A stretch of DNA of 48,405 bases, taken from positions 1 to 48,405 of IMG/VR virus record IMGVR_UViG_2932088517_000001; one strand, given 5' to 3'. The notes under the pieces are model-generated. The model ran no database searches. It saw only the letters and a program-made list of their open reading frames with translations, and had not been told where the DNA came from. Shown in pieces: positions 1-48,405 of this stretch (positions within the stretch are counted from its first letter, which is position 1; each line of letters begins with the position of its first letter). Made by a program: the position numbers and the translations under genes. This stretch comes from a virus.

Positions 1-95
1 TAGAAAAGGAATTAGGCGATGTGCTTTGGTAGCTGGCGGCGTTAGCAGAAACACACCATCTTGATTTAAATGAGATCGCGGAGAAGAACATTTAT
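1..95. repeat. Assembly/terminal overlap: identical to 48311-48405, so the window is a closed circle or a permuted unit of 48,310 bp
   Basis: Direct comparison of the first and last 95 nt. Confidence 0.95.
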
Positions 96-164
96 AAGTT
101 AAAGAAGCGATTCCCGAATGGGTTTAGTGAGGAAGACAGTAAGAAGCGTGTGGATATGAAGTAA
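3..164 (+). pseudogene. mazG: MazG-like NTP pyrophosphohydrolase, 3' part (continues 48142-48405 across the junction), broken by an in-frame TAG at 30-32
   Basis: Reads ...EKELGDVLW*LAALAETHHLDLNEIAEKNIYKLKKRFPNGF...; stop TAA at 162-164. Confidence 0.7.
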
Positions 165-204
165 GACCAAATTTGAATTTTGTACAAAAAGGAGAAGTGT
201 AAAT

Positions 205-501
205 ATGAGCGGGGGAAGTTATAACTACTTATGTTTTAAAGACGCTAATGAATTGTTTGAGTATGGAAAAATAGAAGATCTTGAAGCTATGGCAAGTCGT
301 TTGATCGAGTTAGGTTATGAAGATGCAGCGAAAGAAGTACTCAATATGAAATACACTATTCAACAGTCGTTAATAAGGGTAGATGTAATGCAAGAAAGAT
401 TAAAAGGTGTGATGAAGGCGGTTGAATGGTATGACAGTTCAGATAGCGGTATCGAAGCGATTGAACAAGCAATAAAGAAATATAGAGGAGAAATTGAATA
501 A
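205..501 (+). CDS. hypothetical protein (98 aa)
   Basis: ATG preceded by AAAGGAG; compact + strand gene array. Confidence 0.7.
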   Translation: MSGGSYNYLCFKDANELFEYGKIEDLEAMASRLIELGYEDAAKEVLNMKYTIQQSLIRVDVMQERLKGVMKAVEWYDSSDSGIEAIEQAIKKYRGEIE

Positions 502-535
502 GAGTGTCATTTTAATCGAAAAGGAGTTTAGAAGA

Positions 536-1135
536 ATGGAGACATATACAGGATTTAAAGCGATTGAACGTATGAAAACAAACTGGATTACACCTAACTC
601 TAATAATGGCAGTGCCTATAAATATAATGAAGGGGAAATTTGGATGATGTGTGGAGGTCTTGCGGGGCCTTGCAATATAACAATCAATTCTTTCTTCGAT
701 GATGAATTTGTAGATTATGAGGAACCATTACAAATGGAAGACTGGGTTACTTCCTTAAAACACACATTCAAAATAAAAGGTAAATATACGAAAGACGGAT
801 TAGATTTTGCGATCACTGATTTTTATTCATCTGGTTGTTATCAACATTATCCATTTGAATGCTTAAGAAAAGCTACACCTGAAGAGATTGAAAAAGAAAA
901 ACGCCGCAGGATGTTTGAAAATGTAGGACGTGAACTGAATGAATTCAAAGTAGGTGATTGTGTAAAAGATGATAATGATTCTTACATGAAAGTAGAAGAT
1001 GTTATCAGTGATCTGAAAATCGTGCTTTGTTCTTATTATGATTCTAATGCATGTGCCATTGTGAGGGGAAGATTCAAATCCGTCGAGTTAACACCAGTAT
1101 TCTTTGTTGAAAATATTGTACAAGTAGAAGAATAA
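536..1135 (+). CDS. hypothetical protein (about 199 aa)
   Basis: The track ORF starts at TTG 494, but in-frame ATG 536 has AAAGGAG 9 nt upstream. Confidence 0.65.
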   Translation: METYTGFKAIERMKTNWITPNSNNGSAYKYNEGEIWMMCGGLAGPCNITINSFFDDEFVDYEEPLQMEDWVTSLKHTFKIKGKYTKDGLDFAITDFYSSGCYQHYPFECLRKATPEEIEKEKRRRMFENVGRELNEFKVGDCVKDDNDSYMKVEDVISDLKIVLCSYYDSNACAIVRGRFKSVELTPVFFVENIVQVEE

Positions 1136-1423
1136 AACCAAACAAAAGCGTTATTTTAATCGGAAAGATATCTATTGAATGCTAACATAATGACTCTTTT
1201 GGAATATTGGGATGTTATTCCTAATGAGGTACGAGAAGATTCAATGATCGCTGGAGACATTTTTAGAATGGCTGAGTTTTGGAATAAACACATGGAATCA
1301 ATGAGAACACCCTCTTAATCAGGGGGTAGTTCTCATCAAGCATATAAGATTACGGCATGTTAAAGTGACTAGTTGACTAGAGGACTATACAAAAATTTCA
1401 TTTTGTAGAAAAGGGGAATGGAT

Positions 1424-1651
1424 ATGATAGATGAATTTGAAGCGTTATTTACAAAAGTGGCCCAAGTGCAGGGCGATCAAGAATTAACATGTAGTTGCAC
1501 AGAATGTTATTGGAATATGTACTTTCCTAATCGTTCTAATTCAAAGGAATGTGTATCGGAAAGCTTAGCGGATTTCAAGATGACACCGAACTCGACTAAA
1601 TGTAAAGGGTATTGGAATTATACAGAAGCGTGTGGTCATCCGAAACGATAA
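1424..1651 (+). CDS. hypothetical Cys-rich protein
   Basis: AAGGGGA RBS; the second ATG is better spaced than ATG 1418; several Cys residues. Confidence 0.6.
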   Translation: MIDEFEALFTKVAQVQGDQELTCSCTECYWNMYFPNRSNSKECVSESLADFKMTPNSTKCKGYWNYTEACGHPKR

Positions 1652-1751
1652 AAGAGCAGCTAGCAAAAGCTAACTGCTCACCCAAGGAAAACGGAGAAAG
1701 ATAACCATGTGTCTACAGTATTGACGGAATATTGAGTTTTATTCAGGGGGA

Positions 1752-2186
1752 ATGAGAGAAATGGAACAATTACCAGATAAAATTATAGGTCTTGACCAGG
1801 TTCGTATAAACCGAGGTATCGGGAAAATATGCAAGTGTGAAAAACGTAAATTTGTGATAGATACAACAAACAGACGGGTGACATGTAATAGTTGTGGTTC
1901 GGTAGTTGACCCATACGATGCAATTGTAGATTTATCTAAACAGCATGAAGAGTTTAATAGACAAGTTGAACGTCTTTTAGAACAGAAGAAGCAGATTGCA
2001 GCATATAAACCACATTTAAGAATTATTAAAAGCTTAGAGTCAAGTTATAGAGGACGTAAAATGTTACCTCGGTGTCCAAGGTGTTGCGAGCCGTTTTATT
2101 TAGAAGAACTTACTTCATGGACTAATAGGGAATATGCGGCAAGACGTATAGAAAAGTGGAAAGAGCAGGAGGGCAAAGGAGAATGA
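1752..2186 (+). CDS. hypothetical zinc-ribbon protein
   Basis: CKC...CNSC and CPRCC motifs; the start could be ATG 1761. Confidence 0.6.
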   Translation: MREMEQLPDKIIGLDQVRINRGIGKICKCEKRKFVIDTTNRRVTCNSCGSVVDPYDAIVDLSKQHEEFNRQVERLLEQKKQIAAYKPHLRIIKSLESSYRGRKMLPRCPRCCEPFYLEELTSWTNREYAARRIEKWKEQEGKGE

Positions 2187-2386
2187 AAGCAAGATATTTT
2201 GAGTATATGGTTTCTTATACTTTTGGAAGTTACAAAGGAAACGGAAATGGAAGCATAATTTTAAAATTCAATAGAAGGATAAACGGGCGCATGTTAAAGA
2301 AAGCAAAAGATCACATAGAAACGAACAATAAATTTCAAAACGTTGTTATACAAAATTATAAATTATTAAGGGAATGTAGAAGTTAA
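2183..2386 (+). CDS. hypothetical protein (67 aa)
   Basis: ATGA overlap with the upstream stop; GGAG RBS. Confidence 0.55.
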   Translation: MKARYFEYMVSYTFGSYKGNGNGSIILKFNRRINGRMLKKAKDHIETNNKFQNVVIQNYKLLRECRS

Positions 2387-2433
2387 TAAAACTCAACAAA
2401 ATAATCCTTTGAATAGAAAGTGAGGTTAAAAGA

Positions 2434-2607
2434 ATGGAAGGTAATGTAAAGCTATTAGGTGCAGATGGAATGTGTGGGATGGAGTTCACAGGAAGTAAGG
2501 TGAATGTTTATAACGATGAAGGACATGTGATGGAGAGTATGACGACAAGGGAGCATGTTCAGGAAGTTATTGATTTTCTTGAAGAGTGCAAAGGGCAAAT
2601 GGAATAG
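2434..2607 (+). CDS. hypothetical protein (57 aa, below the track cutoff)
   Basis: Hand translation MEGNVKLLGADG...KGQME*; GTGAGG RBS upstream. Confidence 0.45.
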   Translation: MEGNVKLLGADGMCGMEFTGSKVNVYNDEGHVMESMTTREHVQEVIDFLEECKGQME

Positions 2608-2623
2608 AAAGCGAGGGTACTAG

Positions 2624-3010
2624 TTGATTAAGCGTAAAAAGAAGACAGGCCGTATTAATAGTAGAAAAACAGTTGCACTAGGAATTGAGTTTGATAGTAA
2701 AACAGAAGCGGAATATTACCTATTCCTAAAGAGTGATCCTGAGGTTGTTGAGATTGAGCTACAACCTCAGTACATGCTCCTTGAAGGGTTTTATATTACA
2801 ACACGAGAGGGAAAGCGTAAGAAACGCAGAGATTGGAAATTCACAGCTGATTTCCTTGTTACTTATAAAGATGGAACGCAGGAAGTAATTGATGTAAAAG
2901 GATACGCTAATGATCGCTTTCCATATATGAAGAAGATGTTTGAATATCGCTATAAGCAGGAGTTAGTTGTTGTTATGAAGGACAAGCAGAAAGGTTGGAT
3001 AAGAAAATAA
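2624..3010 (+). CDS. DUF1064-type PD-(D/E)xK nuclease-like protein
   Basis: GIEFDSKTEAEYY...ELQP...FTADFLV...IDVKG pattern typical of DUF1064 phage proteins (recollection). Confidence 0.6.
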   Translation: MIKRKKKTGRINSRKTVALGIEFDSKTEAEYYLFLKSDPEVVEIELQPQYMLLEGFYITTREGKRKKRRDWKFTADFLVTYKDGTQEVIDVKGYANDRFPYMKKMFEYRYKQELVVVMKDKQKGWIRK

Positions 3011-3024
3011 AGGGAGCTGAGTAG

Positions 3025-3213
3025 ATGATTCCAAGATACAAGGGTACAAGAGAGTATATGCTGTATATGAAAGAACCAGGTTTTGGGAGTAATCAGTACG
3101 TTTGGATATTCGATGTATTTAAGTATCACGAGTTAATGCAACATTTAGAAGAAGGATGGGCTATCCATGACGAGGATAAGAGAGTAGCAGCTTCGCAGAG
3201 AACAACAGCTTAA
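3025..3213 (+). CDS. hypothetical protein (62 aa)
   Basis: ORF with GGGAG RBS. Confidence 0.55.
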   Translation: MIPRYKGTREYMLYMKEPGFGSNQYVWIFDVFKYHELMQHLEEGWAIHDEDKRVAASQRTTA

Positions 3214-3221
3214 TGGATAAC

Positions 3222-3270
3222 GGAACAATGCTTCACAGTGTGGTGGGGGCTGTATTGTAAGCATCGTTCC
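3222..3270 (+). promoter_or_regulatory. Long imperfect hairpin (12-bp outer stem with one mismatch, plus an inner stem) upstream of arpU
   Basis: ggaacaatgctt ... aagcatcgttcc; weak U tract follows. Confidence 0.35.
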
Positions 3271-3351
3271 CTTATTCAACAATGAGATAGTAAAATTTCA
3301 CGTACCTTATGTGATGTTAAAAAGACAAATTCGAAATAGGGGGATTTCTTC

Positions 3352-3720
3352 ATGGAACAATTAACTTTATTACCGCAAATCGATGACAAGAAAGTGCAAA
3401 AGGAAGTAGTCAGCATCTTAAAGGAATACCGCGCATTAAAGATGCGATTCAATAATGAAGTGGAACAAGAAGGGATCAGTCTGTTTCCAGAGTTACGAAA
3501 TTCGAAAATGATGAGTCAATTTAAAGTAAGACAGATTGAGAAAGTACTAGATGATATTTTAGATGATGATGAAAGAAGTATCATTTCAATGAAGTTCTTA
3601 ACTAATAAACCTGTAAAGGATTCGTTTGTACAGAATGAACTGATGATAAGTAACTCGTACTTTTATGCGAAGAAGAAAAGCGCTATTAAATTGGTTGCTA
3701 CAGCACTTGGGATTATTTAA
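3352..3720 (+). CDS. arpU: ArpU-family late transcription regulator (sigma region-4-like)
   Basis: 122 aa, LLPQID..., C-terminal ...YFYAKKKSAIKLVATALGII; position at the early/late junction. Confidence 0.75.
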   Translation: MEQLTLLPQIDDKKVQKEVVSILKEYRALKMRFNNEVEQEGISLFPELRNSKMMSQFKVRQIEKVLDDILDDDERSIISMKFLTNKPVKDSFVQNELMISNSYFYAKKKSAIKLVATALGII

Positions 3721-4553
3721 AAATGGCAGAGAAAATGCATAGTTTTTGCGTATTTTTTGAGTGGTTTTTGAGATTGAAATAAACGGTAAGCTATTCCTAT
3801 AAACAGTTCTTTGAAAAGAGAATACGTTTTGGGGATAGCGTTCCCATTATAATAACGTTACTCGGTGACGCGGAGGCTAGAGGGGATAAGAGCTTCCCGA
3901 AATTATTTATATTTTACTTCTCATTGAGTGTATAAGCGTTCCGCCTTTCGTTTGTAGGCTCATAGGTAGTAAAAACACATCTGCTATGTGATTTCTTGTT
4001 TTCAATGTTAAAACTGGATCTTTTTACAAATTGGGATATTGGTCTGTTAGATTAAATGAATTACATGTTATAAAAGAAGTTTCAATTGATTTATCAGGAG
4101 TTGCTCACGACAATTACTAATGTAAGTCAAGGTTCTTCTTTTAAACAACAAAACGAGCAGAGAGCTTCCGCTCTTTGTTTGAGCCAATATAGCTGAACAT
4201 TCCCCTCAGTCTTGTGTATTGGTTCAAACAAGGCGTCGGAATAAACACATACGTCTTGATAAAAATTAAAAAACCTTTATAAGAGAGTTACACCATAGCT
4301 CTCGAGTCCACGGACTTAAAACGAGAAGATTCTTAGTCTTCTCCCAGTCACCGAACGTAAAGCGCGTAGCTAATTAGAGCTAAAAAATTACATGATGCGG
4401 TGGCTTGGAGAAGGTTGAGAGTAATCAGCCTCGAAATGATTGCGAAATTCCCCTTTCGTGAATGTTTCTCCTATCCCCTTGAATATTTTTATAGTTGTAA
4501 AAGAGCCGTTACTTAATTGTAGCGGTTTCTTTATTTGAAGAAAGGATGAGGAT
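3721..4553 (+). other. ORF-free 0.83-kb region with a promoter-like element and several hairpins/terminators; possible non-coding RNA(s) or late-operon leader
   Basis: No RBS-supported ORF in any frame; TTGAAA-18-TATAAA at about 3772-3801; hairpins at about 4160-4187, 4290-4345 and 4506-4536. Confidence 0.5.
4506..4536 (+). terminator. Intrinsic terminator-like hairpin
   Basis: ccgttac-ttaatt-gtagcgg followed by tttctttattt. Confidence 0.5.
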
Positions 4554-4727
4554 ATGAATAATAGTAAATTAACTATTACAGTGATTGCTAATAATGAATT
4601 GTTAGAAAAACAATTAAAGAATAGTACATTGAATGAAGAGGAAGCAGTCAAGGAATTGAGGACTGTAACTATTCCAATGGATAAAAATAAAATCATAAGT
4701 ATTCCATACTTAAAAAGTGAGTTATAG
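4554..4727 (+). CDS. hypothetical protein (57 aa, below the track cutoff)
   Basis: ATG after GAAAGGATGAGG; MNNSKLTITVIANNELLEKQ...; terminator immediately after. Confidence 0.45.
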   Translation: MNNSKLTITVIANNELLEKQLKNSTLNEEEAVKELRTVTIPMDKNKIISIPYLKSEL

Positions 4728-4750
4728 CATCCATAACGGGTGCTTTTTTC
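4727..4750 (+). terminator. Intrinsic terminator
   Basis: gcatcc-ataac-gggtgc followed by tttttt. Confidence 0.6.
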
Positions 4751-4803
4751 TTTGTTATATAGAAATTACACATTAAACGTGAAGTTGAACAGGAGGATAA
4801 TAA

Positions 4804-5055
4804 ATGAGTGAATATATTAATATCAAATTTCAAGAAGGACCAATTCAAGAGAATGGAGTGAACGGTGCTCAAATTGAAGAAGTGATTCAAGTATTACATG
4901 ATAGATTGCAAGGATTCCAAAATGGAGGATTTCCGTGTAATGAAAACACAATGGCAATGCACCATTTAAAGCGAGCGAAAGAATGGTTAGATGAACGCAC
5001 GGCAAAACGTAAAGCGCAAGGTGTAGAAGGGAAATACGAAAAGCACAATGATTAA
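4804..5055 (+). CDS. small two-helix protein, possibly an Acb2-like cyclic-oligonucleotide sponge
   Basis: KFQEGPIQENGVNG...RL.GFQNGGFPC.EN...L..A..WL.ERT..R...GVEG pattern recalled from Acb2-type proteins; AGGAGG RBS. Confidence 0.4.
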   Translation: MSEYINIKFQEGPIQENGVNGAQIEEVIQVLHDRLQGFQNGGFPCNENTMAMHHLKRAKEWLDERTAKRKAQGVEGKYEKHND

Positions 5056-5084
5056 AATAATAGCAATTGGTTAGGGGGATGAGT

Positions 5085-5429
5085 ATGACTGAGTATAGGA
5101 AGAAGCCAATTGTAATAGAAGCATTTAAGTTTTACGTAGACTCTATACCGGATTGGTTTATGGATAAAGTATCTTCTAACGATATTATTCTTCATAATTG
5201 CAATTACAAAAGGTACGGAATTGATGAAGCTTATTGTGAAATTAAAACACTAGAAGGTGTAATGATCGGTAAAGGCGGGGATTACATCATTAAAGGTGTT
5301 AATGGTGAGATTTATCCATGTAAAGCAGATATATTTGAAAAGACTTATGAAGCTGTGGATGATATTGCGAGTATGGTAAGTAAGGAAATGGCTCAATTAG
5401 AAAGAGTTAGAGTATATCGACATGATTAA
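5085..5429 (+). CDS. PGDYG-domain-like conserved phage protein
   Basis: RKKPIVIEAFKF...GGDYIIKGVNGEIYPCKADIFEKTYE; ATG 5085 better spaced from GGGGGA than the track start. Confidence 0.55.
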   Translation: MTEYRKKPIVIEAFKFYVDSIPDWFMDKVSSNDIILHNCNYKRYGIDEAYCEIKTLEGVMIGKGGDYIIKGVNGEIYPCKADIFEKTYEAVDDIASMVSKEMAQLERVRVYRHD

Positions 5430-5510
5430 ATCAATAGCAATTATCGTAGGCGCTGCCGTGATCTAGGTGGCGTCTTGTTTGTTGTTAAGGAAAGATAAGG
5501 GGTGAGGGGA

Positions 5511-5828
5511 ATGTATGAGCTGTATGTGAATGATGTATATGTCACAGAAGGTCATAGTGATTATTTATCATTAGCTCTATTCACAATTATAAAAGAAAAA
5601 TCAAAACCTGAAGATATGAAAATAGAGTTGAAATGGAATGAGGGTATGAAAGAAAAGTCGTGTACTTATTGTGTAGGTCATGGAAAAAGGCATAATGGTT
5701 ATTTTGAATATCCGTGTAACCATTGCTGTGGCACAGGGACAGTGAAGAACAAGCACCTTTCAAGACTAACAAAACAAACGAACACAACGAACGAAAAAGA
5801 AAAGCAAGAATCAAATGATTCCTGCTAG
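5511..5828 (+). CDS. hypothetical protein with a DnaJ-type zinc finger
   Basis: CTYCVGHG...CNHCCGTG (CxxCxGxG x2). Confidence 0.6.
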   Translation: MYELYVNDVYVTEGHSDYLSLALFTIIKEKSKPEDMKIELKWNEGMKEKSCTYCVGHGKRHNGYFEYPCNHCCGTGTVKNKHLSRLTKQTNTTNEKEKQESNDSC

Positions 5829-5903
5829 GTGTAGAGCTGTGATTAATTGACTGATAGCGATAATAAGCTCTGATGAAATGTTAATCTCTAATTTAATATT
5901 CAT
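5811..5903 (-). CDS. 30-aa hydrophobic peptide (type I toxin-like candidate)
   Basis: AAAGGAGA RBS 5 nt before the ATG; MNIKLEINISSELIIAISQLITALHLAGII*; 3' end overlaps the convergent gene 5511-5828. Confidence 0.3.
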   Translation of the reverse strand: MNIKLEINISSELIIAISQLITALHLAGII

Positions 5904-6269
5904 ATGAGTCTCCTTTCTTTTAAGTCGCTTCACATTCTTCTATCTACAAAAACAAGCCATTCCGTAAAAAAATAAAACGAAAAATACAGTTAGTTAACAA
6001 GGTGAAGTTTATGCAGGAAATAACGGCGATTAGGTGCTGAAAACCCGCTAAACTACGCTATGTATAAAATCATGCATAAAGAACTGGAATTATATGTTAC
6101 GGGAAGTAAGTGGTATCAACGATTTCCCGTAATATTGGTTTTTAAGAACTGCCGATAATTATAATTATGTAAACTAAATAGAAAACATTATGTATGATAT
6201 ATTAATTTCCCTGCATAAATTAGTTTTCGTTATGGATTTTTTAAAATATGATTCTTTTGAGGTGATTGA

Positions 6270-6482
6270 GTGAAAGTTGAACTTAAAATTAAATTTGAAT
6301 ACATTGACATAACAAGAATCGGAGACGCTGAACAACGTTCAAAACCAACAACGGCCTTTATTCAATTTGATTTAAATAAAGGGGATTCTTTCTTATCTGG
6401 AGCATTACCGATACCATTCGACGAATACAAAGAAATGAAGTATCAAGATTTAATTGATAAGATTCATGAAAAAACATCTTAA
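6270..6482 (+). CDS. hypothetical protein (70 aa)
   Basis: GTG start after GAGGTGA; terminator follows. Confidence 0.55.
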   Translation: MKVELKIKFEYIDITRIGDAEQRSKPTTAFIQFDLNKGDSFLSGALPIPFDEYKEMKYQDLIDKIHEKTS

Positions 6483-6509
6483 GTAGCGAATCCGCTGCTT
6501 TTTTATTTT
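6483..6509 (+). terminator. Intrinsic terminator
   Basis: gtagcg-aatc-cgctgc followed by ttttttatttt. Confidence 0.6.
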
Positions 6510-6525
6510 GTAAAGGAGTGATGAA

Positions 6526-6774
6526 ATGCTTTATTTCCTATTATATATAGCGATTGGTATGGTATTTGTATCAGCTGGAGCATACGGACCATTACGAAAA
6601 TTAGTTAAAGAGAGTGACGGAAAAACGGAAGAAGAAAGAGCAACGGTCGCAATACAGTTTCTTTTTACTTTGTTATTTGTAGTTATCATCTGCCCTTTCT
6701 GGCCAGTGCTATTAACATTTAAAATCATTGGGTTTTTCAAGAAGGACAAGAAAGAAGTGAAGGTTGACGCTTAA
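6526..6774 (+). CDS. small membrane protein (two predicted TM helices)
   Basis: Hydrophobic stretches LYFLLYIAIGMVFVSAGAY and LFTLLFVVIICPFWPVLLTF; AAGGAG RBS. Confidence 0.6.
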   Translation: MLYFLLYIAIGMVFVSAGAYGPLRKLVKESDGKTEEERATVAIQFLFTLLFVVIICPFWPVLLTFKIIGFFKKDKKEVKVDA

Positions 6775-6815
6775 AGGTGTTAGCCTTTTAATTCTATATA
6801 AGAGCATATCGTGAG

Positions 6816-7760
6816 GTGGTGGTTGTGGCACGACAACGTAGCCCGGACAGAGACAAAGCATTTGAAATATATAAAGCAAGTAAAGGTGAGAAAACACTTG
6901 TTGAGATTGCAAAGGAACTCGATATAAAGAATCCTTCACAAATCAGAAAGTGGAAATCACAAGATAAATGGGACGAGCAAATGAATGGTAACGTAACTAT
7001 TGCGAAAAGGAGCGTTACCAATGTTAAAAATCCCAAAACGAAAGAAAAATTAAAAGAGATTTTAGAGGATGAAGAGCTGACCGAAAAGGAACGGCTCTTT
7101 TGTTTGTATTACGTGAAATACTTCAACGGTACGCAAGCTGCACTAAAGTCTGGATACTCCAAAGATGGAGCTCATGTGCAGGCTAGTCGATTGCTAAGGC
7201 GTGAACGAGTTTCTTCTTATATAAAGGAGCTTAAAGGTGAGTTAGTTGAAAATGTATTTGTAGAAGCGATGGACGTATTGAATGAATACATCAAGATTGC
7301 TTTTGCTGATATTACTAACTATGTGGCTTTTGGACAGAAAGAAATTGAAGTTGATGTTGGTGAAAATACAACAGTAGACGAAGATGGGAATGAGATAACT
7401 GAGACTCTAACTGAATCTAGAATGATTAATTACGTTGATTTACAAGATCATGAAATGGTTGATGGTTCGATAATCACCGAAGTGAAACAAGGGCGTGATG
7501 GTATTTCCATTAAGTTAGCTGACAAGATGAAAGCCTTGGATAAATTGGCGCAGTACTTCGATTTAGTCCCTGACAACTTTAAACGCCAAATTGAAGAGGA
7601 ACGTCACAAAATGCAGATGGAAGTGCAGAAAGTGCAGGTTGAGAAGACGAAAGCTGAGGTCAAGGAACTTACAGACGACTCCAGCAATGGTAATCGCGTC
7701 ATTATTGTAAACGATAAGGAAGCGATGAGAAAGGCGATAGAAAATGACCAAGACAGTTAA
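6816..7760 (+). CDS. terS: terminase small subunit
   Basis: ERLFCLYYVKYFNGTQAALKSGYS...ASRLL core, N-terminal HTH-like segment, directly upstream of terL; the exact GTG start (6816-6825) is uncertain. Confidence 0.8.
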   Translation: MVVVARQRSPDRDKAFEIYKASKGEKTLVEIAKELDIKNPSQIRKWKSQDKWDEQMNGNVTIAKRSVTNVKNPKTKEKLKEILEDEELTEKERLFCLYYVKYFNGTQAALKSGYSKDGAHVQASRLLRRERVSSYIKELKGELVENVFVEAMDVLNEYIKIAFADITNYVAFGQKEIEVDVGENTTVDEDGNEITETLTESRMINYVDLQDHEMVDGSIITEVKQGRDGISIKLADKMKALDKLAQYFDLVPDNFKRQIEEERHKMQMEVQKVQVEKTKAEVKELTDDSSNGNRVIIVNDKEAMRKAIENDQDS

Positions 7761-9042
7761 TATCATGGACTTGATGAATACCAATTTCTATTCGTTATGG
7801 CTTGCTGAACAATCTCATATCGTCGCAAAAGGCGGACGTTCTTCTATGAAGTCTTCTGTTATTTCTATGAAGCTTATAACAGACTTCTTGGAGGATGAAC
7901 AGGGCAATGTAGTTTGCTTGAGGAAAGTCGGTAAATACCTTTCAACCTCTATATATGAGCAAATCAAATGGGCTATTTATATGCTTGGTGTAGAGAGTGA
8001 GTTTTACTTCGGTAAATCTCCTTTAATTATCAGACATAAGAAAACTAATACTGCTTTTTACTTTTATGGTTGCGACGATCCATTGAAACTTAAGTCTGCC
8101 AAGATAGCTAAGGGATACGTAATGTCTCTATGGTTCGAGGAAGCAGCTGAGTTTGCTGGTGTAGAGGATATCGATATTGTTGAAGATACGTTCATTCGAC
8201 AAGAAATCGAAGGGAAAGAAGTGAAAGTATACTTCTCCTATAATCCACCAAGAAACCCCTACAGTTGGATTAATGAGTGGTTAGATAGCAAAGCTGGTGA
8301 CGATGATTACTTCATTCATCATTCTACTTACATGGATGATAAAAAGGGATTCTTATCTCAACAGATGATTAGGAAGATTGAAAAGTATAAGATACACGAC
8401 TTAGATTATTGGCGATGGATGTACGGCGGAGAAGTCATCGGTTTAGGCGATATGGTCTACAACATGAACAACTTCAAGAAGATAGATCAATTACCTGAAG
8501 ATGATGATTTAATCCTTATTGATATTGCTATAGATACGGGACATCAAGTCTCTGCTACTACTTATCTAGCCTTTGGATTGACGAAGAAAGGTAACGTTAT
8601 CCTGCTTGATACGTATTACTATTCACCTGAAAACAAGGTTGTTAAGCGTGCTCCTAGTGAGTTCTCAACAGACTTGAATAAGTTCGTTACAGGTGTTACA
8701 AAAGAGTTTAATAGATTTATCGATAAGCAGACAATCGATTCTGCTGAAGGCGGATTACGTAACCAATACTTTAAAGATTATGGTATTAGATTGCATCCAG
8801 TAGCAAAAAAGAGAAAAGTTGAAATGATTGAAAACGTCTATGACTTATTGTCGCAAGGACGTTTTTTTATTTTGGATACTGAGAACAACAAGATATTTTA
8901 TGAAGAGCATAAGAAATATCAGTGGGAAGCGAAGACATTAAAGACTCCGAATCCTGAAGTAATTAAAGTAGATGATCACACCTGCGACGCATTTATTTAT
9001 TATGTTAATGATAACTTGCAAAAACTTAATTTAAAGTACTGA
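7744..9042 (+). CDS. terL: terminase large subunit (PBSX/Terminase_3-like, headful type)
   Basis: 432 aa, Walker-A-like AKGGRSSMKSS, acidic WFEEAAEF, C-terminal nuclease-like DDHTCDA. Confidence 0.85.
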   Translation: MTKTVNIMDLMNTNFYSLWLAEQSHIVAKGGRSSMKSSVISMKLITDFLEDEQGNVVCLRKVGKYLSTSIYEQIKWAIYMLGVESEFYFGKSPLIIRHKKTNTAFYFYGCDDPLKLKSAKIAKGYVMSLWFEEAAEFAGVEDIDIVEDTFIRQEIEGKEVKVYFSYNPPRNPYSWINEWLDSKAGDDDYFIHHSTYMDDKKGFLSQQMIRKIEKYKIHDLDYWRWMYGGEVIGLGDMVYNMNNFKKIDQLPEDDDLILIDIAIDTGHQVSATTYLAFGLTKKGNVILLDTYYYSPENKVVKRAPSEFSTDLNKFVTGVTKEFNRFIDKQTIDSAEGGLRNQYFKDYGIRLHPVAKKRKVEMIENVYDLLSQGRFFILDTENNKIFYEEHKKYQWEAKTLKTPNPEVIKVDDHTCDAFIYYVNDNLQKLNLKY

Positions 9043-9101
9043 TTTAAATGACCACAACTGATATAATAAGATATACAACGAAAGTATATGAGGTGGTCAT
9101 A

Positions 9102-9737
9102 ATGGAAATCGTTTATGAAAACGATGTAGCTATTGTTGATGGATATAAGTTTAGAAAAGACAAGAAAAGTGGCTATTATCTTTCATCTAAAAAGATTGGC
9201 GCCAGTAGAATCAGACTTCATAGATATATATGGGAGAAGTACAATAATGCTCTTCCGAAAGGGTATGAGATACATCATATCGATGGGAATAAAGATAATA
9301 ATGAAATTGAAAATTTAGTAGCATTAAGTAAAAAAGAACATCTTTTATATCATGGCGAAAATGCTAGTGAAGAATTAATAAATAAATGGAAGAAAAGTTT
9401 AGAAGTAGCACGCGAAAAAGCGAAAGCATGGCATCAAAGCGAAGAAGGTAAAGCGTGGCATCGTCAACAAGCTAAAATAAGTTACGCTAAAAGAAAGCCT
9501 AAAAAATTAAAATGTAAACATTGCGGGAAAACGTACAAAACAACAAAATACGGCGATGCTAAATTTTGCTCCCCTACATGCCAAACTGCTTTTAGAGTTA
9601 AAAGTGGAGTTGACGATGTGATTAGGGAGTGTGTTGTTTGTAGTACTAGTTTTAGCATTAATAAATACAGGAAAACAAAAACTTGTTCTAAATCATGTGC
9701 AAGTAAATTAATTCATATAAATCGCAAGTCATCTTAA
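9102..9737 (+). mobile_element. Free-standing HNH homing endonuclease with C-terminal zinc-ribbon repeats
   Basis: HHIDGNKDNNEIENLVALSKKEH motif; CKHCGK...CSPTC and CVVCST...CSKSC; inserted between terL and portal; GAGGTGG RBS before ATG 9102. Confidence 0.8.
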
Positions 9738-9751
9738 CAGATGGCTTTTTA
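9728..9751 (+). terminator. Intrinsic terminator
   Basis: gtcatct-taac-agatggc followed by ttttt. Confidence 0.55.
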
Positions 9752-9778
9752 TTATGCCTTCATTAAGGTGGTGAGAAC

Positions 9779-11281
9779 ATGTTTAAGGCTATTGTTGATA
9801 CGGTTAGGAGGTGGATGTACAAGTTGAATCTAATCAAAGGGATTAAGAAGATATCCGATAAAAAAGAGATACCTATTAATGAGGAATCCTACAAGCATAT
9901 CGATATGTGGAAGGCGTTATACAGCGGTCATTATGACGATTGGCATAACGTTAAGTACCATACGATTGAGGGGCAGAAGAGTAGAAAGATGGCATCGCTA
10001 AACATGGCGAAGGTCATATCACAGGAAATGGCTGCTTTAATCTTCAATGAGAAGTGCTCAATCAACATATCAGATAAAACACTCTCAGATGATATTAAGA
10101 ATGTCCTGGATGAAAATAACTTCATTAAGGAGTTTCAAAGGTATCTAGAGTACACATTTGCTTTAGGTGGAATGGTAATTAAGGTTTACTGGGATGAGGG
10201 CATTAAGCTTTCATATGTTACAGCAGACTGCTTCATTCCTATTGCTTGGGACAACAAACATATTACTGAAGGTTTATTCGTTAATGAAATCTCTAAGGGA
10301 GATAAGAAGTACACGTTACTTGAGTGGCATTTAGTTGAAGGAAAAGAGTATGTAATAAAAAATGAACTGTACGAGAGTAAGAACCAAGGTGATTTAGGGG
10401 TGAAAGTATCATTAACCACACTATATCCCGATTTAGAAGAAGAAGTACGCATTGAAAATTTATCTAAACCAATGTTTGTATACTTTAAACCGAATACAGC
10501 AAACAACTTAGATTTAACCTCGCCACTTGGCATTTCACTTTATGCCAATGCACTAAGTACGCTGAAATCGCTTGATATTGCGTTTGATAGCTTCCAAAGG
10601 GAGTTTGTTTTAGGTAAGAAACGCATAATGGTACCTACTTCAGCGATTAGAACTGTTATAGATCCACAAACAGGTATACCGCAAAGATACTTCGATGCTA
10701 CCGATGAAGTGTATGAAGCGATGAACTTCGATGATGGTGCTAAACAGATTCAAGATATATCGGTTGAATTACGTGTGGAAGAACATACCGCTGCTATTAA
10801 TGCATTATTAAATTATATATCTATGCAGGTTGGTTTCTCTGCCGGGGCATTTAGTTTTGATGGGCAAGGAGTTAAAACTGCTACTGAAGTTGTGAGTGAA
10901 AACTCCAAGACATTCAGAACGAAGCAGTCCCATGAAACCGTTATAGAAGATGGTATTCGTGATTTAGTAGATATTATTATCGAAATTGCTGCTCTGTATG
11001 ATGAATTTGAGAGTACAGATAAATACGAAGTTACTGTTACTTTTGATGACTCTATAGCAGAGGACCAAACAGCAGAGATTAATAAGCAAGTTACGCTTGT
11101 TATGAATGGTTTAACTACTAAAAAGTTAGCCATTATGAAGATTCATGGTGTTTCTGAAGAGGAAGCAGAGAGAATCGTAGAAGAAATTCAAAACGAAAAT
11201 AAACTGGTTATGCCTGAAGGTGTGGATTTCTTCGGTATGAACAATAAAAAACAGAATAATAGTCCAGGAGATGAAGGGTAA
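9779..11281 (+). CDS. portal protein (SPP1 gp6-like)
   Basis: 500 aa, position after the terminase, acidic C-terminus. Confidence 0.8.
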   Translation: MFKAIVDTVRRWMYKLNLIKGIKKISDKKEIPINEESYKHIDMWKALYSGHYDDWHNVKYHTIEGQKSRKMASLNMAKVISQEMAALIFNEKCSINISDKTLSDDIKNVLDENNFIKEFQRYLEYTFALGGMVIKVYWDEGIKLSYVTADCFIPIAWDNKHITEGLFVNEISKGDKKYTLLEWHLVEGKEYVIKNELYESKNQGDLGVKVSLTTLYPDLEEEVRIENLSKPMFVYFKPNTANNLDLTSPLGISLYANALSTLKSLDIAFDSFQREFVLGKKRIMVPTSAIRTVIDPQTGIPQRYFDATDEVYEAMNFDDGAKQIQDISVELRVEEHTAAINALLNYISMQVGFSAGAFSFDGQGVKTATEVVSENSKTFRTKQSHETVIEDGIRDLVDIIIEIAALYDEFESTDKYEVTVTFDDSIAEDQTAEINKQVTLVMNGLTTKKLAIMKIHGVSEEEAERIVEEIQNENKLVMPEGVDFFGMNNKKQNNSPGDEG

Positions 11282-12405
11282 TGGCACTCCCTCCTGAGAA
11301 GTTACAACAACTTTCTATGTTTGTAGTAGATATCTACAATGCAATTGAAGAAGAGTTGCTTTTAAACATGGCCAGAATGCTCAAGTATGATAGGGAATTG
11401 CTATTAACTGCCGAGAACTTTGACCAATATCAGCATTGGCGTATAGTACAGCTAAATAAGTTAGGGAAGTTGAATCAACAACAAATGAATACAATCTCCC
11501 GTCATAGCGGTAAAACAGCTGAAGAAGTACGGAAGATGCTAGAAGGCGCTGGGTTTACAGCAGTGGAACAACATGAACTGTTATATCAGGAAGCAGTACT
11601 AGCGGGTAGTTTGGCTTCTGCTCCTGCAATGCATACGAGCGCTGCGCTAATTGGTATCTTAAACACTTACGAGCAACAGGCATTAGATACGCTGAACCTT
11701 GTAAATACAACAATGTTGAAGCAGTCCCAACAGGTTTATCTGGATGTTTTAAACAAGACAGTAGGTAAACTATTGGGTGGTATCATAACGCCACAACAGG
11801 CACTTAGGCAGACCGTTTCTGAGTGGTCGCAACGTGGAATCCCTGCTTTGATTGATAAGGCGGGGAGAAGATGGGGAGTAGAAGGATACGTTAGTATGTG
11901 CGCTCGTTCTACAAGTCAAAACGTAGCTAATGGTATGCAAGACGAAAGAATGCGGGAGTACAAAGTAGATTTATGCGAAGTATCCAGTTACCCAGGAGCA
12001 CGGCCGAAATGTTTCGAAGATCAAGGTAAAATCTACAGTTTGAGTGGAAAACATCCTAAGTACAAGCCCTTAAGTAGTACGAGTTACGGTGAACCTGATG
12101 GGCTATTTGGTATAAATTGCTCGCATATTCGCTATCCGTACATTGAGGGGTTATCTACTCAAAGGTATTTTCCTCATGAGGATATAGAAGAGAATCGCAG
12201 GATTTACAAACAAAGCCAACAGCAAAGAAGCTTAGAACGGCAAATCAGGAAAGCGAAGAAGGAAGTAAAGGTTATGGAAGCGTTAGGCGATACAGAAGGC
12301 GTGAAGGAAGCTAAGAATAAGGTATCGCAATGCCAAGTTAATATGCGTGAATTCATTAATGAGACGAAGCGCAAACGTCAATATAACCGCGAACAAATTG
12401 TATAG
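11281..12405 (+). CDS. minor capsid / head morphogenesis protein (gp7-like)
   Basis: 374 aa, ATGA-coupled to portal; position and size. Confidence 0.7.
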   Translation: MALPPEKLQQLSMFVVDIYNAIEEELLLNMARMLKYDRELLLTAENFDQYQHWRIVQLNKLGKLNQQQMNTISRHSGKTAEEVRKMLEGAGFTAVEQHELLYQEAVLAGSLASAPAMHTSAALIGILNTYEQQALDTLNLVNTTMLKQSQQVYLDVLNKTVGKLLGGIITPQQALRQTVSEWSQRGIPALIDKAGRRWGVEGYVSMCARSTSQNVANGMQDERMREYKVDLCEVSSYPGARPKCFEDQGKIYSLSGKHPKYKPLSSTSYGEPDGLFGINCSHIRYPYIEGLSTQRYFPHEDIEENRRIYKQSQQQRSLERQIRKAKKEVKVMEALGDTEGVKEAKNKVSQCQVNMREFINETKRKRQYNREQIV

Positions 12406-12410
12406 GAGGT

Positions 12411-12752
12411 GTGAAAGTGAATTTTCTTGTACTATTATTTGCTCATTTGTTAGCTGATTACCCATTGCAAGGTGATTTTCTAGCAAATATGAAAGGTAAG
12501 AGCCATATTGTACTAGCTACACATGCAGGGATATGGACAGGAACTGTATTAATAACTGCACACTTCTTAGGGTATAACGTCACTTACTTCGATGTAACCT
12601 GGATGTTTATTGTGCATGCAGTTGCAGATTATATGAAAGCAAAGCCTGTATGGTTCTATAAGAAATTGGATTCATTAAAAGCAGGATTGTTAATTGACCA
12701 GTCAATACACATTGTTCAAATATTAATCTTTTTAACTTATAAAAGTATGTAA
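12411..12752 (+). CDS. DUF3307-like multi-pass membrane protein (moron inside the head module)
   Basis: LLFAHLLADYPLQGDFLA motif, three to four hydrophobic helices. Confidence 0.55.
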   Translation: MKVNFLVLLFAHLLADYPLQGDFLANMKGKSHIVLATHAGIWTGTVLITAHFLGYNVTYFDVTWMFIVHAVADYMKAKPVWFYKKLDSLKAGLLIDQSIHIVQILIFLTYKSM

Positions 12753-12768
12753 TTAAGGAGGAATCATA

Positions 12769-13398
12769 ATGTTAAAACCATTTAGATTACGAGTAAAAGG
12801 AATGCAGTTCTTCTCTGAAGGGGGAGACAATCCGCCAGCCGCACCGGAAGGAGGTGAACCAAATGTAGCGACACCAGAAACTACACCGTCGACAAATCAA
12901 GAACCACCTGCACAACCGCCAGTGTCTTTCACGCAGGAGCAGATGGATGAAGCTAAACAACAACAAGAAGCAGCATTCTTGAAAAAGTTAGGTGTAGAGA
13001 ACTTAGATCAGTTGAAACAATCGTTAAAAGGTTGGAATGAACACCAAGATTCTCTCAAAACAGAGCAAGAAAAGACAAATGAAAAGTTAACAACCTTTGA
13101 GACTCAATTGCAAGAAAAAAACGAGTCTCTTTTTAATTTGCAAGCAGAAAACGCTGCGATTAAGTCAGGTATTACAGAAGAAAAAAACTTAAATGCAGTT
13201 ATTACTCTAGCAAAAACAAAGGTTAGTGATGATGTAGATATCACGAAAGCTATCGAAATGGTAGTTGAAGAGTTCCCACACTTTAAAGGTGTAGTGGAAG
13301 AACCACAAGGAACTCCAAAGCCTACATTTACAACTGGTCAACATCAAAAGAAAACACTTACTGATGCAGAGCAATGGTCATCGGCATTTAAGTTTTAA
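12769..13398 (+). CDS. scaffolding protein
   Basis: Pro/Glu-rich N-terminus, coiled-coil centre, immediately upstream of the capsid gene. Confidence 0.7.
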   Translation: MLKPFRLRVKGMQFFSEGGDNPPAAPEGGEPNVATPETTPSTNQEPPAQPPVSFTQEQMDEAKQQQEAAFLKKLGVENLDQLKQSLKGWNEHQDSLKTEQEKTNEKLTTFETQLQEKNESLFNLQAENAAIKSGITEEKNLNAVITLAKTKVSDDVDITKAIEMVVEEFPHFKGVVEEPQGTPKPTFTTGQHQKKTLTDAEQWSSAFKF

Positions 13399-13425
13399 TC
13401 AATATAAAATAGGAGTGATTTATTA

Positions 13426-14322
13426 ATGGCAAAACCAAATTACGCACAAAATTATCAACAAGCTTTACAACAGAAATTTTCACAAGGTTTATACTTCTTC
13501 GATCTATACAATACGCCGAATAACCAAAATATCAAGTGGGTTAATTCAAAAACAATTCAAATCCCTCGTATCACTGTTGGAGGGTACACAGATGTTGATC
13601 GTGATGTAGTAGGCAATTTCACACGTAGAGCAGATAATGATTGGGAAACAAAAACGCTTGCTCATGACCGTGAGTTTAGAACTTTAGTAGATCCAAAGGA
13701 TATTGATGAAACAAATATGGCTTTATCTATCGCTAACATTACTCGTGTATTTAATGATGAGCAAAAGATTCCTGAAATGGATAAATACATGGCATCAAAA
13801 CTATACTCTGAATTCACTTCAAACGGCAAAACAGCAAACACAACTGCATTAACAGTAGATAATGTGTTAAGTATGTTTGATGATTTCATGATGGAAATGG
13901 ATGACGCTGAGGTTCCACAAGATGGACGTATTCTTTACGTGACTCCTCAAGTGAACAAGTTATTAAAACAAGCAAAAGAAATTCAACGTATGTTAGTTCT
14001 TAACTCTAACAACGGTACGGCTAATCGTAATGTTTATTCTCTTGATGACGTGAAAATTAAACCTGTTCCATCAACACGCATGAAAACTGCTTACAACTTC
14101 ACTAATGGCGCTGTTCCTGATGCTGCTGCAAAACAAGTTAATATGATTCTAGTTCATCCATTAGCTTTAATTACGCCACAACAATATGATTTCGTTAGCT
14201 TAGATTCACCAAGCGCAACTACTGGTGGAAAATTCCTTTATTACGAGCGTAAGTATTGGGATGTATTCGCTTTCCAAAAGAAAGTAGAAGGAATTAAATT
14301 TAATATCACTGCTGGAGCTTAA
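13426..14322 (+). CDS. major capsid protein
   Basis: 298 aa, strong AGGAG RBS, strong terminator after it, position. Confidence 0.8.
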   Translation: MAKPNYAQNYQQALQQKFSQGLYFFDLYNTPNNQNIKWVNSKTIQIPRITVGGYTDVDRDVVGNFTRRADNDWETKTLAHDREFRTLVDPKDIDETNMALSIANITRVFNDEQKIPEMDKYMASKLYSEFTSNGKTANTTALTVDNVLSMFDDFMMEMDDAEVPQDGRILYVTPQVNKLLKQAKEIQRMLVLNSNNGTANRNVYSLDDVKIKPVPSTRMKTAYNFTNGAVPDAAAKQVNMILVHPLALITPQQYDFVSLDSPSATTGGKFLYYERKYWDVFAFQKKVEGIKFNITAGA

Positions 14323-14352
14323 GAGAGGCCTTAATGGTTCTCTCTTTTCTTA
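14321..14352 (+). terminator. Intrinsic terminator
   Basis: aagagag ... ctctctt followed by a T-rich tract. Confidence 0.55.
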
Positions 14353-14371
14353 TTCTGAAAGGAGAATGTAA

Positions 14372-14650
14372 ATGAGTAACGTTGTAAAAGTAAAACGATT
14401 AAATAAAACACTGAATATCGATGAGGGACGTTTAGATAGTTACCTATTAGATGGATATGATCAAATTGACGAAGACGGCACAATTATCACTCGTGCTACA
14501 GGTGGGCGAAATGTTTCGTTAGCTGAATACAATGGCGTCTTAGTTGAAAAAGATGCATTAGTTGCAGAAAATGATAAGTTGAAAGCTGAAAATAGCAAAT
14601 TAAAAGCTGAAAACTCCAAGCTAAAGAAGAGTGAACCAGCAGAGAAGTAG
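14372..14650 (+). CDS. hypothetical head-associated protein with a C-terminal heptad coiled coil
   Basis: AENDKLKAENSKLKAENSKLKK. Confidence 0.6.
   Translation: MSNVVKVKRLNKTLNIDEGRLDSYLLDGYDQIDEDGTIITRATGGRNVSLAEYNGVLVEKDALVAENDKLKAENSKLKAENSKLKKSEPAEK
14564..14626 (+). repeat. Three tandem 21-nt units encoding (A-E-N-D/S-K-L-K)x3
   Basis: gcagaaaatgataagttgaaa / gctgaaaatagcaaattaaaa / gctgaaaactccaagctaaag. Confidence 0.9.
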
Positions 14651-14658
14651 GTGATCAC

Positions 14659-15060
14659 ATGCCATATATAGATACTGATTACTACAATAACGAATACAAA
14701 GGTACTCCTGTATCAGATACGACGTTATTAGATAGGTTAATCACCCGTGCTAGTGACCAAATTGACCACATTATTAACTACAAATTAGAAGGTGTCGACT
14801 TTGATAAGTTAGCACCTTTTATTAAGAAGCAGGTCAAGAAAGCTACTGCTGCTCAAGTTGAGTTTTTAGCAATCAATGGTGAAACTGCTGCAACTGTAAG
14901 TGAAGGCAGTGGCGGTTTTGATGTCGGTTCTTATTCTGAGAACGGAATGAGTGCAGGAGCAGATGATGCGCCTAGTTTCTATGCTCAATATGCAATATCA
15001 GTTCCTAAATTCTTAAGCCCTACCGGATTGTTGTATACGGGGTTGTGTGTGAATGGCTAA
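14659..15060 (+). CDS. head-tail connector (gp6-like) protein
   Basis: YIDTDYYNNEYKG... start typical of the connector family; position. Confidence 0.6.
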   Translation: MPYIDTDYYNNEYKGTPVSDTTLLDRLITRASDQIDHIINYKLEGVDFDKLAPFIKKQVKKATAAQVEFLAINGETAATVSEGSGGFDVGSYSENGMSAGADDAPSFYAQYAISVPKFLSPTGLLYTGLCVNG

Positions 15061-15388
15061 ACCAATCAGACGATCATTATTAATCCATACAATTCAGTAT
15101 TTAGAATACAAAGGCGAAGATGATACTTGGGGCGGTAGTGATAATTACAAACCTGCTGTGATAATTGAAAGGGTTCGAATTGAGCCTAAGAAAACAGTTG
15201 TGTTGAATGGAAATGGTGATAGCACTGTAATGCAAACACTGTTATTTCATGATGCAGTACATTCAACACCAGTAACTTTTAAAGAGAAATCTAAAGTTAT
15301 ATTCAACGGTAAAGAAATGACCGTTAGCAAAGTCAATGACTTTTATGATAGAAGCATCCTTCATCATGTGGAGGTGCTTTTAGTATGA
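15053..15388 (+). CDS. head closure / minor capsid protein
   Basis: Overlapping start, position in the connector cluster. Confidence 0.5.
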   Translation: MAKPIRRSLLIHTIQYLEYKGEDDTWGGSDNYKPAVIIERVRIEPKKTVVLNGNGDSTVMQTLLFHDAVHSTPVTFKEKSKVIFNGKEMTVSKVNDFYDRSILHHVEVLLV

Positions 15389-15735
15389 TTCGAGTAAATA
15401 TTCGAGTGGATGCACCTGCTATTGAAGGGAAGGTAATTGAAGCTACTGAAAAGGCACAGCTAGCACTAGATGAGCAGGTGCTTAAAGATAGTAACTTCTA
15501 CATTCCGAAAGATACAGGTGAGGTAGAGAGATCGGGCATTAGATTCAGCAGACCAGGAGAGGGGCATATTGAATGGAATACTCCTTATGCTCGGAGAATC
15601 TACTATAATCCTCAATATAATTTTTCTACAGATGTCAATCCTAATGCTAGAGGTTTATGGTTCGAGGAAGCGAAGGCTAGGCATGTTATGGATTGGACTA
15701 GAATCGTAGAAAACGAGATAAAACAGAACTTATAG
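15385..15735 (+). CDS. tail completion / minor capsid protein
   Basis: ATGA overlap, position. Confidence 0.5.
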   Translation: MIRVNIRVDAPAIEGKVIEATEKAQLALDEQVLKDSNFYIPKDTGEVERSGIRFSRPGEGHIEWNTPYARRIYYNPQYNFSTDVNPNARGLWFEEAKARHVMDWTRIVENEIKQNL

Positions 15736-15745
15736 GAGGACAAAT

Positions 15746-16165
15746 ATGATATGGCTAATCGAATCGGTTAAGAAGCATTTAATTGCTACTTTGCCACCAG
15801 GTATTCTGTTTGCTCCTATAAAAGCTGATTTATTGGATATAGGTGGAAATGATGCACCACGAAAAAGCATTGCTATCCGTATGATTCCATCAGCACCAGG
15901 AGAGCAATATTTCGAAGGTGAAATCATCAATAAACAAATTCAAATACTCGCAAAAAGCAGTAACCAATTAGAAGTAAACAATACAATGGAATTTATCACA
16001 AGAGAACTAAATAACGTTCATAGGCGTGTTTTCTACGAATTAGATAGCTCCTATACACTAAGACGATTAAATGTGTATGTGGAGCCTAATTTCGTTGAGA
16101 AGACAGCAGCGAACGAGTATTTATATACCGCATTTTTTACTACAGAATTAGAAATAGGAGGTTAA
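15746..16165 (+). CDS. tail terminator-like protein
   Basis: Position immediately upstream of the major tail gene. Confidence 0.5.
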   Translation: MIWLIESVKKHLIATLPPGILFAPIKADLLDIGGNDAPRKSIAIRMIPSAPGEQYFEGEIINKQIQILAKSSNQLEVNNTMEFITRELNNVHRRVFYELDSSYTLRRLNVYVEPNFVEKTAANEYLYTAFFTTELEIGG

Positions 16166-16168
16166 TAT

Positions 16169-16612
16169 ATGTCATTTTTACTGAACTATGGTTATAAATT
16201 CGAAATCGACATAACACCAGGCGGACAAACACCTACAAAAGCTGCCATTGCAAAAGGTATAACGTCTGTTGATCCAGACAATAACGAAGAAACAGAAGAG
16301 ACATATTACTATGATGGTGGCGGTTCTGCGGAACGTGATGTTACGGGTGGTATGCTTGGTTATGGCTTTGAAGGTCATCGTTTCTATGGGGACAAAGCGC
16401 AAGATTACATCTTTAGTTTGCTGAATAAGTTTGGCCCTGATCGTAAGACAACATTTACAGTAACAGAACCGAATGGAGACAAATGGGAAGGTAAGGCAAC
16501 AATTTCTGAAATTAAAGCACCAGGTGGCGATGCGAACAGTAAGGGTGAGATTGAATTCACTATCTCGTTCGATGGGAAACCAACATTCACAGAAACACCT
16601 GTTACACCTTAA
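16169..16612 (+). CDS. major tail protein
   Basis: 147 aa, strong RBS, terminator after it, followed by chaperones and the tape measure. Confidence 0.7.
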   Translation: MSFLLNYGYKFEIDITPGGQTPTKAAIAKGITSVDPDNNEETEETYYYDGGGSAERDVTGGMLGYGFEGHRFYGDKAQDYIFSLLNKFGPDRKTTFTVTEPNGDKWEGKATISEIKAPGGDANSKGEIEFTISFDGKPTFTETPVTP

Positions 16613-16615
16613 TGA

Positions 16616-16640
16616 AGAGTCGTTAATACGGCTCTTTTTC
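16616..16640 (+). terminator. Intrinsic terminator
   Basis: agagtcg-ttaata-cggctct followed by ttttt. Confidence 0.6.
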
Positions 16641-16659
16641 TATTATCTAAAAAGGAGAA

Positions 16660-17067
16660 ATGGATATGACACAATTTAAATTTGAATTTGAAAAGACATA
16701 TAAAGAAATAGATGTAGCTGGTACTGTGTATCAAGTGGAGTTTAACGATGAGGCGTTAACAAAGTATCAAAAAGCATTTAAACGATTTGATAAAGGGATT
16801 AAAGATGTTACTGGAGATGCACTAGATTATGAAACAGCTACAGACGAATCAATCGATGAAGCAGCTCAAAAACAAAAAGAGTTAGTTAAAGATATTGTCG
16901 AAACTTTCTTAGGTGAGGGAACATTTGAAGTATTATATGAAAAAGCGGGTAAAGCCTCTGCAAACTTAATGGGACTTGTTCATTATTTAAATGAGCTTTA
17001 CTTTAATGAAACTCAAAAAAAGGCAGATGAAACACGTAATAAATATCTAAATAACGTGAAGAAATAA
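16660..17067 (+). CDS. tail assembly chaperone
   Basis: Acidic 135-aa protein between the major tail and tape measure genes. Confidence 0.6.
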   Translation: MDMTQFKFEFEKTYKEIDVAGTVYQVEFNDEALTKYQKAFKRFDKGIKDVTGDALDYETATDESIDEAAQKQKELVKDIVETFLGEGTFEVLYEKAGKASANLMGLVHYLNELYFNETQKKADETRNKYLNNVKK

Positions 17068-17723
17068 TGCTGAAATTAACCGAACGTGGATATGACTTCT
17101 ATACATGGAATGGCGTTCGTTTAGAGTTGAACTTATCCTTTGATAATATCCTTTTATTGTTCGAGTTGTTCGATGATGCAAGTATTAATGAATATCTTAA
17201 AACAGACATCGCACTAAATATGTTAGTGGTAGATAAAGTGGCTGTTAATCAGCTAGACATAGAACGCAAATCAACGTTGTTTGTAGATATTTTAAAAGAT
17301 AGGTTAGATATTGATTTGAAATTATTAATGAATAAGAAGATTAAAGAAATAGAAGAGAAAGAAGAGGAAAAAGCGCCGACAATCCCTACTGTAGATTTTG
17401 TAGTGGATGCCGAACGGATTTTTTCCTCTTTTTTGTTTGACTATAATATCGATCTAATTGAACAGCAAGGGAAAATGCAATGGAATAAGTTCATGGCTCT
17501 CTTCCGTAACCTTTCTAGCAAATCCCCAATGGGACAAGCGCTTCATTATCGAACATGTGATATTCCGCCGAAAGATAAGACTAATGCTGACGAGAGGAAA
17601 CGTATTAAGAAAATGAAAGAACTATACGATCTTCCGAAAGCAAAAGCTATTAGAGAACAACAGGAATTCATAGCATTCAAAAAAATAATGGATGCGCAAA
17701 AAGATAAGGCGAAAGGTAGGTGA
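17067..17723 (+). CDS. Gp15-like tail assembly protein
   Basis: TAATG coupling; position just upstream of the tape measure. Confidence 0.5.
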   Translation: MLKLTERGYDFYTWNGVRLELNLSFDNILLLFELFDDASINEYLKTDIALNMLVVDKVAVNQLDIERKSTLFVDILKDRLDIDLKLLMNKKIKEIEEKEEEKAPTIPTVDFVVDAERIFSSFLFDYNIDLIEQQGKMQWNKFMALFRNLSSKSPMGQALHYRTCDIPPKDKTNADERKRIKKMKELYDLPKAKAIREQQEFIAFKKIMDAQKDKAKGR

Positions 17724-17728
17724 GATAA

Positions 17729-20284
17729 TTGGCAGATGGTCGCGTTGAGATAGATACCAGATTAGATACAGGTAATATACGAAGTGATGTGCGACGTGTA
17801 AATGATGAATTGGGTCATATTGGAGACGGAGTTGCAGCTGCAGCAAGAGGATTAACTGATGAAGTCGGTGCTCGATACGATAGTTTGGGAAGACGTATCC
17901 GATATACGTATAGGGGAACTTCAGAAGAAGCGAGACGAATGTATAGCGAAATGAGAAGCGCTCACTATCAGCAAGCGATTGCTATGCGTGGGGTAAAAGA
18001 CCAAATGATTGGTGCTCAATATCAATATTTCAAGTTGGCGCAAGCTTCTAAGAATTATACAGGAACAACTAGAGAGTTTATGGCAGAAGTCCAAAGAGTA
18101 GGGAAAGCGCAAAAGGCAGCAGCGGATGCATCTATAAACGCAAATAGGTTAGCTATGATGGGAATGCTTCAGACCATTGGTTATATGAAGAATATGACCA
18201 CCCAGGCGACTCGTATCCGTGAAAATTATGCAAGGATGGCGAACCCTCTATATACAATCAATAGTGCGGGATTACGTGCGGCGGATGGGCTTAATAGGTT
18301 GGCTAATGCAGGTAACGCTTCAGTACTTGCTTTGAAAATGTTAGGTCCAACTGCAAGTATGAAAGACCTAAGAAATATGACCATGATGATTACGCAAGGA
18401 TTAATGAGATTTCAAATGGTAGCATTAGGGGCTGCGGTTACAGCGGGCCTCTTTTATGCGGCGTTATTTAAGGCAGCTAAAGGACCAGATCCTTCTGAAA
18501 TTTATAAACAACAAGAGGAAGCGCTGACTGCTTATAGAGATGCAGTACAGCAAAGAACAACAGAAATTATGAATGCTTGGAGTTTATTTGAAGAAGTTCA
18601 AATGAAGAAGACAAGTGGTAAAAAGCTCATGCAAAACCTAGAGGAACAAGTCGGGATATTGGGTAGGTGGAAAGATAATCTTGCTAGTATAGCGCAAAGA
18701 GCAGGTTCAGAATTCGCCAATTATCTCGCTCAAATGGGACCACAATCAGCTGAAGAAGTAAAAGCCATATCCAAAATGACCGAACCTGAGTTACAAAAGT
18801 ATGTTGGACTATGGAAAGAGAAAATGAGTTTAGCGAGATCTCAAGCAACTACGGAATTACAAGGGTTAAAAGAAGAAACTGATAGGAAAATAAAAGAACT
18901 TCAAGATTCTTTAACCCCACTTGGGTTAGCGTGGGAGAGAATGAAGGGAGCCTTTGTTACAGCGATTCAACCTATGGTCGATGCTTTTGGAATGCTCATG
19001 ACTCCTATAGTGAATTTTGCAGCGAAAATGTTTGAACTTATAACGTTATTTAATCAGGCGCATCCTACATTAGCTCTTATAATACAATCGATCATTATGT
19101 TAGTTCCTGCGTTAACTTTACTGTTATCACCTCTAGCTATCGGTATTGGTTTATGGAATGGCATGTTGGCAGCTTGGAATGCTATTTGGATGTTAATTGG
19201 GCCACTTATTACCGGATTAGCTGCTATGAGTGCCACTGTATGGGTAGTGGCAGCTGCAATTGTAGGACTAGTTGCTGGATTCATATATTTATGGAATACA
19301 AGTGATGGATTCAGGAATGCTATTATTGCAACTTGGGAGATTATAAAGACCGCTACAGCAGCGGCATGGAATTACATTTTAAACGAGGTATTAATACCTA
19401 TTTGGAATGCAATCGTTAGTTTTGGTCAACAACTATTCGGTCAGTTAAAAGAATTTTGGCAGCAAAACGGCGATAATATCATGCAGATCGCGGAAGCAGT
19501 TTGGAGTTTTGTAAAAGCTAATGTTATAAATCATGTTACGACAATGGTAGCTGCTGTCAAAACCGTATTCTTTGTGTTGCAAAGTGTTGTTCAATCGGTT
19601 TGGGGCGCTATAAAACAAATCATATCTGGGGCGCTAGATGTTATTTTAGGCGTTATTGGCGTCTTCGTAAATGTTTTAACTGGAGACTGGGAAGGCGCTT
19701 GGGAAAGTGTTAAGCAAATTTCAAGTGGTGCTTGGGAAATGATGAAAGGGACAATGAGACTCGGTGCTGATGCTGTTCTCGGGATTATAAAAGGTTTAGG
19801 AAAAGCTTTTGGTGGTGTATTCGAAGATATAGCAAATTCTTTCTATAATGCAGGAAAAGGCTTTATGGAGATGTTGATGAAAGGTTTAGAAAGTATGAAA
19901 AATAAAGTTACTAGCACGATTTCTGATATCGCAGGATCGATTCGCGACTTCCTACCATTCTCTCCTGCGAAAACAGGACCTTTAAGTGACTTAGACCACT
20001 TAGATTTTGGTGGTCCGATCTCTGACAGCATTAAATTAGCATTCCCTCAAGTTAGTGGGCTAATGAGTCAATTACTAGACCTTCCTGATATTACAGCGAA
20101 TGCGCCAGCTCAAGGATTGCAAAATAGGGCTGTTAACACTACAAATAACAATACACCTATATCTGTTACGTTAAATTACAACGGAAACGGTAATGAAAAC
20201 GACATGATGCATATGGTTGATATGATTGAGGGCGAGTTGAGTAGAAGACTTGCAACAAAACAATTCATGTTAGGAGGGAGATAA
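17729..20284 (+). CDS. tape measure protein
   Basis: 851 aa, Ala/Gly-rich hydrophobic central segments, position. Confidence 0.85.
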   Translation: MADGRVEIDTRLDTGNIRSDVRRVNDELGHIGDGVAAAARGLTDEVGARYDSLGRRIRYTYRGTSEEARRMYSEMRSAHYQQAIAMRGVKDQMIGAQYQYFKLAQASKNYTGTTREFMAEVQRVGKAQKAAADASINANRLAMMGMLQTIGYMKNMTTQATRIRENYARMANPLYTINSAGLRAADGLNRLANAGNASVLALKMLGPTASMKDLRNMTMMITQGLMRFQMVALGAAVTAGLFYAALFKAAKGPDPSEIYKQQEEALTAYRDAVQQRTTEIMNAWSLFEEVQMKKTSGKKLMQNLEEQVGILGRWKDNLASIAQRAGSEFANYLAQMGPQSAEEVKAISKMTEPELQKYVGLWKEKMSLARSQATTELQGLKEETDRKIKELQDSLTPLGLAWERMKGAFVTAIQPMVDAFGMLMTPIVNFAAKMFELITLFNQAHPTLALIIQSIIMLVPALTLLLSPLAIGIGLWNGMLAAWNAIWMLIGPLITGLAAMSATVWVVAAAIVGLVAGFIYLWNTSDGFRNAIIATWEIIKTATAAAWNYILNEVLIPIWNAIVSFGQQLFGQLKEFWQQNGDNIMQIAEAVWSFVKANVINHVTTMVAAVKTVFFVLQSVVQSVWGAIKQIISGALDVILGVIGVFVNVLTGDWEGAWESVKQISSGAWEMMKGTMRLGADAVLGIIKGLGKAFGGVFEDIANSFYNAGKGFMEMLMKGLESMKNKVTSTISDIAGSIRDFLPFSPAKTGPLSDLDHLDFGGPISDSIKLAFPQVSGLMSQLLDLPDITANAPAQGLQNRAVNTTNNNTPISVTLNYNGNGNENDMMHMVDMIEGELSRRLATKQFMLGGR

Positions 20285-21096
20285 TGGGATTAATTATACA
20301 AAGATTAAACGGACAACCAATCGACATATCAAATTACAATTTAAGATTAGTAGAATTTGACCCAGATTCTCCTGAATATAAAACGAGTTACGAAGACGTA
20401 GAGGGTGCTGATGGAGCGATTGACCTTGGCACTACTATTGGGATAAGAAAGTTAAAGGCTGTATGTAAAGTAAGCGCAAGAGATATGTACGATATTGCAT
20501 TACTTAGAAATGAAATATTCCAATTGTTTCATAGTAAAGAAGCGTTCTATCTAATTGATAAACGCGAAATGGGAAAACGGTGGTTGGTGAAAGTGGATCC
20601 CTACACCATAAGTACACTCCGTTATGTCAGGTCAGAAGTAACCCTGCAATTTATAGCTGCTTTCCCGTTTGCCGAATCAATTGGTACAACGTTAGATGAT
20701 TTCACCTTTGATTCTGGATTATGGCAAATAGGACAAGGATTAATCGCAGAAGATTTAAGTTATATCCATAGCGTTTCATCATTTCGTATTTATAATGCTG
20801 GCAATGTACCAATCAACCCACGAAGAATGCCTTTATTAATTACATTTAAAGGAGCTTCAACAAATTTAAAAATACGAAATAAAACAACTGGCGATGAATG
20901 GTCTTATACTGGTACGACTACTGCAAATGATATTATTCGCTTAGATCGAGTCAGAAGCACCAAAAATAGCTTATCTATTTTCCGTGACACAAATCGAAAG
21001 TTAATATCTATAGAGTCGGGTTGGAATGACTTTGAAATCACAGGGGCTACAAGCCCTTTTTCTATTTCATTCGATTTCCGGTTCTATTATTTGTAA
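20284..21096 (+). CDS. distal tail protein (Dit)
   Basis: 270 aa directly after the tape measure, ATAATG coupling. Confidence 0.7.
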   Translation: MGLIIQRLNGQPIDISNYNLRLVEFDPDSPEYKTSYEDVEGADGAIDLGTTIGIRKLKAVCKVSARDMYDIALLRNEIFQLFHSKEAFYLIDKREMGKRWLVKVDPYTISTLRYVRSEVTLQFIAAFPFAESIGTTLDDFTFDSGLWQIGQGLIAEDLSYIHSVSSFRIYNAGNVPINPRRMPLLITFKGASTNLKIRNKTTGDEWSYTGTTTANDIIRLDRVRSTKNSLSIFRDTNRKLISIESGWNDFEITGATSPFSISFDFRFYYL

Positions 21097-21110
21097 TGTG
21101 AGGTGAGAAT

Positions 21111-23126
21111 TTGGAACTTATTTCAGTAACTGATTTAGCAGGTAACACAGAACCTTTAGTGGGGTTTAAAGGATTAAGGCGGCGCAGAGCGATAAATGGC
21201 GAGAAAATATTAAGCTTCTCACTTTATCCAAGTGAAGATAATAAATTTTCATTCGATTTCGTAAAAGAAGAAAGTCGGATTGAGTTTGATGGTGAGACTT
21301 ACATTGTAAAGTCCCTTCAAGAAATAAATGTTGGAAAGACTTATTTTAAACAAGTGGAGTGCATACATGAGTTCTTTGTGAGAATGAATCAGAAACAGAA
21401 AGACACTTCTCACACAGGGAGTATGACTATTCAAGATGCGACTAATTTTATATTTGAAGGAACTGGATATCAACCAGTTATTATTGACCCGTTTTACGCA
21501 GAACGCTTCGAAAACTTCGGTAAAGAGAATCGATTAGCTTTACTGAATAAGGCGTTAGGACGTTATAAAGCAGAAATCACTATCATTAGTAATCAAGTTA
21601 GGTTTAGAAAGAAAATCGGAGAAGATACAGATTTTCAGTTTCGATATAATTTCAATGTAAAAACGTTTGAAAAAGATGTTGATACAAAACCACTTAGAAC
21701 GTATATAAAAGGTTACGGTAAGGATGGTTTAGTCAGAGAGTATACTAGTCCGAACAAAGATATATTCGGTTATAGTGAAGCTCCTATATTAGAAGATGAA
21801 CGTTTTACTACTATTGAGGGGTTAGACGCCGCTTTAAAAGAGTCATTGCAAGACACTCCGGTAGTGAGTATTACAATTGATTTCGTCGATTTACGAAAGG
21901 CTGGGTATCCTTACATTATTCCAAATGAAGGAGACCGAGTCTTTCTTATTTATGAGCCGATGAATGTGGATATAGAAGCAAGAATTATTGAAATTGAAGA
22001 AGAATATGATGAAAACCTAGACCCTATTAGAACAAAAGTTACATTGTCCAATAAAAAGGATGATTTCGCTGGAACTCTATTTGATTACGTTGATAAAGGC
22101 TTTTCCCGAATACTAGATGATGGCGGCAAGGTCAAATACAACGTACTTGATGATGCGGTTAGAATCGCTACTGAAGCGATCAAGAGCGCTCAAACGGAGT
22201 TGACATTCGAGAATGGTATCTTAGCGATCAATCCAGAAAATCCGAATGAGATTGTAATCTTTAATAGCGCTGGTATTGGTATTAGCCGAGACGGTGGCCA
22301 TACCTTCAAAGAAGCGTTAACTTACGAAGGGTTAGTGGCGAGTGTAGGTGTAATTGGGGAGTTAAGCGCCAACCATATCAGAGGTGGCTTGTTAAAATCT
22401 CTAAACAATCGATTCCAAATTGATTTAGAAGCGTCTGGTATTGACTTTTATTCCGAAACAGGAAAATTAGTAACTCAAATCACGCAGGCAAAAACACGCC
22501 AAGCAGATGGTAGTTCAGCCGAAATTACTTACTTTGGCGTATCTGAAGCGGCAGGGGTAGCAACAGGTTTGGCGCTCGGTAAACGTGCATCAGATGGTTC
22601 TTTTGGTAACTCAATTTATGTAGAAAGTCGATACGGCGATGTTTATATGCGCCCACCGACATTGTATATCATACCTTCTGAAAAAATGAGAGTAGAAGCT
22701 CGTGCAGAATTTCACCATCCTGTTAGATTCGACGCTTCACCACTTTCTAAAATCGAAGGAGCAATGAAAGGGGAAGAATGGACGATTGTCCCAGGAGAAG
22801 GTACAAAAGGCGGAGTTGCAATCCGTCCTTGGACTTCAGGAAACGGTTCGTTAGGGACAGCAATTCACAGATGGGATGAAGCTTGGATCGGTTGGATTAA
22901 CGGAAGAGATATCGGATTAGTCTACAAAAAAGTAGACGATACAGCATTTGCAACTGGCGAGGCGCAAAGAACTGCTGACTGGGCTTCTGGTCGTGCGGAA
23001 TTAGCAATTACAAACGCAGCAAACGCAGCAAAACAAGCTGAAGATAATAAATTCGCTATAGGTGAAATTAATCGTCGTTTAGATGATGCGTTTAGACGTA
23101 TAGAAGCTTTAGAAAGAAAACCTTAA
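21111..23126 (+). CDS. tail-associated lysin / baseplate hub (Tal-like minor structural protein)
   Basis: 671 aa after Dit; C-terminal coiled coil. Confidence 0.65.
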   Translation: MELISVTDLAGNTEPLVGFKGLRRRRAINGEKILSFSLYPSEDNKFSFDFVKEESRIEFDGETYIVKSLQEINVGKTYFKQVECIHEFFVRMNQKQKDTSHTGSMTIQDATNFIFEGTGYQPVIIDPFYAERFENFGKENRLALLNKALGRYKAEITIISNQVRFRKKIGEDTDFQFRYNFNVKTFEKDVDTKPLRTYIKGYGKDGLVREYTSPNKDIFGYSEAPILEDERFTTIEGLDAALKESLQDTPVVSITIDFVDLRKAGYPYIIPNEGDRVFLIYEPMNVDIEARIIEIEEEYDENLDPIRTKVTLSNKKDDFAGTLFDYVDKGFSRILDDGGKVKYNVLDDAVRIATEAIKSAQTELTFENGILAINPENPNEIVIFNSAGIGISRDGGHTFKEALTYEGLVASVGVIGELSANHIRGGLLKSLNNRFQIDLEASGIDFYSETGKLVTQITQAKTRQADGSSAEITYFGVSEAAGVATGLALGKRASDGSFGNSIYVESRYGDVYMRPPTLYIIPSEKMRVEARAEFHHPVRFDASPLSKIEGAMKGEEWTIVPGEGTKGGVAIRPWTSGNGSLGTAIHRWDEAWIGWINGRDIGLVYKKVDDTAFATGEAQRTADWASGRAELAITNAANAAKQAEDNKFAIGEINRRLDDAFRRIEALERKP

Positions 23127-23132
23127 AAACTA

Positions 23133-23161
23133 GACGAGTTTAATATACTGGTCTTTTTTTA
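23133..23161 (+). terminator. Intrinsic terminator
   Basis: gacgagt ... actggtc followed by ttttttt. Confidence 0.55.
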
Positions 23162-23190
23162 TTACAAACTACATTTAGGAGGAATTCAAT

Positions 23191-23511
23191 ATGACACAAC
23201 CAGTTCAAATTTATTTAGGAGTACCACAAAAAAACGTATTAACAGTTTATGAAACACAACAAGGTAAACAAGTAACAATCAAGCAAATTGTCTTCTCTAG
23301 CGCAGAGACAACGGATTCTAAGATTACGGTAACAGTTAACACGGTGGATATTATGAAAGATTTTGTAGTAAAGGCAGGAGAAACAAAAATTATTGATCTT
23401 ACAATCGTCCTGAATCAAGGAGATAGATTGCATTTACAACAAGAAAAATTAAATGCCATTAACGTAATGATTACTGGGGTCTTAGATCCTTTAGCTCCGG
23501 TATATCAATAA
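23191..23511 (+). CDS. hypothetical tail-associated protein (106 aa)
   Basis: AGGAGG RBS; lies between the Tal and fibre genes. Confidence 0.6.
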   Translation: MTQPVQIYLGVPQKNVLTVYETQQGKQVTIKQIVFSSAETTDSKITVTVNTVDIMKDFVVKAGETKIIDLTIVLNQGDRLHLQQEKLNAINVMITGVLDPLAPVYQ

Positions 23512-23517
23512 TAACTA

Positions 23518-23556
23518 AGAAGAGTACACAATGTGTGCTCTTCTCTTCTTTTATTT
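23518..23556 (+). terminator. Intrinsic terminator
   Basis: About 11-bp stem (aagaagagtaca / tgtgctcttct) followed by a T-rich tract. Confidence 0.6.
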
Positions 23557-23648
23557 TATTAGACATCAAGGGTGAGAATCGATTTGGTCATTGATTCAAA
23601 CCAATTGGTTAAAAAAACTAAACGCACCATAAACTAAGGAGGTTAATC

Positions 23649-25733
23649 ATGACAATAAAAGAACTAGGACCTAATTTAGACAAAGACTGGCGCAATGACC
23701 TCAATAATAATTTTAGAGAGTTATCTGGGATTCAAGGGTCTGTTAATGACGCTGTAAATAAAGCGAATACAGCAGATCAAAAAGCGCAAGAAGCGAAGTT
23801 TACGGCCGACTTAAATCACATTAATACTATTGATAGTCAACAAAAAATTAAGGGAAGTGTCCTGTTTGATACTCCGCAAGTAAATATATTCAATTCTAAT
23901 ACAGTGACGATGGGGTATTTTTTAATTAATGGTAATCCAACTGTTAGTCCAGGGAACTGTTATAGTGATTATATTTCTGTTACACCTAATAACACGATGT
24001 GGTTCACTAGACTATTAACTTCTGATGCTGGTTCATTATATGATATTAACAAAAAAATAATTTCTAAATTCATAGGGAACGGAACGAATTTGTATACGAT
24101 ACCGGCTAATGTATATTACATCAGAATTAACATTTCTTTATCAGTATCTCCATTGAATTCATTTATGGTAGTTAAAGATTCGGCAGCTCCTTCAAGATAT
24201 TACGATTATCGCGTAGGGAAAATTAGTGGTTTGAAAATTAATAGTGATCATATAGATGGTGGCATATTACCTGAACAATTGGCTGAATCCGATATATTGA
24301 ATCTTTTTGACGTAACTACTTCTTTATCAGGAAAAGGAGTAGACAACTCAGGGAATATAGTCGATTCCGCTGGTTTATATTTGAATAGATATGTCAAAGT
24401 AACTCCTGGTGAAACAATCGGTTGTACGCATAATTTCTCTACTCCTGGATGTTATTACACAAATGAATACAACTTCCTAAAAAAAATTGATTTCACTGAG
24501 ACAGGTGCTGGTAGCGGATGGTTTACATCAACTGTACCAGACGGGGCATCGTTTGTAAGGGTTAATGTGACAACTAGTGCTCTAAGTTCGTACATGTTGA
24601 AAAAATCAATAATCAAGCCCGAATCGTACTCTCCTTATAGAGTTAATCCGAAGTGGCTTCAATCAAGTGCTGATACACTAAAAGGATCTATTAATCCAGA
24701 GCAGCTTGCTGATGTTGAAGTGTTAAATTTATATGATATAGAAACGTCATATAAAAGTAAATATAGATCTAATGCAGGCGTTGTTGCCGATAGCACAATA
24801 ATAGACCTATCTCGTTTTATTATTGTAAGTCCTGGCGAAATTTTAGGTTGTAATTTCAACTATACGCAACCTGGAGCGTATTTAGATTCCGAACAAAGAT
24901 GGATTAAAAAAATCGATTTTACTGAGACCAGCACAGGTAGTGGATGGTACACATCAACTGTCCCTAATAACGCACGATTTGTTCAAGTGAACGCTGTGAA
25001 AAATGATTTGCCGACGTATATGCTGAAAAAGTCAGCTGAAAAACCAAAAGGTTATTCGCCATATAGTACAAAGATACCTTGGGCAGTTCTTTCTACCAGC
25101 AAGCTATTTGGAAAATTGATTGCTACATTTGGCGATAGTATTACATGGTTAGATGGGAAGGTCATTGCAGAAGCTGGTAGCGAACCGGTTAAAGGCTATC
25201 AATATTATATGAGAAAGGCTGGAGCTATCGTTGATAATTTCGGGCACAGTGGCGCCACTATCGCTCGTTCTGGCATTGGCGGTGTAGGATGTATTCTTGA
25301 TGATATTAAAGCTCAAGATGTTACGAAGTATGAAATTATTACAATCGCCGGAGGAACAAATGATGTTGGACAAAACGTTAACTTTGGAGTTGTTGGAGTA
25401 GAAGAAGATACAACATTCGATGAAACTACAACATTCGGAGCATTACGTGCAGCTATTGAATATATTCGTTCGAAAAATCCAAAATGCAGAATTTACATTA
25501 GTACTCCAATTAGATCAGGTAGAGCGACAAGACCATCAGCTAAAATGCAAGAAGTATCCGAAGGTTTACGCAACATTGCAAAAATGTATTCTTGTCCACT
25601 TGTTGATATGCATGCTGAAAGTGGCATAGGAAAAGGGACATATTCAACACATTTATACGATGATTTACATCCAAATAACGATGGATTCCGTGCAATGGGA
25701 GATTACATTGTAGGGCAATTAACGGCTAAGTAA
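23649..25733 (+). CDS. tail fibre / receptor-binding protein with three tandem domains of about 140 aa and a C-terminal SGNH/GDSL esterase
   Basis: Repeats ...KKIDFTETGAGSGWFTSTVP... / ...KKIDFTETSTGSGWYTSTVP...; esterase blocks FGDSITW, GGTNDV, DDLHPN. Confidence 0.75.
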   Translation: MTIKELGPNLDKDWRNDLNNNFRELSGIQGSVNDAVNKANTADQKAQEAKFTADLNHINTIDSQQKIKGSVLFDTPQVNIFNSNTVTMGYFLINGNPTVSPGNCYSDYISVTPNNTMWFTRLLTSDAGSLYDINKKIISKFIGNGTNLYTIPANVYYIRINISLSVSPLNSFMVVKDSAAPSRYYDYRVGKISGLKINSDHIDGGILPEQLAESDILNLFDVTTSLSGKGVDNSGNIVDSAGLYLNRYVKVTPGETIGCTHNFSTPGCYYTNEYNFLKKIDFTETGAGSGWFTSTVPDGASFVRVNVTTSALSSYMLKKSIIKPESYSPYRVNPKWLQSSADTLKGSINPEQLADVEVLNLYDIETSYKSKYRSNAGVVADSTIIDLSRFIIVSPGEILGCNFNYTQPGAYLDSEQRWIKKIDFTETSTGSGWYTSTVPNNARFVQVNAVKNDLPTYMLKKSAEKPKGYSPYSTKIPWAVLSTSKLFGKLIATFGDSITWLDGKVIAEAGSEPVKGYQYYMRKAGAIVDNFGHSGATIARSGIGGVGCILDDIKAQDVTKYEIITIAGGTNDVGQNVNFGVVGVEEDTTFDETTTFGALRAAIEYIRSKNPKCRIYISTPIRSGRATRPSAKMQEVSEGLRNIAKMYSCPLVDMHAESGIGKGTYSTHLYDDLHPNNDGFRAMGDYIVGQLTAK

Positions 25734-25813
25734 GAGGTGGTATATTGTTAAAAATCTACAACAAACAAATGTAATTAATAATTATAAGTAGTTAAAGGAG
25801 AAATTGTGATTCA

Positions 25814-25842
25814 AAGCGTGCAAAAGCAGGCTTTTTTATTTT
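25814..25842 (+). terminator. Intrinsic terminator
   Basis: aagcgtgc-aaaa-gcaggctt followed by ttttatttt. Confidence 0.5.
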
Positions 25843-25861
25843 GAAAAAAGGAGTTGAACCA

Positions 25862-26095
25862 ATGCATGAAATTCAAGATTTAAAACAAGAGATCCTCCAA
25901 ATTAAATCAGATCAAAAAGATATGCAGCGTGATATCCGAAACTTAGAAACACGTACTACTGTCAACGAAAAGGACATTGTAAATATAAATAAGCTTCTTG
26001 ATAAAATCAGCGCCAATACTACATGGATTCTACGTATTATTATTGGAGCAATAGTAGCTGGTTTATTAGGATTACTAATGAAAGGTGGCATGTAA
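25862..26095 (+). CDS. xhlA: XhlA-like lysis-associated membrane protein
   Basis: Coiled-coil N-terminus plus C-terminal TM WILRIIIGAIVAGLLGLL; precedes the holin. Confidence 0.65.
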   Translation: MHEIQDLKQEILQIKSDQKDMQRDIRNLETRTTVNEKDIVNINKLLDKISANTTWILRIIIGAIVAGLLGLLMKGGM

Positions 26096-26096
26096 T

Positions 26097-26318
26097 ATGT
26101 CAAAGGATAATATCAAAAAACGATTCCGCAACTGGAAAACATGGGTTGCGGTTTTTTCTTTGCTTGGATTTTTATTTACTAAATTTGGTGTGCCAGAAGC
26201 TAAGAGTTTCTTAGATGAATTAGCGCCTTATTTACTGACTTTAGGCATTACATTAGGAATTTGGTCGGACCATGAGACAAGCTCTGAATATGATAATAAA
26301 AAAGGAGATGTAGAGTAA
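26097..26318 (+). CDS. holin
   Basis: 73 aa with TM segments, immediately upstream of the endolysin, coupled stops and starts. Confidence 0.7.
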   Translation: MSKDNIKKRFRNWKTWVAVFSLLGFLFTKFGVPEAKSFLDELAPYLLTLGITLGIWSDHETSSEYDNKKGDVE

Positions 26319-27061
26319 TGGAAATCAGAAAAAACTTAGTTGCTTCAAGTAAATATGGTACAAAGTGTCCTTACACAATGAATCCAGAATTCATTACAGT
26401 CCACAATACTTACAATGATGCTACAGCAGAAAATGAAGTGGCTTATATGATTCGTAATGATAATCAAGTCTCGTTTCATATTGCAGTAGATGATAAAGAA
26501 GCTGTACAAGGAATTCCTTTAGAGCGTAACGCTTGGCATTGCGGTGATGGTGGTGGTAACGGAAATCGTAAATCTATCGGAGTTGAAATCTGCTACTCTT
26601 TAAGCGGTGGAAATCGATACTATAAAGCGGAAGATAATGCAGCTATCGTTGTAGCTCAACTAATGAAACAGTACAATATTCCAATTAGTAAAGTTCGTAC
26701 ACACCAATCGTGGAGTGGAAAGTACTGTCCGCATCGTATGTTAGCGGAAGGACGTTGGAACAGCTTTATTGAGAAAGTACAAAGCGCTTGTAAAGGCAAA
26801 GGTGTGAATAATGCTCAATCTAACGTACAAGCCAACGAGCCTTCATTCGCTCCTACAGAATGGAGAAAAGGACGCATCCGTTGTAATGTTAACGTGAACC
26901 TTCGCAGTCGTCCTGTTATCGCTGATAATGTGATTCAAGTATTACCAGCTGGTTCAGAGCATACATTTTATGCAATCGTTCCTGAGAAGAACAGTCCTCA
27001 CTGGTGGTACGACATTGGTGGCGGTAAGTTCGTAAGGGAAGATAACGTTAAAGAAGTTTAA
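26318..27061 (+). CDS. endolysin, N-acetylmuramoyl-L-alanine amidase (PGRP/Amidase_2) with a C-terminal wall-binding domain
   Basis: KYGTKCPYTM...ITVHNTYNDA...ERNAWHCGDG...RTHQSWSGKYCPHRML closely recalls PlyG/PlyL-type B. anthracis/cereus lysins. Confidence 0.9.
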   Translation: MEIRKNLVASSKYGTKCPYTMNPEFITVHNTYNDATAENEVAYMIRNDNQVSFHIAVDDKEAVQGIPLERNAWHCGDGGGNGNRKSIGVEICYSLSGGNRYYKAEDNAAIVVAQLMKQYNIPISKVRTHQSWSGKYCPHRMLAEGRWNSFIEKVQSACKGKGVNNAQSNVQANEPSFAPTEWRKGRIRCNVNVNLRSRPVIADNVIQVLPAGSEHTFYAIVPEKNSPHWWYDIGGGKFVREDNVKEV

Positions 27062-27108
27062 TGTTTAAAGGCGTTTTTTTATAAAAGAATAGTTTGGTAA
27101 ACAATAAG

Positions 27109-27133
27109 AGCCGTCCTGTTGGGCGGCTTTTTC
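27109..27133. terminator. Bidirectional intrinsic terminator between convergent genes
   Basis: agccgtcc-tgtt-gggcggct followed by ttttt; A-rich upstream. Confidence 0.65.
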
Positions 27134-27136
27134 TAC

Positions 27137-27379
27137 TTACATCCAAAAATCATCATAATGGACATCTTTATTCGTTAACTTCTTTAATGTCTTTACAATT
27201 TTTTGTGCATTCTTCATAGTTGGTGAAAATTTATCTCCTTGGCATACACGACTAATAGTAGATTTACTTACCCCACTATTTTCTGCTAATTCTTGTTGAG
27301 TAATTTTGTTTTTCTCCAGAAAATTGGAGAGCTTCGATTTTCTCCCTTTGCCAGATATAAGCCATCCCATCTTAATCAC
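27137..27379 (-). CDS. XRE-family HTH protein (80 aa)
   Basis: ITQQELAENSGVSKSTISRV helix-turn-helix; AGGAG RBS. Confidence 0.7.
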   Translation of the reverse strand: MIKMGWLISGKGRKSKLSNFLEKNKITQQELAENSGVSKSTISRVCQGDKFSPTMKNAQKIVKTLKKLTNKDVHYDDFWM

Positions 27380-27457
27380 TCCTGTTTTTAAGTTCTTAGT
27401 ACAAGAGTGGGCAAAAGTTTCATTTTTTAAACATCCCGAAAATAGGAATCTTAATTA

Positions 27458-27988
27458 TTATGAAAACCTACGTTTCAGTAAAGATAACTTCTTTCCTGGT
27501 TCTTCAGCATAATACTTCATGTAATCACACATCAAAATATTAATTAGTTTATCCGCTGTGTAACCGTGTAAAGGGAATGAATGAGCCATATCAGAAAAGA
27601 ATACTTCAATCCGCCTCAACGTCCTTCTATCAATTTTCACATCAATCGTTCCGTATCGTTCATCATTTTCATTAAATTCTAATTCATAATCTGTATAGTG
27701 CTTCTTACTTTCTAAAATTTGATACAGCTGCTCCATACTATTCTTAGACCTTATATGTTCCAGAAAGTCCTCCACAAGTATCTCAGCTAGATCACTAGCG
27801 TTACACTCGTAATCTTCCTCTTCCATATCTTCAATAATAATATTCATTCGGAATAAGTAGATTTTGAGCATCTTAACTTCAAAACGGTATTTCTCTTTTA
27901 ATTTTAATTCAATTTTAGTTCGTTCCCACCAGTTCCCAGCACTCATTAGCTGTATTTCTTTTGTCATCACATCGTATTTACTGTACAT
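27458..27988 (-). CDS. hypothetical acidic protein (176 aa)
   Basis: ATG 27988 has GAGAGGTGA upstream and avoids overlap with the preceding gene; the track start 28063 is unlikely. Confidence 0.55.
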   Translation of the reverse strand: MYSKYDVMTKEIQLMSAGNWWERTKIELKLKEKYRFEVKMLKIYLFRMNIIIEDMEEEDYECNASDLAEILVEDFLEHIRSKNSMEQLYQILESKKHYTDYELEFNENDERYGTIDVKIDRRTLRRIEVFFSDMAHSFPLHGYTADKLINILMCDYMKYYAEEPGKKLSLLKRRFS

Positions 27989-27999
27989 GTTGTCACCTC

Positions 28000-28380
28000 T
28001 CACATTGTGCGTAATGCAAAGCATAAAATACGTGTCGCAGCTGCTCTTTGTGATATTCCCCACTCGATTGCTAATTGGACAAGCTTAGAGTGCGCTCCCT
28101 GCTCCAATTTCGCATGGATGTACTTTTTAGTGTCTCTATATTCATACGCATGTATTTCGCTTATATAATCAATTTTGAGATGTTCTGTGATTATTTTGGA
28201 CATATATTGTGTAGTGGTTATTCCTTCTTGGAATGCTGAGGATCTTATTAGTTGTCTTTGTATTTCATTTACGGGGATTTTTACATCTTTCTTTTTATCA
28301 GAACGAGTTTTACGAGGTTGTTGGTTTGTTATTGTAGTAGATTGTTTTCGAGGTTCAAACATAGGGTTGATTACACTCAT
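28000..28380 (-). CDS. putative tandem ribbon-helix-helix DNA-binding protein (126 aa)
   Basis: Basic N-terminus, then two beta-alpha-alpha-like units (VKIPVNEIQRQLIRSSAFQEGITTTQYMSKII and YIHAKLEQGAHSKLVQLAIEWGISQRAAATRIL). Confidence 0.45.
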   Translation of the reverse strand: MSVINPMFEPRKQSTTITNQQPRKTRSDKKKDVKIPVNEIQRQLIRSSAFQEGITTTQYMSKIITEHLKIDYISEIHAYEYRDTKKYIHAKLEQGAHSKLVQLAIEWGISQRAAATRILCFALRTM

Positions 28381-28405
28381 GAAGCTCCCCTCTTTCGAAA
28401 ATTCA

Positions 28406-28488
28406 CCTCTTCCCTCTCTTTTATTCCAGGGCCACTTTTCCGAAATGCCATTATTCCATGAAAAAACGTCGAGAGAGAGGGAGAAGAG
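28406..28488 (-). promoter_or_regulatory. Polypyrimidine/polypurine inverted repeat in the leader of the 28380 operon
   Basis: cctcttccctctctttt ... gagagagagggagaagag (5 + 7-9 bp with a 2-nt bulge); the SD AGAGGGGAG of the downstream gene resembles the purine arm. Confidence 0.4.
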
Positions 28489-28509
28489 ATATTTTCTTTA
28501 GATAATTAT

Positions 28510-28785
28510 TTATAAACTAAAGTCGCCATCTTTAGATAATTTAGGTCTTTTCTTTTTAGGCGCTTCTTGTTGAGGTTGTGGCTCTTCTATTGCAATAGGT
28601 GCTCCTGATACATTCGGCATATGAATACCGCTACTTCCACCATTGCTTGCAATGTAATAGCGTATTGCATGACGTACTGTTTCTGCTTTTCTGCTTCTAG
28701 GAATCTTTTTTAACCATTCATGAATGTCTTTATCTAGCTGATCATCATAACTAAGCTGATAAATTTTACTCGCCATCTTCTTCAC
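28510..28785 (-). CDS. parR: ParR-like RHH centromere-binding adaptor
   Basis: Small protein immediately downstream of and overlapping parM; N-terminal RHH-like segment, Pro/Lys-rich tail; the start may be ATG 28776. Confidence 0.55.
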   Translation of the reverse strand: MKKMASKIYQLSYDDQLDKDIHEWLKKIPRSRKAETVRHAIRYYIASNGGSSGIHMPNVSGAPIAIEEPQPQQEAPKKKRPKLSKDGDFSL

Positions 28786-29785
28786 TCACTTTAAACATCC
28801 CATATTTGAAAAATCCTTCTGCGTTTGCTTGTTGTGGTTTTTCTGCCACCTTCACGCCACCAACTAAATCTTCAATAGCGCTTGCGAACAATTCCGCTCC
28901 ACCGCCAGTAATAATGATTTCATCGAAACGATCGAACGTTTTCCATGCGTTTTTAATACCTTGTTTAATCTTTTCAGATACTTGGAACACAGCTTTCGGT
29001 TTAACTTCTTCAAAATCAATAATGTGACGTTCTGAAAGTTTATACTGTCCTGATTCAAAGAATGGTTCAACATGGTAGTATTCCACTTTAGCATTAGAAT
29101 TTTGAGAATTGATATAATCAGCGATTTCTTGATAAACATCCTTCATTCCAGCCTCAACTGATTTGAACTCGTTTTCACGACGTAGTCCAGTGATTGAGTC
29201 TAAATCTGTTGTCCCTGTTCCGATATCAATTACTCCTACACGAATATCTTCGTAACGTTCATCAGCTACGAATCCCTCTGTATCTAAGTATTGGCCCATT
29301 ACAGTTCCGATAGGTTGAGGTAAAATGATAACTTCTTCTACATTAACCTTTACTGTTTTACCCTCGATTTTTACTGTATGTAACCCTTCGAAAACTTCTT
29401 TTAGATTATTAGCAGCTTCTGTACCAATTTCGTTACTTGGTACACCTGTAATTACAATTACTTCGTCTGTTGGTTGCACTTTACTTTTAAGAGCAAGATC
29501 AGCAAGAGCAATACTTGTTAACACTTTGTATAAAGGTTCTTTATATCTGTTTTGGAATCCATAAGTTGCAAATACATCTTTTACTTTTGTAATGTCTTTT
29601 CCCCAAACATATTCGATACCTTCAATTTCATAAGTCTTTAATTTTGCTTTTTTACCTGTAATTGATTCCCCTACATCCTTTTTAAAAGCCACTAATGAAG
29701 GTAATACTCCTGCTGCAACTTCACTTCTACCTTTAATGTTCCCATTGCCGTGGTCGATTACTAATACTTTTTTCACCAAATACAC
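28766..29785 (-). CDS. parM: ParM/StbA-family actin-like segregation ATPase
   Basis: VIDHGNGNIKG, VITGVP, VIDIGTGTTD and IIITGGGAEL actin-fold motifs; the start may be TTG/GTG 29779/29776. Confidence 0.8.
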   Translation of the reverse strand: MYLVKKVLVIDHGNGNIKGRSEVAAGVLPSLVAFKKDVGESITGKKAKLKTYEIEGIEYVWGKDITKVKDVFATYGFQNRYKEPLYKVLTSIALADLALKSKVQPTDEVIVITGVPSNEIGTEAANNLKEVFEGLHTVKIEGKTVKVNVEEVIILPQPIGTVMGQYLDTEGFVADERYEDIRVGVIDIGTGTTDLDSITGLRRENEFKSVEAGMKDVYQEIADYINSQNSNAKVEYYHVEPFFESGQYKLSERHIIDFEEVKPKAVFQVSEKIKQGIKNAWKTFDRFDEIIITGGGAELFASAIEDLVGGVKVAEKPQQANAEGFFKYGMFKVSEEDGE

Positions 29786-29830
29786 AACCTTTCTAGAATC
29801 ATTGTATAAAACTTTATTATTTATAAATCA

Positions 29831-29858
29831 ATTATACAGCAGACAAACTATGTTTCAA
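29831..29858 (-). promoter_or_regulatory. Sigma-A-type promoter for parMR (TTGAAA-16-TATAAT on the - strand), flanked by AATCA-containing repeats (possible parC)
   Basis: + strand attata at 29831-29836 and tttcaa at 29853-29858; AATCA motifs near 29797, 29826 and 29880. Confidence 0.55.
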
Positions 29859-29951
29859 TAAAAATATTAAAACTCTACACAATCATACTATTAAACTTCA
29901 ATTGTTTTTATTCCTCATTTCTAAAACGTCAAAAAAGAAACAGTAGCAGTC

Positions 29952-30572
29952 TCATTTAACCCAAAACCGCCACCATTTCTTCTTCTCCTGTACAACAGCT
30001 AACAGCTTTTTAGTCTCTTGTTGTTCTCGAATCGTCTTCATGAGTAGTTCGTCATGGCTATTTATCCGTTCTCCAAGACGTTCCTCTGCTATCTGAATCG
30101 CTTCTTTCATCTGTTGCTTCATTTCTTCTTTAAGTTCTTGTTTAATCTCATCTCTAAGTTGTTCTTTCAATTCATATTTCCAATCATTAAAAGCTAGTTC
30201 TTTCAGTTCCTTCAAGGCTTTATCACGGTCGTTATCTCTAATAAGAGGCGCAGGAACAGCCCCCGTTCCACCATTCCTATCTTCTAAATTGTATTCTTCG
30301 GCTATGACTTTAGCAGCCATGGAACGTGTCGTTCCAACGTTCCCGATAAGCGATTGGAACTTTCGTAATGCTACCAAGTCATGTTCCGTGAAAGCGCGGT
30401 TCTCTCTATTTTTTCCGTCCTTAACTTTGATAAATTTATATCCGTTCTTCTCAAGTTCCAAACACCATTTACGTAAGTAACTGTCACTTATGCCAAGAGT
30501 TTCAGCGACTTCTTTTGTCCAATAAGATTTTTCTAATGAGTCACGATCCCCGTTCCAATGTTCCTTATCCAT
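29952..30572 (-). CDS. MerR-type HTH protein with a C-terminal coiled coil (DUF3967-like)
   Basis: YWTKEVAETLGISDSYLRKWCLELEKNGY... then a charged heptad region; divergent from rep. Confidence 0.6.
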   Translation of the reverse strand: MDKEHWNGDRDSLEKSYWTKEVAETLGISDSYLRKWCLELEKNGYKFIKVKDGKNRENRAFTEHDLVALRKFQSLIGNVGTTRSMAAKVIAEEYNLEDRNGGTGAVPAPLIRDNDRDKALKELKELAFNDWKYELKEQLRDEIKQELKEEMKQQMKEAIQIAEERLGERINSHDELLMKTIREQQETKKLLAVVQEKKKWWRFWVK

Positions 30573-30651
30573 TTTTATTCGTTCCTCCTTCCGTTCCTAT
30601 TGCAACATTCTCGCCAAAAAGTGTCAATCCTCCCTAAAAGTTTTTGACAAT

Positions 30652-30682
30652 AAAAAAGAAGACAAGCATCGCGCTTATCTTC
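30652..30682 (-). terminator. Intrinsic terminator, - strand, upstream of the MerR-like promoter
   Basis: On the - strand: gaagataagc-gcgat-gcttgtcttc followed by ttttttatt. Confidence 0.55.
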
Positions 30683-30689
30683 CTTCGCC

Positions 30690-30718
30690 TTGTAACTATA
30701 TGAAACTTGTATTACAAT
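30690..30718 (+). promoter_or_regulatory. Candidate rep promoter TTGTAA-17-TACAAT
   Basis: -35 at 30690-30695, -10 at 30713-30718; gives a leader of about 200 nt. Confidence 0.5.
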
Positions 30719-30748
30719 TGTTGTAGAAATTAATCGAATAAATGAGAA

Positions 30749-30792
30749 AGAGCCCTAAATCCTCCGCGACCAAACTTTGGATTTAAGACTCT
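30749..30792. promoter_or_regulatory. Large hairpin in the rep leader (12 of 14 bp); on the - strand it is followed by a U-rich tract, so it is a candidate counter-transcript terminator
   Basis: agagccctaaatcc ... ggatttaagactct. Confidence 0.45.
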
Positions 30793-30923
30793 CTGATAAG
30801 TTACACAAGGTGTATACCCTGTTGTTAATTAATTTATGTCTCTATGATATCAAATTTAATCAATAAGGTAAATACTTTTATCTCCTTGTGTGACTTCCTT
30901 TTATTCTCTAAGGAGGTCTATTT

Positions 30924-32237
30924 GTGTTAGCTATACGGCAATCACAGGAAACATTTATTGATGAATGGCATGAATGCTATCTATCAGAACATAAAAAAAG
31001 CGGATATATAGCCGTTTTAGATCTAAGCGGTAGCGAGAAGAAGCAATTATGGATAGGCACGAACGATGTTAAAACTCTTTCAAACATGTCTACCCCTTCA
31101 AATAAGGACTTTTATCTATCTCTGAATAGTTTCACATTCGGAAGTAGGAAAGCGACAGATTTAAAGCAAATAAGAAATATTGGTGTGGATCTAGATTTTT
31201 ATAAGTTGGATATTTCAAAAGAATACGTGATTCAGAATTTACAAGATTGTATCGCTGAAGGATTGTTACCATGTCCAAACCTTGTAATGTACGGAAGAGG
31301 AATGCAGCTGATTTACACTGTACAAGGCGGAGCTGCCCCGCAAATGGCGTTTTTATCTCAATACATAACGAATCATTTCATAAAGATGTTAATGCCATTA
31401 GGAGCCGATGGATCATGCAGTGACCTTTCAAGGGTTTTACGTATGCCATATACGACTCATAGCAAAACTGGAAAGCAAATAGGTCTTGAAATTTGGACAA
31501 GACGTGAGCATGATTTACAAGAATTATATGATTATGTGCCACCTTTAGAGAAGAAGAGACAACCAAAACGCACCGCGACACGTAAAAAAGGGTCAATTTC
31601 AACTATTCCGAGTCAAAAAGGCGTGATGAACCTTTATAGTTTGAATACAAAAAGGAAATCCGATCTAGAGAAGATTGTAATGCTCAGAAACGGCGAAATA
31701 GAGCATAGACACGACATGACATACATTTATGCCTTTACCACTGCTTTAATCGTTAAAAACCAAACAGCGACGCTAGAAATGACGTTTCAATTAAACAATA
31801 AGTTCAAAGAACCACAGAAACGAAAAGAAATAGAACGGACGGCAAAAGATGCGTACAAAGATGCGATTGCATTTTTCGATGCTTTTTCGGCTAACAACTT
31901 CAGTAAACAAGGATTACCATACAGTTTAATAAAACCAATGAAAACAGAGACGATTTTTAAAAAACTAGACATTAAACTGACAGAAGAAGAGCTTGAAGTA
32001 ATGGATACACTGATTGATTCTGAAGAAATTAAGAAGAGAGACAAGCTAAGAAAACGAAAAGCACGTGGATCTGTGAGCAAAGATGAATATTCTAAGAAAT
32101 TATCTGAGGGGAAAAACGAAAAAATAGAAAGTATAAAGAAAAGTATAAAAGAAAATCCAAAAGCCTCTATCAGAAAAATAGCCGAAATAACAGGATTGTC
32201 CAAGTCAGTAGTAGCTAGATTAAGAAAAGAAATATAG
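30924..32237 (+). CDS. plasmid-type replication initiator (Rep), C-terminal HTH
   Basis: GTG start after AAGGAGG; FYLSLNSFTFGSRK...NIGVDLDF motif reminiscent of primase-polymerase/Rep initiators; C-terminal IRKIAEITGLSKSVVARLRKEI. Confidence 0.6.
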   Translation: MLAIRQSQETFIDEWHECYLSEHKKSGYIAVLDLSGSEKKQLWIGTNDVKTLSNMSTPSNKDFYLSLNSFTFGSRKATDLKQIRNIGVDLDFYKLDISKEYVIQNLQDCIAEGLLPCPNLVMYGRGMQLIYTVQGGAAPQMAFLSQYITNHFIKMLMPLGADGSCSDLSRVLRMPYTTHSKTGKQIGLEIWTRREHDLQELYDYVPPLEKKRQPKRTATRKKGSISTIPSQKGVMNLYSLNTKRKSDLEKIVMLRNGEIEHRHDMTYIYAFTTALIVKNQTATLEMTFQLNNKFKEPQKRKEIERTAKDAYKDAIAFFDAFSANNFSKQGLPYSLIKPMKTETIFKKLDIKLTEEELEVMDTLIDSEEIKKRDKLRKRKARGSVSKDEYSKKLSEGKNEKIESIKKSIKENPKASIRKIAEITGLSKSVVARLRKEI

Positions 32238-32335
32238 TGTCCTATAGCTGTCCCTTTAAAGCATAAGTTATATGTGTTTTTAGTCCATAGAAGAAGTGTC
32301 CCACCCTTGTCCTTTTAAAGCAATAGTTATATGCG
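32237..32335 (+). repeat. Two 40-bp imperfect direct repeats (iteron-like), period 59 bp, directly after rep
   Basis: gtgtcctatagctgtccctttaaagcataagttatatgtg vs gtgtcccacccttgtccttttaaagcaatagttatatgcg (31/40 identical by hand alignment). Confidence 0.8.
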
Positions 32336-32390
32336 CACTGGTCTGTCTCTTAAAACAGTAGTATCTGAGTTGTTAACTATTTAACTCTTA

Positions 32391-32413
32391 ACCTCCTATT
32401 TAGGGGGTTTTTA
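32391..32413 (+). terminator. Intrinsic terminator
   Basis: acctcc-tattta-gggggt followed by ttttatt. Confidence 0.55.
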
Positions 32414-32565
32414 TTATGGTGGGGGGACTGTTAGAATAGGCCCTATTTCCGAATTTGGTTTTATCATTCATCTACAGTACGTGAAATTTCATAAGTTGAA
32501 TATTTGTTTTATACATGTTTTATTTTACAATTGATTAGAATGATGAAATTTAAGGGGAAAATTTT

Positions 32566-33237
32566 ATGACTATTAATCTTATAGAAAAGAATTGGATAGA
32601 TGATTTTATTAAAACCGATGCATTTTCAGAGGCATTAGGAATGGTATGGCGTAATGGTTATAAATCAGCAGGTTATTTTCAATTTACTCATAAATCACAA
32701 GCAATGGTAAAGAAGTTTGCTGATTTCTTTGGGAGAGAAACAAGATCAAGATATCGTGAAGACAAAGGATATGTGGAATGGTATATGACTATGAATAGTG
32801 GTCATCCGTTTATCAGAAAAGCAAAAGAATTAGGGTGGACTCCAATACAAGAAAAATCTAGGGCATTTCCTAAAGGTGAGTTTAACAAAGAAGTATTTGT
32901 TAAGACTTATATTTTAATGAGACACGATGTAGGAATAATGAGAGAGAAACGTCCTAAAAATAAGATTTATACTAGACCCCGTTTACGCATTCATGGATCT
33001 ACAGACATATTGGAACACTTAAATGAGTTTATGTTCGAGGAATTAGGGATTAAAAAGAAGAAATTACAGACTGACAGTAAAATAGCAAAAGCAAAAACGT
33101 TATATTTTCAATCATATAAAGATATAGAGAGTATTTTGAAATACATTGGCGCTTCAGAAACGTTAGAAATGTTATATTCGTTTGATTTAGGTTTTCATGA
33201 TGCCGATGAATTTAAAGAGACCCATCTAAGGGAATAG
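32566..33237 (+). CDS. hypothetical protein, possibly a degenerate LAGLIDADG-fold protein
   Basis: Two half-domains with LAGLIDADG-like helices (EALGMVWRNGY; KTYILMRHDVG) and an RLRIHGSTDILEHLNEFMFEELGIK segment. Confidence 0.3.
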   Translation: MTINLIEKNWIDDFIKTDAFSEALGMVWRNGYKSAGYFQFTHKSQAMVKKFADFFGRETRSRYREDKGYVEWYMTMNSGHPFIRKAKELGWTPIQEKSRAFPKGEFNKEVFVKTYILMRHDVGIMREKRPKNKIYTRPRLRIHGSTDILEHLNEFMFEELGIKKKKLQTDSKIAKAKTLYFQSYKDIESILKYIGASETLEMLYSFDLGFHDADEFKETHLRE

Positions 33238-33321
33238 GTGGGTCATTAGGGTACTACTATCTCAGTGCACAAAAGGGAATTTGTATTTAAATAATAGCAT
33301 ATCCTTAAAGTCCTTATATTG

Positions 33322-33405
33322 AGAAATAAAGAAAAGACACCCTAAGGTGCCTTCCTCCGACTTGAACCACTTTAATTTTAATAATATGTATTGGACGCCA
33401 ATCCA
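33322..33405 (-). ncRNA. Candidate small RNA of about 80 nt (extended -10 promoter, internal hairpin, intrinsic terminator)
   Basis: - strand TGGTAAAAT at 33412-33420, hairpin ttgga-ttggcg-tccaa, terminator ggcacc-ttag-ggtgtc followed by ttttctttattt. Confidence 0.3.
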
Positions 33406-33441
33406 ATTATTATTTTACCATGTTAAGTAATGTTAGTCATT

Positions 33442-33471
33442 GAGAAATAAGAAAAGCACTCTTTCGAGTGC
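33442..33471 (-). terminator. Intrinsic terminator of the DUF4352 gene
   Basis: - strand gcactc-gaaa-gagtgc followed by ttttcttattt. Confidence 0.65.
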
Positions 33472-33477
33472 CTTCAA

Positions 33478-34173
33478 CTATTCTACTTTTAATTTGATTT
33501 CTTTACCCATCATCCCGCCACGTGCTTTTAAAACTAAGCCTTGTGCATCAGCTGGAACATCAAAGATGATTTTACCTGTTTGAGATAAACCAGGGTTAAG
33601 TTGTTTTAAGAAGAAATCAGAACTTCCACCATTACCTACATCAAAAGCAGTTTGAGCTTGTGTAGAGTATGTAAACTCACGATCTTTATTATCAACTAAT
33701 TTGAAGCTGTTAGCATCAACAGTGATAGCATCTTTTTGATTGTTTGTAATAGTAATTTCAACTACTTTAAACACACCTTGTGCTTTTTCTTTCAAGTATT
33801 CTCCACCTACTGAATCTACCGATTCTACAGATCCTACAGCGATTTTAACTTTAGAGGACTCGCCTTCTTTAGAAAGTTCCTTTTTAGGCTCTTCTTTTTT
33901 TGGTTCCTCTTTCTTTTTAGGTTCTTCCTTTTTCACTTCTTCTTTTTTAGGCTCTTCCTTAACCTCTGTAGAAGCTTGTTGAGTTGTTTCTTTAGCTTTA
34001 GGTTTCTCTTCTTTATCTTTTGTTGGTATTAATATCATAGCTAACACAAGGCATACAATCGAACTAATAAAAAGTTTCGCCTTAGGTTTTCTTTTAAACA
34101 GAGCAATGATAAATAATACAAACAGAACAATTGAAGCTAGAAAAATCAGTACTGCTAGTGTTTCCATATCCAA
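33478..34173 (-). CDS. membrane-anchored DUF4352-domain protein with a Lys/Glu/Pro-rich repeat linker
   Basis: N-terminal TM LAVLIFLASIVLFVLFIIALF; KEEPKKEEVKKEEPKKKEEPKKEEPKKE; C-terminal beta-rich FKVVEITITNN...FKLVDNKDREF...GKIIFDVP. Confidence 0.65.
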   Translation of the reverse strand: MDMETLAVLIFLASIVLFVLFIIALFKRKPKAKLFISSIVCLVLAMILIPTKDKEEKPKAKETTQQASTEVKEEPKKEEVKKEEPKKKEEPKKEEPKKELSKEGESSKVKIAVGSVESVDSVGGEYLKEKAQGVFKVVEITITNNQKDAITVDANSFKLVDNKDREFTYSTQAQTAFDVGNGGSSDFFLKQLNPGLSQTGKIIFDVPADAQGLVLKARGGMMGKEIKLKVE

Positions 34174-34269
34174 TTCCGCCTTTTCTTATTTTTTGGTTCA
34201 GTATGTAAGATTTCCGAGCTTATCATAGCAAACAACTAATTCGAATATTGTCATATTTTGTCGAATGAA

Positions 34270-34295
34270 AATAAAAAAAGAGAGCCGAAGCCCTC
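34270..34295 (-). terminator. Intrinsic terminator (UUCG tetraloop) after the XRE gene
   Basis: - strand gagggc-ttcg-gctctc followed by tttttttatttt. Confidence 0.65.
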
Positions 34296-34371
34296 AATGT
34301 CAAATATGGTAATATTATGTAAAATTTTACCACTGTTCAATGGAAAACATTTCCCCTACAATGAATTTAAA

Positions 34372-34716
34372 TCAGAACGTATCTTGGTTATCTTTAATCA
34401 TTTGAATGAACAATAACACTTGATTGCAAAAACGCTCTTTCTGAGCATCGTCTAACGCCCCATACGTTGACCTAGCTTCAGAAATGACTTGCTGTATTGG
34501 TTCATCCTCGAAATTGTTAGAGAAACCTACAAGGACGTCTAAAGAAACGTTGAAAAAGGAGGCGATACTCGCTAAAGTTTGAATATCAGGTTGGAATCGA
34601 TTAGTTTCCCAATTCTTAATTTGACTCTGACTTAAATTAAGAGTTTCAGCTAACTCCGCTTGTGTTAAATCACGCGACTTTCTTAATTGTTTTAAAGTTT
34701 GTCCAAAGATTATCAT
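34372..34716 (-). CDS. XRE/cI-like repressor number 2 (114 aa)
   Basis: LKQLRKSRDLTQAELAETLNLSQSQIKNWE HTH plus a C-terminal dimerisation-like region. Confidence 0.75.
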   Translation of the reverse strand: MIIFGQTLKQLRKSRDLTQAELAETLNLSQSQIKNWETNRFQPDIQTLASIASFFNVSLDVLVGFSNNFEDEPIQQVISEARSTYGALDDAQKERFCNQVLLFIQMIKDNQDTF

Positions 34717-34787
34717 AGTAATTTAAGTATAAATATTGCACTATCATACTACTATAATAAGTTGTTTTATTAACCGAATTACAAAAT

Positions 34788-34804
34788 TAGTTGTTAAACA
34801 ACTA
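34788..34804. promoter_or_regulatory. Perfect palindrome TAGTTGTT-A-AACAACTA (operator candidate); half-sites also at 34759-34766 and 34231-34238
   Basis: Read directly; half-sites lie upstream of both the 34716 and 34173 genes. Confidence 0.55.
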
Positions 34805-34850
34805 AAATTTAAAAACAAAATAGAACAAAAGTTCGTATTCTGTGGTAAAA

Positions 34851-34885
34851 TATGCATGTGAGGTCTTTATTATGTCACATGCATA
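34851..34885. promoter_or_regulatory. 11-bp inverted repeat TATGCATGTGA-N13-TCACATGCATA overlapping a TGGTAAAAT extended -10
   Basis: Read directly; followed by a T-rich tract. Confidence 0.45.
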
Positions 34886-34910
34886 ATTGCATATTTTATT
34901 TTTGTACAAC

Positions 34911-34941
34911 TTGAAAAACGTTGATATGAAGCGTTTTTCAA
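34911..34941. terminator. 10-bp hairpin ttgaaaaacg ... cgtttttcaa (bidirectional terminator-like)
   Basis: Read directly. Confidence 0.4.
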
Positions 34942-34992
34942 ACTTTCTCAATAATTGTCTGACAATCATAGGACTGAATATTGGGAAATTTG

Positions 34993-35001
34993 TGGTATTA
35001 T
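34993..35001 (+). promoter_or_regulatory. Extended -10 element TGGTATTAT, candidate aimR promoter (about 200-nt structured leader)
   Basis: Same TGTGGTA context as the element at 34843-34851; leader hairpins at 35042-35071 and 35076-35091. Confidence 0.4.
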
Positions 35002-35214
35002 GAAAACAAATAAAATAAACGGACGTGAAAAAAGACCCACGGTGTAAGTAGTGTTGGAAGCACTCTTACACTGCCCCCTAAGTGCCTAGGGAACATTGTC
35101 GCGGATCTTGTACATACATATTATAACACACCTTAGATTGAAAGTGGCGCGTTTTCCTTTATATGTAACAAATTGGGGTTTACGTGTCTTTTGTCCATAA
35201 GGAGGACAAAGATT

Positions 35215-36399
35215 GTGCGAGTTTTATTAGATTTGAACGACATGAAGGAATGTTTAAAAACAAATGGTTATACGAATCGAAAATTAGCAACACGTTTCAA
35301 AGTAACGCACACTACAGTAAATAGTTATTTTAACAAACAAGGTAAATTTGATTTTATGCACTTAGTTGACGCACTTCGGTTATATAAACCTAAAGATGTT
35401 GAATTCCGAAGAAATTGTATTAAAGAGTATATACCGACATTGTCACATAAAAATTTAAAGTTAGCGTTAGAAGTTCTGGATATGTTCGGAGAGTACGATC
35501 TTCAAGAACTTGTAATTGAACAGATTTTGAATTCGCAAACAAAAAAAGGTGATTCTTTAACTGTACGAACCAATGTAAGAATTGCTGAGTTTTATCAACT
35601 GCTTGGGCAAAGAAGCGCAGGTACTATTACTGTAAGAGATTTTTTTGAAAAGGTCGAAAAGAAGAGAGATTTACAAAAAAATACAGAAAATGATTTGATG
35701 ATTATATCAGATTTTAGTGCAATGTATTCGTATTTAGATTTTAGTAATTATCAAAAGGTTAATGAATATATCGAAAGCGCATTACCCCGAATTGAAAAAA
35801 TTTCAAAACATACAAATAAAAATTCATTTTTACTTCGTGTGAAAGAAATGAAAGTTTCTATTCATTTACACAACAAAGGGGACTTAAATAGAGCGCGTGA
35901 AATCTGCTTAGAAATTTTAAATGACCCTTTTAACTATTATGTAAGTACGAAAGCAATCGCTTATTGTAAGTTAGGTGAAAGTTATGCGCTGACTGATTAC
36001 GAAAAGGCGAAACACTATATTTGTAAAGCACTTGAAATTATCGGGGAACCAACCAACAAAAAATTAGAAATAAGAAAAAATAAAATATTAAACGTTTTTT
36101 TATTTCTAAAAATACATCACGGAAAAGAATTGGATACAATTGATCGTACGAAACTTGATTTAGCAGAGCTTGCGTTTTTTTATATAAGAATAGGAAAAAA
36201 AGAAGAAGCTATAGAAATACTTAGAGGTCTAAAAAAACAAAACGGTTACCTTAGTAGTTTTCAGTTGTATTATATGGGTCTTGCAGTTGGAGGGGAAGAA
36301 GGGAAAAGATACCTAGAAATGTCCGCAGAAAGTTTTTCTAAATCAGGTGATTTTTTCTATATTTCTCTACCAAAAGAAGCCCTAAAATGTTATAATTGA
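35215..36399 (+). CDS. aimR: AimR-like arbitrium receptor (HTH + TPR, RRNPP-type), 394 aa
   Basis: GTG 35215 has AAGGAGG 8 nt upstream; N-terminal HTH (YTNRKLATRFKVTHTTVNSYF); TPR-like repeats (e.g. LGESYALTDYEKAKHYICKALEI); followed by the secreted-peptide gene. Confidence 0.7.
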   Translation: MRVLLDLNDMKECLKTNGYTNRKLATRFKVTHTTVNSYFNKQGKFDFMHLVDALRLYKPKDVEFRRNCIKEYIPTLSHKNLKLALEVLDMFGEYDLQELVIEQILNSQTKKGDSLTVRTNVRIAEFYQLLGQRSAGTITVRDFFEKVEKKRDLQKNTENDLMIISDFSAMYSYLDFSNYQKVNEYIESALPRIEKISKHTNKNSFLLRVKEMKVSIHLHNKGDLNRAREICLEILNDPFNYYVSTKAIAYCKLGESYALTDYEKAKHYICKALEIIGEPTNKKLEIRKNKILNVFLFLKIHHGKELDTIDRTKLDLAELAFFYIRIGKKEEAIEILRGLKKQNGYLSSFQLYYMGLAVGGEEGKRYLEMSAESFSKSGDFFYISLPKEALKCYN

Positions 36400-36425
36400 G
36401 GCATATATAAAAGGTGGTGAAACAC

Positions 36426-36566
36426 TTGAAAACCAAGATTTTAAGCTTAGTTTTAGCGATTGCGGCTGCTGCAACATTTACATTTGCGCCAGCTACAAAA
36501 CAAAGTAAAGTTGAAGAAGTAAACGCGCCAGTATTATATATGGATCCAAATCCAGGTGGCGGTTGA
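36426..36566 (+). CDS. aimP: AimP-like secreted pro-peptide (46 aa)
   Basis: TTG start 7 nt after AAGGTGGTGA; MKTKILSLVLAIAAAATFTFAPATKQSKVEEVNAPVLYMDPNPGGG*; signal-peptide-like N-terminus, Gly-rich C-terminus. Confidence 0.65.
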   Translation: MKTKILSLVLAIAAAATFTFAPATKQSKVEEVNAPVLYMDPNPGGG

Positions 36567-36587
36567 TTTATATAGATAATAATATTA

Positions 36588-36621
36588 GAAATGACACTAT
36601 CAAACTGGATAGTGTCATTTC
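36588..36621 (+). promoter_or_regulatory. Perfect 14-bp inverted repeat after aimP (terminator and/or AimR operator), followed by direct repeats TTATAGAGAA at 36626 and 36654
   Basis: gaaatgacactatc-aaactg-gatagtgtcatttc. Confidence 0.6.
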
Positions 36622-36731
36622 TGCTTTATAGAGAATGGAAACTTTTTTATAGATTATAGAGAAAAAACGACAAAAACTTTCCGCTTTTCATGATTCACAA
36701 ACTACTATGAAGATACTGGAGGATGTTGGGG

Positions 36732-36857
36732 ATGACAAAAGAGCAATTAGCAAAAGAGTTAATGGTAAAATGGTTGTTAGAAAACAAGGGGACAAATGCT
36801 GAAGATGTGTTAAAATCTCTCACTTCAGATGCATATAAAAATGAAATAGCGAAATAA
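36732..36857 (+). CDS. 41-aa ORF in the aimX position
   Basis: GGAGG 9 nt upstream; MTKEQLAKELMVKWLLENKGTNAEDVLKSLTSDAYKNEIAK*; convergent with the cI-like gene. Confidence 0.45.
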   Translation: MTKEQLAKELMVKWLLENKGTNAEDVLKSLTSDAYKNEIAK

Positions 36858-36890
36858 AAAAAGCTAACCAAACGGTTAGCTTTTTGTTTA
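36856..36890. terminator. Bidirectional intrinsic terminator
   Basis: aaagctaacc-aaac-ggttagcttt flanked by A and T runs. Confidence 0.7.
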
Positions 36891-36892
36891 CA

Positions 36893-37240
36893 TTAATCAT
36901 TATCTTTTGTTTTTGTGAAGTTGACATACATTAAAGCTTGTTTCCAAGCATTTTCTTGCTCCGCCTCTGGTAAATCCGCAACTAACTCTGCAAAACGCTT
37001 AGCCATATCATTAGTAACTTTATCTTCCGATTCAGTTAAACGTGAGTCTGATGATCTCCCTAATAAGTAATCAGATGTTACACAAAATAAATCAGCAAGT
37101 GCATTAAGTACAGTCATACTAGGTTCTATTCGATTATTTTCTAAGTGTGAATACGTCGCTCGGGATATATTTAATGAGTTAGCTATATCACCTTGCGTAC
37201 GCTTTCCCCTCAATTGTTTTAATTTATCTCCAAAAGTCAT
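36893..37240 (-). CDS. XRE/cI-like repressor number 1 (115 aa)
   Basis: LKQLRGKRTQGDIANSLNISRATYSHLE HTH; divergent from the cro-like gene. Confidence 0.8.
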   Translation of the reverse strand: MTFGDKLKQLRGKRTQGDIANSLNISRATYSHLENNRIEPSMTVLNALADLFCVTSDYLLGRSSDSRLTESEDKVTNDMAKRFAELVADLPEAEQENAWKQALMYVNFTKTKDND

Positions 37241-37280
37241 TTTTAATTTTCCCCTCTCAGTGAATCCTTAATTACATTAT

Positions 37281-37372
37281 AGATACAATTTTTATCACTT
37301 TAAACCCCTTTTCGTAAAAATGATAAAAAATTTATAAAAGTTGTTGACGATAAATTTTTTATCATCTATACT
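37281..37372. promoter_or_regulatory. Genetic-switch region: 17-bp operators TGATAAA-AAA-TTTATCA (37281-97 imperfect, 37321-37, 37348-64) and rightward promoter TTGACG-17-TATACT (37344-37372)
   Basis: Operator 37348-64 fills the promoter spacer; leftward TTTAAA-17-TATAAT on the - strand at 37276-37304. Confidence 0.65.
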
Positions 37373-37414
37373 AAAGACATCGAAAGAAACGTGTTAAGAA
37401 CGGAAGGTGGTTAA

Positions 37415-37636
37415 ATGAAAGTCGATCTAAAGCAAGAAAGAAAAACAATGAAATTAACTCAAAGTGAATTAGCTGAAAAGCTTGGTATATCAACGGTTTA
37501 TGTTCGTAAAATCGAAAACGGATATTTACCTAGACCTGACATAATGGTTAAATATCAGGATGTTTTTAATATAAGTGTTACCGAGTTATTCCCTGAATAT
37601 TTTGCGGTATTTAATGATAAAAAATTTATCATTTAG
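37415..37636 (+). CDS. Cro-like XRE HTH protein (73 aa)
   Basis: LTQSELAEKLGISTVYVRKIE; first gene of the rightward early operon. Confidence 0.75.
   Translation: MKVDLKQERKTMKLTQSELAEKLGISTVYVRKIENGYLPRPDIMVKYQDVFNISVTELFPEYFAVFNDKKFII
37615..37631. promoter_or_regulatory. Fourth, perfect copy of the operator palindrome TGATAAAAAATTTATCA at the 3' end of the cro-like gene
   Basis: Read directly. Confidence 0.5.
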
Positions 37637-37654
37637 ACGAAAAGAGGTGAAAGA

Positions 37655-38566
37655 ATGAATGGAGTAATGAACTTATCCAACGATATCACCGTCATTACAG
37701 CAGAAATAAAAAGCTATCAACAAATTGCAGGACAGTCGATATTCGAGATTGGTAAACGATTGAAACATGTGAAAGAAAACGACCTAACACACGGTGAGTT
37801 TGGTAAATGGTTAAAAGAACATGTGAATTTTACAGAAAGACAAGCAAGACGTTTTATGCAGGTGGTCGATGAATTTAAAACGGACGACGTCGTCCGAATT
37901 GGTTCTTCAAAAATATTTGAGGTATTACAGTTACCACAAGAAATAGATCGCCAACAATTCATCGAAAAACCACATACCATCCCATCAACTGGAGAACAAA
38001 AAACAGTCGATGAAATGACGGTGCGTGAACTTCGAGAAGTGAAAAAGTCCCTTAAAGAAAAGGACAAGCTCTTAGAACAAGCAGAGCACAAAATACAAGA
38101 ATCACAAAGGGAATTAGAACAAGCAAGAAAATCTGAGCAAGTAGCAATGAAACAACTAGAAAACGTACATAATCAAGAACCTCAAGTTGTTGAAAAAGAG
38201 ATAGTAAAAGAAGTACCTGTCGTTCCGGATGATCTTCTTAACGAGATTGAAAGGTTAAAAGAAGAGAATCAAGAGTATAAAGATAACGCTAATTTCTACA
38301 AACAAAAAGCTGATGCGTTATCCAAAGATGCGAACGACATGGAAAAAGAAGAAAAATCAATGAATTATATCTCCAATAAGAATGTTCATAACCTTATTGC
38401 CTACATGGACAAGTTCTTAAAGGATGCAGTTGTTTCTTCTCTCATGCGAGGTTCGATAGCGAACTCAAGCGATGCAACAAAAGAACTTCTAGATTCGCGT
38501 ATCCAAGCTTTTCAGGAGTTCATCAATGATTTAAAAATAGCTCAAACAGGTAGAAAAATTAGCTAA
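37655..38566 (+). CDS. DUF3102-like early protein with a long coiled coil
   Basis: N-terminal ...SIFEIGKRLKHVKENDLTHGEFGKWLKEHVNFTERQARRFMQV... Confidence 0.55.
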   Translation: MNGVMNLSNDITVITAEIKSYQQIAGQSIFEIGKRLKHVKENDLTHGEFGKWLKEHVNFTERQARRFMQVVDEFKTDDVVRIGSSKIFEVLQLPQEIDRQQFIEKPHTIPSTGEQKTVDEMTVRELREVKKSLKEKDKLLEQAEHKIQESQRELEQARKSEQVAMKQLENVHNQEPQVVEKEIVKEVPVVPDDLLNEIERLKEENQEYKDNANFYKQKADALSKDANDMEKEEKSMNYISNKNVHNLIAYMDKFLKDAVVSSLMRGSIANSSDATKELLDSRIQAFQEFINDLKIAQTGRKIS

Positions 38567-38580
38567 ACGGAGGAATGGAA

Positions 38581-39165
38581 ATGGAATCAGTTAGACAATT
38601 ACCAATCACACTTAATGAATCAGGGGATTTAGTTATTAAAAGAAGTAACGATGTAATGATTGAAAAATTATTTGCATTAGTACAAACGCAATTCGCGAGT
38701 CAAAGCAACATGTTAGAAGAGGTTGGTCAAGATGTAGGGAAGCTTGGCGAAGCGGTTGATATGCATACAGAAAAAGTCGAAACGCTAGACCAAACTGTAG
38801 GGAGTTTTGACGAAAGACTTACAAAAGCGCAGTTATCAAACGTAGCATCGAAAATAATCCGTGATGATTTACAAAAGGATCGCCATAAGAAAGCATCTGA
38901 ATTTGTAGGCGATAAAGTTCAACTTACAATTGATTCGATTTGCGGAACGTCCGACGAAGTAGATAAAGCATTCCGCAAATTAAAGAAAAAAGAAACAACG
39001 AAAGTCGCAAAGCAAATAGCGTCATACGTGAAATATCAACTTGGTTTTAAACGTTCAGATTCAATCGATGATATACCAAATTGTTTAGTTAAAAAACACA
39101 AGCAACTTGTTAAAGAACTTACATGGCCAAAGCTAAATAATTTCACACAAAAGGGTGGCAAATAA
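38581..39165 (+). CDS. hypothetical protein
   Basis: ATG 38581 better spaced from GGAGG than 38575. Confidence 0.55.
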   Translation: MESVRQLPITLNESGDLVIKRSNDVMIEKLFALVQTQFASQSNMLEEVGQDVGKLGEAVDMHTEKVETLDQTVGSFDERLTKAQLSNVASKIIRDDLQKDRHKKASEFVGDKVQLTIDSICGTSDEVDKAFRKLKKKETTKVAKQIASYVKYQLGFKRSDSIDDIPNCLVKKHKQLVKELTWPKLNNFTQKGGK

Positions 39166-39166
39166 T

Positions 39167-39379
39167 ATGAAACTAAGAAAAGTGACTGAACTTATTGATT
39201 TTAATGGATTGGAAATGGAAGTATTCACTCCGAAAGATAAAGAAAACGAAGTGTTGTTAGTCATTGAGGGTTCTCCAGCTTTTAGATTTACGGATTATGA
39301 GCAACTACAATTTTTCGTTAGTATTATGTCTTCATATTTAAAAGTATTAGAAGATACTGAACAGGTTCAGGAGGGGTAA
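39167..39379 (+). CDS. hypothetical protein (70 aa)
   Basis: AAGGGTGG RBS. Confidence 0.55.
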   Translation: MKLRKVTELIDFNGLEMEVFTPKDKENEVLLVIEGSPAFRFTDYEQLQFFVSIMSSYLKVLEDTEQVQEG

Positions 39380-39381
39380 CA

Positions 39382-39654
39382 ATGGCAAACGTAAGCATGA
39401 ACACAGTAATCAAAGCGAAAGTATTTAGTGATTTGTTGAAACATCTGAACAACGTATCTACATCATTAATGATTCAACGTGACGATATGTTGGAGGAAAT
39501 GAACAAAAACAACCATGATTTGTATTCAGCATCTGTAGAAGAACTAATCGATATGTTGGAGAAAAACGGAGAACTAGAGGATGAGATTAGAACACTGCTG
39601 ATTACCGAAGTGGACAAAATACATGAAGAAGTGATGGAAATCAAAATCCCTTAG
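39382..39654 (+). CDS. hypothetical protein (90 aa)
   Basis: GGAGGGG RBS. Confidence 0.6.
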   Translation: MANVSMNTVIKAKVFSDLLKHLNNVSTSLMIQRDDMLEEMNKNNHDLYSASVEELIDMLEKNGELEDEIRTLLITEVDKIHEEVMEIKIP

Positions 39655-39674
39655 ATCAGAAGGCGGTGTAAACA

Positions 39675-39782
39675 ATGGAAGAAAGTACATTCTCGCACTT
39701 CATGGTATTGGTTGTACTTCTCGCTTTTGTAGGATTGAACTACAAAAGCATAAAGCAGTTGATGAAGGATGAAAAGCGATGA
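39675..39782 (+). CDS. 35-aa single-TM peptide (below the track cutoff)
   Basis: MEESTFSHFMVLVVLLAFVGLNYKSIKQLMKDEKR*; GAAGGCGG RBS. Confidence 0.4.
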   Translation: MEESTFSHFMVLVVLLAFVGLNYKSIKQLMKDEKR

Positions 39783-39916
39783 ATAAACAACAACCTGATG
39801 AATACGAACAAAAGAAACTAGCATGGATCATAAAGGATTTAAGAGCTAGAGGGATACATAACAGCGCAGATAAGGTTGAGGAAATGCATAAGGAGTTTAT
39901 TACTCTGGCTAAATAG
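39779..39916 (+). CDS. hypothetical protein (45 aa)
   Basis: ATGA-coupled to the preceding ORF. Confidence 0.4.
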   Translation: MNKQQPDEYEQKKLAWIIKDLRARGIHNSADKVEEMHKEFITLAK

Positions 39917-39957
39917 ATAATCAAATTTGAAACTTGTACCGAAGTGGAGTGAGTAAA

Positions 39958-40203
39958 ATGAAAAGTTTCAGGATTACCGATAGAGAAAAAGTTACAGTTG
40001 TAGTCGGAGAAAATGAGAAAGATGTTACAGAATTATACTTACATGAAGTTGAAAGTAACAAAGATAATTTACATGTTGAGGAAATAAGCAAGGAAGTAGC
40101 TTTTTTCTGGAAGAGAGAAATGGGATATAGCTATTCAAGTGTTTCTGAAAGAATTAAAGATTTTAAGCAGTTTCCATGTATAGTAGGTTCTAATTTTCAG
40201 TAA
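39958..40203 (+). CDS. hypothetical protein (81 aa)
   Basis: GTGGAGTGAG RBS before ATG 39958. Confidence 0.55.
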   Translation: MKSFRITDREKVTVVVGENEKDVTELYLHEVESNKDNLHVEEISKEVAFFWKREMGYSYSSVSERIKDFKQFPCIVGSNFQ

Positions 40204-40242
40204 GAACGTTAACACAAAAGATTTTAGAAGAGGGGAAATGAA

Positions 40243-40401
40243 GTGAGAAACAAGTATGAGGGTTACTGTTATAGATGTGGAAAAAAAGTCGGGGTGAGAG
40301 AAGGTCATTTCGAACGATTTAAGGGTGGGTGGAGAACGCAACATGCATCTTGTGCTATTAAACATAGAAAACCTAAGGTCAATAAAGAAAGAAGCGTCTG
40401 A
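40243..40401 (+). CDS. small zinc-ribbon protein (52 aa)
   Basis: GTG start after AGAGGGGA; CYRCGKK...HASC. Confidence 0.45.
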   Translation: MRNKYEGYCYRCGKKVGVREGHFERFKGGWRTQHASCAIKHRKPKVNKERSV

Positions 40402-40427
40402 CGTGTTCAATACACCGGAAGAAATCA

Positions 40428-40631
40428 ATGAAAGAAAAGAGTGAGAATATGGACGAACTAAATAGGATTGCTCATTTGTTACCTTTCGAGGTACTTACAG
40501 ATATAAAAAGTCGTTTAACTGATTGGATTGCAAGCGGTGGAAGTTGGGACGACCCTTATATAAAACAACAAGTTAGATACGCAAAAAGAGTGGCAGAAAG
40601 AATGGAGGAAATGAAAAATGAACATGTTTAA
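40428..40631 (+). CDS. hypothetical protein (67 aa)
   Basis: ORF in the compact + strand array; start uncertain. Confidence 0.5.
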   Translation: MKEKSENMDELNRIAHLLPFEVLTDIKSRLTDWIASGGSWDDPYIKQQVRYAKRVAERMEEMKNEHV

Positions 40632-40923
40632 AACAATTGATAAAGATATGAGAGCGTCTGTTGGTCAGGGGGATTTCACTGAAAATGGTAAGGAATTCGT
40701 AGAGGCATTAAGAAAATACGCTAACGATATTGATAACTCAAGAGACGGAGTGCAACTTATTCTTCTTATAGCGGCTGCTTTAGATTGGGAGAAAGACACA
40801 TTCGATGAAACTATATCAAGAATGAACAAGATTGTAATCGAAACGAATACAGGAATACAGGTAGATAAATTTATTAGAGAACTGGTTAAAGAATCAGAGG
40901 GTAAATTGAAACCATTACAATAG
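40618..40923 (+). CDS. hypothetical protein (101 aa)
   Basis: GGAGG 9 nt upstream. Confidence 0.6.
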   Translation: MNMFKTIDKDMRASVGQGDFTENGKEFVEALRKYANDIDNSRDGVQLILLIAAALDWEKDTFDETISRMNKIVIETNTGIQVDKFIRELVKESEGKLKPLQ

Positions 40924-41105
40924 GACAAGCCTTCGCTTGTCGGAATATTCAGGAATCTAATGTTGGTCCCCACCTAATTCAAAGGTTCCTGGATATTCCG
41001 ATGCGTGAAAGCATCAAAACAAAATAAAACCAGCCGATTACCCCTAATCGACTGGTTCATGAAACGACGCAATATTTTCTACCACTATTATATCACAGTC
41101 GTTTC
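40924..41105 (+). other. Block of five consecutive hairpins in an ORF-free gap (candidate structured RNA or replication/recombination cis element)
   Basis: Stems 40924-41, 40942-99 (14 bp), 41000-15, 41028-57 (13-nt arms with one C-A mismatch) and 41061-105. Confidence 0.5.
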
Positions 41106-41133
41106 TTCTAAGTAAATAAGGAGGAATGTGGAA

Positions 41134-41334
41134 ATGATTGAAAATCCAATGGTTATCGGTAATCATCACGATTCATCAGTAAGAGACTTTATGGATTATT
41201 GCCAAGGGTGCGGCGGAGAAATTTATTACGGTGAGGGCTATCTTGATTGTAATGGTGATCCAATCCATGCAGAGGCTGATTGCATTAAACAATTCGTAAA
41301 AGATCGTTCAATAGAGAAAGTTGCAGGTGAATAA
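41134..41334 (+). CDS. small zinc-binding protein
   Basis: AAGGAGG 9 nt upstream of ATG 41134; CQGCGG...C...H..DC. Confidence 0.6.
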   Translation: MIENPMVIGNHHDSSVRDFMDYCQGCGGEIYYGEGYLDCNGDPIHAEADCIKQFVKDRSIEKVAGE

Positions 41335-41335
41335 G

Positions 41336-41512
41336 ATGGCCTTTCAAGACAAAATTGAAGCTGAAATTCAAGTTATGAAGAGTCTAGTTGAACGATATAA
41401 GCAAAGTAAAGAACCTAACGCTGCATCGATGGTTGTGGCTTATGAATACGGATTACAAGCACTTATGGAAGTTTACGATGTTAGTCAACAAGAAGAGGTG
41501 ATTCCGTTTTGA
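41336..41512 (+). CDS. hypothetical protein (58 aa)
   Basis: ATG 41336 after AGGTGA. Confidence 0.5.
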   Translation: MAFQDKIEAEIQVMKSLVERYKQSKEPNAASMVVAYEYGLQALMEVYDVSQQEEVIPF

Positions 41513-41715
41513 AGCGCGCGATAGACGAGCTTAAGAAGTCGTTAAAAGTAGAAAAAAAGAAATTAAGTGATTACGAGTTTAAGTTACGAAATTTGAAAGA
41601 ACATGAGATTTTACTTCGCGAATCAATTGTCGATGTGAAAATAACAATCTCTGATATAGAAGAAACAGTTTCAACATTAGAAATAATGACGGAAGGAGCT
41701 GATATCAGTGAATAA
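41509..41715 (+). CDS. hypothetical coiled-coil protein
   Basis: TTG start overlapping the upstream stop. Confidence 0.5.
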   Translation: MKRAIDELKKSLKVEKKKLSDYEFKLRNLKEHEILLRESIVDVKITISDIEETVSTLEIMTEGADISE

Positions 41716-42379
41716 AAGCCAAACAATCACTGAATTAGCTAAGGCATTAGTGAAATTCAATTCAGAAGTTAACAAAATAGCAAAGGATGCAGACAATCCT
41801 TTCTTTAAAAACAACTATGCAACGCTAGACACGATTATAGATGAAATTAGACCAATCCTTTCTAAACATGGATTAAGTATTATGCAAATACCAAGCGGTG
41901 ATGGTCAAAACGTAACGTTAAAAACGCTCCTCTTACATGAGAGTGGCGAATGGCTTGAGTCGGACGAACTAACGATGAAGCCAGTGAAGAATGATCCGCA
42001 AGCAGTAGGAAGTTGTATCACATACGCAAGACGATATTCACTAGCAGCATTCCTTAGCTTAAACACAGGTGAAGATGATGATGGTAACGGCGCTACTTAT
42101 GGGAAGGACAAGCCTAAACCTAAAGGTAACAGTGGACAAGCACCAAGCAAACCACAAGGGAATGGCGGTAATGGTAAAGCGTCAGAAAAACAAATGAAAA
42201 TGATACATGCGAAAATAGCGCACATTTCAGCTCTAGCAAAGACTGATAAACATACTATTGAGGATACATTGAAAGGCAGTATCGGAACTGACAACCTAAG
42301 CGAGATTAGCTCGCAGATAGCATCAAAAGCGATCGAAGTGCTAATGGGATGGGAAAAGCAGTATAGCCAAGCAGGTTAA
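41708..42379 (+). CDS. erf: ERF-family single-strand annealing recombinase
   Basis: NPFFKNNYATLDTIIDEIRPILSKHGL...LLHESGEW...GSCITYARRYSLAAFL. Confidence 0.8.
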   Translation: MNKSQTITELAKALVKFNSEVNKIAKDADNPFFKNNYATLDTIIDEIRPILSKHGLSIMQIPSGDGQNVTLKTLLLHESGEWLESDELTMKPVKNDPQAVGSCITYARRYSLAAFLSLNTGEDDDGNGATYGKDKPKPKGNSGQAPSKPQGNGGNGKASEKQMKMIHAKIAHISALAKTDKHTIEDTLKGSIGTDNLSEISSQIASKAIEVLMGWEKQYSQAG

Positions 42380-42393
42380 GGAGTGAAAAACCT

Positions 42394-42570
42394 ATGTTAG
42401 ATAAAAATCAATCAAAAGTCGTCCTCCCTTCATGGGTTAGTGAGGGCGCAAAAAATGAACAAGAAATAAAAGCGAAGGCGATTGAGTACATTACTCCTGA
42501 TCGCTATCCAGGATACAAAATATTGAAAGTTAAAAATGGTATCGCGATATGCGAAAGGGAGAATGCATGA
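42394..42570 (+). CDS. hypothetical protein (58 aa, below the track cutoff)
   Basis: AAGGAG RBS; hand translation MLDKNQSKVVLPSW... Confidence 0.45.
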   Translation: MLDKNQSKVVLPSWVSEGAKNEQEIKAKAIEYITPDRYPGYKILKVKNGIAICERENA

Positions 42571-42812
42571 TGAAAACAGTGTACAGATCAAAACGGTATA
42601 GCTTCATTATTCCAAGTAAGACTAAAGAGAACAAATATGTTCGTGGCGAAACCAAAACGGAAATCGGATTCAAAATATACGAATGGTCGAAAAAAGGTTA
42701 CGAATGCGTTTATCCAGCAAGAAAAGTTGTAAATGCGGAAAGTGTTCATAGAACTGGCGAAATCGATGAAACAGATTGCTTCTATGAAACGGAAATGAAG
42801 AAGGTGAACTAA
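42567..42812 (+). CDS. hypothetical protein (81 aa)
   Basis: ATGA coupling. Confidence 0.55.
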   Translation: MMKTVYRSKRYSFIIPSKTKENKYVRGETKTEIGFKIYEWSKKGYECVYPARKVVNAESVHRTGEIDETDCFYETEMKKVN

Positions 42813-43688
42813 ATGGCAGATGTTAAATGGATAAAACTCTCTACTAGCATGTTTGAAGATGAAAAGATTCGATTGATTGAAAGTTTACCAGATGCAGACA
42901 CACTACTAATCATTTGGATTAAATTGTTGTCTCAAGCGGGCAGGACAAATGCTAATGGTTACATTTTCTTGAGTGAAAACATTCCTTTCACAGAAGAAAT
43001 GCTCTCAACACTTTTTAATAGACCGATAGCAACTGTGAGACTTGCATTACAAACGTTCAAACAGTTCGGAATGATAGACATCACTGATGATCAGTACATT
43101 TGTATCTCGAATTGGGAGAAACACCAGAACATCGATGGGTTAGAACGTGTAAAACAATTGAATGCAGAACGAAACAAAAAGTACCGTGAACGTAAGAAAC
43201 AACAGCAATTAGCACTAGAAAACAAGGGTGGAGAAAATGACGTTTGCGTGACGTCACGTGACGATACAGATATAGAAGAAGATAAAGAATTAGATATAGA
43301 TAAAGAGAAAGATAAAAAGAAGAAAGAAAAACCTTCTCGTCACAAGTTTGAAACTTGCGACATCAACGGGGCTAAGTATTTGTTTGAAAAAATTAAGGGT
43401 AACAATCCTAAACAAAAAGAGCCTAACTTCGATAATTGGGCAAATGAATTTAGATTAATGCGAGAACGTGATAATAGAGAACCACAAGAGATTAAAGATG
43501 TTATTGATTGGTGCCAAGCAGATCCATTTTGGCAAGGGAATATCTTATCTCCTAAAAAGCTACGTGAGAAGTTTGATCAACTTACTATTCAGATGAAATC
43601 TAAAAAGGGAGCGAAGAACAATGCAGAGAGCGATAGCAGCAGTACCAGACACTATAGCCAAAAGGGTCAATATGACTATGGTTTCTGA
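42813..43688 (+). CDS. phage replisome organiser (DnaD-like)
   Basis: N-terminal WIKLSTSMFEDEKIRLIESLPDADTLLIIWIKLLSQAG typical of the phage_rep_org_N domain; DnaD-like C-terminus. Confidence 0.75.
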   Translation: MADVKWIKLSTSMFEDEKIRLIESLPDADTLLIIWIKLLSQAGRTNANGYIFLSENIPFTEEMLSTLFNRPIATVRLALQTFKQFGMIDITDDQYICISNWEKHQNIDGLERVKQLNAERNKKYRERKKQQQLALENKGGENDVCVTSRDDTDIEEDKELDIDKEKDKKKKEKPSRHKFETCDINGAKYLFEKIKGNNPKQKEPNFDNWANEFRLMRERDNREPQEIKDVIDWCQADPFWQGNILSPKKLREKFDQLTIQMKSKKGAKNNAESDSSSTRHYSQKGQYDYGF

Positions 43689-44430
43689 TATTTGTGAAAC
43701 TCATAAAATGACAATGATGAATTTCAAGGGTCAAGTTGTATGTCCTAGATGCGTTCTTGAAAGTGAAAGTAAGAAACTTCAGGAACACGAACAAGCGAAA
43801 TGGGAAGCTGATCAGGCGAATGAACAGAAAATTTTGTTCCACCAACAGAGTATGATTGCTGATAGCAATATTAAGAAAGCTAATTTTGATAACTACCAAC
43901 CTACTAGCGATGAAGGAGCGAAGAACTTGGAACTCGCAAAGGTCATCGCAACAGATTACCTAAACGGAAAGATTTTTAACACGATTATGGCCGGGAATTG
44001 CGGAGCAGGGAAAACGCATCTTGCTTATGCTATCGCAGATCAACTTGCAGGAGCAGGTAAGTCAGTTGTCTTCGTTACAGTAGGCGAATTGCTACGGAAA
44101 ATCAAAAGTACTTTTAGTAAAGAATCTACATTAACTGAAGATGCAATTATAAGAGGCTTAGTAAGAGCGGAAGTATTAATAGTCGATGATTTAGGAGCTG
44201 AGTTAGGTGCGTTAGATGCGAATACAAAAGCGACAAACTTCATTAATAGGGTGTTATTCGATGTTTTCGATGGTAGGCAAGGTAAATCTACTATCTTCAC
44301 AACAAACCTCACAGGGAAGCGTTTAGACGAGGCATATGATGAGCGGATTGTATCGCGTATTCTAAACAATTTCAGAACGATTACTTTTAAGGATACAAAG
44401 GATTATAGAAGAAAGGCACTACCATTCTAA
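43621..44430 (+). CDS. DnaC/IstB-like AAA+ helicase loader
   Basis: Walker A GNCGAGKTHLAYAI, Walker B LIVDDLG; N-terminal Cys4; the start may be ATG 43672. Confidence 0.8.
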   Translation: MQRAIAAVPDTIAKRVNMTMVSDICETHKMTMMNFKGQVVCPRCVLESESKKLQEHEQAKWEADQANEQKILFHQQSMIADSNIKKANFDNYQPTSDEGAKNLELAKVIATDYLNGKIFNTIMAGNCGAGKTHLAYAIADQLAGAGKSVVFVTVGELLRKIKSTFSKESTLTEDAIIRGLVRAEVLIVDDLGAELGALDANTKATNFINRVLFDVFDGRQGKSTIFTTNLTGKRLDEAYDERIVSRILNNFRTITFKDTKDYRRKALPF

Positions 44431-44443
44431 GGGGGAAATGAAA

Positions 44444-44620
44444 ATGGAAAATAAGAAAGTTAGATTTTTCGTAAGAACAAATGTAGTAGGTAGCAAAGTT
44501 GAAGATACGATCGAATTACCTGCAGAAGATTGCGATGAAAAATCTTTAGCGGAATTAGGTAGAGACTGGGTTCATGAGAACATTGATTTCGGATGGGAAG
44601 TAATTGAAGAAGATAACTAA
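44444..44620 (+). CDS. hypothetical protein (58 aa)
   Basis: AAGGGGGA RBS. Confidence 0.5.
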   Translation: MENKKVRFFVRTNVVGSKVEDTIELPAEDCDEKSLAELGRDWVHENIDFGWEVIEEDN

Positions 44621-44639
44621 ATAAAAGGGGGAAATTGAA

Positions 44640-44849
44640 ATGTGTGCATGTAACGGAACGGGAGTAATTCAGAACGACATTGGAACGGGTATGTATCAGT
44701 TTGGACCATGCATTTGTGAAGTGGCGAATCAAACGCCTGAGGAAGTGGATAGAAAGCGTCATACCGTTATAGCGAGATTAAAAGCGATTCATCAATTGCA
44801 ACTGGAGGGTAAATGGAATGGGGAAGTTCGAAACAGCAGAACAGCTTGA
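44640..44849 (+). CDS. hypothetical Cys-rich protein
   Basis: AAGGGGGA RBS; CACNGTG...CIC. Confidence 0.55.
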   Translation: MCACNGTGVIQNDIGTGMYQFGPCICEVANQTPEEVDRKRHTVIARLKAIHQLQLEGKWNGEVRNSRTA

Positions 44850-45105
44850 AAATTACACGATGGCACAACAAACGAAAAAATATATGACAAAGAAACGGCG
44901 TAACTTGTATATCCCGCTCGAAAAGTATGATCTTGTATTCGATGAAAGTGAAGTAACTTGCATGAAGAAATTGTGGAAAGAGAATAAAACGTTAGCGGAA
45001 ATAGCTGAAGAAATGGGACGTCATGAAATGGAAATAGCGATTCTTATTATGGATCAAGGTGATAAGAAAAGAATCAATAAACGTTCAATGGGGTTAGGGG
45101 CATGA
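44818..45105 (+). CDS. hypothetical protein (95 aa)
   Basis: GGAGGG RBS. Confidence 0.55.
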   Translation: MGKFETAEQLENYTMAQQTKKYMTKKRRNLYIPLEKYDLVFDESEVTCMKKLWKENKTLAEIAEEMGRHEMEIAILIMDQGDKKRINKRSMGLGA

Positions 45106-45371
45106 AACAACTAACACTTGAGGATGTAGTAGGGAGTTTCGATTACAAAGCAAAGAGCACGGCAGAGCAATTCTTAGCCAAGTCTAGCGTCATAACGTCA
45201 TACGAGGTTCATTTCTATGATAAAGAAGAAAGGCAGAAGTTAGATTGCTTTGATGCTGATACCGAAAGCGAAGCTTGGAATGAGGCAATAGAAGAGCATG
45301 GTAAGGGTATTCAGAAGATTGAGATAAAACATTCAAATCGTACAAGGGCTGAATTTTTAGCGCTAGATTAG
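45102..45371 (+). CDS. hypothetical protein (89 aa)
   Basis: ATGA coupling. Confidence 0.55.
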   Translation: MKQLTLEDVVGSFDYKAKSTAEQFLAKSSVITSYEVHFYDKEERQKLDCFDADTESEAWNEAIEEHGKGIQKIEIKHSNRTRAEFLALD

Positions 45372-45381
45372 GAGGGAGAAA

Positions 45382-45837
45382 ATGGCTTTAAATCGATGGT
45401 TGACTGATGAGGAACGGGCAAGAGCAGCGGCTAACGGAATAAACACAAGAGCGCTATACTATCGTCTCTATAGATCGGATAAATGGGAATTAGAAGAAGC
45501 GTTAACCGCTCCGCCTGGAACAGTTAGACATAACTATGAGGGTAAATATGAGAAGTGGATTAAAAGAGCTAAAAAAAATGGAATAAATGCTAGTACTTTT
45601 TACAGCAGAATAAGAATTCTTGGTTGGGGTTATGAAGAATCAGCAACAAAGCCAATCAACGAAGCCAAAGCTGAGAAAAGGCGTTGGATAGATATCGCAA
45701 AACAGAACGGTATTGGTTACTCAACTTTTATGTCGAGAGTGAATATTCATGGTTGGGATATAGAAAAGGCAGCAACAACCCAACCAATTAATAGAGGGAA
45801 ACGTTGCTCAATGAAAGATAAGGAGGGAGTGATATGA
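45382..45837 (+). CDS. DNA-binding-like protein built from three repeats of an NGI...Y.R...GW..E.A.T.P module
   Basis: NGINTRALYYRLYRSDKWELEEALTAP / NGINASTFYSRIRILGWGYEESATKP / NGIGYSTFMSRVNIHGWDIEKAATTQP. Confidence 0.6.
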   Translation: MALNRWLTDEERARAAANGINTRALYYRLYRSDKWELEEALTAPPGTVRHNYEGKYEKWIKRAKKNGINASTFYSRIRILGWGYEESATKPINEAKAEKRRWIDIAKQNGIGYSTFMSRVNIHGWDIEKAATTQPINRGKRCSMKDKEGVI

Positions 45838-46253
45838 AGTATTACGGTCCTGTTATTACTGATGAGGATTACGATAAGGCTGCAAAGAATGGTATTAGCA
45901 AAATGAATGTGTATCTACGAGTAAATGAGAGTGGGTGGGAGATAGAACGCGCTATAACGGTACCGGTTAGAAAGAAAAAAGGTGGAATGGGAATTAGCGC
46001 TGGAATGAAAACACTTGCGGAGCGGAATGGAATTAGTCATACAACTTTATACAAAAGAATTAAAGACGGTATGAACCCTTACGAAGCAGTAACGATACCA
46101 AAGAAACATAATAAATGGGAATCGTTAATAAAAAAAGCACAAGAAAACGGAATAAGCACATCTTCATTTTACGCAAGGATTAGTAGAGGTGTGGATCCTT
46201 ACGAAGCGGCAACAAAACCACCACGTAAATATAAGAAGAAGCAAATCAGCTAG
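45834..46253 (+). CDS. paralogue of 45382-45837 with three copies of the same module
   Basis: NGISKMNVYLRVNESGWEIERAITVP / NGISHTTLYKRIKDGMNPYEAVTIP / NGISTSSFYARISRGVDPYEAATKP. Confidence 0.6.
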   Translation: MKYYGPVITDEDYDKAAKNGISKMNVYLRVNESGWEIERAITVPVRKKKGGMGISAGMKTLAERNGISHTTLYKRIKDGMNPYEAVTIPKKHNKWESLIKKAQENGISTSSFYARISRGVDPYEAATKPPRKYKKKQIS

Positions 46254-46264
46254 GAGGACAAGAT

Positions 46265-46462
46265 ATGACGACAAAGGAACGGGCACAATTAAGAGGTTTC
46301 TGGACACATAAACAGACAGGTGAGTATATCGCCGTAACACGTGTGACGATAACTGGTGAGGTGTATTTTTACAAAACGAATTATACAGGTCATAAGGCGG
46401 GACTGCAGGAAATCATGTTGATTCGAGATTTAAAGGAAGAATATGTGAAGGGCATGAGATAA
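46265..46462 (+). CDS. hypothetical protein (65 aa)
   Basis: AGGAGG RBS. Confidence 0.6.
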   Translation: MTTKERAQLRGFWTHKQTGEYIAVTRVTITGEVYFYKTNYTGHKAGLQEIMLIRDLKEEYVKGMR

Positions 46463-46466
46463 GTAA

Positions 46467-46616
46467 ATGGACAGGAAACAAATCTACATCGACGTGTTAC
46501 TACATAAAGGGATCTACAAGGAAGAAGATACAGGACGTCAGCTTTGGGAAATGGATGAAAAAGAATTGTTCGAGTTGATAAAAGGAGATGGGGAGAATGA
46601 GACACACAAGGAATAG
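46467..46616 (+). CDS. hypothetical protein (49 aa)
   Basis: Fills the gap; weak RBS. Confidence 0.3.
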   Translation: MDRKQIYIDVLLHKGIYKEEDTGRQLWEMDEKELFELIKGDGENETHKE

Positions 46617-46839
46617 ACAACTAGCCAAACAGCATAACGAACCTATGTGGTTTTGGAATAAAGAAGGTACTGATGATATTCGTTTGCAAAGACATTGGAT
46701 GAAGTTGGGGTTAAAACCTACACTAGACCCTACATTCGAATGGGAAAGAAAAAGGGGAAGAATTAATTTCAAACCAAAAGAAGAACAAACGCATCACATG
46801 ACCGTAACTATTTTTAGACAAGTAAAAACTTATAAATAA
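46597..46839 (+). CDS. hypothetical basic protein
   Basis: AAGGAG 9 nt upstream of ATG 46597. Confidence 0.5.
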   Translation: MRHTRNRQLAKQHNEPMWFWNKEGTDDIRLQRHWMKLGLKPTLDPTFEWERKRGRINFKPKEEQTHHMTVTIFRQVKTYK

Positions 46840-46852
46840 GGAGATGGGGAGA

Positions 46853-47125
46853 ATGAGTAGACATTATAGATTAATAGGTTTAACAAAGTTAACGAAACAC
46901 AGAAAAAATCTTAAGGAAAGAATTAGACTTTCAAAAGAAATTTATCTAAGTGAAAATACGGAAATCGTTAGTATCAGGAAAGAATTTGAGGAATGCGAGA
47001 TATTGGATCTTACATTTAAATGGCACCGTAACTATGAAGGTTTTGGAAACTTTGTAGAATTCTCTAAACCGATTTACAGAGGTAACGAGAGACTTTATGA
47101 AACTACTTTATTGGAGGGGAAGTAA
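46853..47125 (+). CDS. hypothetical protein
   Basis: Same 20-nt initiation region as the previous gene. Confidence 0.5.
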   Translation: MSRHYRLIGLTKLTKHRKNLKERIRLSKEIYLSENTEIVSIRKEFEECEILDLTFKWHRNYEGFGNFVEFSKPIYRGNERLYETTLLEGK

Positions 47126-47319
47126 TGAGGGAAGCAATCAATGATTTTATAAAAGGATTACACGAATCGGCAGTAGAGAGCAGGAAAGATGCTGATAAAG
47201 CTTTTGATAGCGGAGATTTAGGGTTATCGGGATTCCATAAAGGGCAGTGGAGCACATTTGAAGGTACGGCAATCGCATTAGAAGAACTCTTATCTGATTA
47301 TGAGGAGGAAGAACAATGA
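47125..47319 (+). CDS. hypothetical protein (64 aa)
   Basis: GGAGGGGA RBS. Confidence 0.6.
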   Translation: MREAINDFIKGLHESAVESRKDADKAFDSGDLGLSGFHKGQWSTFEGTAIALEELLSDYEEEEQ

Positions 47320-47387
47320 AATATACAGAGCATGGAACTTATGAAGTAACTCAATTATTAGCAGAAGCAAAGGGAGAAAAGAAGTAA
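47316..47387 (+). CDS. 23-aa ORF, translationally coupled on both sides
   Basis: GAGGAGG 7 nt upstream; ATGA and TAATG overlaps. Confidence 0.35.
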   Translation: MKYTEHGTYEVTQLLAEAKGEKK

Positions 47388-47620
47388 TGGATTTACTACT
47401 ATTCCGTTTAGGCGATGATCATGGTTTATGGATGGCGTTTAGAAAAGACCAAGGCGAGCAAAATACACATTACTTCAATGGTCCACCTTCATCAATTAGT
47501 CATGTTGATAAGGAATATTTAGAACAAAAATTAAAGATGTGGTTAACAGAGGAAGAATCCCAATTTATTAAAAACGAGTACAAACAGCAAATAAAACAAT
47601 TCAAAGGAGAGAAACAATGA
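47387..47620 (+). CDS. hypothetical protein (77 aa)
   Basis: ORF in the coupled array. Confidence 0.55.
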   Translation: MDLLLFRLGDDHGLWMAFRKDQGEQNTHYFNGPPSSISHVDKEYLEQKLKMWLTEEESQFIKNEYKQQIKQFKGEKQ

Positions 47621-47715
47621 AAGTAACAAGTTGCAACTACACGTATTGGGAACAAGCGATTAAAGAGTTTTATAGAAAACAAGAAGCGGAAAGAGGTAAT
47701 AAGAATGGCAACTAA
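47617..47715 (+). CDS. 32-aa ORF, ATGA-coupled
   Basis: MKVTSCNYTYWEQAIKEFYRKQEAERGNKNGN*. Confidence 0.3.
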   Translation: MKVTSCNYTYWEQAIKEFYRKQEAERGNKNGN

Positions 47716-47941
47716 GATCATTGTTTATACGAAAAATTCATGTCCGAATTGCAATCAAGTTAAATGGGCCCTAAATGCTGCAGGAGTAGCATTTGAAACT
47801 CGAAACATAGAAGAAAAAGCAGAGTATAAGAAGGAATTTGATAAGTACGGATATAGTGCAGCACCAGTAACGGTATTCCCGAATGGTAAGGCGCTTGTGG
47901 GATTCGAGTTTGGAGAATTCGCAACAGAATTAGGACTATAA
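47705..47941 (+). CDS. nrdH: NrdH/glutaredoxin-like redoxin
   Basis: IIVYTKNSCPNCNQVK (CxxC) ... APVTVFPNG. Confidence 0.75.
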   Translation: MATKIIVYTKNSCPNCNQVKWALNAAGVAFETRNIEEKAEYKKEFDKYGYSAAPVTVFPNGKALVGFEFGEFATELGL

Positions 47942-47953
47942 AGGGGTGTTTGG

Positions 47954-48145
47954 ATGAAGGCTGAACATATCGAACTTTATGAACAAGCGCTGAATCACGA
48001 ACAAGGACAAGCTAGTAAATGGTTTTGCGAGGTTAATAATTTAGAAGCGCAATTACAAATAGCAAAGTCACATTATAAGCATCACACGGAAGAAAGAGAT
48101 AGACTACAAACTTTAGTTGTGAGATGGAAGGGGCAGAAACAATGA
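47954..48145 (+). CDS. hypothetical protein (63 aa)
   Basis: AAGGGG RBS. Confidence 0.55.
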   Translation: MKAEHIELYEQALNHEQGQASKWFCEVNNLEAQLQIAKSHYKHHTEERDRLQTLVVRWKGQKQ

Positions 48146-48405
48146 ACTTTAAAGAATATCAAACAGCAGTTACAAGAACATTTGCAGTAGGAAGAACATA
48201 CGAGCAGGACGCTACAAACTACGCTATGGGATTATGTGGGGAAGCAGGAGAAGTTACGGACCATATCAAGAAGGCGGTATATCATGGCCATAATTTAAAT
48301 GAAGACGAAGTAGAAAAGGAATTAGGCGATGTGCTTTGGTAGCTGGCGGCGTTAGCAGAAACACACCATCTTGATTTAAATGAGATCGCGGAGAAGAACA
48401 TTTAT
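48142..48405 (+). pseudogene. mazG: MazG-like NTP pyrophosphohydrolase, 5' part, with an in-frame TAG at 48340-48342
   Basis: MNFKEYQTAV...GLCGEAGEVTDHIKK...EKELGDVLW*LAALAE; the frame continues into bases 33-164 of the window. Confidence 0.7.

Follow-up and report, generated by a model that had tools for sequence, protein, structure and literature searches.

The segment between positions 28,510 and 32,413 of IMG/VR record IMGVR_UViG_2932088517_000001 encodes plasmid-type replication and partition proteins within a phage genome, which raises the question of whether the corresponding prophage integrates into the host chromosome or persists beside it as a plasmid. The whole 48,405-bp contig was analysed here (the window). 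It carried no host flanks and its bases 1-95 were identical to bases 48311-48405; this 95-nt terminal overlap gives a unit length of 48,310 bp and a contig that is circular or circularly permuted. A separate circular contig was indeed anticipated by the original prediction, which took the element for an extrachromosomal phage-plasmid. Yet, circularly permuted virion DNA could also yield a self-closing contig, which speaks against reading a plasmid prophage from closure alone.

The window comprises the entire genome of a temperate Bacillus cereus-group siphovirus, with a complete structural, packaging and lysis set (TerS, TerL, portal, minor capsid, tail terminator, Gp15, Sipho_tail, tail endopeptidase and amidase). 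The element might nevertheless be a plasmid carrying a defective, non-inducible phage, which would replicate and partition and make no virions. Such a reading, to which an in-frame TAG interrupting the MazG gene lends some colour, appears improbable: the terminase, portal, capsid, tail, holin-region and endolysin ORFs were all intact with strong family matches, and the relatives displaying the same layout (IEBH, PfNC7401, PfIS075, 250 and LY4) are isolated phages.

Integration functions were searched for throughout the window. Among ORFs of at least 120 aa, no match to tyrosine or serine recombinase or protelomerase families was found, and tblastn with tyrosine and serine recombinase queries from related plasmids gave no match beyond a 19-aa alignment at E 0.037, so that the claimed lack of such enzymes withstood both approaches. 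The IEBH group of phages is likewise described without integrase (PMC8026635, Table 1). One could still imagine an element integrating through a host or an unrecognised phage recombinase, with Rep and ParMR serving a transient or alternative episomal state. Phage CTXphi integrates using host XerCD, four ORFs of about 200 aa were left without family assignment (494-1135, 27458-28063, 32566-33237 and 38575-39165), and two clusters of Rep homologues (56-60% identity) each list one contig above 1 Mb. Yet, relaxing the threshold to E <= 1 revealed no recombinase signal in these ORFs, and neither a multimer-resolution recombinase (tblastn) nor a dif-like site was found in the window when up to 3 mismatches to the Firmicute dif consensus were allowed. 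The sole chromosomal record inspected (CP170571.1) is a concatenation of coding sequences without intergenic DNA and is therefore no evidence of integration. Close relatives, moreover, are separate plasmids in closed genomes: Rep and ParMR relatives occurred on Bacillus plasmid records of 42-56 kb, some of which are complete circles, or on UViGs. PfNC7401, which shares the Rep module of the window, was deposited within a closed genome as its plasmid pNC1 (PMC5590980), and IEBH lysogens hold their phage as a circular plasmid (PMC4113786). Integration is thus considered very unlikely, and a free plasmid remains the preferred reading.

The features of the candidate plasmid replicon are the following:

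28510..28785, minus strand: parR-like adaptor gene (putative); the ORF overlaps the parM stop codon, probable start at 28776
28766..29785, minus strand: parM, actin-like partition ATPase of the pSK41-like lineage (Pfam, PHROG, NCBIfam, PDB)
29786..29951, minus strand: parMR control region and candidate parC, with a promoter and an imperfect inverted repeat
29952..30572, minus strand: DUF3967 gene, its product showing a weak N-terminal HTH of the MerR type (Pfam)
30650..30837, minus strand: candidate countertranscript RNA of about 190 nt, antisense to the rep leader, with a 16-bp covarying stem-loop and a terminator
30686..30654, minus strand: intrinsic terminator of the antisense RNA followed by a U-run, in all variants
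30690..30718, plus strand: rep promoter candidate TTGTAA-17-TACAAT, kept in all relatives
30872..30844, minus strand: antisense RNA promoter TTTACC-17-TATCAT, its hexamers conserved even where the spacer differs
30924..32237, plus strand: rep (437 aa), with AEP primase domain, linker, helical domain and C-terminal HTH
32236..32333, plus strand: two copies of TGTCC(C/T)TTTAAAGCA..GTTATATG, the first from the rep stop codon (cores 32249-32274 and 32308-32333)
32390..32409, plus strand: conserved intrinsic terminator-like hairpin closing the rep unit

All four gene placements originally made in this region (ParM, ParR-like, MerR-like and Rep) were recovered. Rep matched PHROG 9432 'replication protein' (1.9e-274) and was 84% identical to gp77 of phage IEBH at the protein level. 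Residues 209-235 form a disordered linker between its AEP domain (about residues 1-205) and a helical domain, and an HTH lies at the C terminus. The structural model (pLDDT 84.5), helical in its C-terminal half, matched the AEP primases 6zp9 (8e-7) and RepB' 3h25 (7e-4) in Foldseek. The DxD of motif I (D89/D91) was invariant among homologues and Q128 of motif II (in GRGMQ) nearly so, while matches to HTH_24 (5.5e-4, below cutoff) and PriCT_1 (residues 281-312, E 0.13) were weaker; no helicase domain was found in Rep. IEBH Rep was previously assigned to PrimHYQ, a family with His/Tyr/Gln at the motif II position whose Reps combine an AEP domain, a PriCT-1-type helical domain and an HTH without helicase (PMC5862659, Kazlauskas et al. 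2018). By its sequence and modelled fold, Rep of the window is an AEP primase-type initiator of this same family. The 437-aa initiator originally proposed was thus confirmed, but not its iteron type (Rep_3/RepA/pi class), which was rejected given the AEP fold, the lack of any Rep_3-type Pfam match and a downstream site in one or two copies only.

This downstream site had been described as iteron-like repeats. It consists of two imperfect 39-nt copies (32236-32274 and 32295-32333, 59 nt apart) of a motif of about 26 nt that was present solely after the rep stop codon, in every relative. Since a single copy was observed in IEBH, PfNC7401 and Z4, the repeats are better described as one conserved site, merely duplicated in the window, and this site is a candidate origin and Rep-binding site.

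Upstream of rep, the leader displayed the signature of a structured RNA on the opposite strand. Pairing was maintained at 95.8%, versus 44-58% in slid controls, with 12 pairs changed on both sides; the observed covariation score was reached by none of 500 shuffles, and the minus-strand fold displayed a z of -5.15. In both leader folds tried, the Shine-Dalgarno sequence of rep was sequestered. This candidate antisense RNA of about 190 nt probably sets copy number. No Rfam family matched it, and it is apparently uncatalogued, a new detail for this group of phage-plasmids. The loop of the 16-bp stem-loop was inverted in three relatives (L003, L006 and L011). Tentatively, the rep leaders of these PrimHYQ replicons might encode an uncatalogued copy-number RNA with a specificity loop that occurs in two orientations, mirror images of each other, defining compatible replicon variants able to co-reside. 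If so, an antisense RNA with one loop type would fail to form a kissing complex with mRNA of the other type, and several phage-plasmids could share one Bacillus cell thanks to these loop variants together with swappable cassettes (ParM, ParM' and ParA).

The partition cassette is divergent from rep. ParM matched ALP_N (5.8e-22), MreB-like_C (5.8e-14) and ParM_N in Pfam, PHROG 691 'partition protein' (1.5e-73) and, over its full length, NCBIfam PRK13917 (8e-102; 340.9 bits, under the curated cutoff of 417). Its top PDB match was ParM of pSK41 (3js6, 1.2e-28), and the phosphate-1 (VIDHGNGN), phosphate-2 (VIDIGTGTTD) and adenosine (ITGGGAELF) motifs were visible in the translation, in line with the initial assignment. 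The small overlapping ORF, likewise expected, is less clear-cut. Its homologues begin at M4 (28776) and it always directly followed a ParM gene in the relatives checked. The model displayed an N-terminal strand or extended segment, two RHH-like helices and a disordered linker, and the basic C-terminal tail was conserved (KKKRPKL..DG.F). The top solved relative was ParR of pSK41 (2q2k), with the RHH helices aligned (E 0.64 with a single sequence, a marginal 0.042 with a profile); the NCBIfam match reached 21.8 bits for a cutoff of 140, and a fold search with the monomer model returned no match. The profile searches originally suggested thus identified ParM and Rep and were marginal for the adaptor. 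Its product is best described as a putative RHH ParR-like adaptor with weak similarity to known ParR proteins.

The TTGAAA-16-TATAAT promoter announced upstream of parM was present (29858..29831, minus strand); it agrees with the consensus at 11 of 12 positions, better than any other sequence of the region. On either side lie the arms of an imperfect inverted repeat (about 29870-29890 and 29793-29813), of which relative L036 displayed a cleaner 12-nt version, and no tandem array of 10- or 20-bp centromere repeats was evident upstream of parM. The AATCA copies noted earlier were found in marginal excess (3 versus 0.78 expected in the 166-nt upstream region, Poisson p about 0.045); this does not establish them as parC, and the region is kept as a candidate. 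As modular plasmid replicons would be expected to do, Rep neighboured three different partition cassettes (IEBH-type ParM, ParM of the window, or ParA) among relatives, and the cassette of the window is swapped relative to that of IEBH.

Between parM and rep, the predicted divergent MerR-like regulator corresponded to a real gene (29952-30572) that is better labelled as encoding a DUF3967 protein: MerR_1 scored 19.4 bits, below the Pfam cutoff of 21.6, and the significant match was DUF3967 (5.2e-11). Because it is absent from this position in IEBH, PfNC7401 and p52, it does not belong to the core replicon and is, judged from its distribution, an accessory insertion.

Two further modules bear on the choice between lysis and lysogeny:

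34372..37636, mixed strands: lysis-lysogeny switch (XRE, AimR, AimP-like and Cro-like genes)
34372-34716 and 36893-37240, both minus strand: XRE repressors
35173-36399, plus strand: AimR
36414-36566, plus strand: AimP-like
37415-37636, plus strand: Cro-like
41708..44430, plus strand: second replication/recombination set, with Erf (41708-42379), a replisome organiser (42813-43688) and a DnaC/IstB-like loader (43621-44430)

The second set was found with the composition and at the position (41.7-44.4 kb) first proposed, and we infer from it a division of labour in which these genes would serve lytic growth. Pfeifer et al. (PMC7969092) caution that a plasmid state may not follow from the partition homologues of some virulent Bacillus phages, and the window could accordingly stem from a non-lysogenic or pseudolysogenic phage using ParM and Rep in productive infection, as suspected for ParM homologues of SPO1-like 'BigBertha' phages. 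This is extremely unlikely, since the window encodes CI-like repressors together with a full arbitrium pair (AimR/AimP). Furthermore, a fragment of about 2 kb of IEBH containing the homologous gp77 reportedly replicates by itself in B. thuringiensis (PMC4113786), and both the candidate antisense-RNA copy control and the candidate downstream origin are features of plasmid maintenance.

Lacking an integrase and equipped for plasmid replication and partition, the element is almost certainly maintained as a plasmid circle free of the chromosome. The phage-plasmid lifestyle first proposed is supported by the missing recombinase, the self-closing contig, the gp77-like Rep, the identity of PfNC7401 with pNC1 and the 42-56-kb plasmid relatives. 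We estimate at roughly 85% the probability that the window is a temperate B. cereus-group siphovirus whose prophage is a low-copy, unintegrated circular plasmid maintained by the following scheme. Rep (an AEP primase with a helical/HTH tail, of family PrimHYQ, sister to pAMbeta1 RepE and related to ColE2 Rep) would bind 32249-32333, open and prime the origin, and leave theta replication to host enzymes, while the antisense RNA (30837 to 30650) would throttle Rep supply. The divergent parMR operon would segregate plasmid copies: a ParR RHH dimer may bind DNA near the parMR promoter and capture, through its C-terminal tail, ParM filaments that would push sister plasmids apart. Arbitrium and the CI/Cro-like genes would choose between lysis and lysogeny and, upon induction, Erf, the replisome organiser and the DnaC-like loader would drive lytic replication.

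This lifestyle is already known for the IEBH group, named 'IEBH community' of phage-plasmids by Pfeifer et al. 2021, of which the window is a further member. Like IEBH and its relatives (Cecivirus: IEBH, 250, PfNC7401 and PfIS075), it is a siphovirus of the same overall layout, with a conserved rep leader and downstream candidate origin motif, ParM and a putative RHH adaptor divergent from rep, an Erf/organiser/loader module, and genes for DUF4352 and XRE repressor proteins in the vicinity. Alignments to these relatives covered only 17-33% of each genome half, at 83-87% DNA identity. The window further distinguished itself from IEBH by a partition cassette of a different lineage (ParM 25% identical, ParR unrelated), the inserted DUF3967 gene, a duplicated origin motif and the lack of an IS605/TnpB copy.

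Beyond this group, the partition cassette recalls ParMRC of pSK41 (type II, Staphylococcus aureus), where parM is also followed by an overlapping parR under one upstream promoter, but similarity to its ParR was marginal, and only an imperfect inverted repeat, not an evident array of tandem centromere repeats, was seen around the promoter. The Rep build (an AEP domain with probable PriCT-1-type helical and HTH domains, and no helicase) is that of Inc18 theta replicons (pAMbeta1 RepE, pIP501 and pSM19035 RepS) and of ColE2 Rep. In plasmids of these types a single-site origin directly follows rep, and Rep expression is controlled by an antisense RNA of the leader, an architecture matched here by the candidate site and RNA. 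Yet, Rep of the window, with Gln in motif II, falls into another AEP family (PrimHYQ), a PDB sequence search did not match it to Inc18/ColE2 Reps, and no Cop-type repressor was identified. Phage P1 relies on unrelated parts (iteron-binding RepA, ParAB/parS and Cre/lox dimer resolution) where the window displays an AEP primase Rep, ParMR and no recombinase; the concept is nonetheless the same, a plasmid replicon with partition for lysogeny and separate replication for lytic growth.

The comparisons made on the sequence supported the placement of the element as a new, mosaic IEBH-like phage-plasmid of Bacillus. Its 48,405 nt (36% G+C) contained no tRNA genes and ended in an exact direct repeat of 95 nt (1-95 = 48311-48405), and the database entry of its Rep protein gave 48,405 nt as the longest contig. 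The window is thus a whole, self-closing contig without host flanks, that is, a circular assembly or a circularly permuted genome with a unit of 48,310 bp. Pfam searches recovered a complete siphovirus set (TerS, TerL, SPP1-type portal, minor capsid protein, tail terminator, Gp15, Sipho_tail, tail endopeptidase, GDSL tail protein and amidase endolysin). The nearest deposited phages were PfNC7401, PfIS075, IEBH, 250 and LY4, all from the B. cereus group and the first and third classified in Cecivirus. They aligned to just 17-33% of either genome half, at 83-87% identity, and segments of the window were common to several hundred Bacillus plasmid records. Almost all genes lay on the plus strand, the exception being a leftward block at ~27.1-30.6 kb where GC skew was reversed.

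Features of the element (coordinates, strand where assigned, description)
9048-9737, plus: HNH endonuclease ORF (HNH_3, 9.6e-16), between the large terminase and portal genes
28510-28785, minus: ParR-like ORF, 88-91 aa, overlapping parM
28766-29785, minus: ParM, full-length actin-like partition ATPase (ALP_N, 5.8e-22)
29858..29831, minus: parMR promoter, TTGAAA-16-TATAAT, best consensus match in the region
29952-30572, minus: DUF3967 protein, MerR_1 match below threshold
30686..30654, minus: G+C-rich hairpin followed by a U-run
30690-30718, plus: P_rep, TTGTAA-17-TACAAT, presumed start of the rep mRNA
30872..30844, minus: promoter of the candidate countertranscript, TTTACC-17-TATCAT
30924-32237, plus: Rep, PHROG 9432 'replication protein'
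35173 onward: AimR (Pfam AimR, 1.4e-42); the arbitrium pair spans 35173-36566
41.7-44.4 kb: Erf, replisome organiser and DnaC/IstB-like loader
48124-48405, continuing over the junction into 96-148: MazG pyrophosphohydrolase gene (Pfam MazG, 2.3e-13 if read through)

The HNH ORF may represent either a homing endonuclease or an HNH protein associated with packaging. The MazG gene displayed an in-frame TAG at 48340-48342 (= 30-32; context LW*LA), at a position where we presume Tyr to be expected; the gene could be a pseudogene, or the codon could be a sequencing error or be read through.

The original prediction described a probable extrachromosomal phage-plasmid without integrase, carrying a plasmid maintenance kit. 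All the genes it named were found in the window, and its reading of the lifestyle was well supported by homology to the experimentally characterised IEBH system. The predicted Rep initiator was recovered as a PHROG 9432 member with 84% identity to IEBH gp77 over its full length, and PMC4113786 reports self-replication in B. thuringiensis of a ~2-kb fragment with the gp77 ORF. The same Rep module occurred in PfNC7401, a phage identical to pNC1, one of the plasmids in the closed genome of B. cereus NC7401 (PMC5590980). Relatives of the Rep region (86-93% DNA identity) were located on 46-65-kb plasmids of Bacillus, with circular and complete records among them, and those in IMG/VR chiefly on contigs of 37-57 kb (range 23-79 kb). 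IEBH itself was listed with ParM and an RHH protein and without recombinase (Piligrimova et al., PMC8026635), and an 'IEBH community' of 83 phage-plasmids has been defined (Pfeifer et al., PMC7969092). Public assemblies contained no exact match to the Rep of the window. A 6-kb contig attributed to Sphingobacterium tenebrionis (NZ_JAYLLN010000068.1) displayed an 84% identical Rep together with the rep leader; this Bacillus-type Rep is probably due to assembly contamination.

The predicted lack of an integrase was borne out. Family searches over every ORF of at least 120 aa gave no match to recombinases, resolvases or protelomerases, the unassigned ORFs showed no recombinase-type signal even at E <= 1, and tblastn of the window with tyrosine and serine recombinases from related plasmids was negative. 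An integrase remnant upstream of terS, the position of a 179-aa integrase in a pBClin29-like relative, was rejected since tblastn found none in the window. Nor did recombinase tblastn and a search for dif-like sites reveal any multimer-resolution function in the window, where no site came within 3 mismatches of the dif consensus. Integration could also be suspected from CP170571.1, a record titled B. toyonensis chromosome, whose locus 4382020-4391330 carries a 93%-identical Rep. Its ORFs abut exactly, without intergenic DNA, which identifies the record as concatenated CDSs, and its rep has no leader or ribosome-binding site and reads past the stop codon into the origin motif (see below); this copy was therefore not accepted as a sign of integration. 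Among more distant Rep homologues, two clusters each listed one contig >1 Mb, which may be a real integration or an assembly join.

Sequence searches of Rep against Pfam and the PDB found the C-terminal HTH alone; single-sequence and profile searches of the PDB gave no match, and only fold comparison succeeded. In an AlphaFold model built with 30 homologues (pLDDT 84.5), the N-terminal ~205 residues matched cyanophage S-2L PrimPol (7.9e-7) and RSF1010 RepB' (7e-4). Both aspartates of the DxD motif (D89 and D91) were invariant and the motif II position was occupied by a nearly invariant Gln (GRGMQ), while PriCT-1 gave a mere hint (E 0.13). IEBH Rep was previously assigned to family PrimHYQ, which combines a primase domain, PriCT-1 and HTH without helicase and has RepE/RepS of Inc18 plasmids as its sister group and ColE2 Rep as a further relative (Kazlauskas et al., PMC5862659). 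[quoted passage not shown]

Conservation in the 260 nt 5' of rep exceeded that of the rep gene. On the minus strand, the TTTACC and TATCAT hexamers were kept even in relatives with unrelated spacer and surrounding leader, a 16-bp stem-loop was present, and the hairpin preceding the U-run varied in sequence by lineage with its pairing always kept. Among 13 distinct rep-leader sequences, 95.8% of cells could pair, versus 44-58% with slid partners; twelve pairs had changed on both sides and none of 500 shuffles matched the observed score. Several of these pairs, formed as G-U on the minus strand, would be C-A mismatches on the plus strand, and the folding z was -5.15 for the minus-strand RNA versus -3.06 for the plus-strand leader. 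With 27.0-37.5 kb scanned at E <= 1, Rfam returned no relevant hit and none for the leader RNA. These patterns are best explained by a putative countertranscript of ~190 nt, which would overlap the rep mRNA leader by ~110 nt. A switch of the leader, upon antisense binding, to a hairpin sequestering the Shine-Dalgarno sequence was unsupported, this sequence being sequestered in both leader folds tried. In three relatives (L003, L006 and L011), the loop of the stem-loop was the reverse complement of that of the window (GACCAAA... vs ...TTTGGTC; window 30749-30792). This suggests that recombination between the arms has inverted the hairpin; more speculatively, the reversed loop might alter incompatibility specificity.

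A motif TGTCC(C/T)TTTAAAGCA..GTTATAT started 10-14 nt past the rep stop in every relative aligned, was followed by a conserved terminator and did not occur elsewhere in the window. The iteron-like repeats announced by the original prediction amounted to two 39-nt copies of this conserved site, which was also found twice in a few other relatives and once in IEBH, PfNC7401 and Z4, another relative. Classical iterons were rejected because the site is single in an experimentally validated replicon, that of IEBH. The motif is a candidate Rep-binding origin. In pAMbeta1- and ColE2-type replicons, the origin lies at the same position, just downstream of rep. Past the terminator, ~100 nt of non-coding DNA (32410-32510) were conserved in most Rep relatives and matched unannotated DNA at 88-89% in three Bacillus plasmid records (43, 380 and 472 kb); they could contain a promoter or a single-strand initiation site, or encode a small RNA. 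Directly past the origin region came a 223-aa ORF (32566-33237, plus strand; PHROG 6640) whose sole hint was LAGLIDADG_WhiA (E 0.063).

ParM was related to the NCBIfam ParM model (8e-102, under its curated cutoff of 417 bits) and to a PHROG 'partition protein' (1.5e-73), pSK41 ParM being its best solved relative (1.2e-28). Homologues of the ParR-like protein occurred exclusively in B. cereus-group elements (contigs up to ~106 kb, many of 41-54 kb), and its gene lay directly 3' of that of ParM in all three relatives inspected. The conserved parts were an N-terminal KIYQL segment, two helices and a C-terminal tail KKKRPKL..DG.F. Across the whole PDB, it matched best to the RHH domain of pSK41 ParR (E 0.64 with a single sequence, 0.042 with a profile), the NCBIfam ParR score (1.5e-4) was far under cutoff, and a fold search with the monomer model gave no meaningful match. 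We assign it with moderate confidence to the ParR-type RHH adaptors.

The strong parMR promoter foreseen from the sequence was the top consensus match of the region, and the relative p52 retained both hexamers with a different spacer. The AATCA repeats suggested as a possible parC were too weak a signal to accept (3 occurrences vs 0.78 expected), and no tandem array emerged when the parM upstream regions of the window and of four relatives were scanned for k-mer repeats. The best parC candidate would rather be an imperfect inverted repeat flanking the promoter (~29870-29890 and 29793-29813), of which a diverged relative has a cleaner, 12-nt version. As for the divergent MerR-like regulator, the gene exists and encodes a DUF3967 protein, its MerR assignment falling below threshold. 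In IEBH, PfNC7401 and p52, no such gene lay between parM and rep; other Bacillus plasmids carried it, among them p47, beside the same rep. This patchy presence indicates an accessory insertion, not a demonstrated rep regulator.

Just 3' of parR, a 126-aa protein (28000-28380, minus strand) gave weak matches to RepB/RepA-type replication regulators and NikA (E ~1e-2 to 1e-4) and, by eye, looks like two RHH-like repeats. Its gene displayed 86-89% DNA identity in the phages BMBtp3, Waukesha92, phiS58, TP21T and CUBc25, which had no other match to the surrounding 5-kb region.

The Erf, organiser and loader module may serve lytic replication, judging from gene position, analogy with P1 and the literature on these phages.

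Phage-plasmids form a large, often misannotated share of Bacillus plasmids and phages (PMC7969092, PMC8026635). Phage-plasmid status changes how the element counts in plasmid versus prophage catalogues, and predicts both vertical spread, as a low-copy plasmid that is partitioned, and horizontal spread in virions. This study provides a sharper map of a ~1.8-kb replicon (P_rep, putative antisense RNA, AEP-primase Rep and candidate 26-nt origin site), a possible backbone for Bacillus vectors. Two parts deserve follow-up: the antisense RNA, which is unannotated, and the compact replicon with its AEP-primase Rep.

Nothing here overturns current understanding, and the plasmid-prophage lifestyle is already known for the IEBH-like group. 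AimR is followed by a 50-aa AimP-like prepeptide (C-terminal ...LYMDPNPGGG), the pair being located between two XRE repressors and a Cro-like gene, an arrangement like that reported in phage B83 and further plasmid prophages of Bacillus. The partition cassette, in turn, showed 89-95% identity to three Bacillus plasmids of 42-52 kb. IEBH ParM was only 25% identical to that of the window and the two ParR proteins were unrelated. The same Rep lineage also occurs beside ParA cassettes. These elements evolve in modules, as shown by one Rep that is combined with three distinct partition cassettes.

Follow-up and report, generated by a model that had tools for sequence, protein, structure and literature searches.

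A predicted extended arbitrium lysis-lysogeny module on a phage-plasmid of the Bacillus cereus group

Described arbitrium systems and the layout of the locus

Approximately 75% of arbitrium systems contain a five-gene extended module, aimR-aimP-aimX-aimC-aimL, which has been studied in phi106, phiW23, Wbeta, Waukesha92-like, and BMBtp14 phages (Kabel et al. 2025, bioRxiv 10.1101/2025.11.23.689978). In this module AimX is an antirepressor of AimC, and the analogy drawn by Kabel et al. is with SinR-SinI of B. subtilis, in which a small helical protein is proposed to block oligomerization of an HTH repressor via its C-terminal domain. A second reference is provided by SPbeta and phi3T, which belong to AimR clade 2 (structures 5xyb, 6hp3, and 5zvv). 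AimR has been described as an antiterminator (PMC10769878), and its operator architecture has been established for SPbeta/phi3T (PMC6458997).

The window, meaning the whole stretch of 48,405 nucleotides that was analyzed, represents a circular, approximately 48.3-kb phage-plasmid of the B. cereus group, and this element carries the module described here. We consider it very probable that the region is the signaling half of an extended arbitrium lysis-lysogeny module that acts through the steps set out below. Gene order and orientations are identical to those reported by Kabel et al., with a terminator after aimP, a small helical AimX downstream of it whose sequence tracks that of AimC, and a cro-like aimL followed by replication genes. 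The sizes also agree: AimC has 115 aa, within the 80-140 aa of the extended module, with a single HTH and no autocleavage domain; the divergent AimL has 73 aa; and AimX has 41 aa, within a range of 29-80 aa. The AimX/AimC pair is, however, of a different sequence type from those of the tested phages. An arbitrium-type aimR-aimP-aimX cassette beside the cI/cro switch had been claimed in a preliminary description, and this claim was borne out by AimR profiles and fold, a conserved AimP, and a coding ORF at the aimX position, with 115-aa convergent and 73-aa divergent HTH genes following. Every one of the 27 real related loci fetched has the same gene order, so the arrangement is not due to chance. 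One additional entry (L002, B. toyonensis CP170571) was set aside; its coding sequences are joined head-to-tail without intergenic DNA, and it is therefore of no use for regulatory analysis.

With SPbeta/phi3T the locus shares the AimR fold (TM up to 0.79), an AimP directly downstream, and the order of terminator, candidate long-spacer inverted-repeat site, and aimX. In contrast, its AimR is only 20-22% identical to theirs, its peptide ends in PNPGGG rather than xxxRGA, the spacer of its candidate operator is 36 bp versus 25 bp, the downstream genes are cI/cro-like aimC/aimL in place of sroA-F/yopR, and its AimX is not MazE-like. The peptide, the aimC/aimL genes, and the low AimR identity thus place the locus within the arbitrium family but not within the SPbeta type.

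The nearest sequenced relatives are the Bacillus phages 0105phi7-2, BVE2, phBC6A52, IEBH, and 250, together with vB_BanS_Athena for aimX-aimC-aimL. In 0105phi7-2 the corresponding genes are annotated as an "AimR-like quorum sensing transcription regulator" and a "putative quorum sensing peptide". The nearest relatives share the layout, the terminator, and TGGAAA...TTTCCA half-sites, and their AimR proteins are 62-65% identical to that of the window (46% for IEBH and 250), but their peptides end in ...DPGPGGG or ...DPGGTGG, and the spacer of their candidate operator is 24 bp. AimX, AimC, and AimL of Athena are 66, 81 (gp8), and 77% identical to those of the window, whereas its AimR is distant (29%) and its peptide ends in ...DPGGGW. 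The aimR-aimP type of the window was not found in the phage collection; it shares 97% identity with an SRA-derived contig and 80-89% with many B. cereus-group genomes.

The receptor and its pro-peptide

The gene aimR (35215-36399, plus strand) encodes the intracellular arbitrium peptide receptor and predicted antiterminator, a 394-aa protein with an N-terminal HTH and a TPR-like helical body. Its start codon is GTG, 9 nt downstream of AGGAGG; the residues N-terminal of M10 are kept in phages BVE2 and phBC6A52, and NCBI annotates 394-aa homologues. The protein matches NCBIfam NF038310 (lysogeny_AimR) with 391.2 bits (cut-off 70, E 4.4e-117) over model positions 1-365 of 365, and Pfam PF22871 with 146.5 bits (cut-off 26.7, E 1.3e-42). 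A single-sequence phmmer search against the PDB returned no match, and the AimR structures 5zvw/5zvv were found by the family profile alone (E 1.4e-14). The AlphaFold2 model has 21 helices (pLDDT 90, pTM 0.83), and in a Foldseek search with it ranks 1-16 were all AimR crystal structures (5zw6, 6hp3, 6s7i, 5zvv, 9f36, and others) with E values of 3e-10 to 2e-7 and TM scores of 0.61-0.79. These were followed by generic TPR proteins and Rap, PlcR, and NprR at E values of approximately 2e-3 to 1e-2, the last three with E values of approximately 5e-3 to 1e-2 and TM scores of 0.36-0.44. Assignment to Rap, NprR, or PlcR was rejected, as the protein has no Pfam or NCBIfam match to them and the weak structural matches lie below every AimR entry. 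The protein is an AimR, as judged by curated profiles, a profile match to solved AimR structures, and fold. The preliminary description had read it as an AimR-type RRNPP receptor and had proposed HMM comparison with AimR/RRNPP profiles and folding of the TPR body, both of which agree with that reading.

The gene aimP (36426-36566, plus strand) begins 26 nt after the aimR stop codon and encodes a predicted secreted pro-peptide of 46 aa. It starts with TTG rather than ATG, with GGTGG 8 nt upstream. Lysines at residues 2 and 4, a hydrophobic core at approximately residues 5-20 (11-residue Kyte-Doolittle means reaching 2.8), and A-P-A before T24 suggest a signal peptide of approximately residues 1-23, a call made by heuristic only (charge, hydrophobicity, and cleavage motif). 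This segment is conserved among homologues, and the protein matches phrog_2682 (E 1.7e-11). The gap to the receptor gene and the signal-peptide shape are thus as first described. In all related loci fetched (27 of 27), aimP lies directly 3' of aimR on the same strand, and judging from its sequence and position the ORF is the AimP partner of the 394-aa AimR. The signaling peptide is predicted to lie within the C-terminus ...LYMDPNPGGG. All ten protein clusters of AimP homologues end in Y-[MS]-DPNPGGG; across 12 sequences Y38, D40, P41, P43, G44, G45, and G46 are invariant while residues 24-37 vary. Export and maturation to a peptide of 6-10 residues would be expected by comparison with other arbitrium phages.

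Specificity of the peptide had initially been thought private to this phage lineage, which does not fit its distribution. The C-terminus MDPNPGGG is found in the window and in 15 further fetched loci, and most of the ten AimP clusters occur on 1 to 13 contigs each, from several B. cereus-group species. Among the MDPNPGGG loci there are at least five aimX-aimC-aimL modules unrelated to one another, as well as different backbones, which indicates that different phages share the signal.

From the aimP terminator to the repressor switch

An intrinsic terminator follows aimP (36587-36622, plus strand) and is the expected site of AimR-dependent antitermination. It has a perfect 15-bp stem (arms 36587-36601 and 36608-36622) with a 6-nt loop, followed by UGCUUUAU, and a predicted energy of -22.5 kcal/mol. 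A perfect inverted repeat had been noted at this place before, with its length given as 14 bp, one pair short. Across an alignment of 14 loci, pairing is kept in 96% of cells, and three pairs show compensatory changes, one of which is a U-G wobble that works only on plus-strand RNA. The hairpin palindrome was also considered as an AimR operator. In this case the variation preserves RNA pairing, including the wobble, and the core ATGACAC...GTGTCAT is common to loci with very different AimR HTH sequences (BMBtp14, B83, and Athena), and the palindrome was therefore rejected as the operator.

The candidate AimR operator (36636-36683) is a pair of inverted 6-mers with a very long spacer, TGGAAA-N36-TTTCCG, which begins exactly 17 nt after the hairpin core. 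The pattern TGGAA[AG]-N-TTTCC[AG] is present in all 24 fetched loci of the AimR subclade, the window included, with the 17-nt offset wherever it was measured, and both terminator and candidate operator are kept in 23 related loci. The window contains three matches to the pattern (two of them both strands of one palindromic site) versus 0.5 expected. Spacer length tracks peptide type: each of the 15 MDPNPGGG loci has a spacer of 35 or 36, and each of the nine PGPGGG or IEBH-type loci one of 24. The HTH recognition segment of AimR, T31-H-T-T-V-N36, is invariant across 38 AimRs, in agreement with the invariant TGGAAA/TTTCCG-type half-sites. A terminator followed by long-spacer 6-mer inverted repeats appears to match the layout in SPbeta/phi3T (PMC6458997, PMC10769878). 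The N36 spacer puts the half-site centers 42 bp apart and is longer than any characterized spacer, whereas the SPbeta operator has a spacer of 25 bp and affinity falls above approximately 28 bp (PMC6458997), so the half-sites may be misassigned, or AimR may bind with another geometry. The two discrete spacer classes (24 versus 35-36 bp) would imply either unusual AimR flexibility or a different binding geometry. The segment 36588-36663, put forward in the preliminary description for binding assays, stops short of the candidate operator's right half-site (36678-36683).

In the window the right half-site reads TTTCCG, where all 23 fetched subclade relatives have TTTCCA, and the G at 36683 is thus unique among 24 loci. 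This raises an alternative in which the cassette is present but its signaling output is impaired, by a mutated half-site at a recombination junction that joins an MDPNPGGG-type aimR-aimP to a foreign aimX-aimC-aimL module. Such a junction would fit the 66-81% protein and approximately 80% DNA identity of aimX-aimC-aimL to Athena, whose AimR is only 29% identical, and locus L025, which has a 98%-identical AimC with a different aimR-aimP. We nevertheless regard impaired output as very unlikely, since none of the five genes is disrupted, neither the terminator nor the 17-nt offset has changed, and the substitution falls on the outermost position of the half-site; altering the boundaries of the operator palindrome in SPbeta had minor effects only (PMC6458997).

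A plus-strand promoter scan of 35124-36789 found no promoter-like site for aimP or aimX. Likewise, no LexA box was found in the window between aimP and aimX, its position in phi106. Searches of the aimR leader, the terminator, and the intergenic region against Rfam returned no family, and two sub-threshold matches were dismissed.

The gene aimX (36732-36857, plus strand) encodes a 41-aa helical small protein that is predicted, by comparison with the phages of bioRxiv 10.1101/2025.11.23.689978, to be an antirepressor of AimC. An ORF with a good ribosome-binding site had been reported at the aimX position, and GGAGG indeed lies 9 nt upstream of its start. NCBI's annotation of Bacillus sp. FSL R7-0642 includes an identical 41-aa protein, homologues always lie between aimP and an AimC-type gene, and dN/dS is 0.05-0.54 against four orthologues, so aimX is protein-coding and under purifying selection. 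The AlphaFold2 model has three helices (pLDDT 70). Identities of AimX and AimC rise and fall together across 16 loci (66/81% for Athena, 47-50/49-50% for the 0105phi7-2 group, and 17-34/22-35% elsewhere), and the same types of AimX and AimC also occur together in loci L025 to L028. No similarity between AimX and AimC was detected by sequence alignment; the idea that AimX is a SinI/SinR-style mimic of the AimC C-terminal domain was dropped, and the resemblance to SinR-SinI would be mechanistic only.

A role for AimX as in phi3T, where it is an antitoxin-like peptide neutralizing a host MazF-type toxin and not a phage repressor, is extremely unlikely. The phi3T protein is also small and made by AimR antitermination (PMC10769878), but neither Pfam nor NCBIfam links the AimX of the window to a MazE-like family, it varies in concert with the adjacent AimC, and the locus has the aimC/aimL architecture rather than an SPbeta-type operon, the SPbeta-like arrangement being reported only for AimR clade 2 (bioRxiv 10.1101/2025.11.23.689978).

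The gene aimC (36893-37240, minus strand) converges on aimX at a distance of 35 nt and encodes a 115-aa repressor with an HTH, a linker, and a C-terminal helical domain but without an autocleavage domain. It matches Pfam HTH_31 and HTH_3, as well as AimC of BMBtp14/B83, the protein of PDB 9IAQ, both in a profile-profile comparison (106 columns, probability 97.8%, E 7e-13) and with phmmer (9iaq, E 0.0012). The protein is a member of the AimC family, only 24-25% identical to the experimentally tested AimC proteins of Waukesha92 and BMBtp14; Wbeta is absent from its homologues at E <= 1e-8. Between aimX and aimC lies a bidirectional intrinsic terminator (36858-36885), present as first proposed, with A and T runs on either side of a 12-bp stem and predicted energies of -15.4 kcal/mol on one strand and -14.9 kcal/mol on the other.

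The preliminary description had suggested that read-through of the aimX-position ORF could act as antisense to the repressor. Here the effector would be the aimX transcript, with AimR-dependent read-through into aimC silencing the repressor by antisense pairing or transcriptional collision. Control of this kind was proposed in 2019, and in two other phages RNA-seq revealed aimX transcripts that depended on peptide and extended across the repressor gene (introduction of bioRxiv 10.1101/2025.11.23.689978); the convergent genes of the window, only 35 nt apart, would suit it. However, the bidirectional terminator separates the two genes, and purifying selection acts on aimX at the protein level. 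In addition, antisense control has little role in phi106 and phiW23, where a start-to-stop mutation of aimX abolished the response, recoded or antisense-only constructs had no antisense effect, and AimX protein is the effector (bioRxiv 10.1101/2025.11.23.689978). The antisense explanation is thus disfavored and appears unlikely.

The aimC-aimL switch region (37276-37372) contains putative operators GATAcAATTTTTATC (37282-37296) and GATAAATTTTTTATC (37349-37363) with an imperfect copy near 37320-37335. These overlap two promoters predicted by promoter scan, P_aimC (37304 to 37276, minus strand) and P_aimL (37344-37372, plus strand). The switch regions of Athena and 0105phi7-2 contain two to four copies of GATA-N7-TATC, and the repeat search, promoter scan, and motif comparison together support these sites, which AimC would be the protein to bind. 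The divergent aimL (37415-37636, plus strand) encodes a 73-aa cro-like HTH protein (Pfam HTH_3, E 5.9e-15) and is the first gene of the early lytic operon. Its position and orientation agree with the published module, and the genes downstream include DUF3102, an ERF recombinase, and a replisome organizer.

In the mechanism that we favor, with AimX as an antirepressor protein, aimR and aimP would be co-transcribed, as only 26 nt separate them and no promoter-like site lies in between. AimP would be exported via its signal peptide and processed outside the cell, and a 6-10-residue peptide ending in ...DPNPGGG would be re-imported and bind AimR. Peptide-free AimR would bind the inverted TGGAAA/TTTCCG half-sites 17 nt past the aimP terminator, leading RNA polymerase to read through into aimX. 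The 41-aa AimX may then bind AimC at its C-terminal oligomerization domain and bring it off the GATA-N7-TATC operators, upon which P_aimL would fire and the lytic and replication genes would be expressed. As peptide accumulates, AimR would leave the DNA, the terminator would stop transcription, no AimX would be made, AimC would repress, and lysogeny would be entered or kept. Peptide binding, DNA release, and antitermination by AimR are expected from experiments with SPbeta/phi3T and with phi106, phiW23, Wbeta, Waukesha92-like, and BMBtp14 phages, and the AimX-AimC interaction is likewise proposed from phage experiments elsewhere.

The region upstream of aimR and the value of the locus for comparison

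Unlike the module of Kabel et al., this element and many of its relatives carry an extra AimC paralogue upstream of aimR. This accessory gene, outside the five-gene module, encodes a divergent 114-aa XRE/HTH protein (34372-34716, minus strand; Pfam HTH_3, E 2.4e-16) that shares 30% identity with AimC over its full length (E 1e-16) and 96% with the "putative immunity repressor" of phage 0105phi7-2. It is missing from the integrase-type relatives L007, L027, and L028.

Between this gene and aimR lies a LexA-like (Cheo) box (34822-34835), AGAACAAAAGTTCG, and GAAC-N4-GTTC occurs nowhere else in the 48.4 kb of the window. The LexA site of phi106 lies at aimX, between aimP and aimX (bioRxiv 10.1101/2025.11.23.689978), whereas here the box is upstream of aimR. 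Of 26 loci, 21 have a perfect box 386-442 nt upstream of aimR, with none elsewhere in the 212 kb of those loci, and its arms are conserved while the central N4 varies. The box covers the -35 and spacer of a putative rightward promoter whose extended -10 element, TGgTAAAAT (34843-34851, plus strand), is kept as TGnTAAAAT downstream of the box in the clade of the window and also in Waukesha92, BMBtp14, and B83. It is followed by a conserved non-coding aimR leader (35008-35214, plus strand) with predicted stem-loops, the last of which (35190-35196/35204-35210) overlaps the aimR Shine-Dalgarno sequence. Within the leader, the promoter scan also picked out TTGTCG-17-TATTAT as a promoter-like site (35096-35124, plus strand). 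The leader is 83% identical at the nucleotide level to those of IEBH and phage 250, whose AimR proteins are only 46% identical, and RNAalifold predicted 42 pairs, ten of them with compensatory change. We tentatively propose, as a real possibility, that an SOS signal enters the top of the extended arbitrium cascade in the B. cereus group through this LexA box, which lies over a promoter approximately 390 nt upstream of aimR, and that DNA damage derepresses a long, structured-leader transcript running through aimR, aimP, the terminator, and aimX.

The module is a genuine but ordinary arbitrium, of a system type that has already been described and is annotated automatically. It adds little as an arbitrium, since the receptor family is named by the NCBI pipeline and the five-gene architecture and mechanism have been published. 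Close relatives of the locus are present in dozens of B. cereus-group genomes, and the value of the find is comparative. The ...MDPNPGGG signal and its receptor have been moved between different backbones and combined with at least five unrelated antirepressor/repressor/cro modules, which suggests that unrelated phages in one host group should hear each other. The locus also offers an operator prediction, with two spacer classes, for an AimR clade outside the SPbeta type. Finally, the conserved LexA box upstream of aimR is a previously unreported lead and a candidate link from DNA damage to arbitrium in the B. cereus group; if this is true, it could answer the question raised by Kabel et al. 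of how the many extended systems without a LexA site at aimX are induced by damage.

The extended arbitrium module and its receptor

Three co-oriented ORFs of 394, 46 and 41 aa, which a preliminary description had read as an arbitrium-type communication cassette, were confirmed by the ORF map and sequence. The first, aimR (35215-36399, + strand), starts with GTG, 9 nt past AGGAGG. It is followed 26 nt downstream by aimP (36426-36566, +), which encodes the predicted secreted pro-peptide and starts with TTG, 8 nt past GGTGG, and then by aimX (36732-36857, +), encoding a small protein, with GGAGG 9 nt upstream. The inverted repeat between aimP and aimX is perfect and follows the 46-aa ORF as first described, with arms of 15 bp (36587-36601 and 36608-36622) instead of 14 bp. 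A 12-bp bidirectional terminator (36858-36885) separates aimX from the convergent aimC (36893-37240, - strand), which encodes a 115-aa HTH protein, and the cro-like aimL, encoding a 73-aa HTH protein (37415-37636, +), is divergent from aimC. The arbitrium system had been correctly identified, and gene for gene the window carries the extended five-gene module that accounts for ~75% of arbitrium systems (Kabel et al., bioRxiv 10.1101/2025.11.23.689978). The type of system is known and has been well characterised, and this is a further example of it.

Against NCBIfam NF038310 ("AimR family lysis-lysogeny pheromone receptor"), which has a cut-off of 70 bits, the 394-aa protein reached 391 bits with the whole model covered, and it matched Pfam PF22871 with an E-value of 1.3e-42. 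A single-sequence search of the PDB returned no match, and a profile of 38 homologues matched the AimR entries 5zvw and 5zvv (E 1.4e-14). The AlphaFold2 model (pLDDT 90, pTM 0.83) contains only helices and has its HTH at the N-terminus. When it was compared to the PDB with Foldseek, the best 16 matches were AimR crystal structures only (TM 0.61-0.79), followed by generic TPR proteins (E ~2e-3) and, after these, Rap, PlcR and NprR (E ~5e-3 to 1e-2). Profile and fold checks identify the receptor as an AimR. B. cereus-group genomes are rich in homologues (62-97% identity), many of them already named AimR by NCBI.

The first and last 95 bp of the window (1-95 and 48311-48405) are identical, indicating that the contig is circular. 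It encodes an actin-like ParM/Alp segregation protein (28766-29785, -), no integrase was found among ten ORFs scanned near the module, and the structural genes resemble those of ~50-kb B. cereus-group "plasmids". Taken with circularity, these features mark the element as an apparent phage-plasmid, of the same kind as IEBH and 0105phi7-2. A large ORF (30924-32237, +) has a possible role in replication, since 0105phi7-2 has a gene annotated as RepB-primase upstream of its module.

Signalling peptide and candidate AimR operator

AimP matches phrog_2682. Its N-terminus is rich in lysine, residues 5-20 form a hydrophobic core, and T24 is preceded by an A-P-A motif. Across 10 homologue clusters, the C-terminus Y-[MS]-DPNPGGG is invariant and the pro-region variable. 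Peptides of related subclades have the endings DPGPGGG (0105phi7-2, BVE2 and phBC6A52), DPGGTGG (IEBH) and DPGGGW (Athena). Active peptides reported for other B. cereus-group phages include EIKPGG and MMSEPGGGGW (PMC11945551), which makes a mature peptide of 6-10 residues with GGG at its end plausible here. The suggestion that peptide specificity is private to this lineage did not hold, since 15 other fetched loci, from several species, share MDPNPGGG with the window; judged by these sequences, the signal is shared.

The AimR of SPbeta and phi3T acts as an antiterminator, and its site, 6-mer inverted repeats with a 25-bp spacer, lies just downstream of the post-aimP terminator, at a distance from it that matters (PMC10769878, PMC6458997). 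The window likewise has a terminator after aimP, then long-spacer inverted repeats. Its hairpin (36587-36622) has a folding energy of -22.5 kcal/mol, and the folding z-score of the whole aimP-aimX intergenic region is -4.6. Over 14 loci, 96% of cells were paired with compensatory change in three pairs, and one U-G wobble pairs only in the + strand transcript. The pattern TGGAA[AG]-N-TTTCC[AG] sits exactly 17 nt past the hairpin core in every locus of the window's AimR subclade where this was measured. The repeat spacer is 35 or 36 bp in 15/15 MDPNPGGG loci and 24 bp in 9/9 PGPGGG or IEBH-type loci, with half-sites and the 17-nt offset identical in both classes (window compared to related loci L001, L004-L006 and L025-L028). 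In the 24-bp class, AimR has ~8-12 additional residues inserted past the HTH region. Among 38 AimRs the HTH recognition segment does not vary, which is consistent with the invariant half-sites. Based on the SPbeta-like layout, the fixed offset and the conserved half-sites, we assigned 36636-36683 as a candidate AimR operator. The right half-site is TTTCCG in the window alone and TTTCCA otherwise, and the 36-bp spacer is longer than that of any characterised AimR site. In more distant clades a related hairpin is followed by other repeats with long spacers, such as GTGTTT-N31/32-AAACAC in B83 and BMBtp14.

The operator pattern has a further match in the window, TGGAAA-N39-TTTCCA at 14226-14276, on the half that carries the virion genes. 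The two half-sites form a perfect palindromic pair, and with 0.5 matches expected the occurrence is probably due to chance. SPbeta AimR reportedly binds extra sites with longer spacers.

The region upstream of aimR

A LexA-like box, AGAACAAAAGTTCG, with an extended -10 element (TGgTAAAAT) occupies 34822-34851. It contains the sole GAAC-N4-GTTC of the whole window (34823-34834), at a distance of 392 nt from aimR on the upstream side. Of 26 loci, 21, spread over several AimR clades, have a perfect box at 386-442 nt upstream of the receptor gene (L001, L003, L006-L018, L021-L023 and L026-L028), among them those of Waukesha92, BMBtp14 and B83; across 212 kb of these loci the motif has no other occurrence. 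Conservation covers the arms of the box but not its four central bases, and the DNA on its left side is not alignable; a conserved extended -10 element (TGnTAAAAT) follows on the + strand. Loci without the upstream HTH gene keep the box, so its link is to aimR. A LexA box was also looked for between aimP and aimX of the window and not found, a difference from phi106 (bioRxiv 10.1101/2021.09.20.460909). For extended systems without a LexA site at aimX, the route of damage input is stated to be unknown (Kabel et al., bioRxiv 10.1101/2025.11.23.689978), and we found no report of the conserved upstream box in the searchable literature. Our hypothesis is that the SOS response may act on the aimR operon through this box.

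Between this box and aimR lies a conserved, structured non-coding leader of ~200 nt (35008-35214, +). It is conserved beyond AimR itself (83% nucleotide vs 46% amino acid identity in IEBH). RNAalifold gave four stems with compensatory change in 10 pairs, the last stem (35190-35196 / 35204-35210) overlapping the aimR Shine-Dalgarno sequence; an Rfam search with the leader returned no match. A palindrome, ATTGTCtGACAAT, was noted at ~34957-34969 (TTATCaGATAA in relatives). The gene for a second short HTH protein (34372-34716, -) is divergent from aimR. Its product shares 30% full-length identity with AimC, C-terminal domain included, and the counterpart in 0105phi7-2 is annotated as a putative immunity repressor. 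At least three sequence types occur among relatives, and the protein is absent from integrase-type relatives.

The aimX-aimC-aimL trio and cassette exchange

In extended systems, AimX (29-80 aa) is an antirepressor of the short repressor AimC, to whose C-terminal oligomerisation domain it binds; the promoter of the cro-like aimL is the target of repression by AimC, and an earlier-proposed antisense RNA has little role (Kabel et al., bioRxiv 10.1101/2025.11.23.689978). In the window aimX is protein-coding, with a dN/dS of 0.05-0.54 vs four orthologues and an identical 41-aa AimX annotated by NCBI in Bacillus sp. FSL R7-0642. Together with the published finding on antisense RNA, this speaks against the initial proposal of antisense read-through onto the repressor, and the effector is most likely AimX protein. 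All located AimX homologues sit between an aimP and an AimC-type gene, and across loci AimX identity rises and falls with AimC identity. The AimX model has three helices, at modest confidence.

The window's AimC is homologous to the crystallised AimC: its family aligned end to end with AimC of BMBtp14 and B83 (probability 97.8%, E 7e-13), the protein in PDB 9IAQ. The aimC-aimL intergenic region contains GATA-N7-TATC palindromes overlapping both promoter-like sites, which are candidate operators. AimC-like repressors with 33-38% full-length identity were also seen in Listeria phages (A500 gp33, LP040) and in Paenibacillus and Caldibacillus phages. None of these phages was recovered by an AimR homologue search of the phage collection, which argues that this repressor type is wider than arbitrium.

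One related locus, L002 (B. toyonensis CP170571.1, 4480490-4487668), joins window-type aimRP (96%) to IEBH-type aimX, aimC and aimL. Its CDSs are joined head-to-tail, all co-oriented and with no intergenic DNA, each stop codon directly adjoining the next start. Though public as a "complete genome", it looks like an artefact record.

Loci with AimR 80-97% and AimP 70-89% identical to those of the window have AimX, AimC and AimL at only 17-35% identity, with the exception of L019 (47-50%). The reverse is seen in Athena, where AimR is 29% identical but AimX, AimC and AimL are 66, 81 and 77% identical, and in L025, where AimC is 98% identical yet aimRP is of the PGPGGG type. It follows that exchange is cassette by cassette, with the signalling pair moving separately from the antirepressor/repressor/cro trio.
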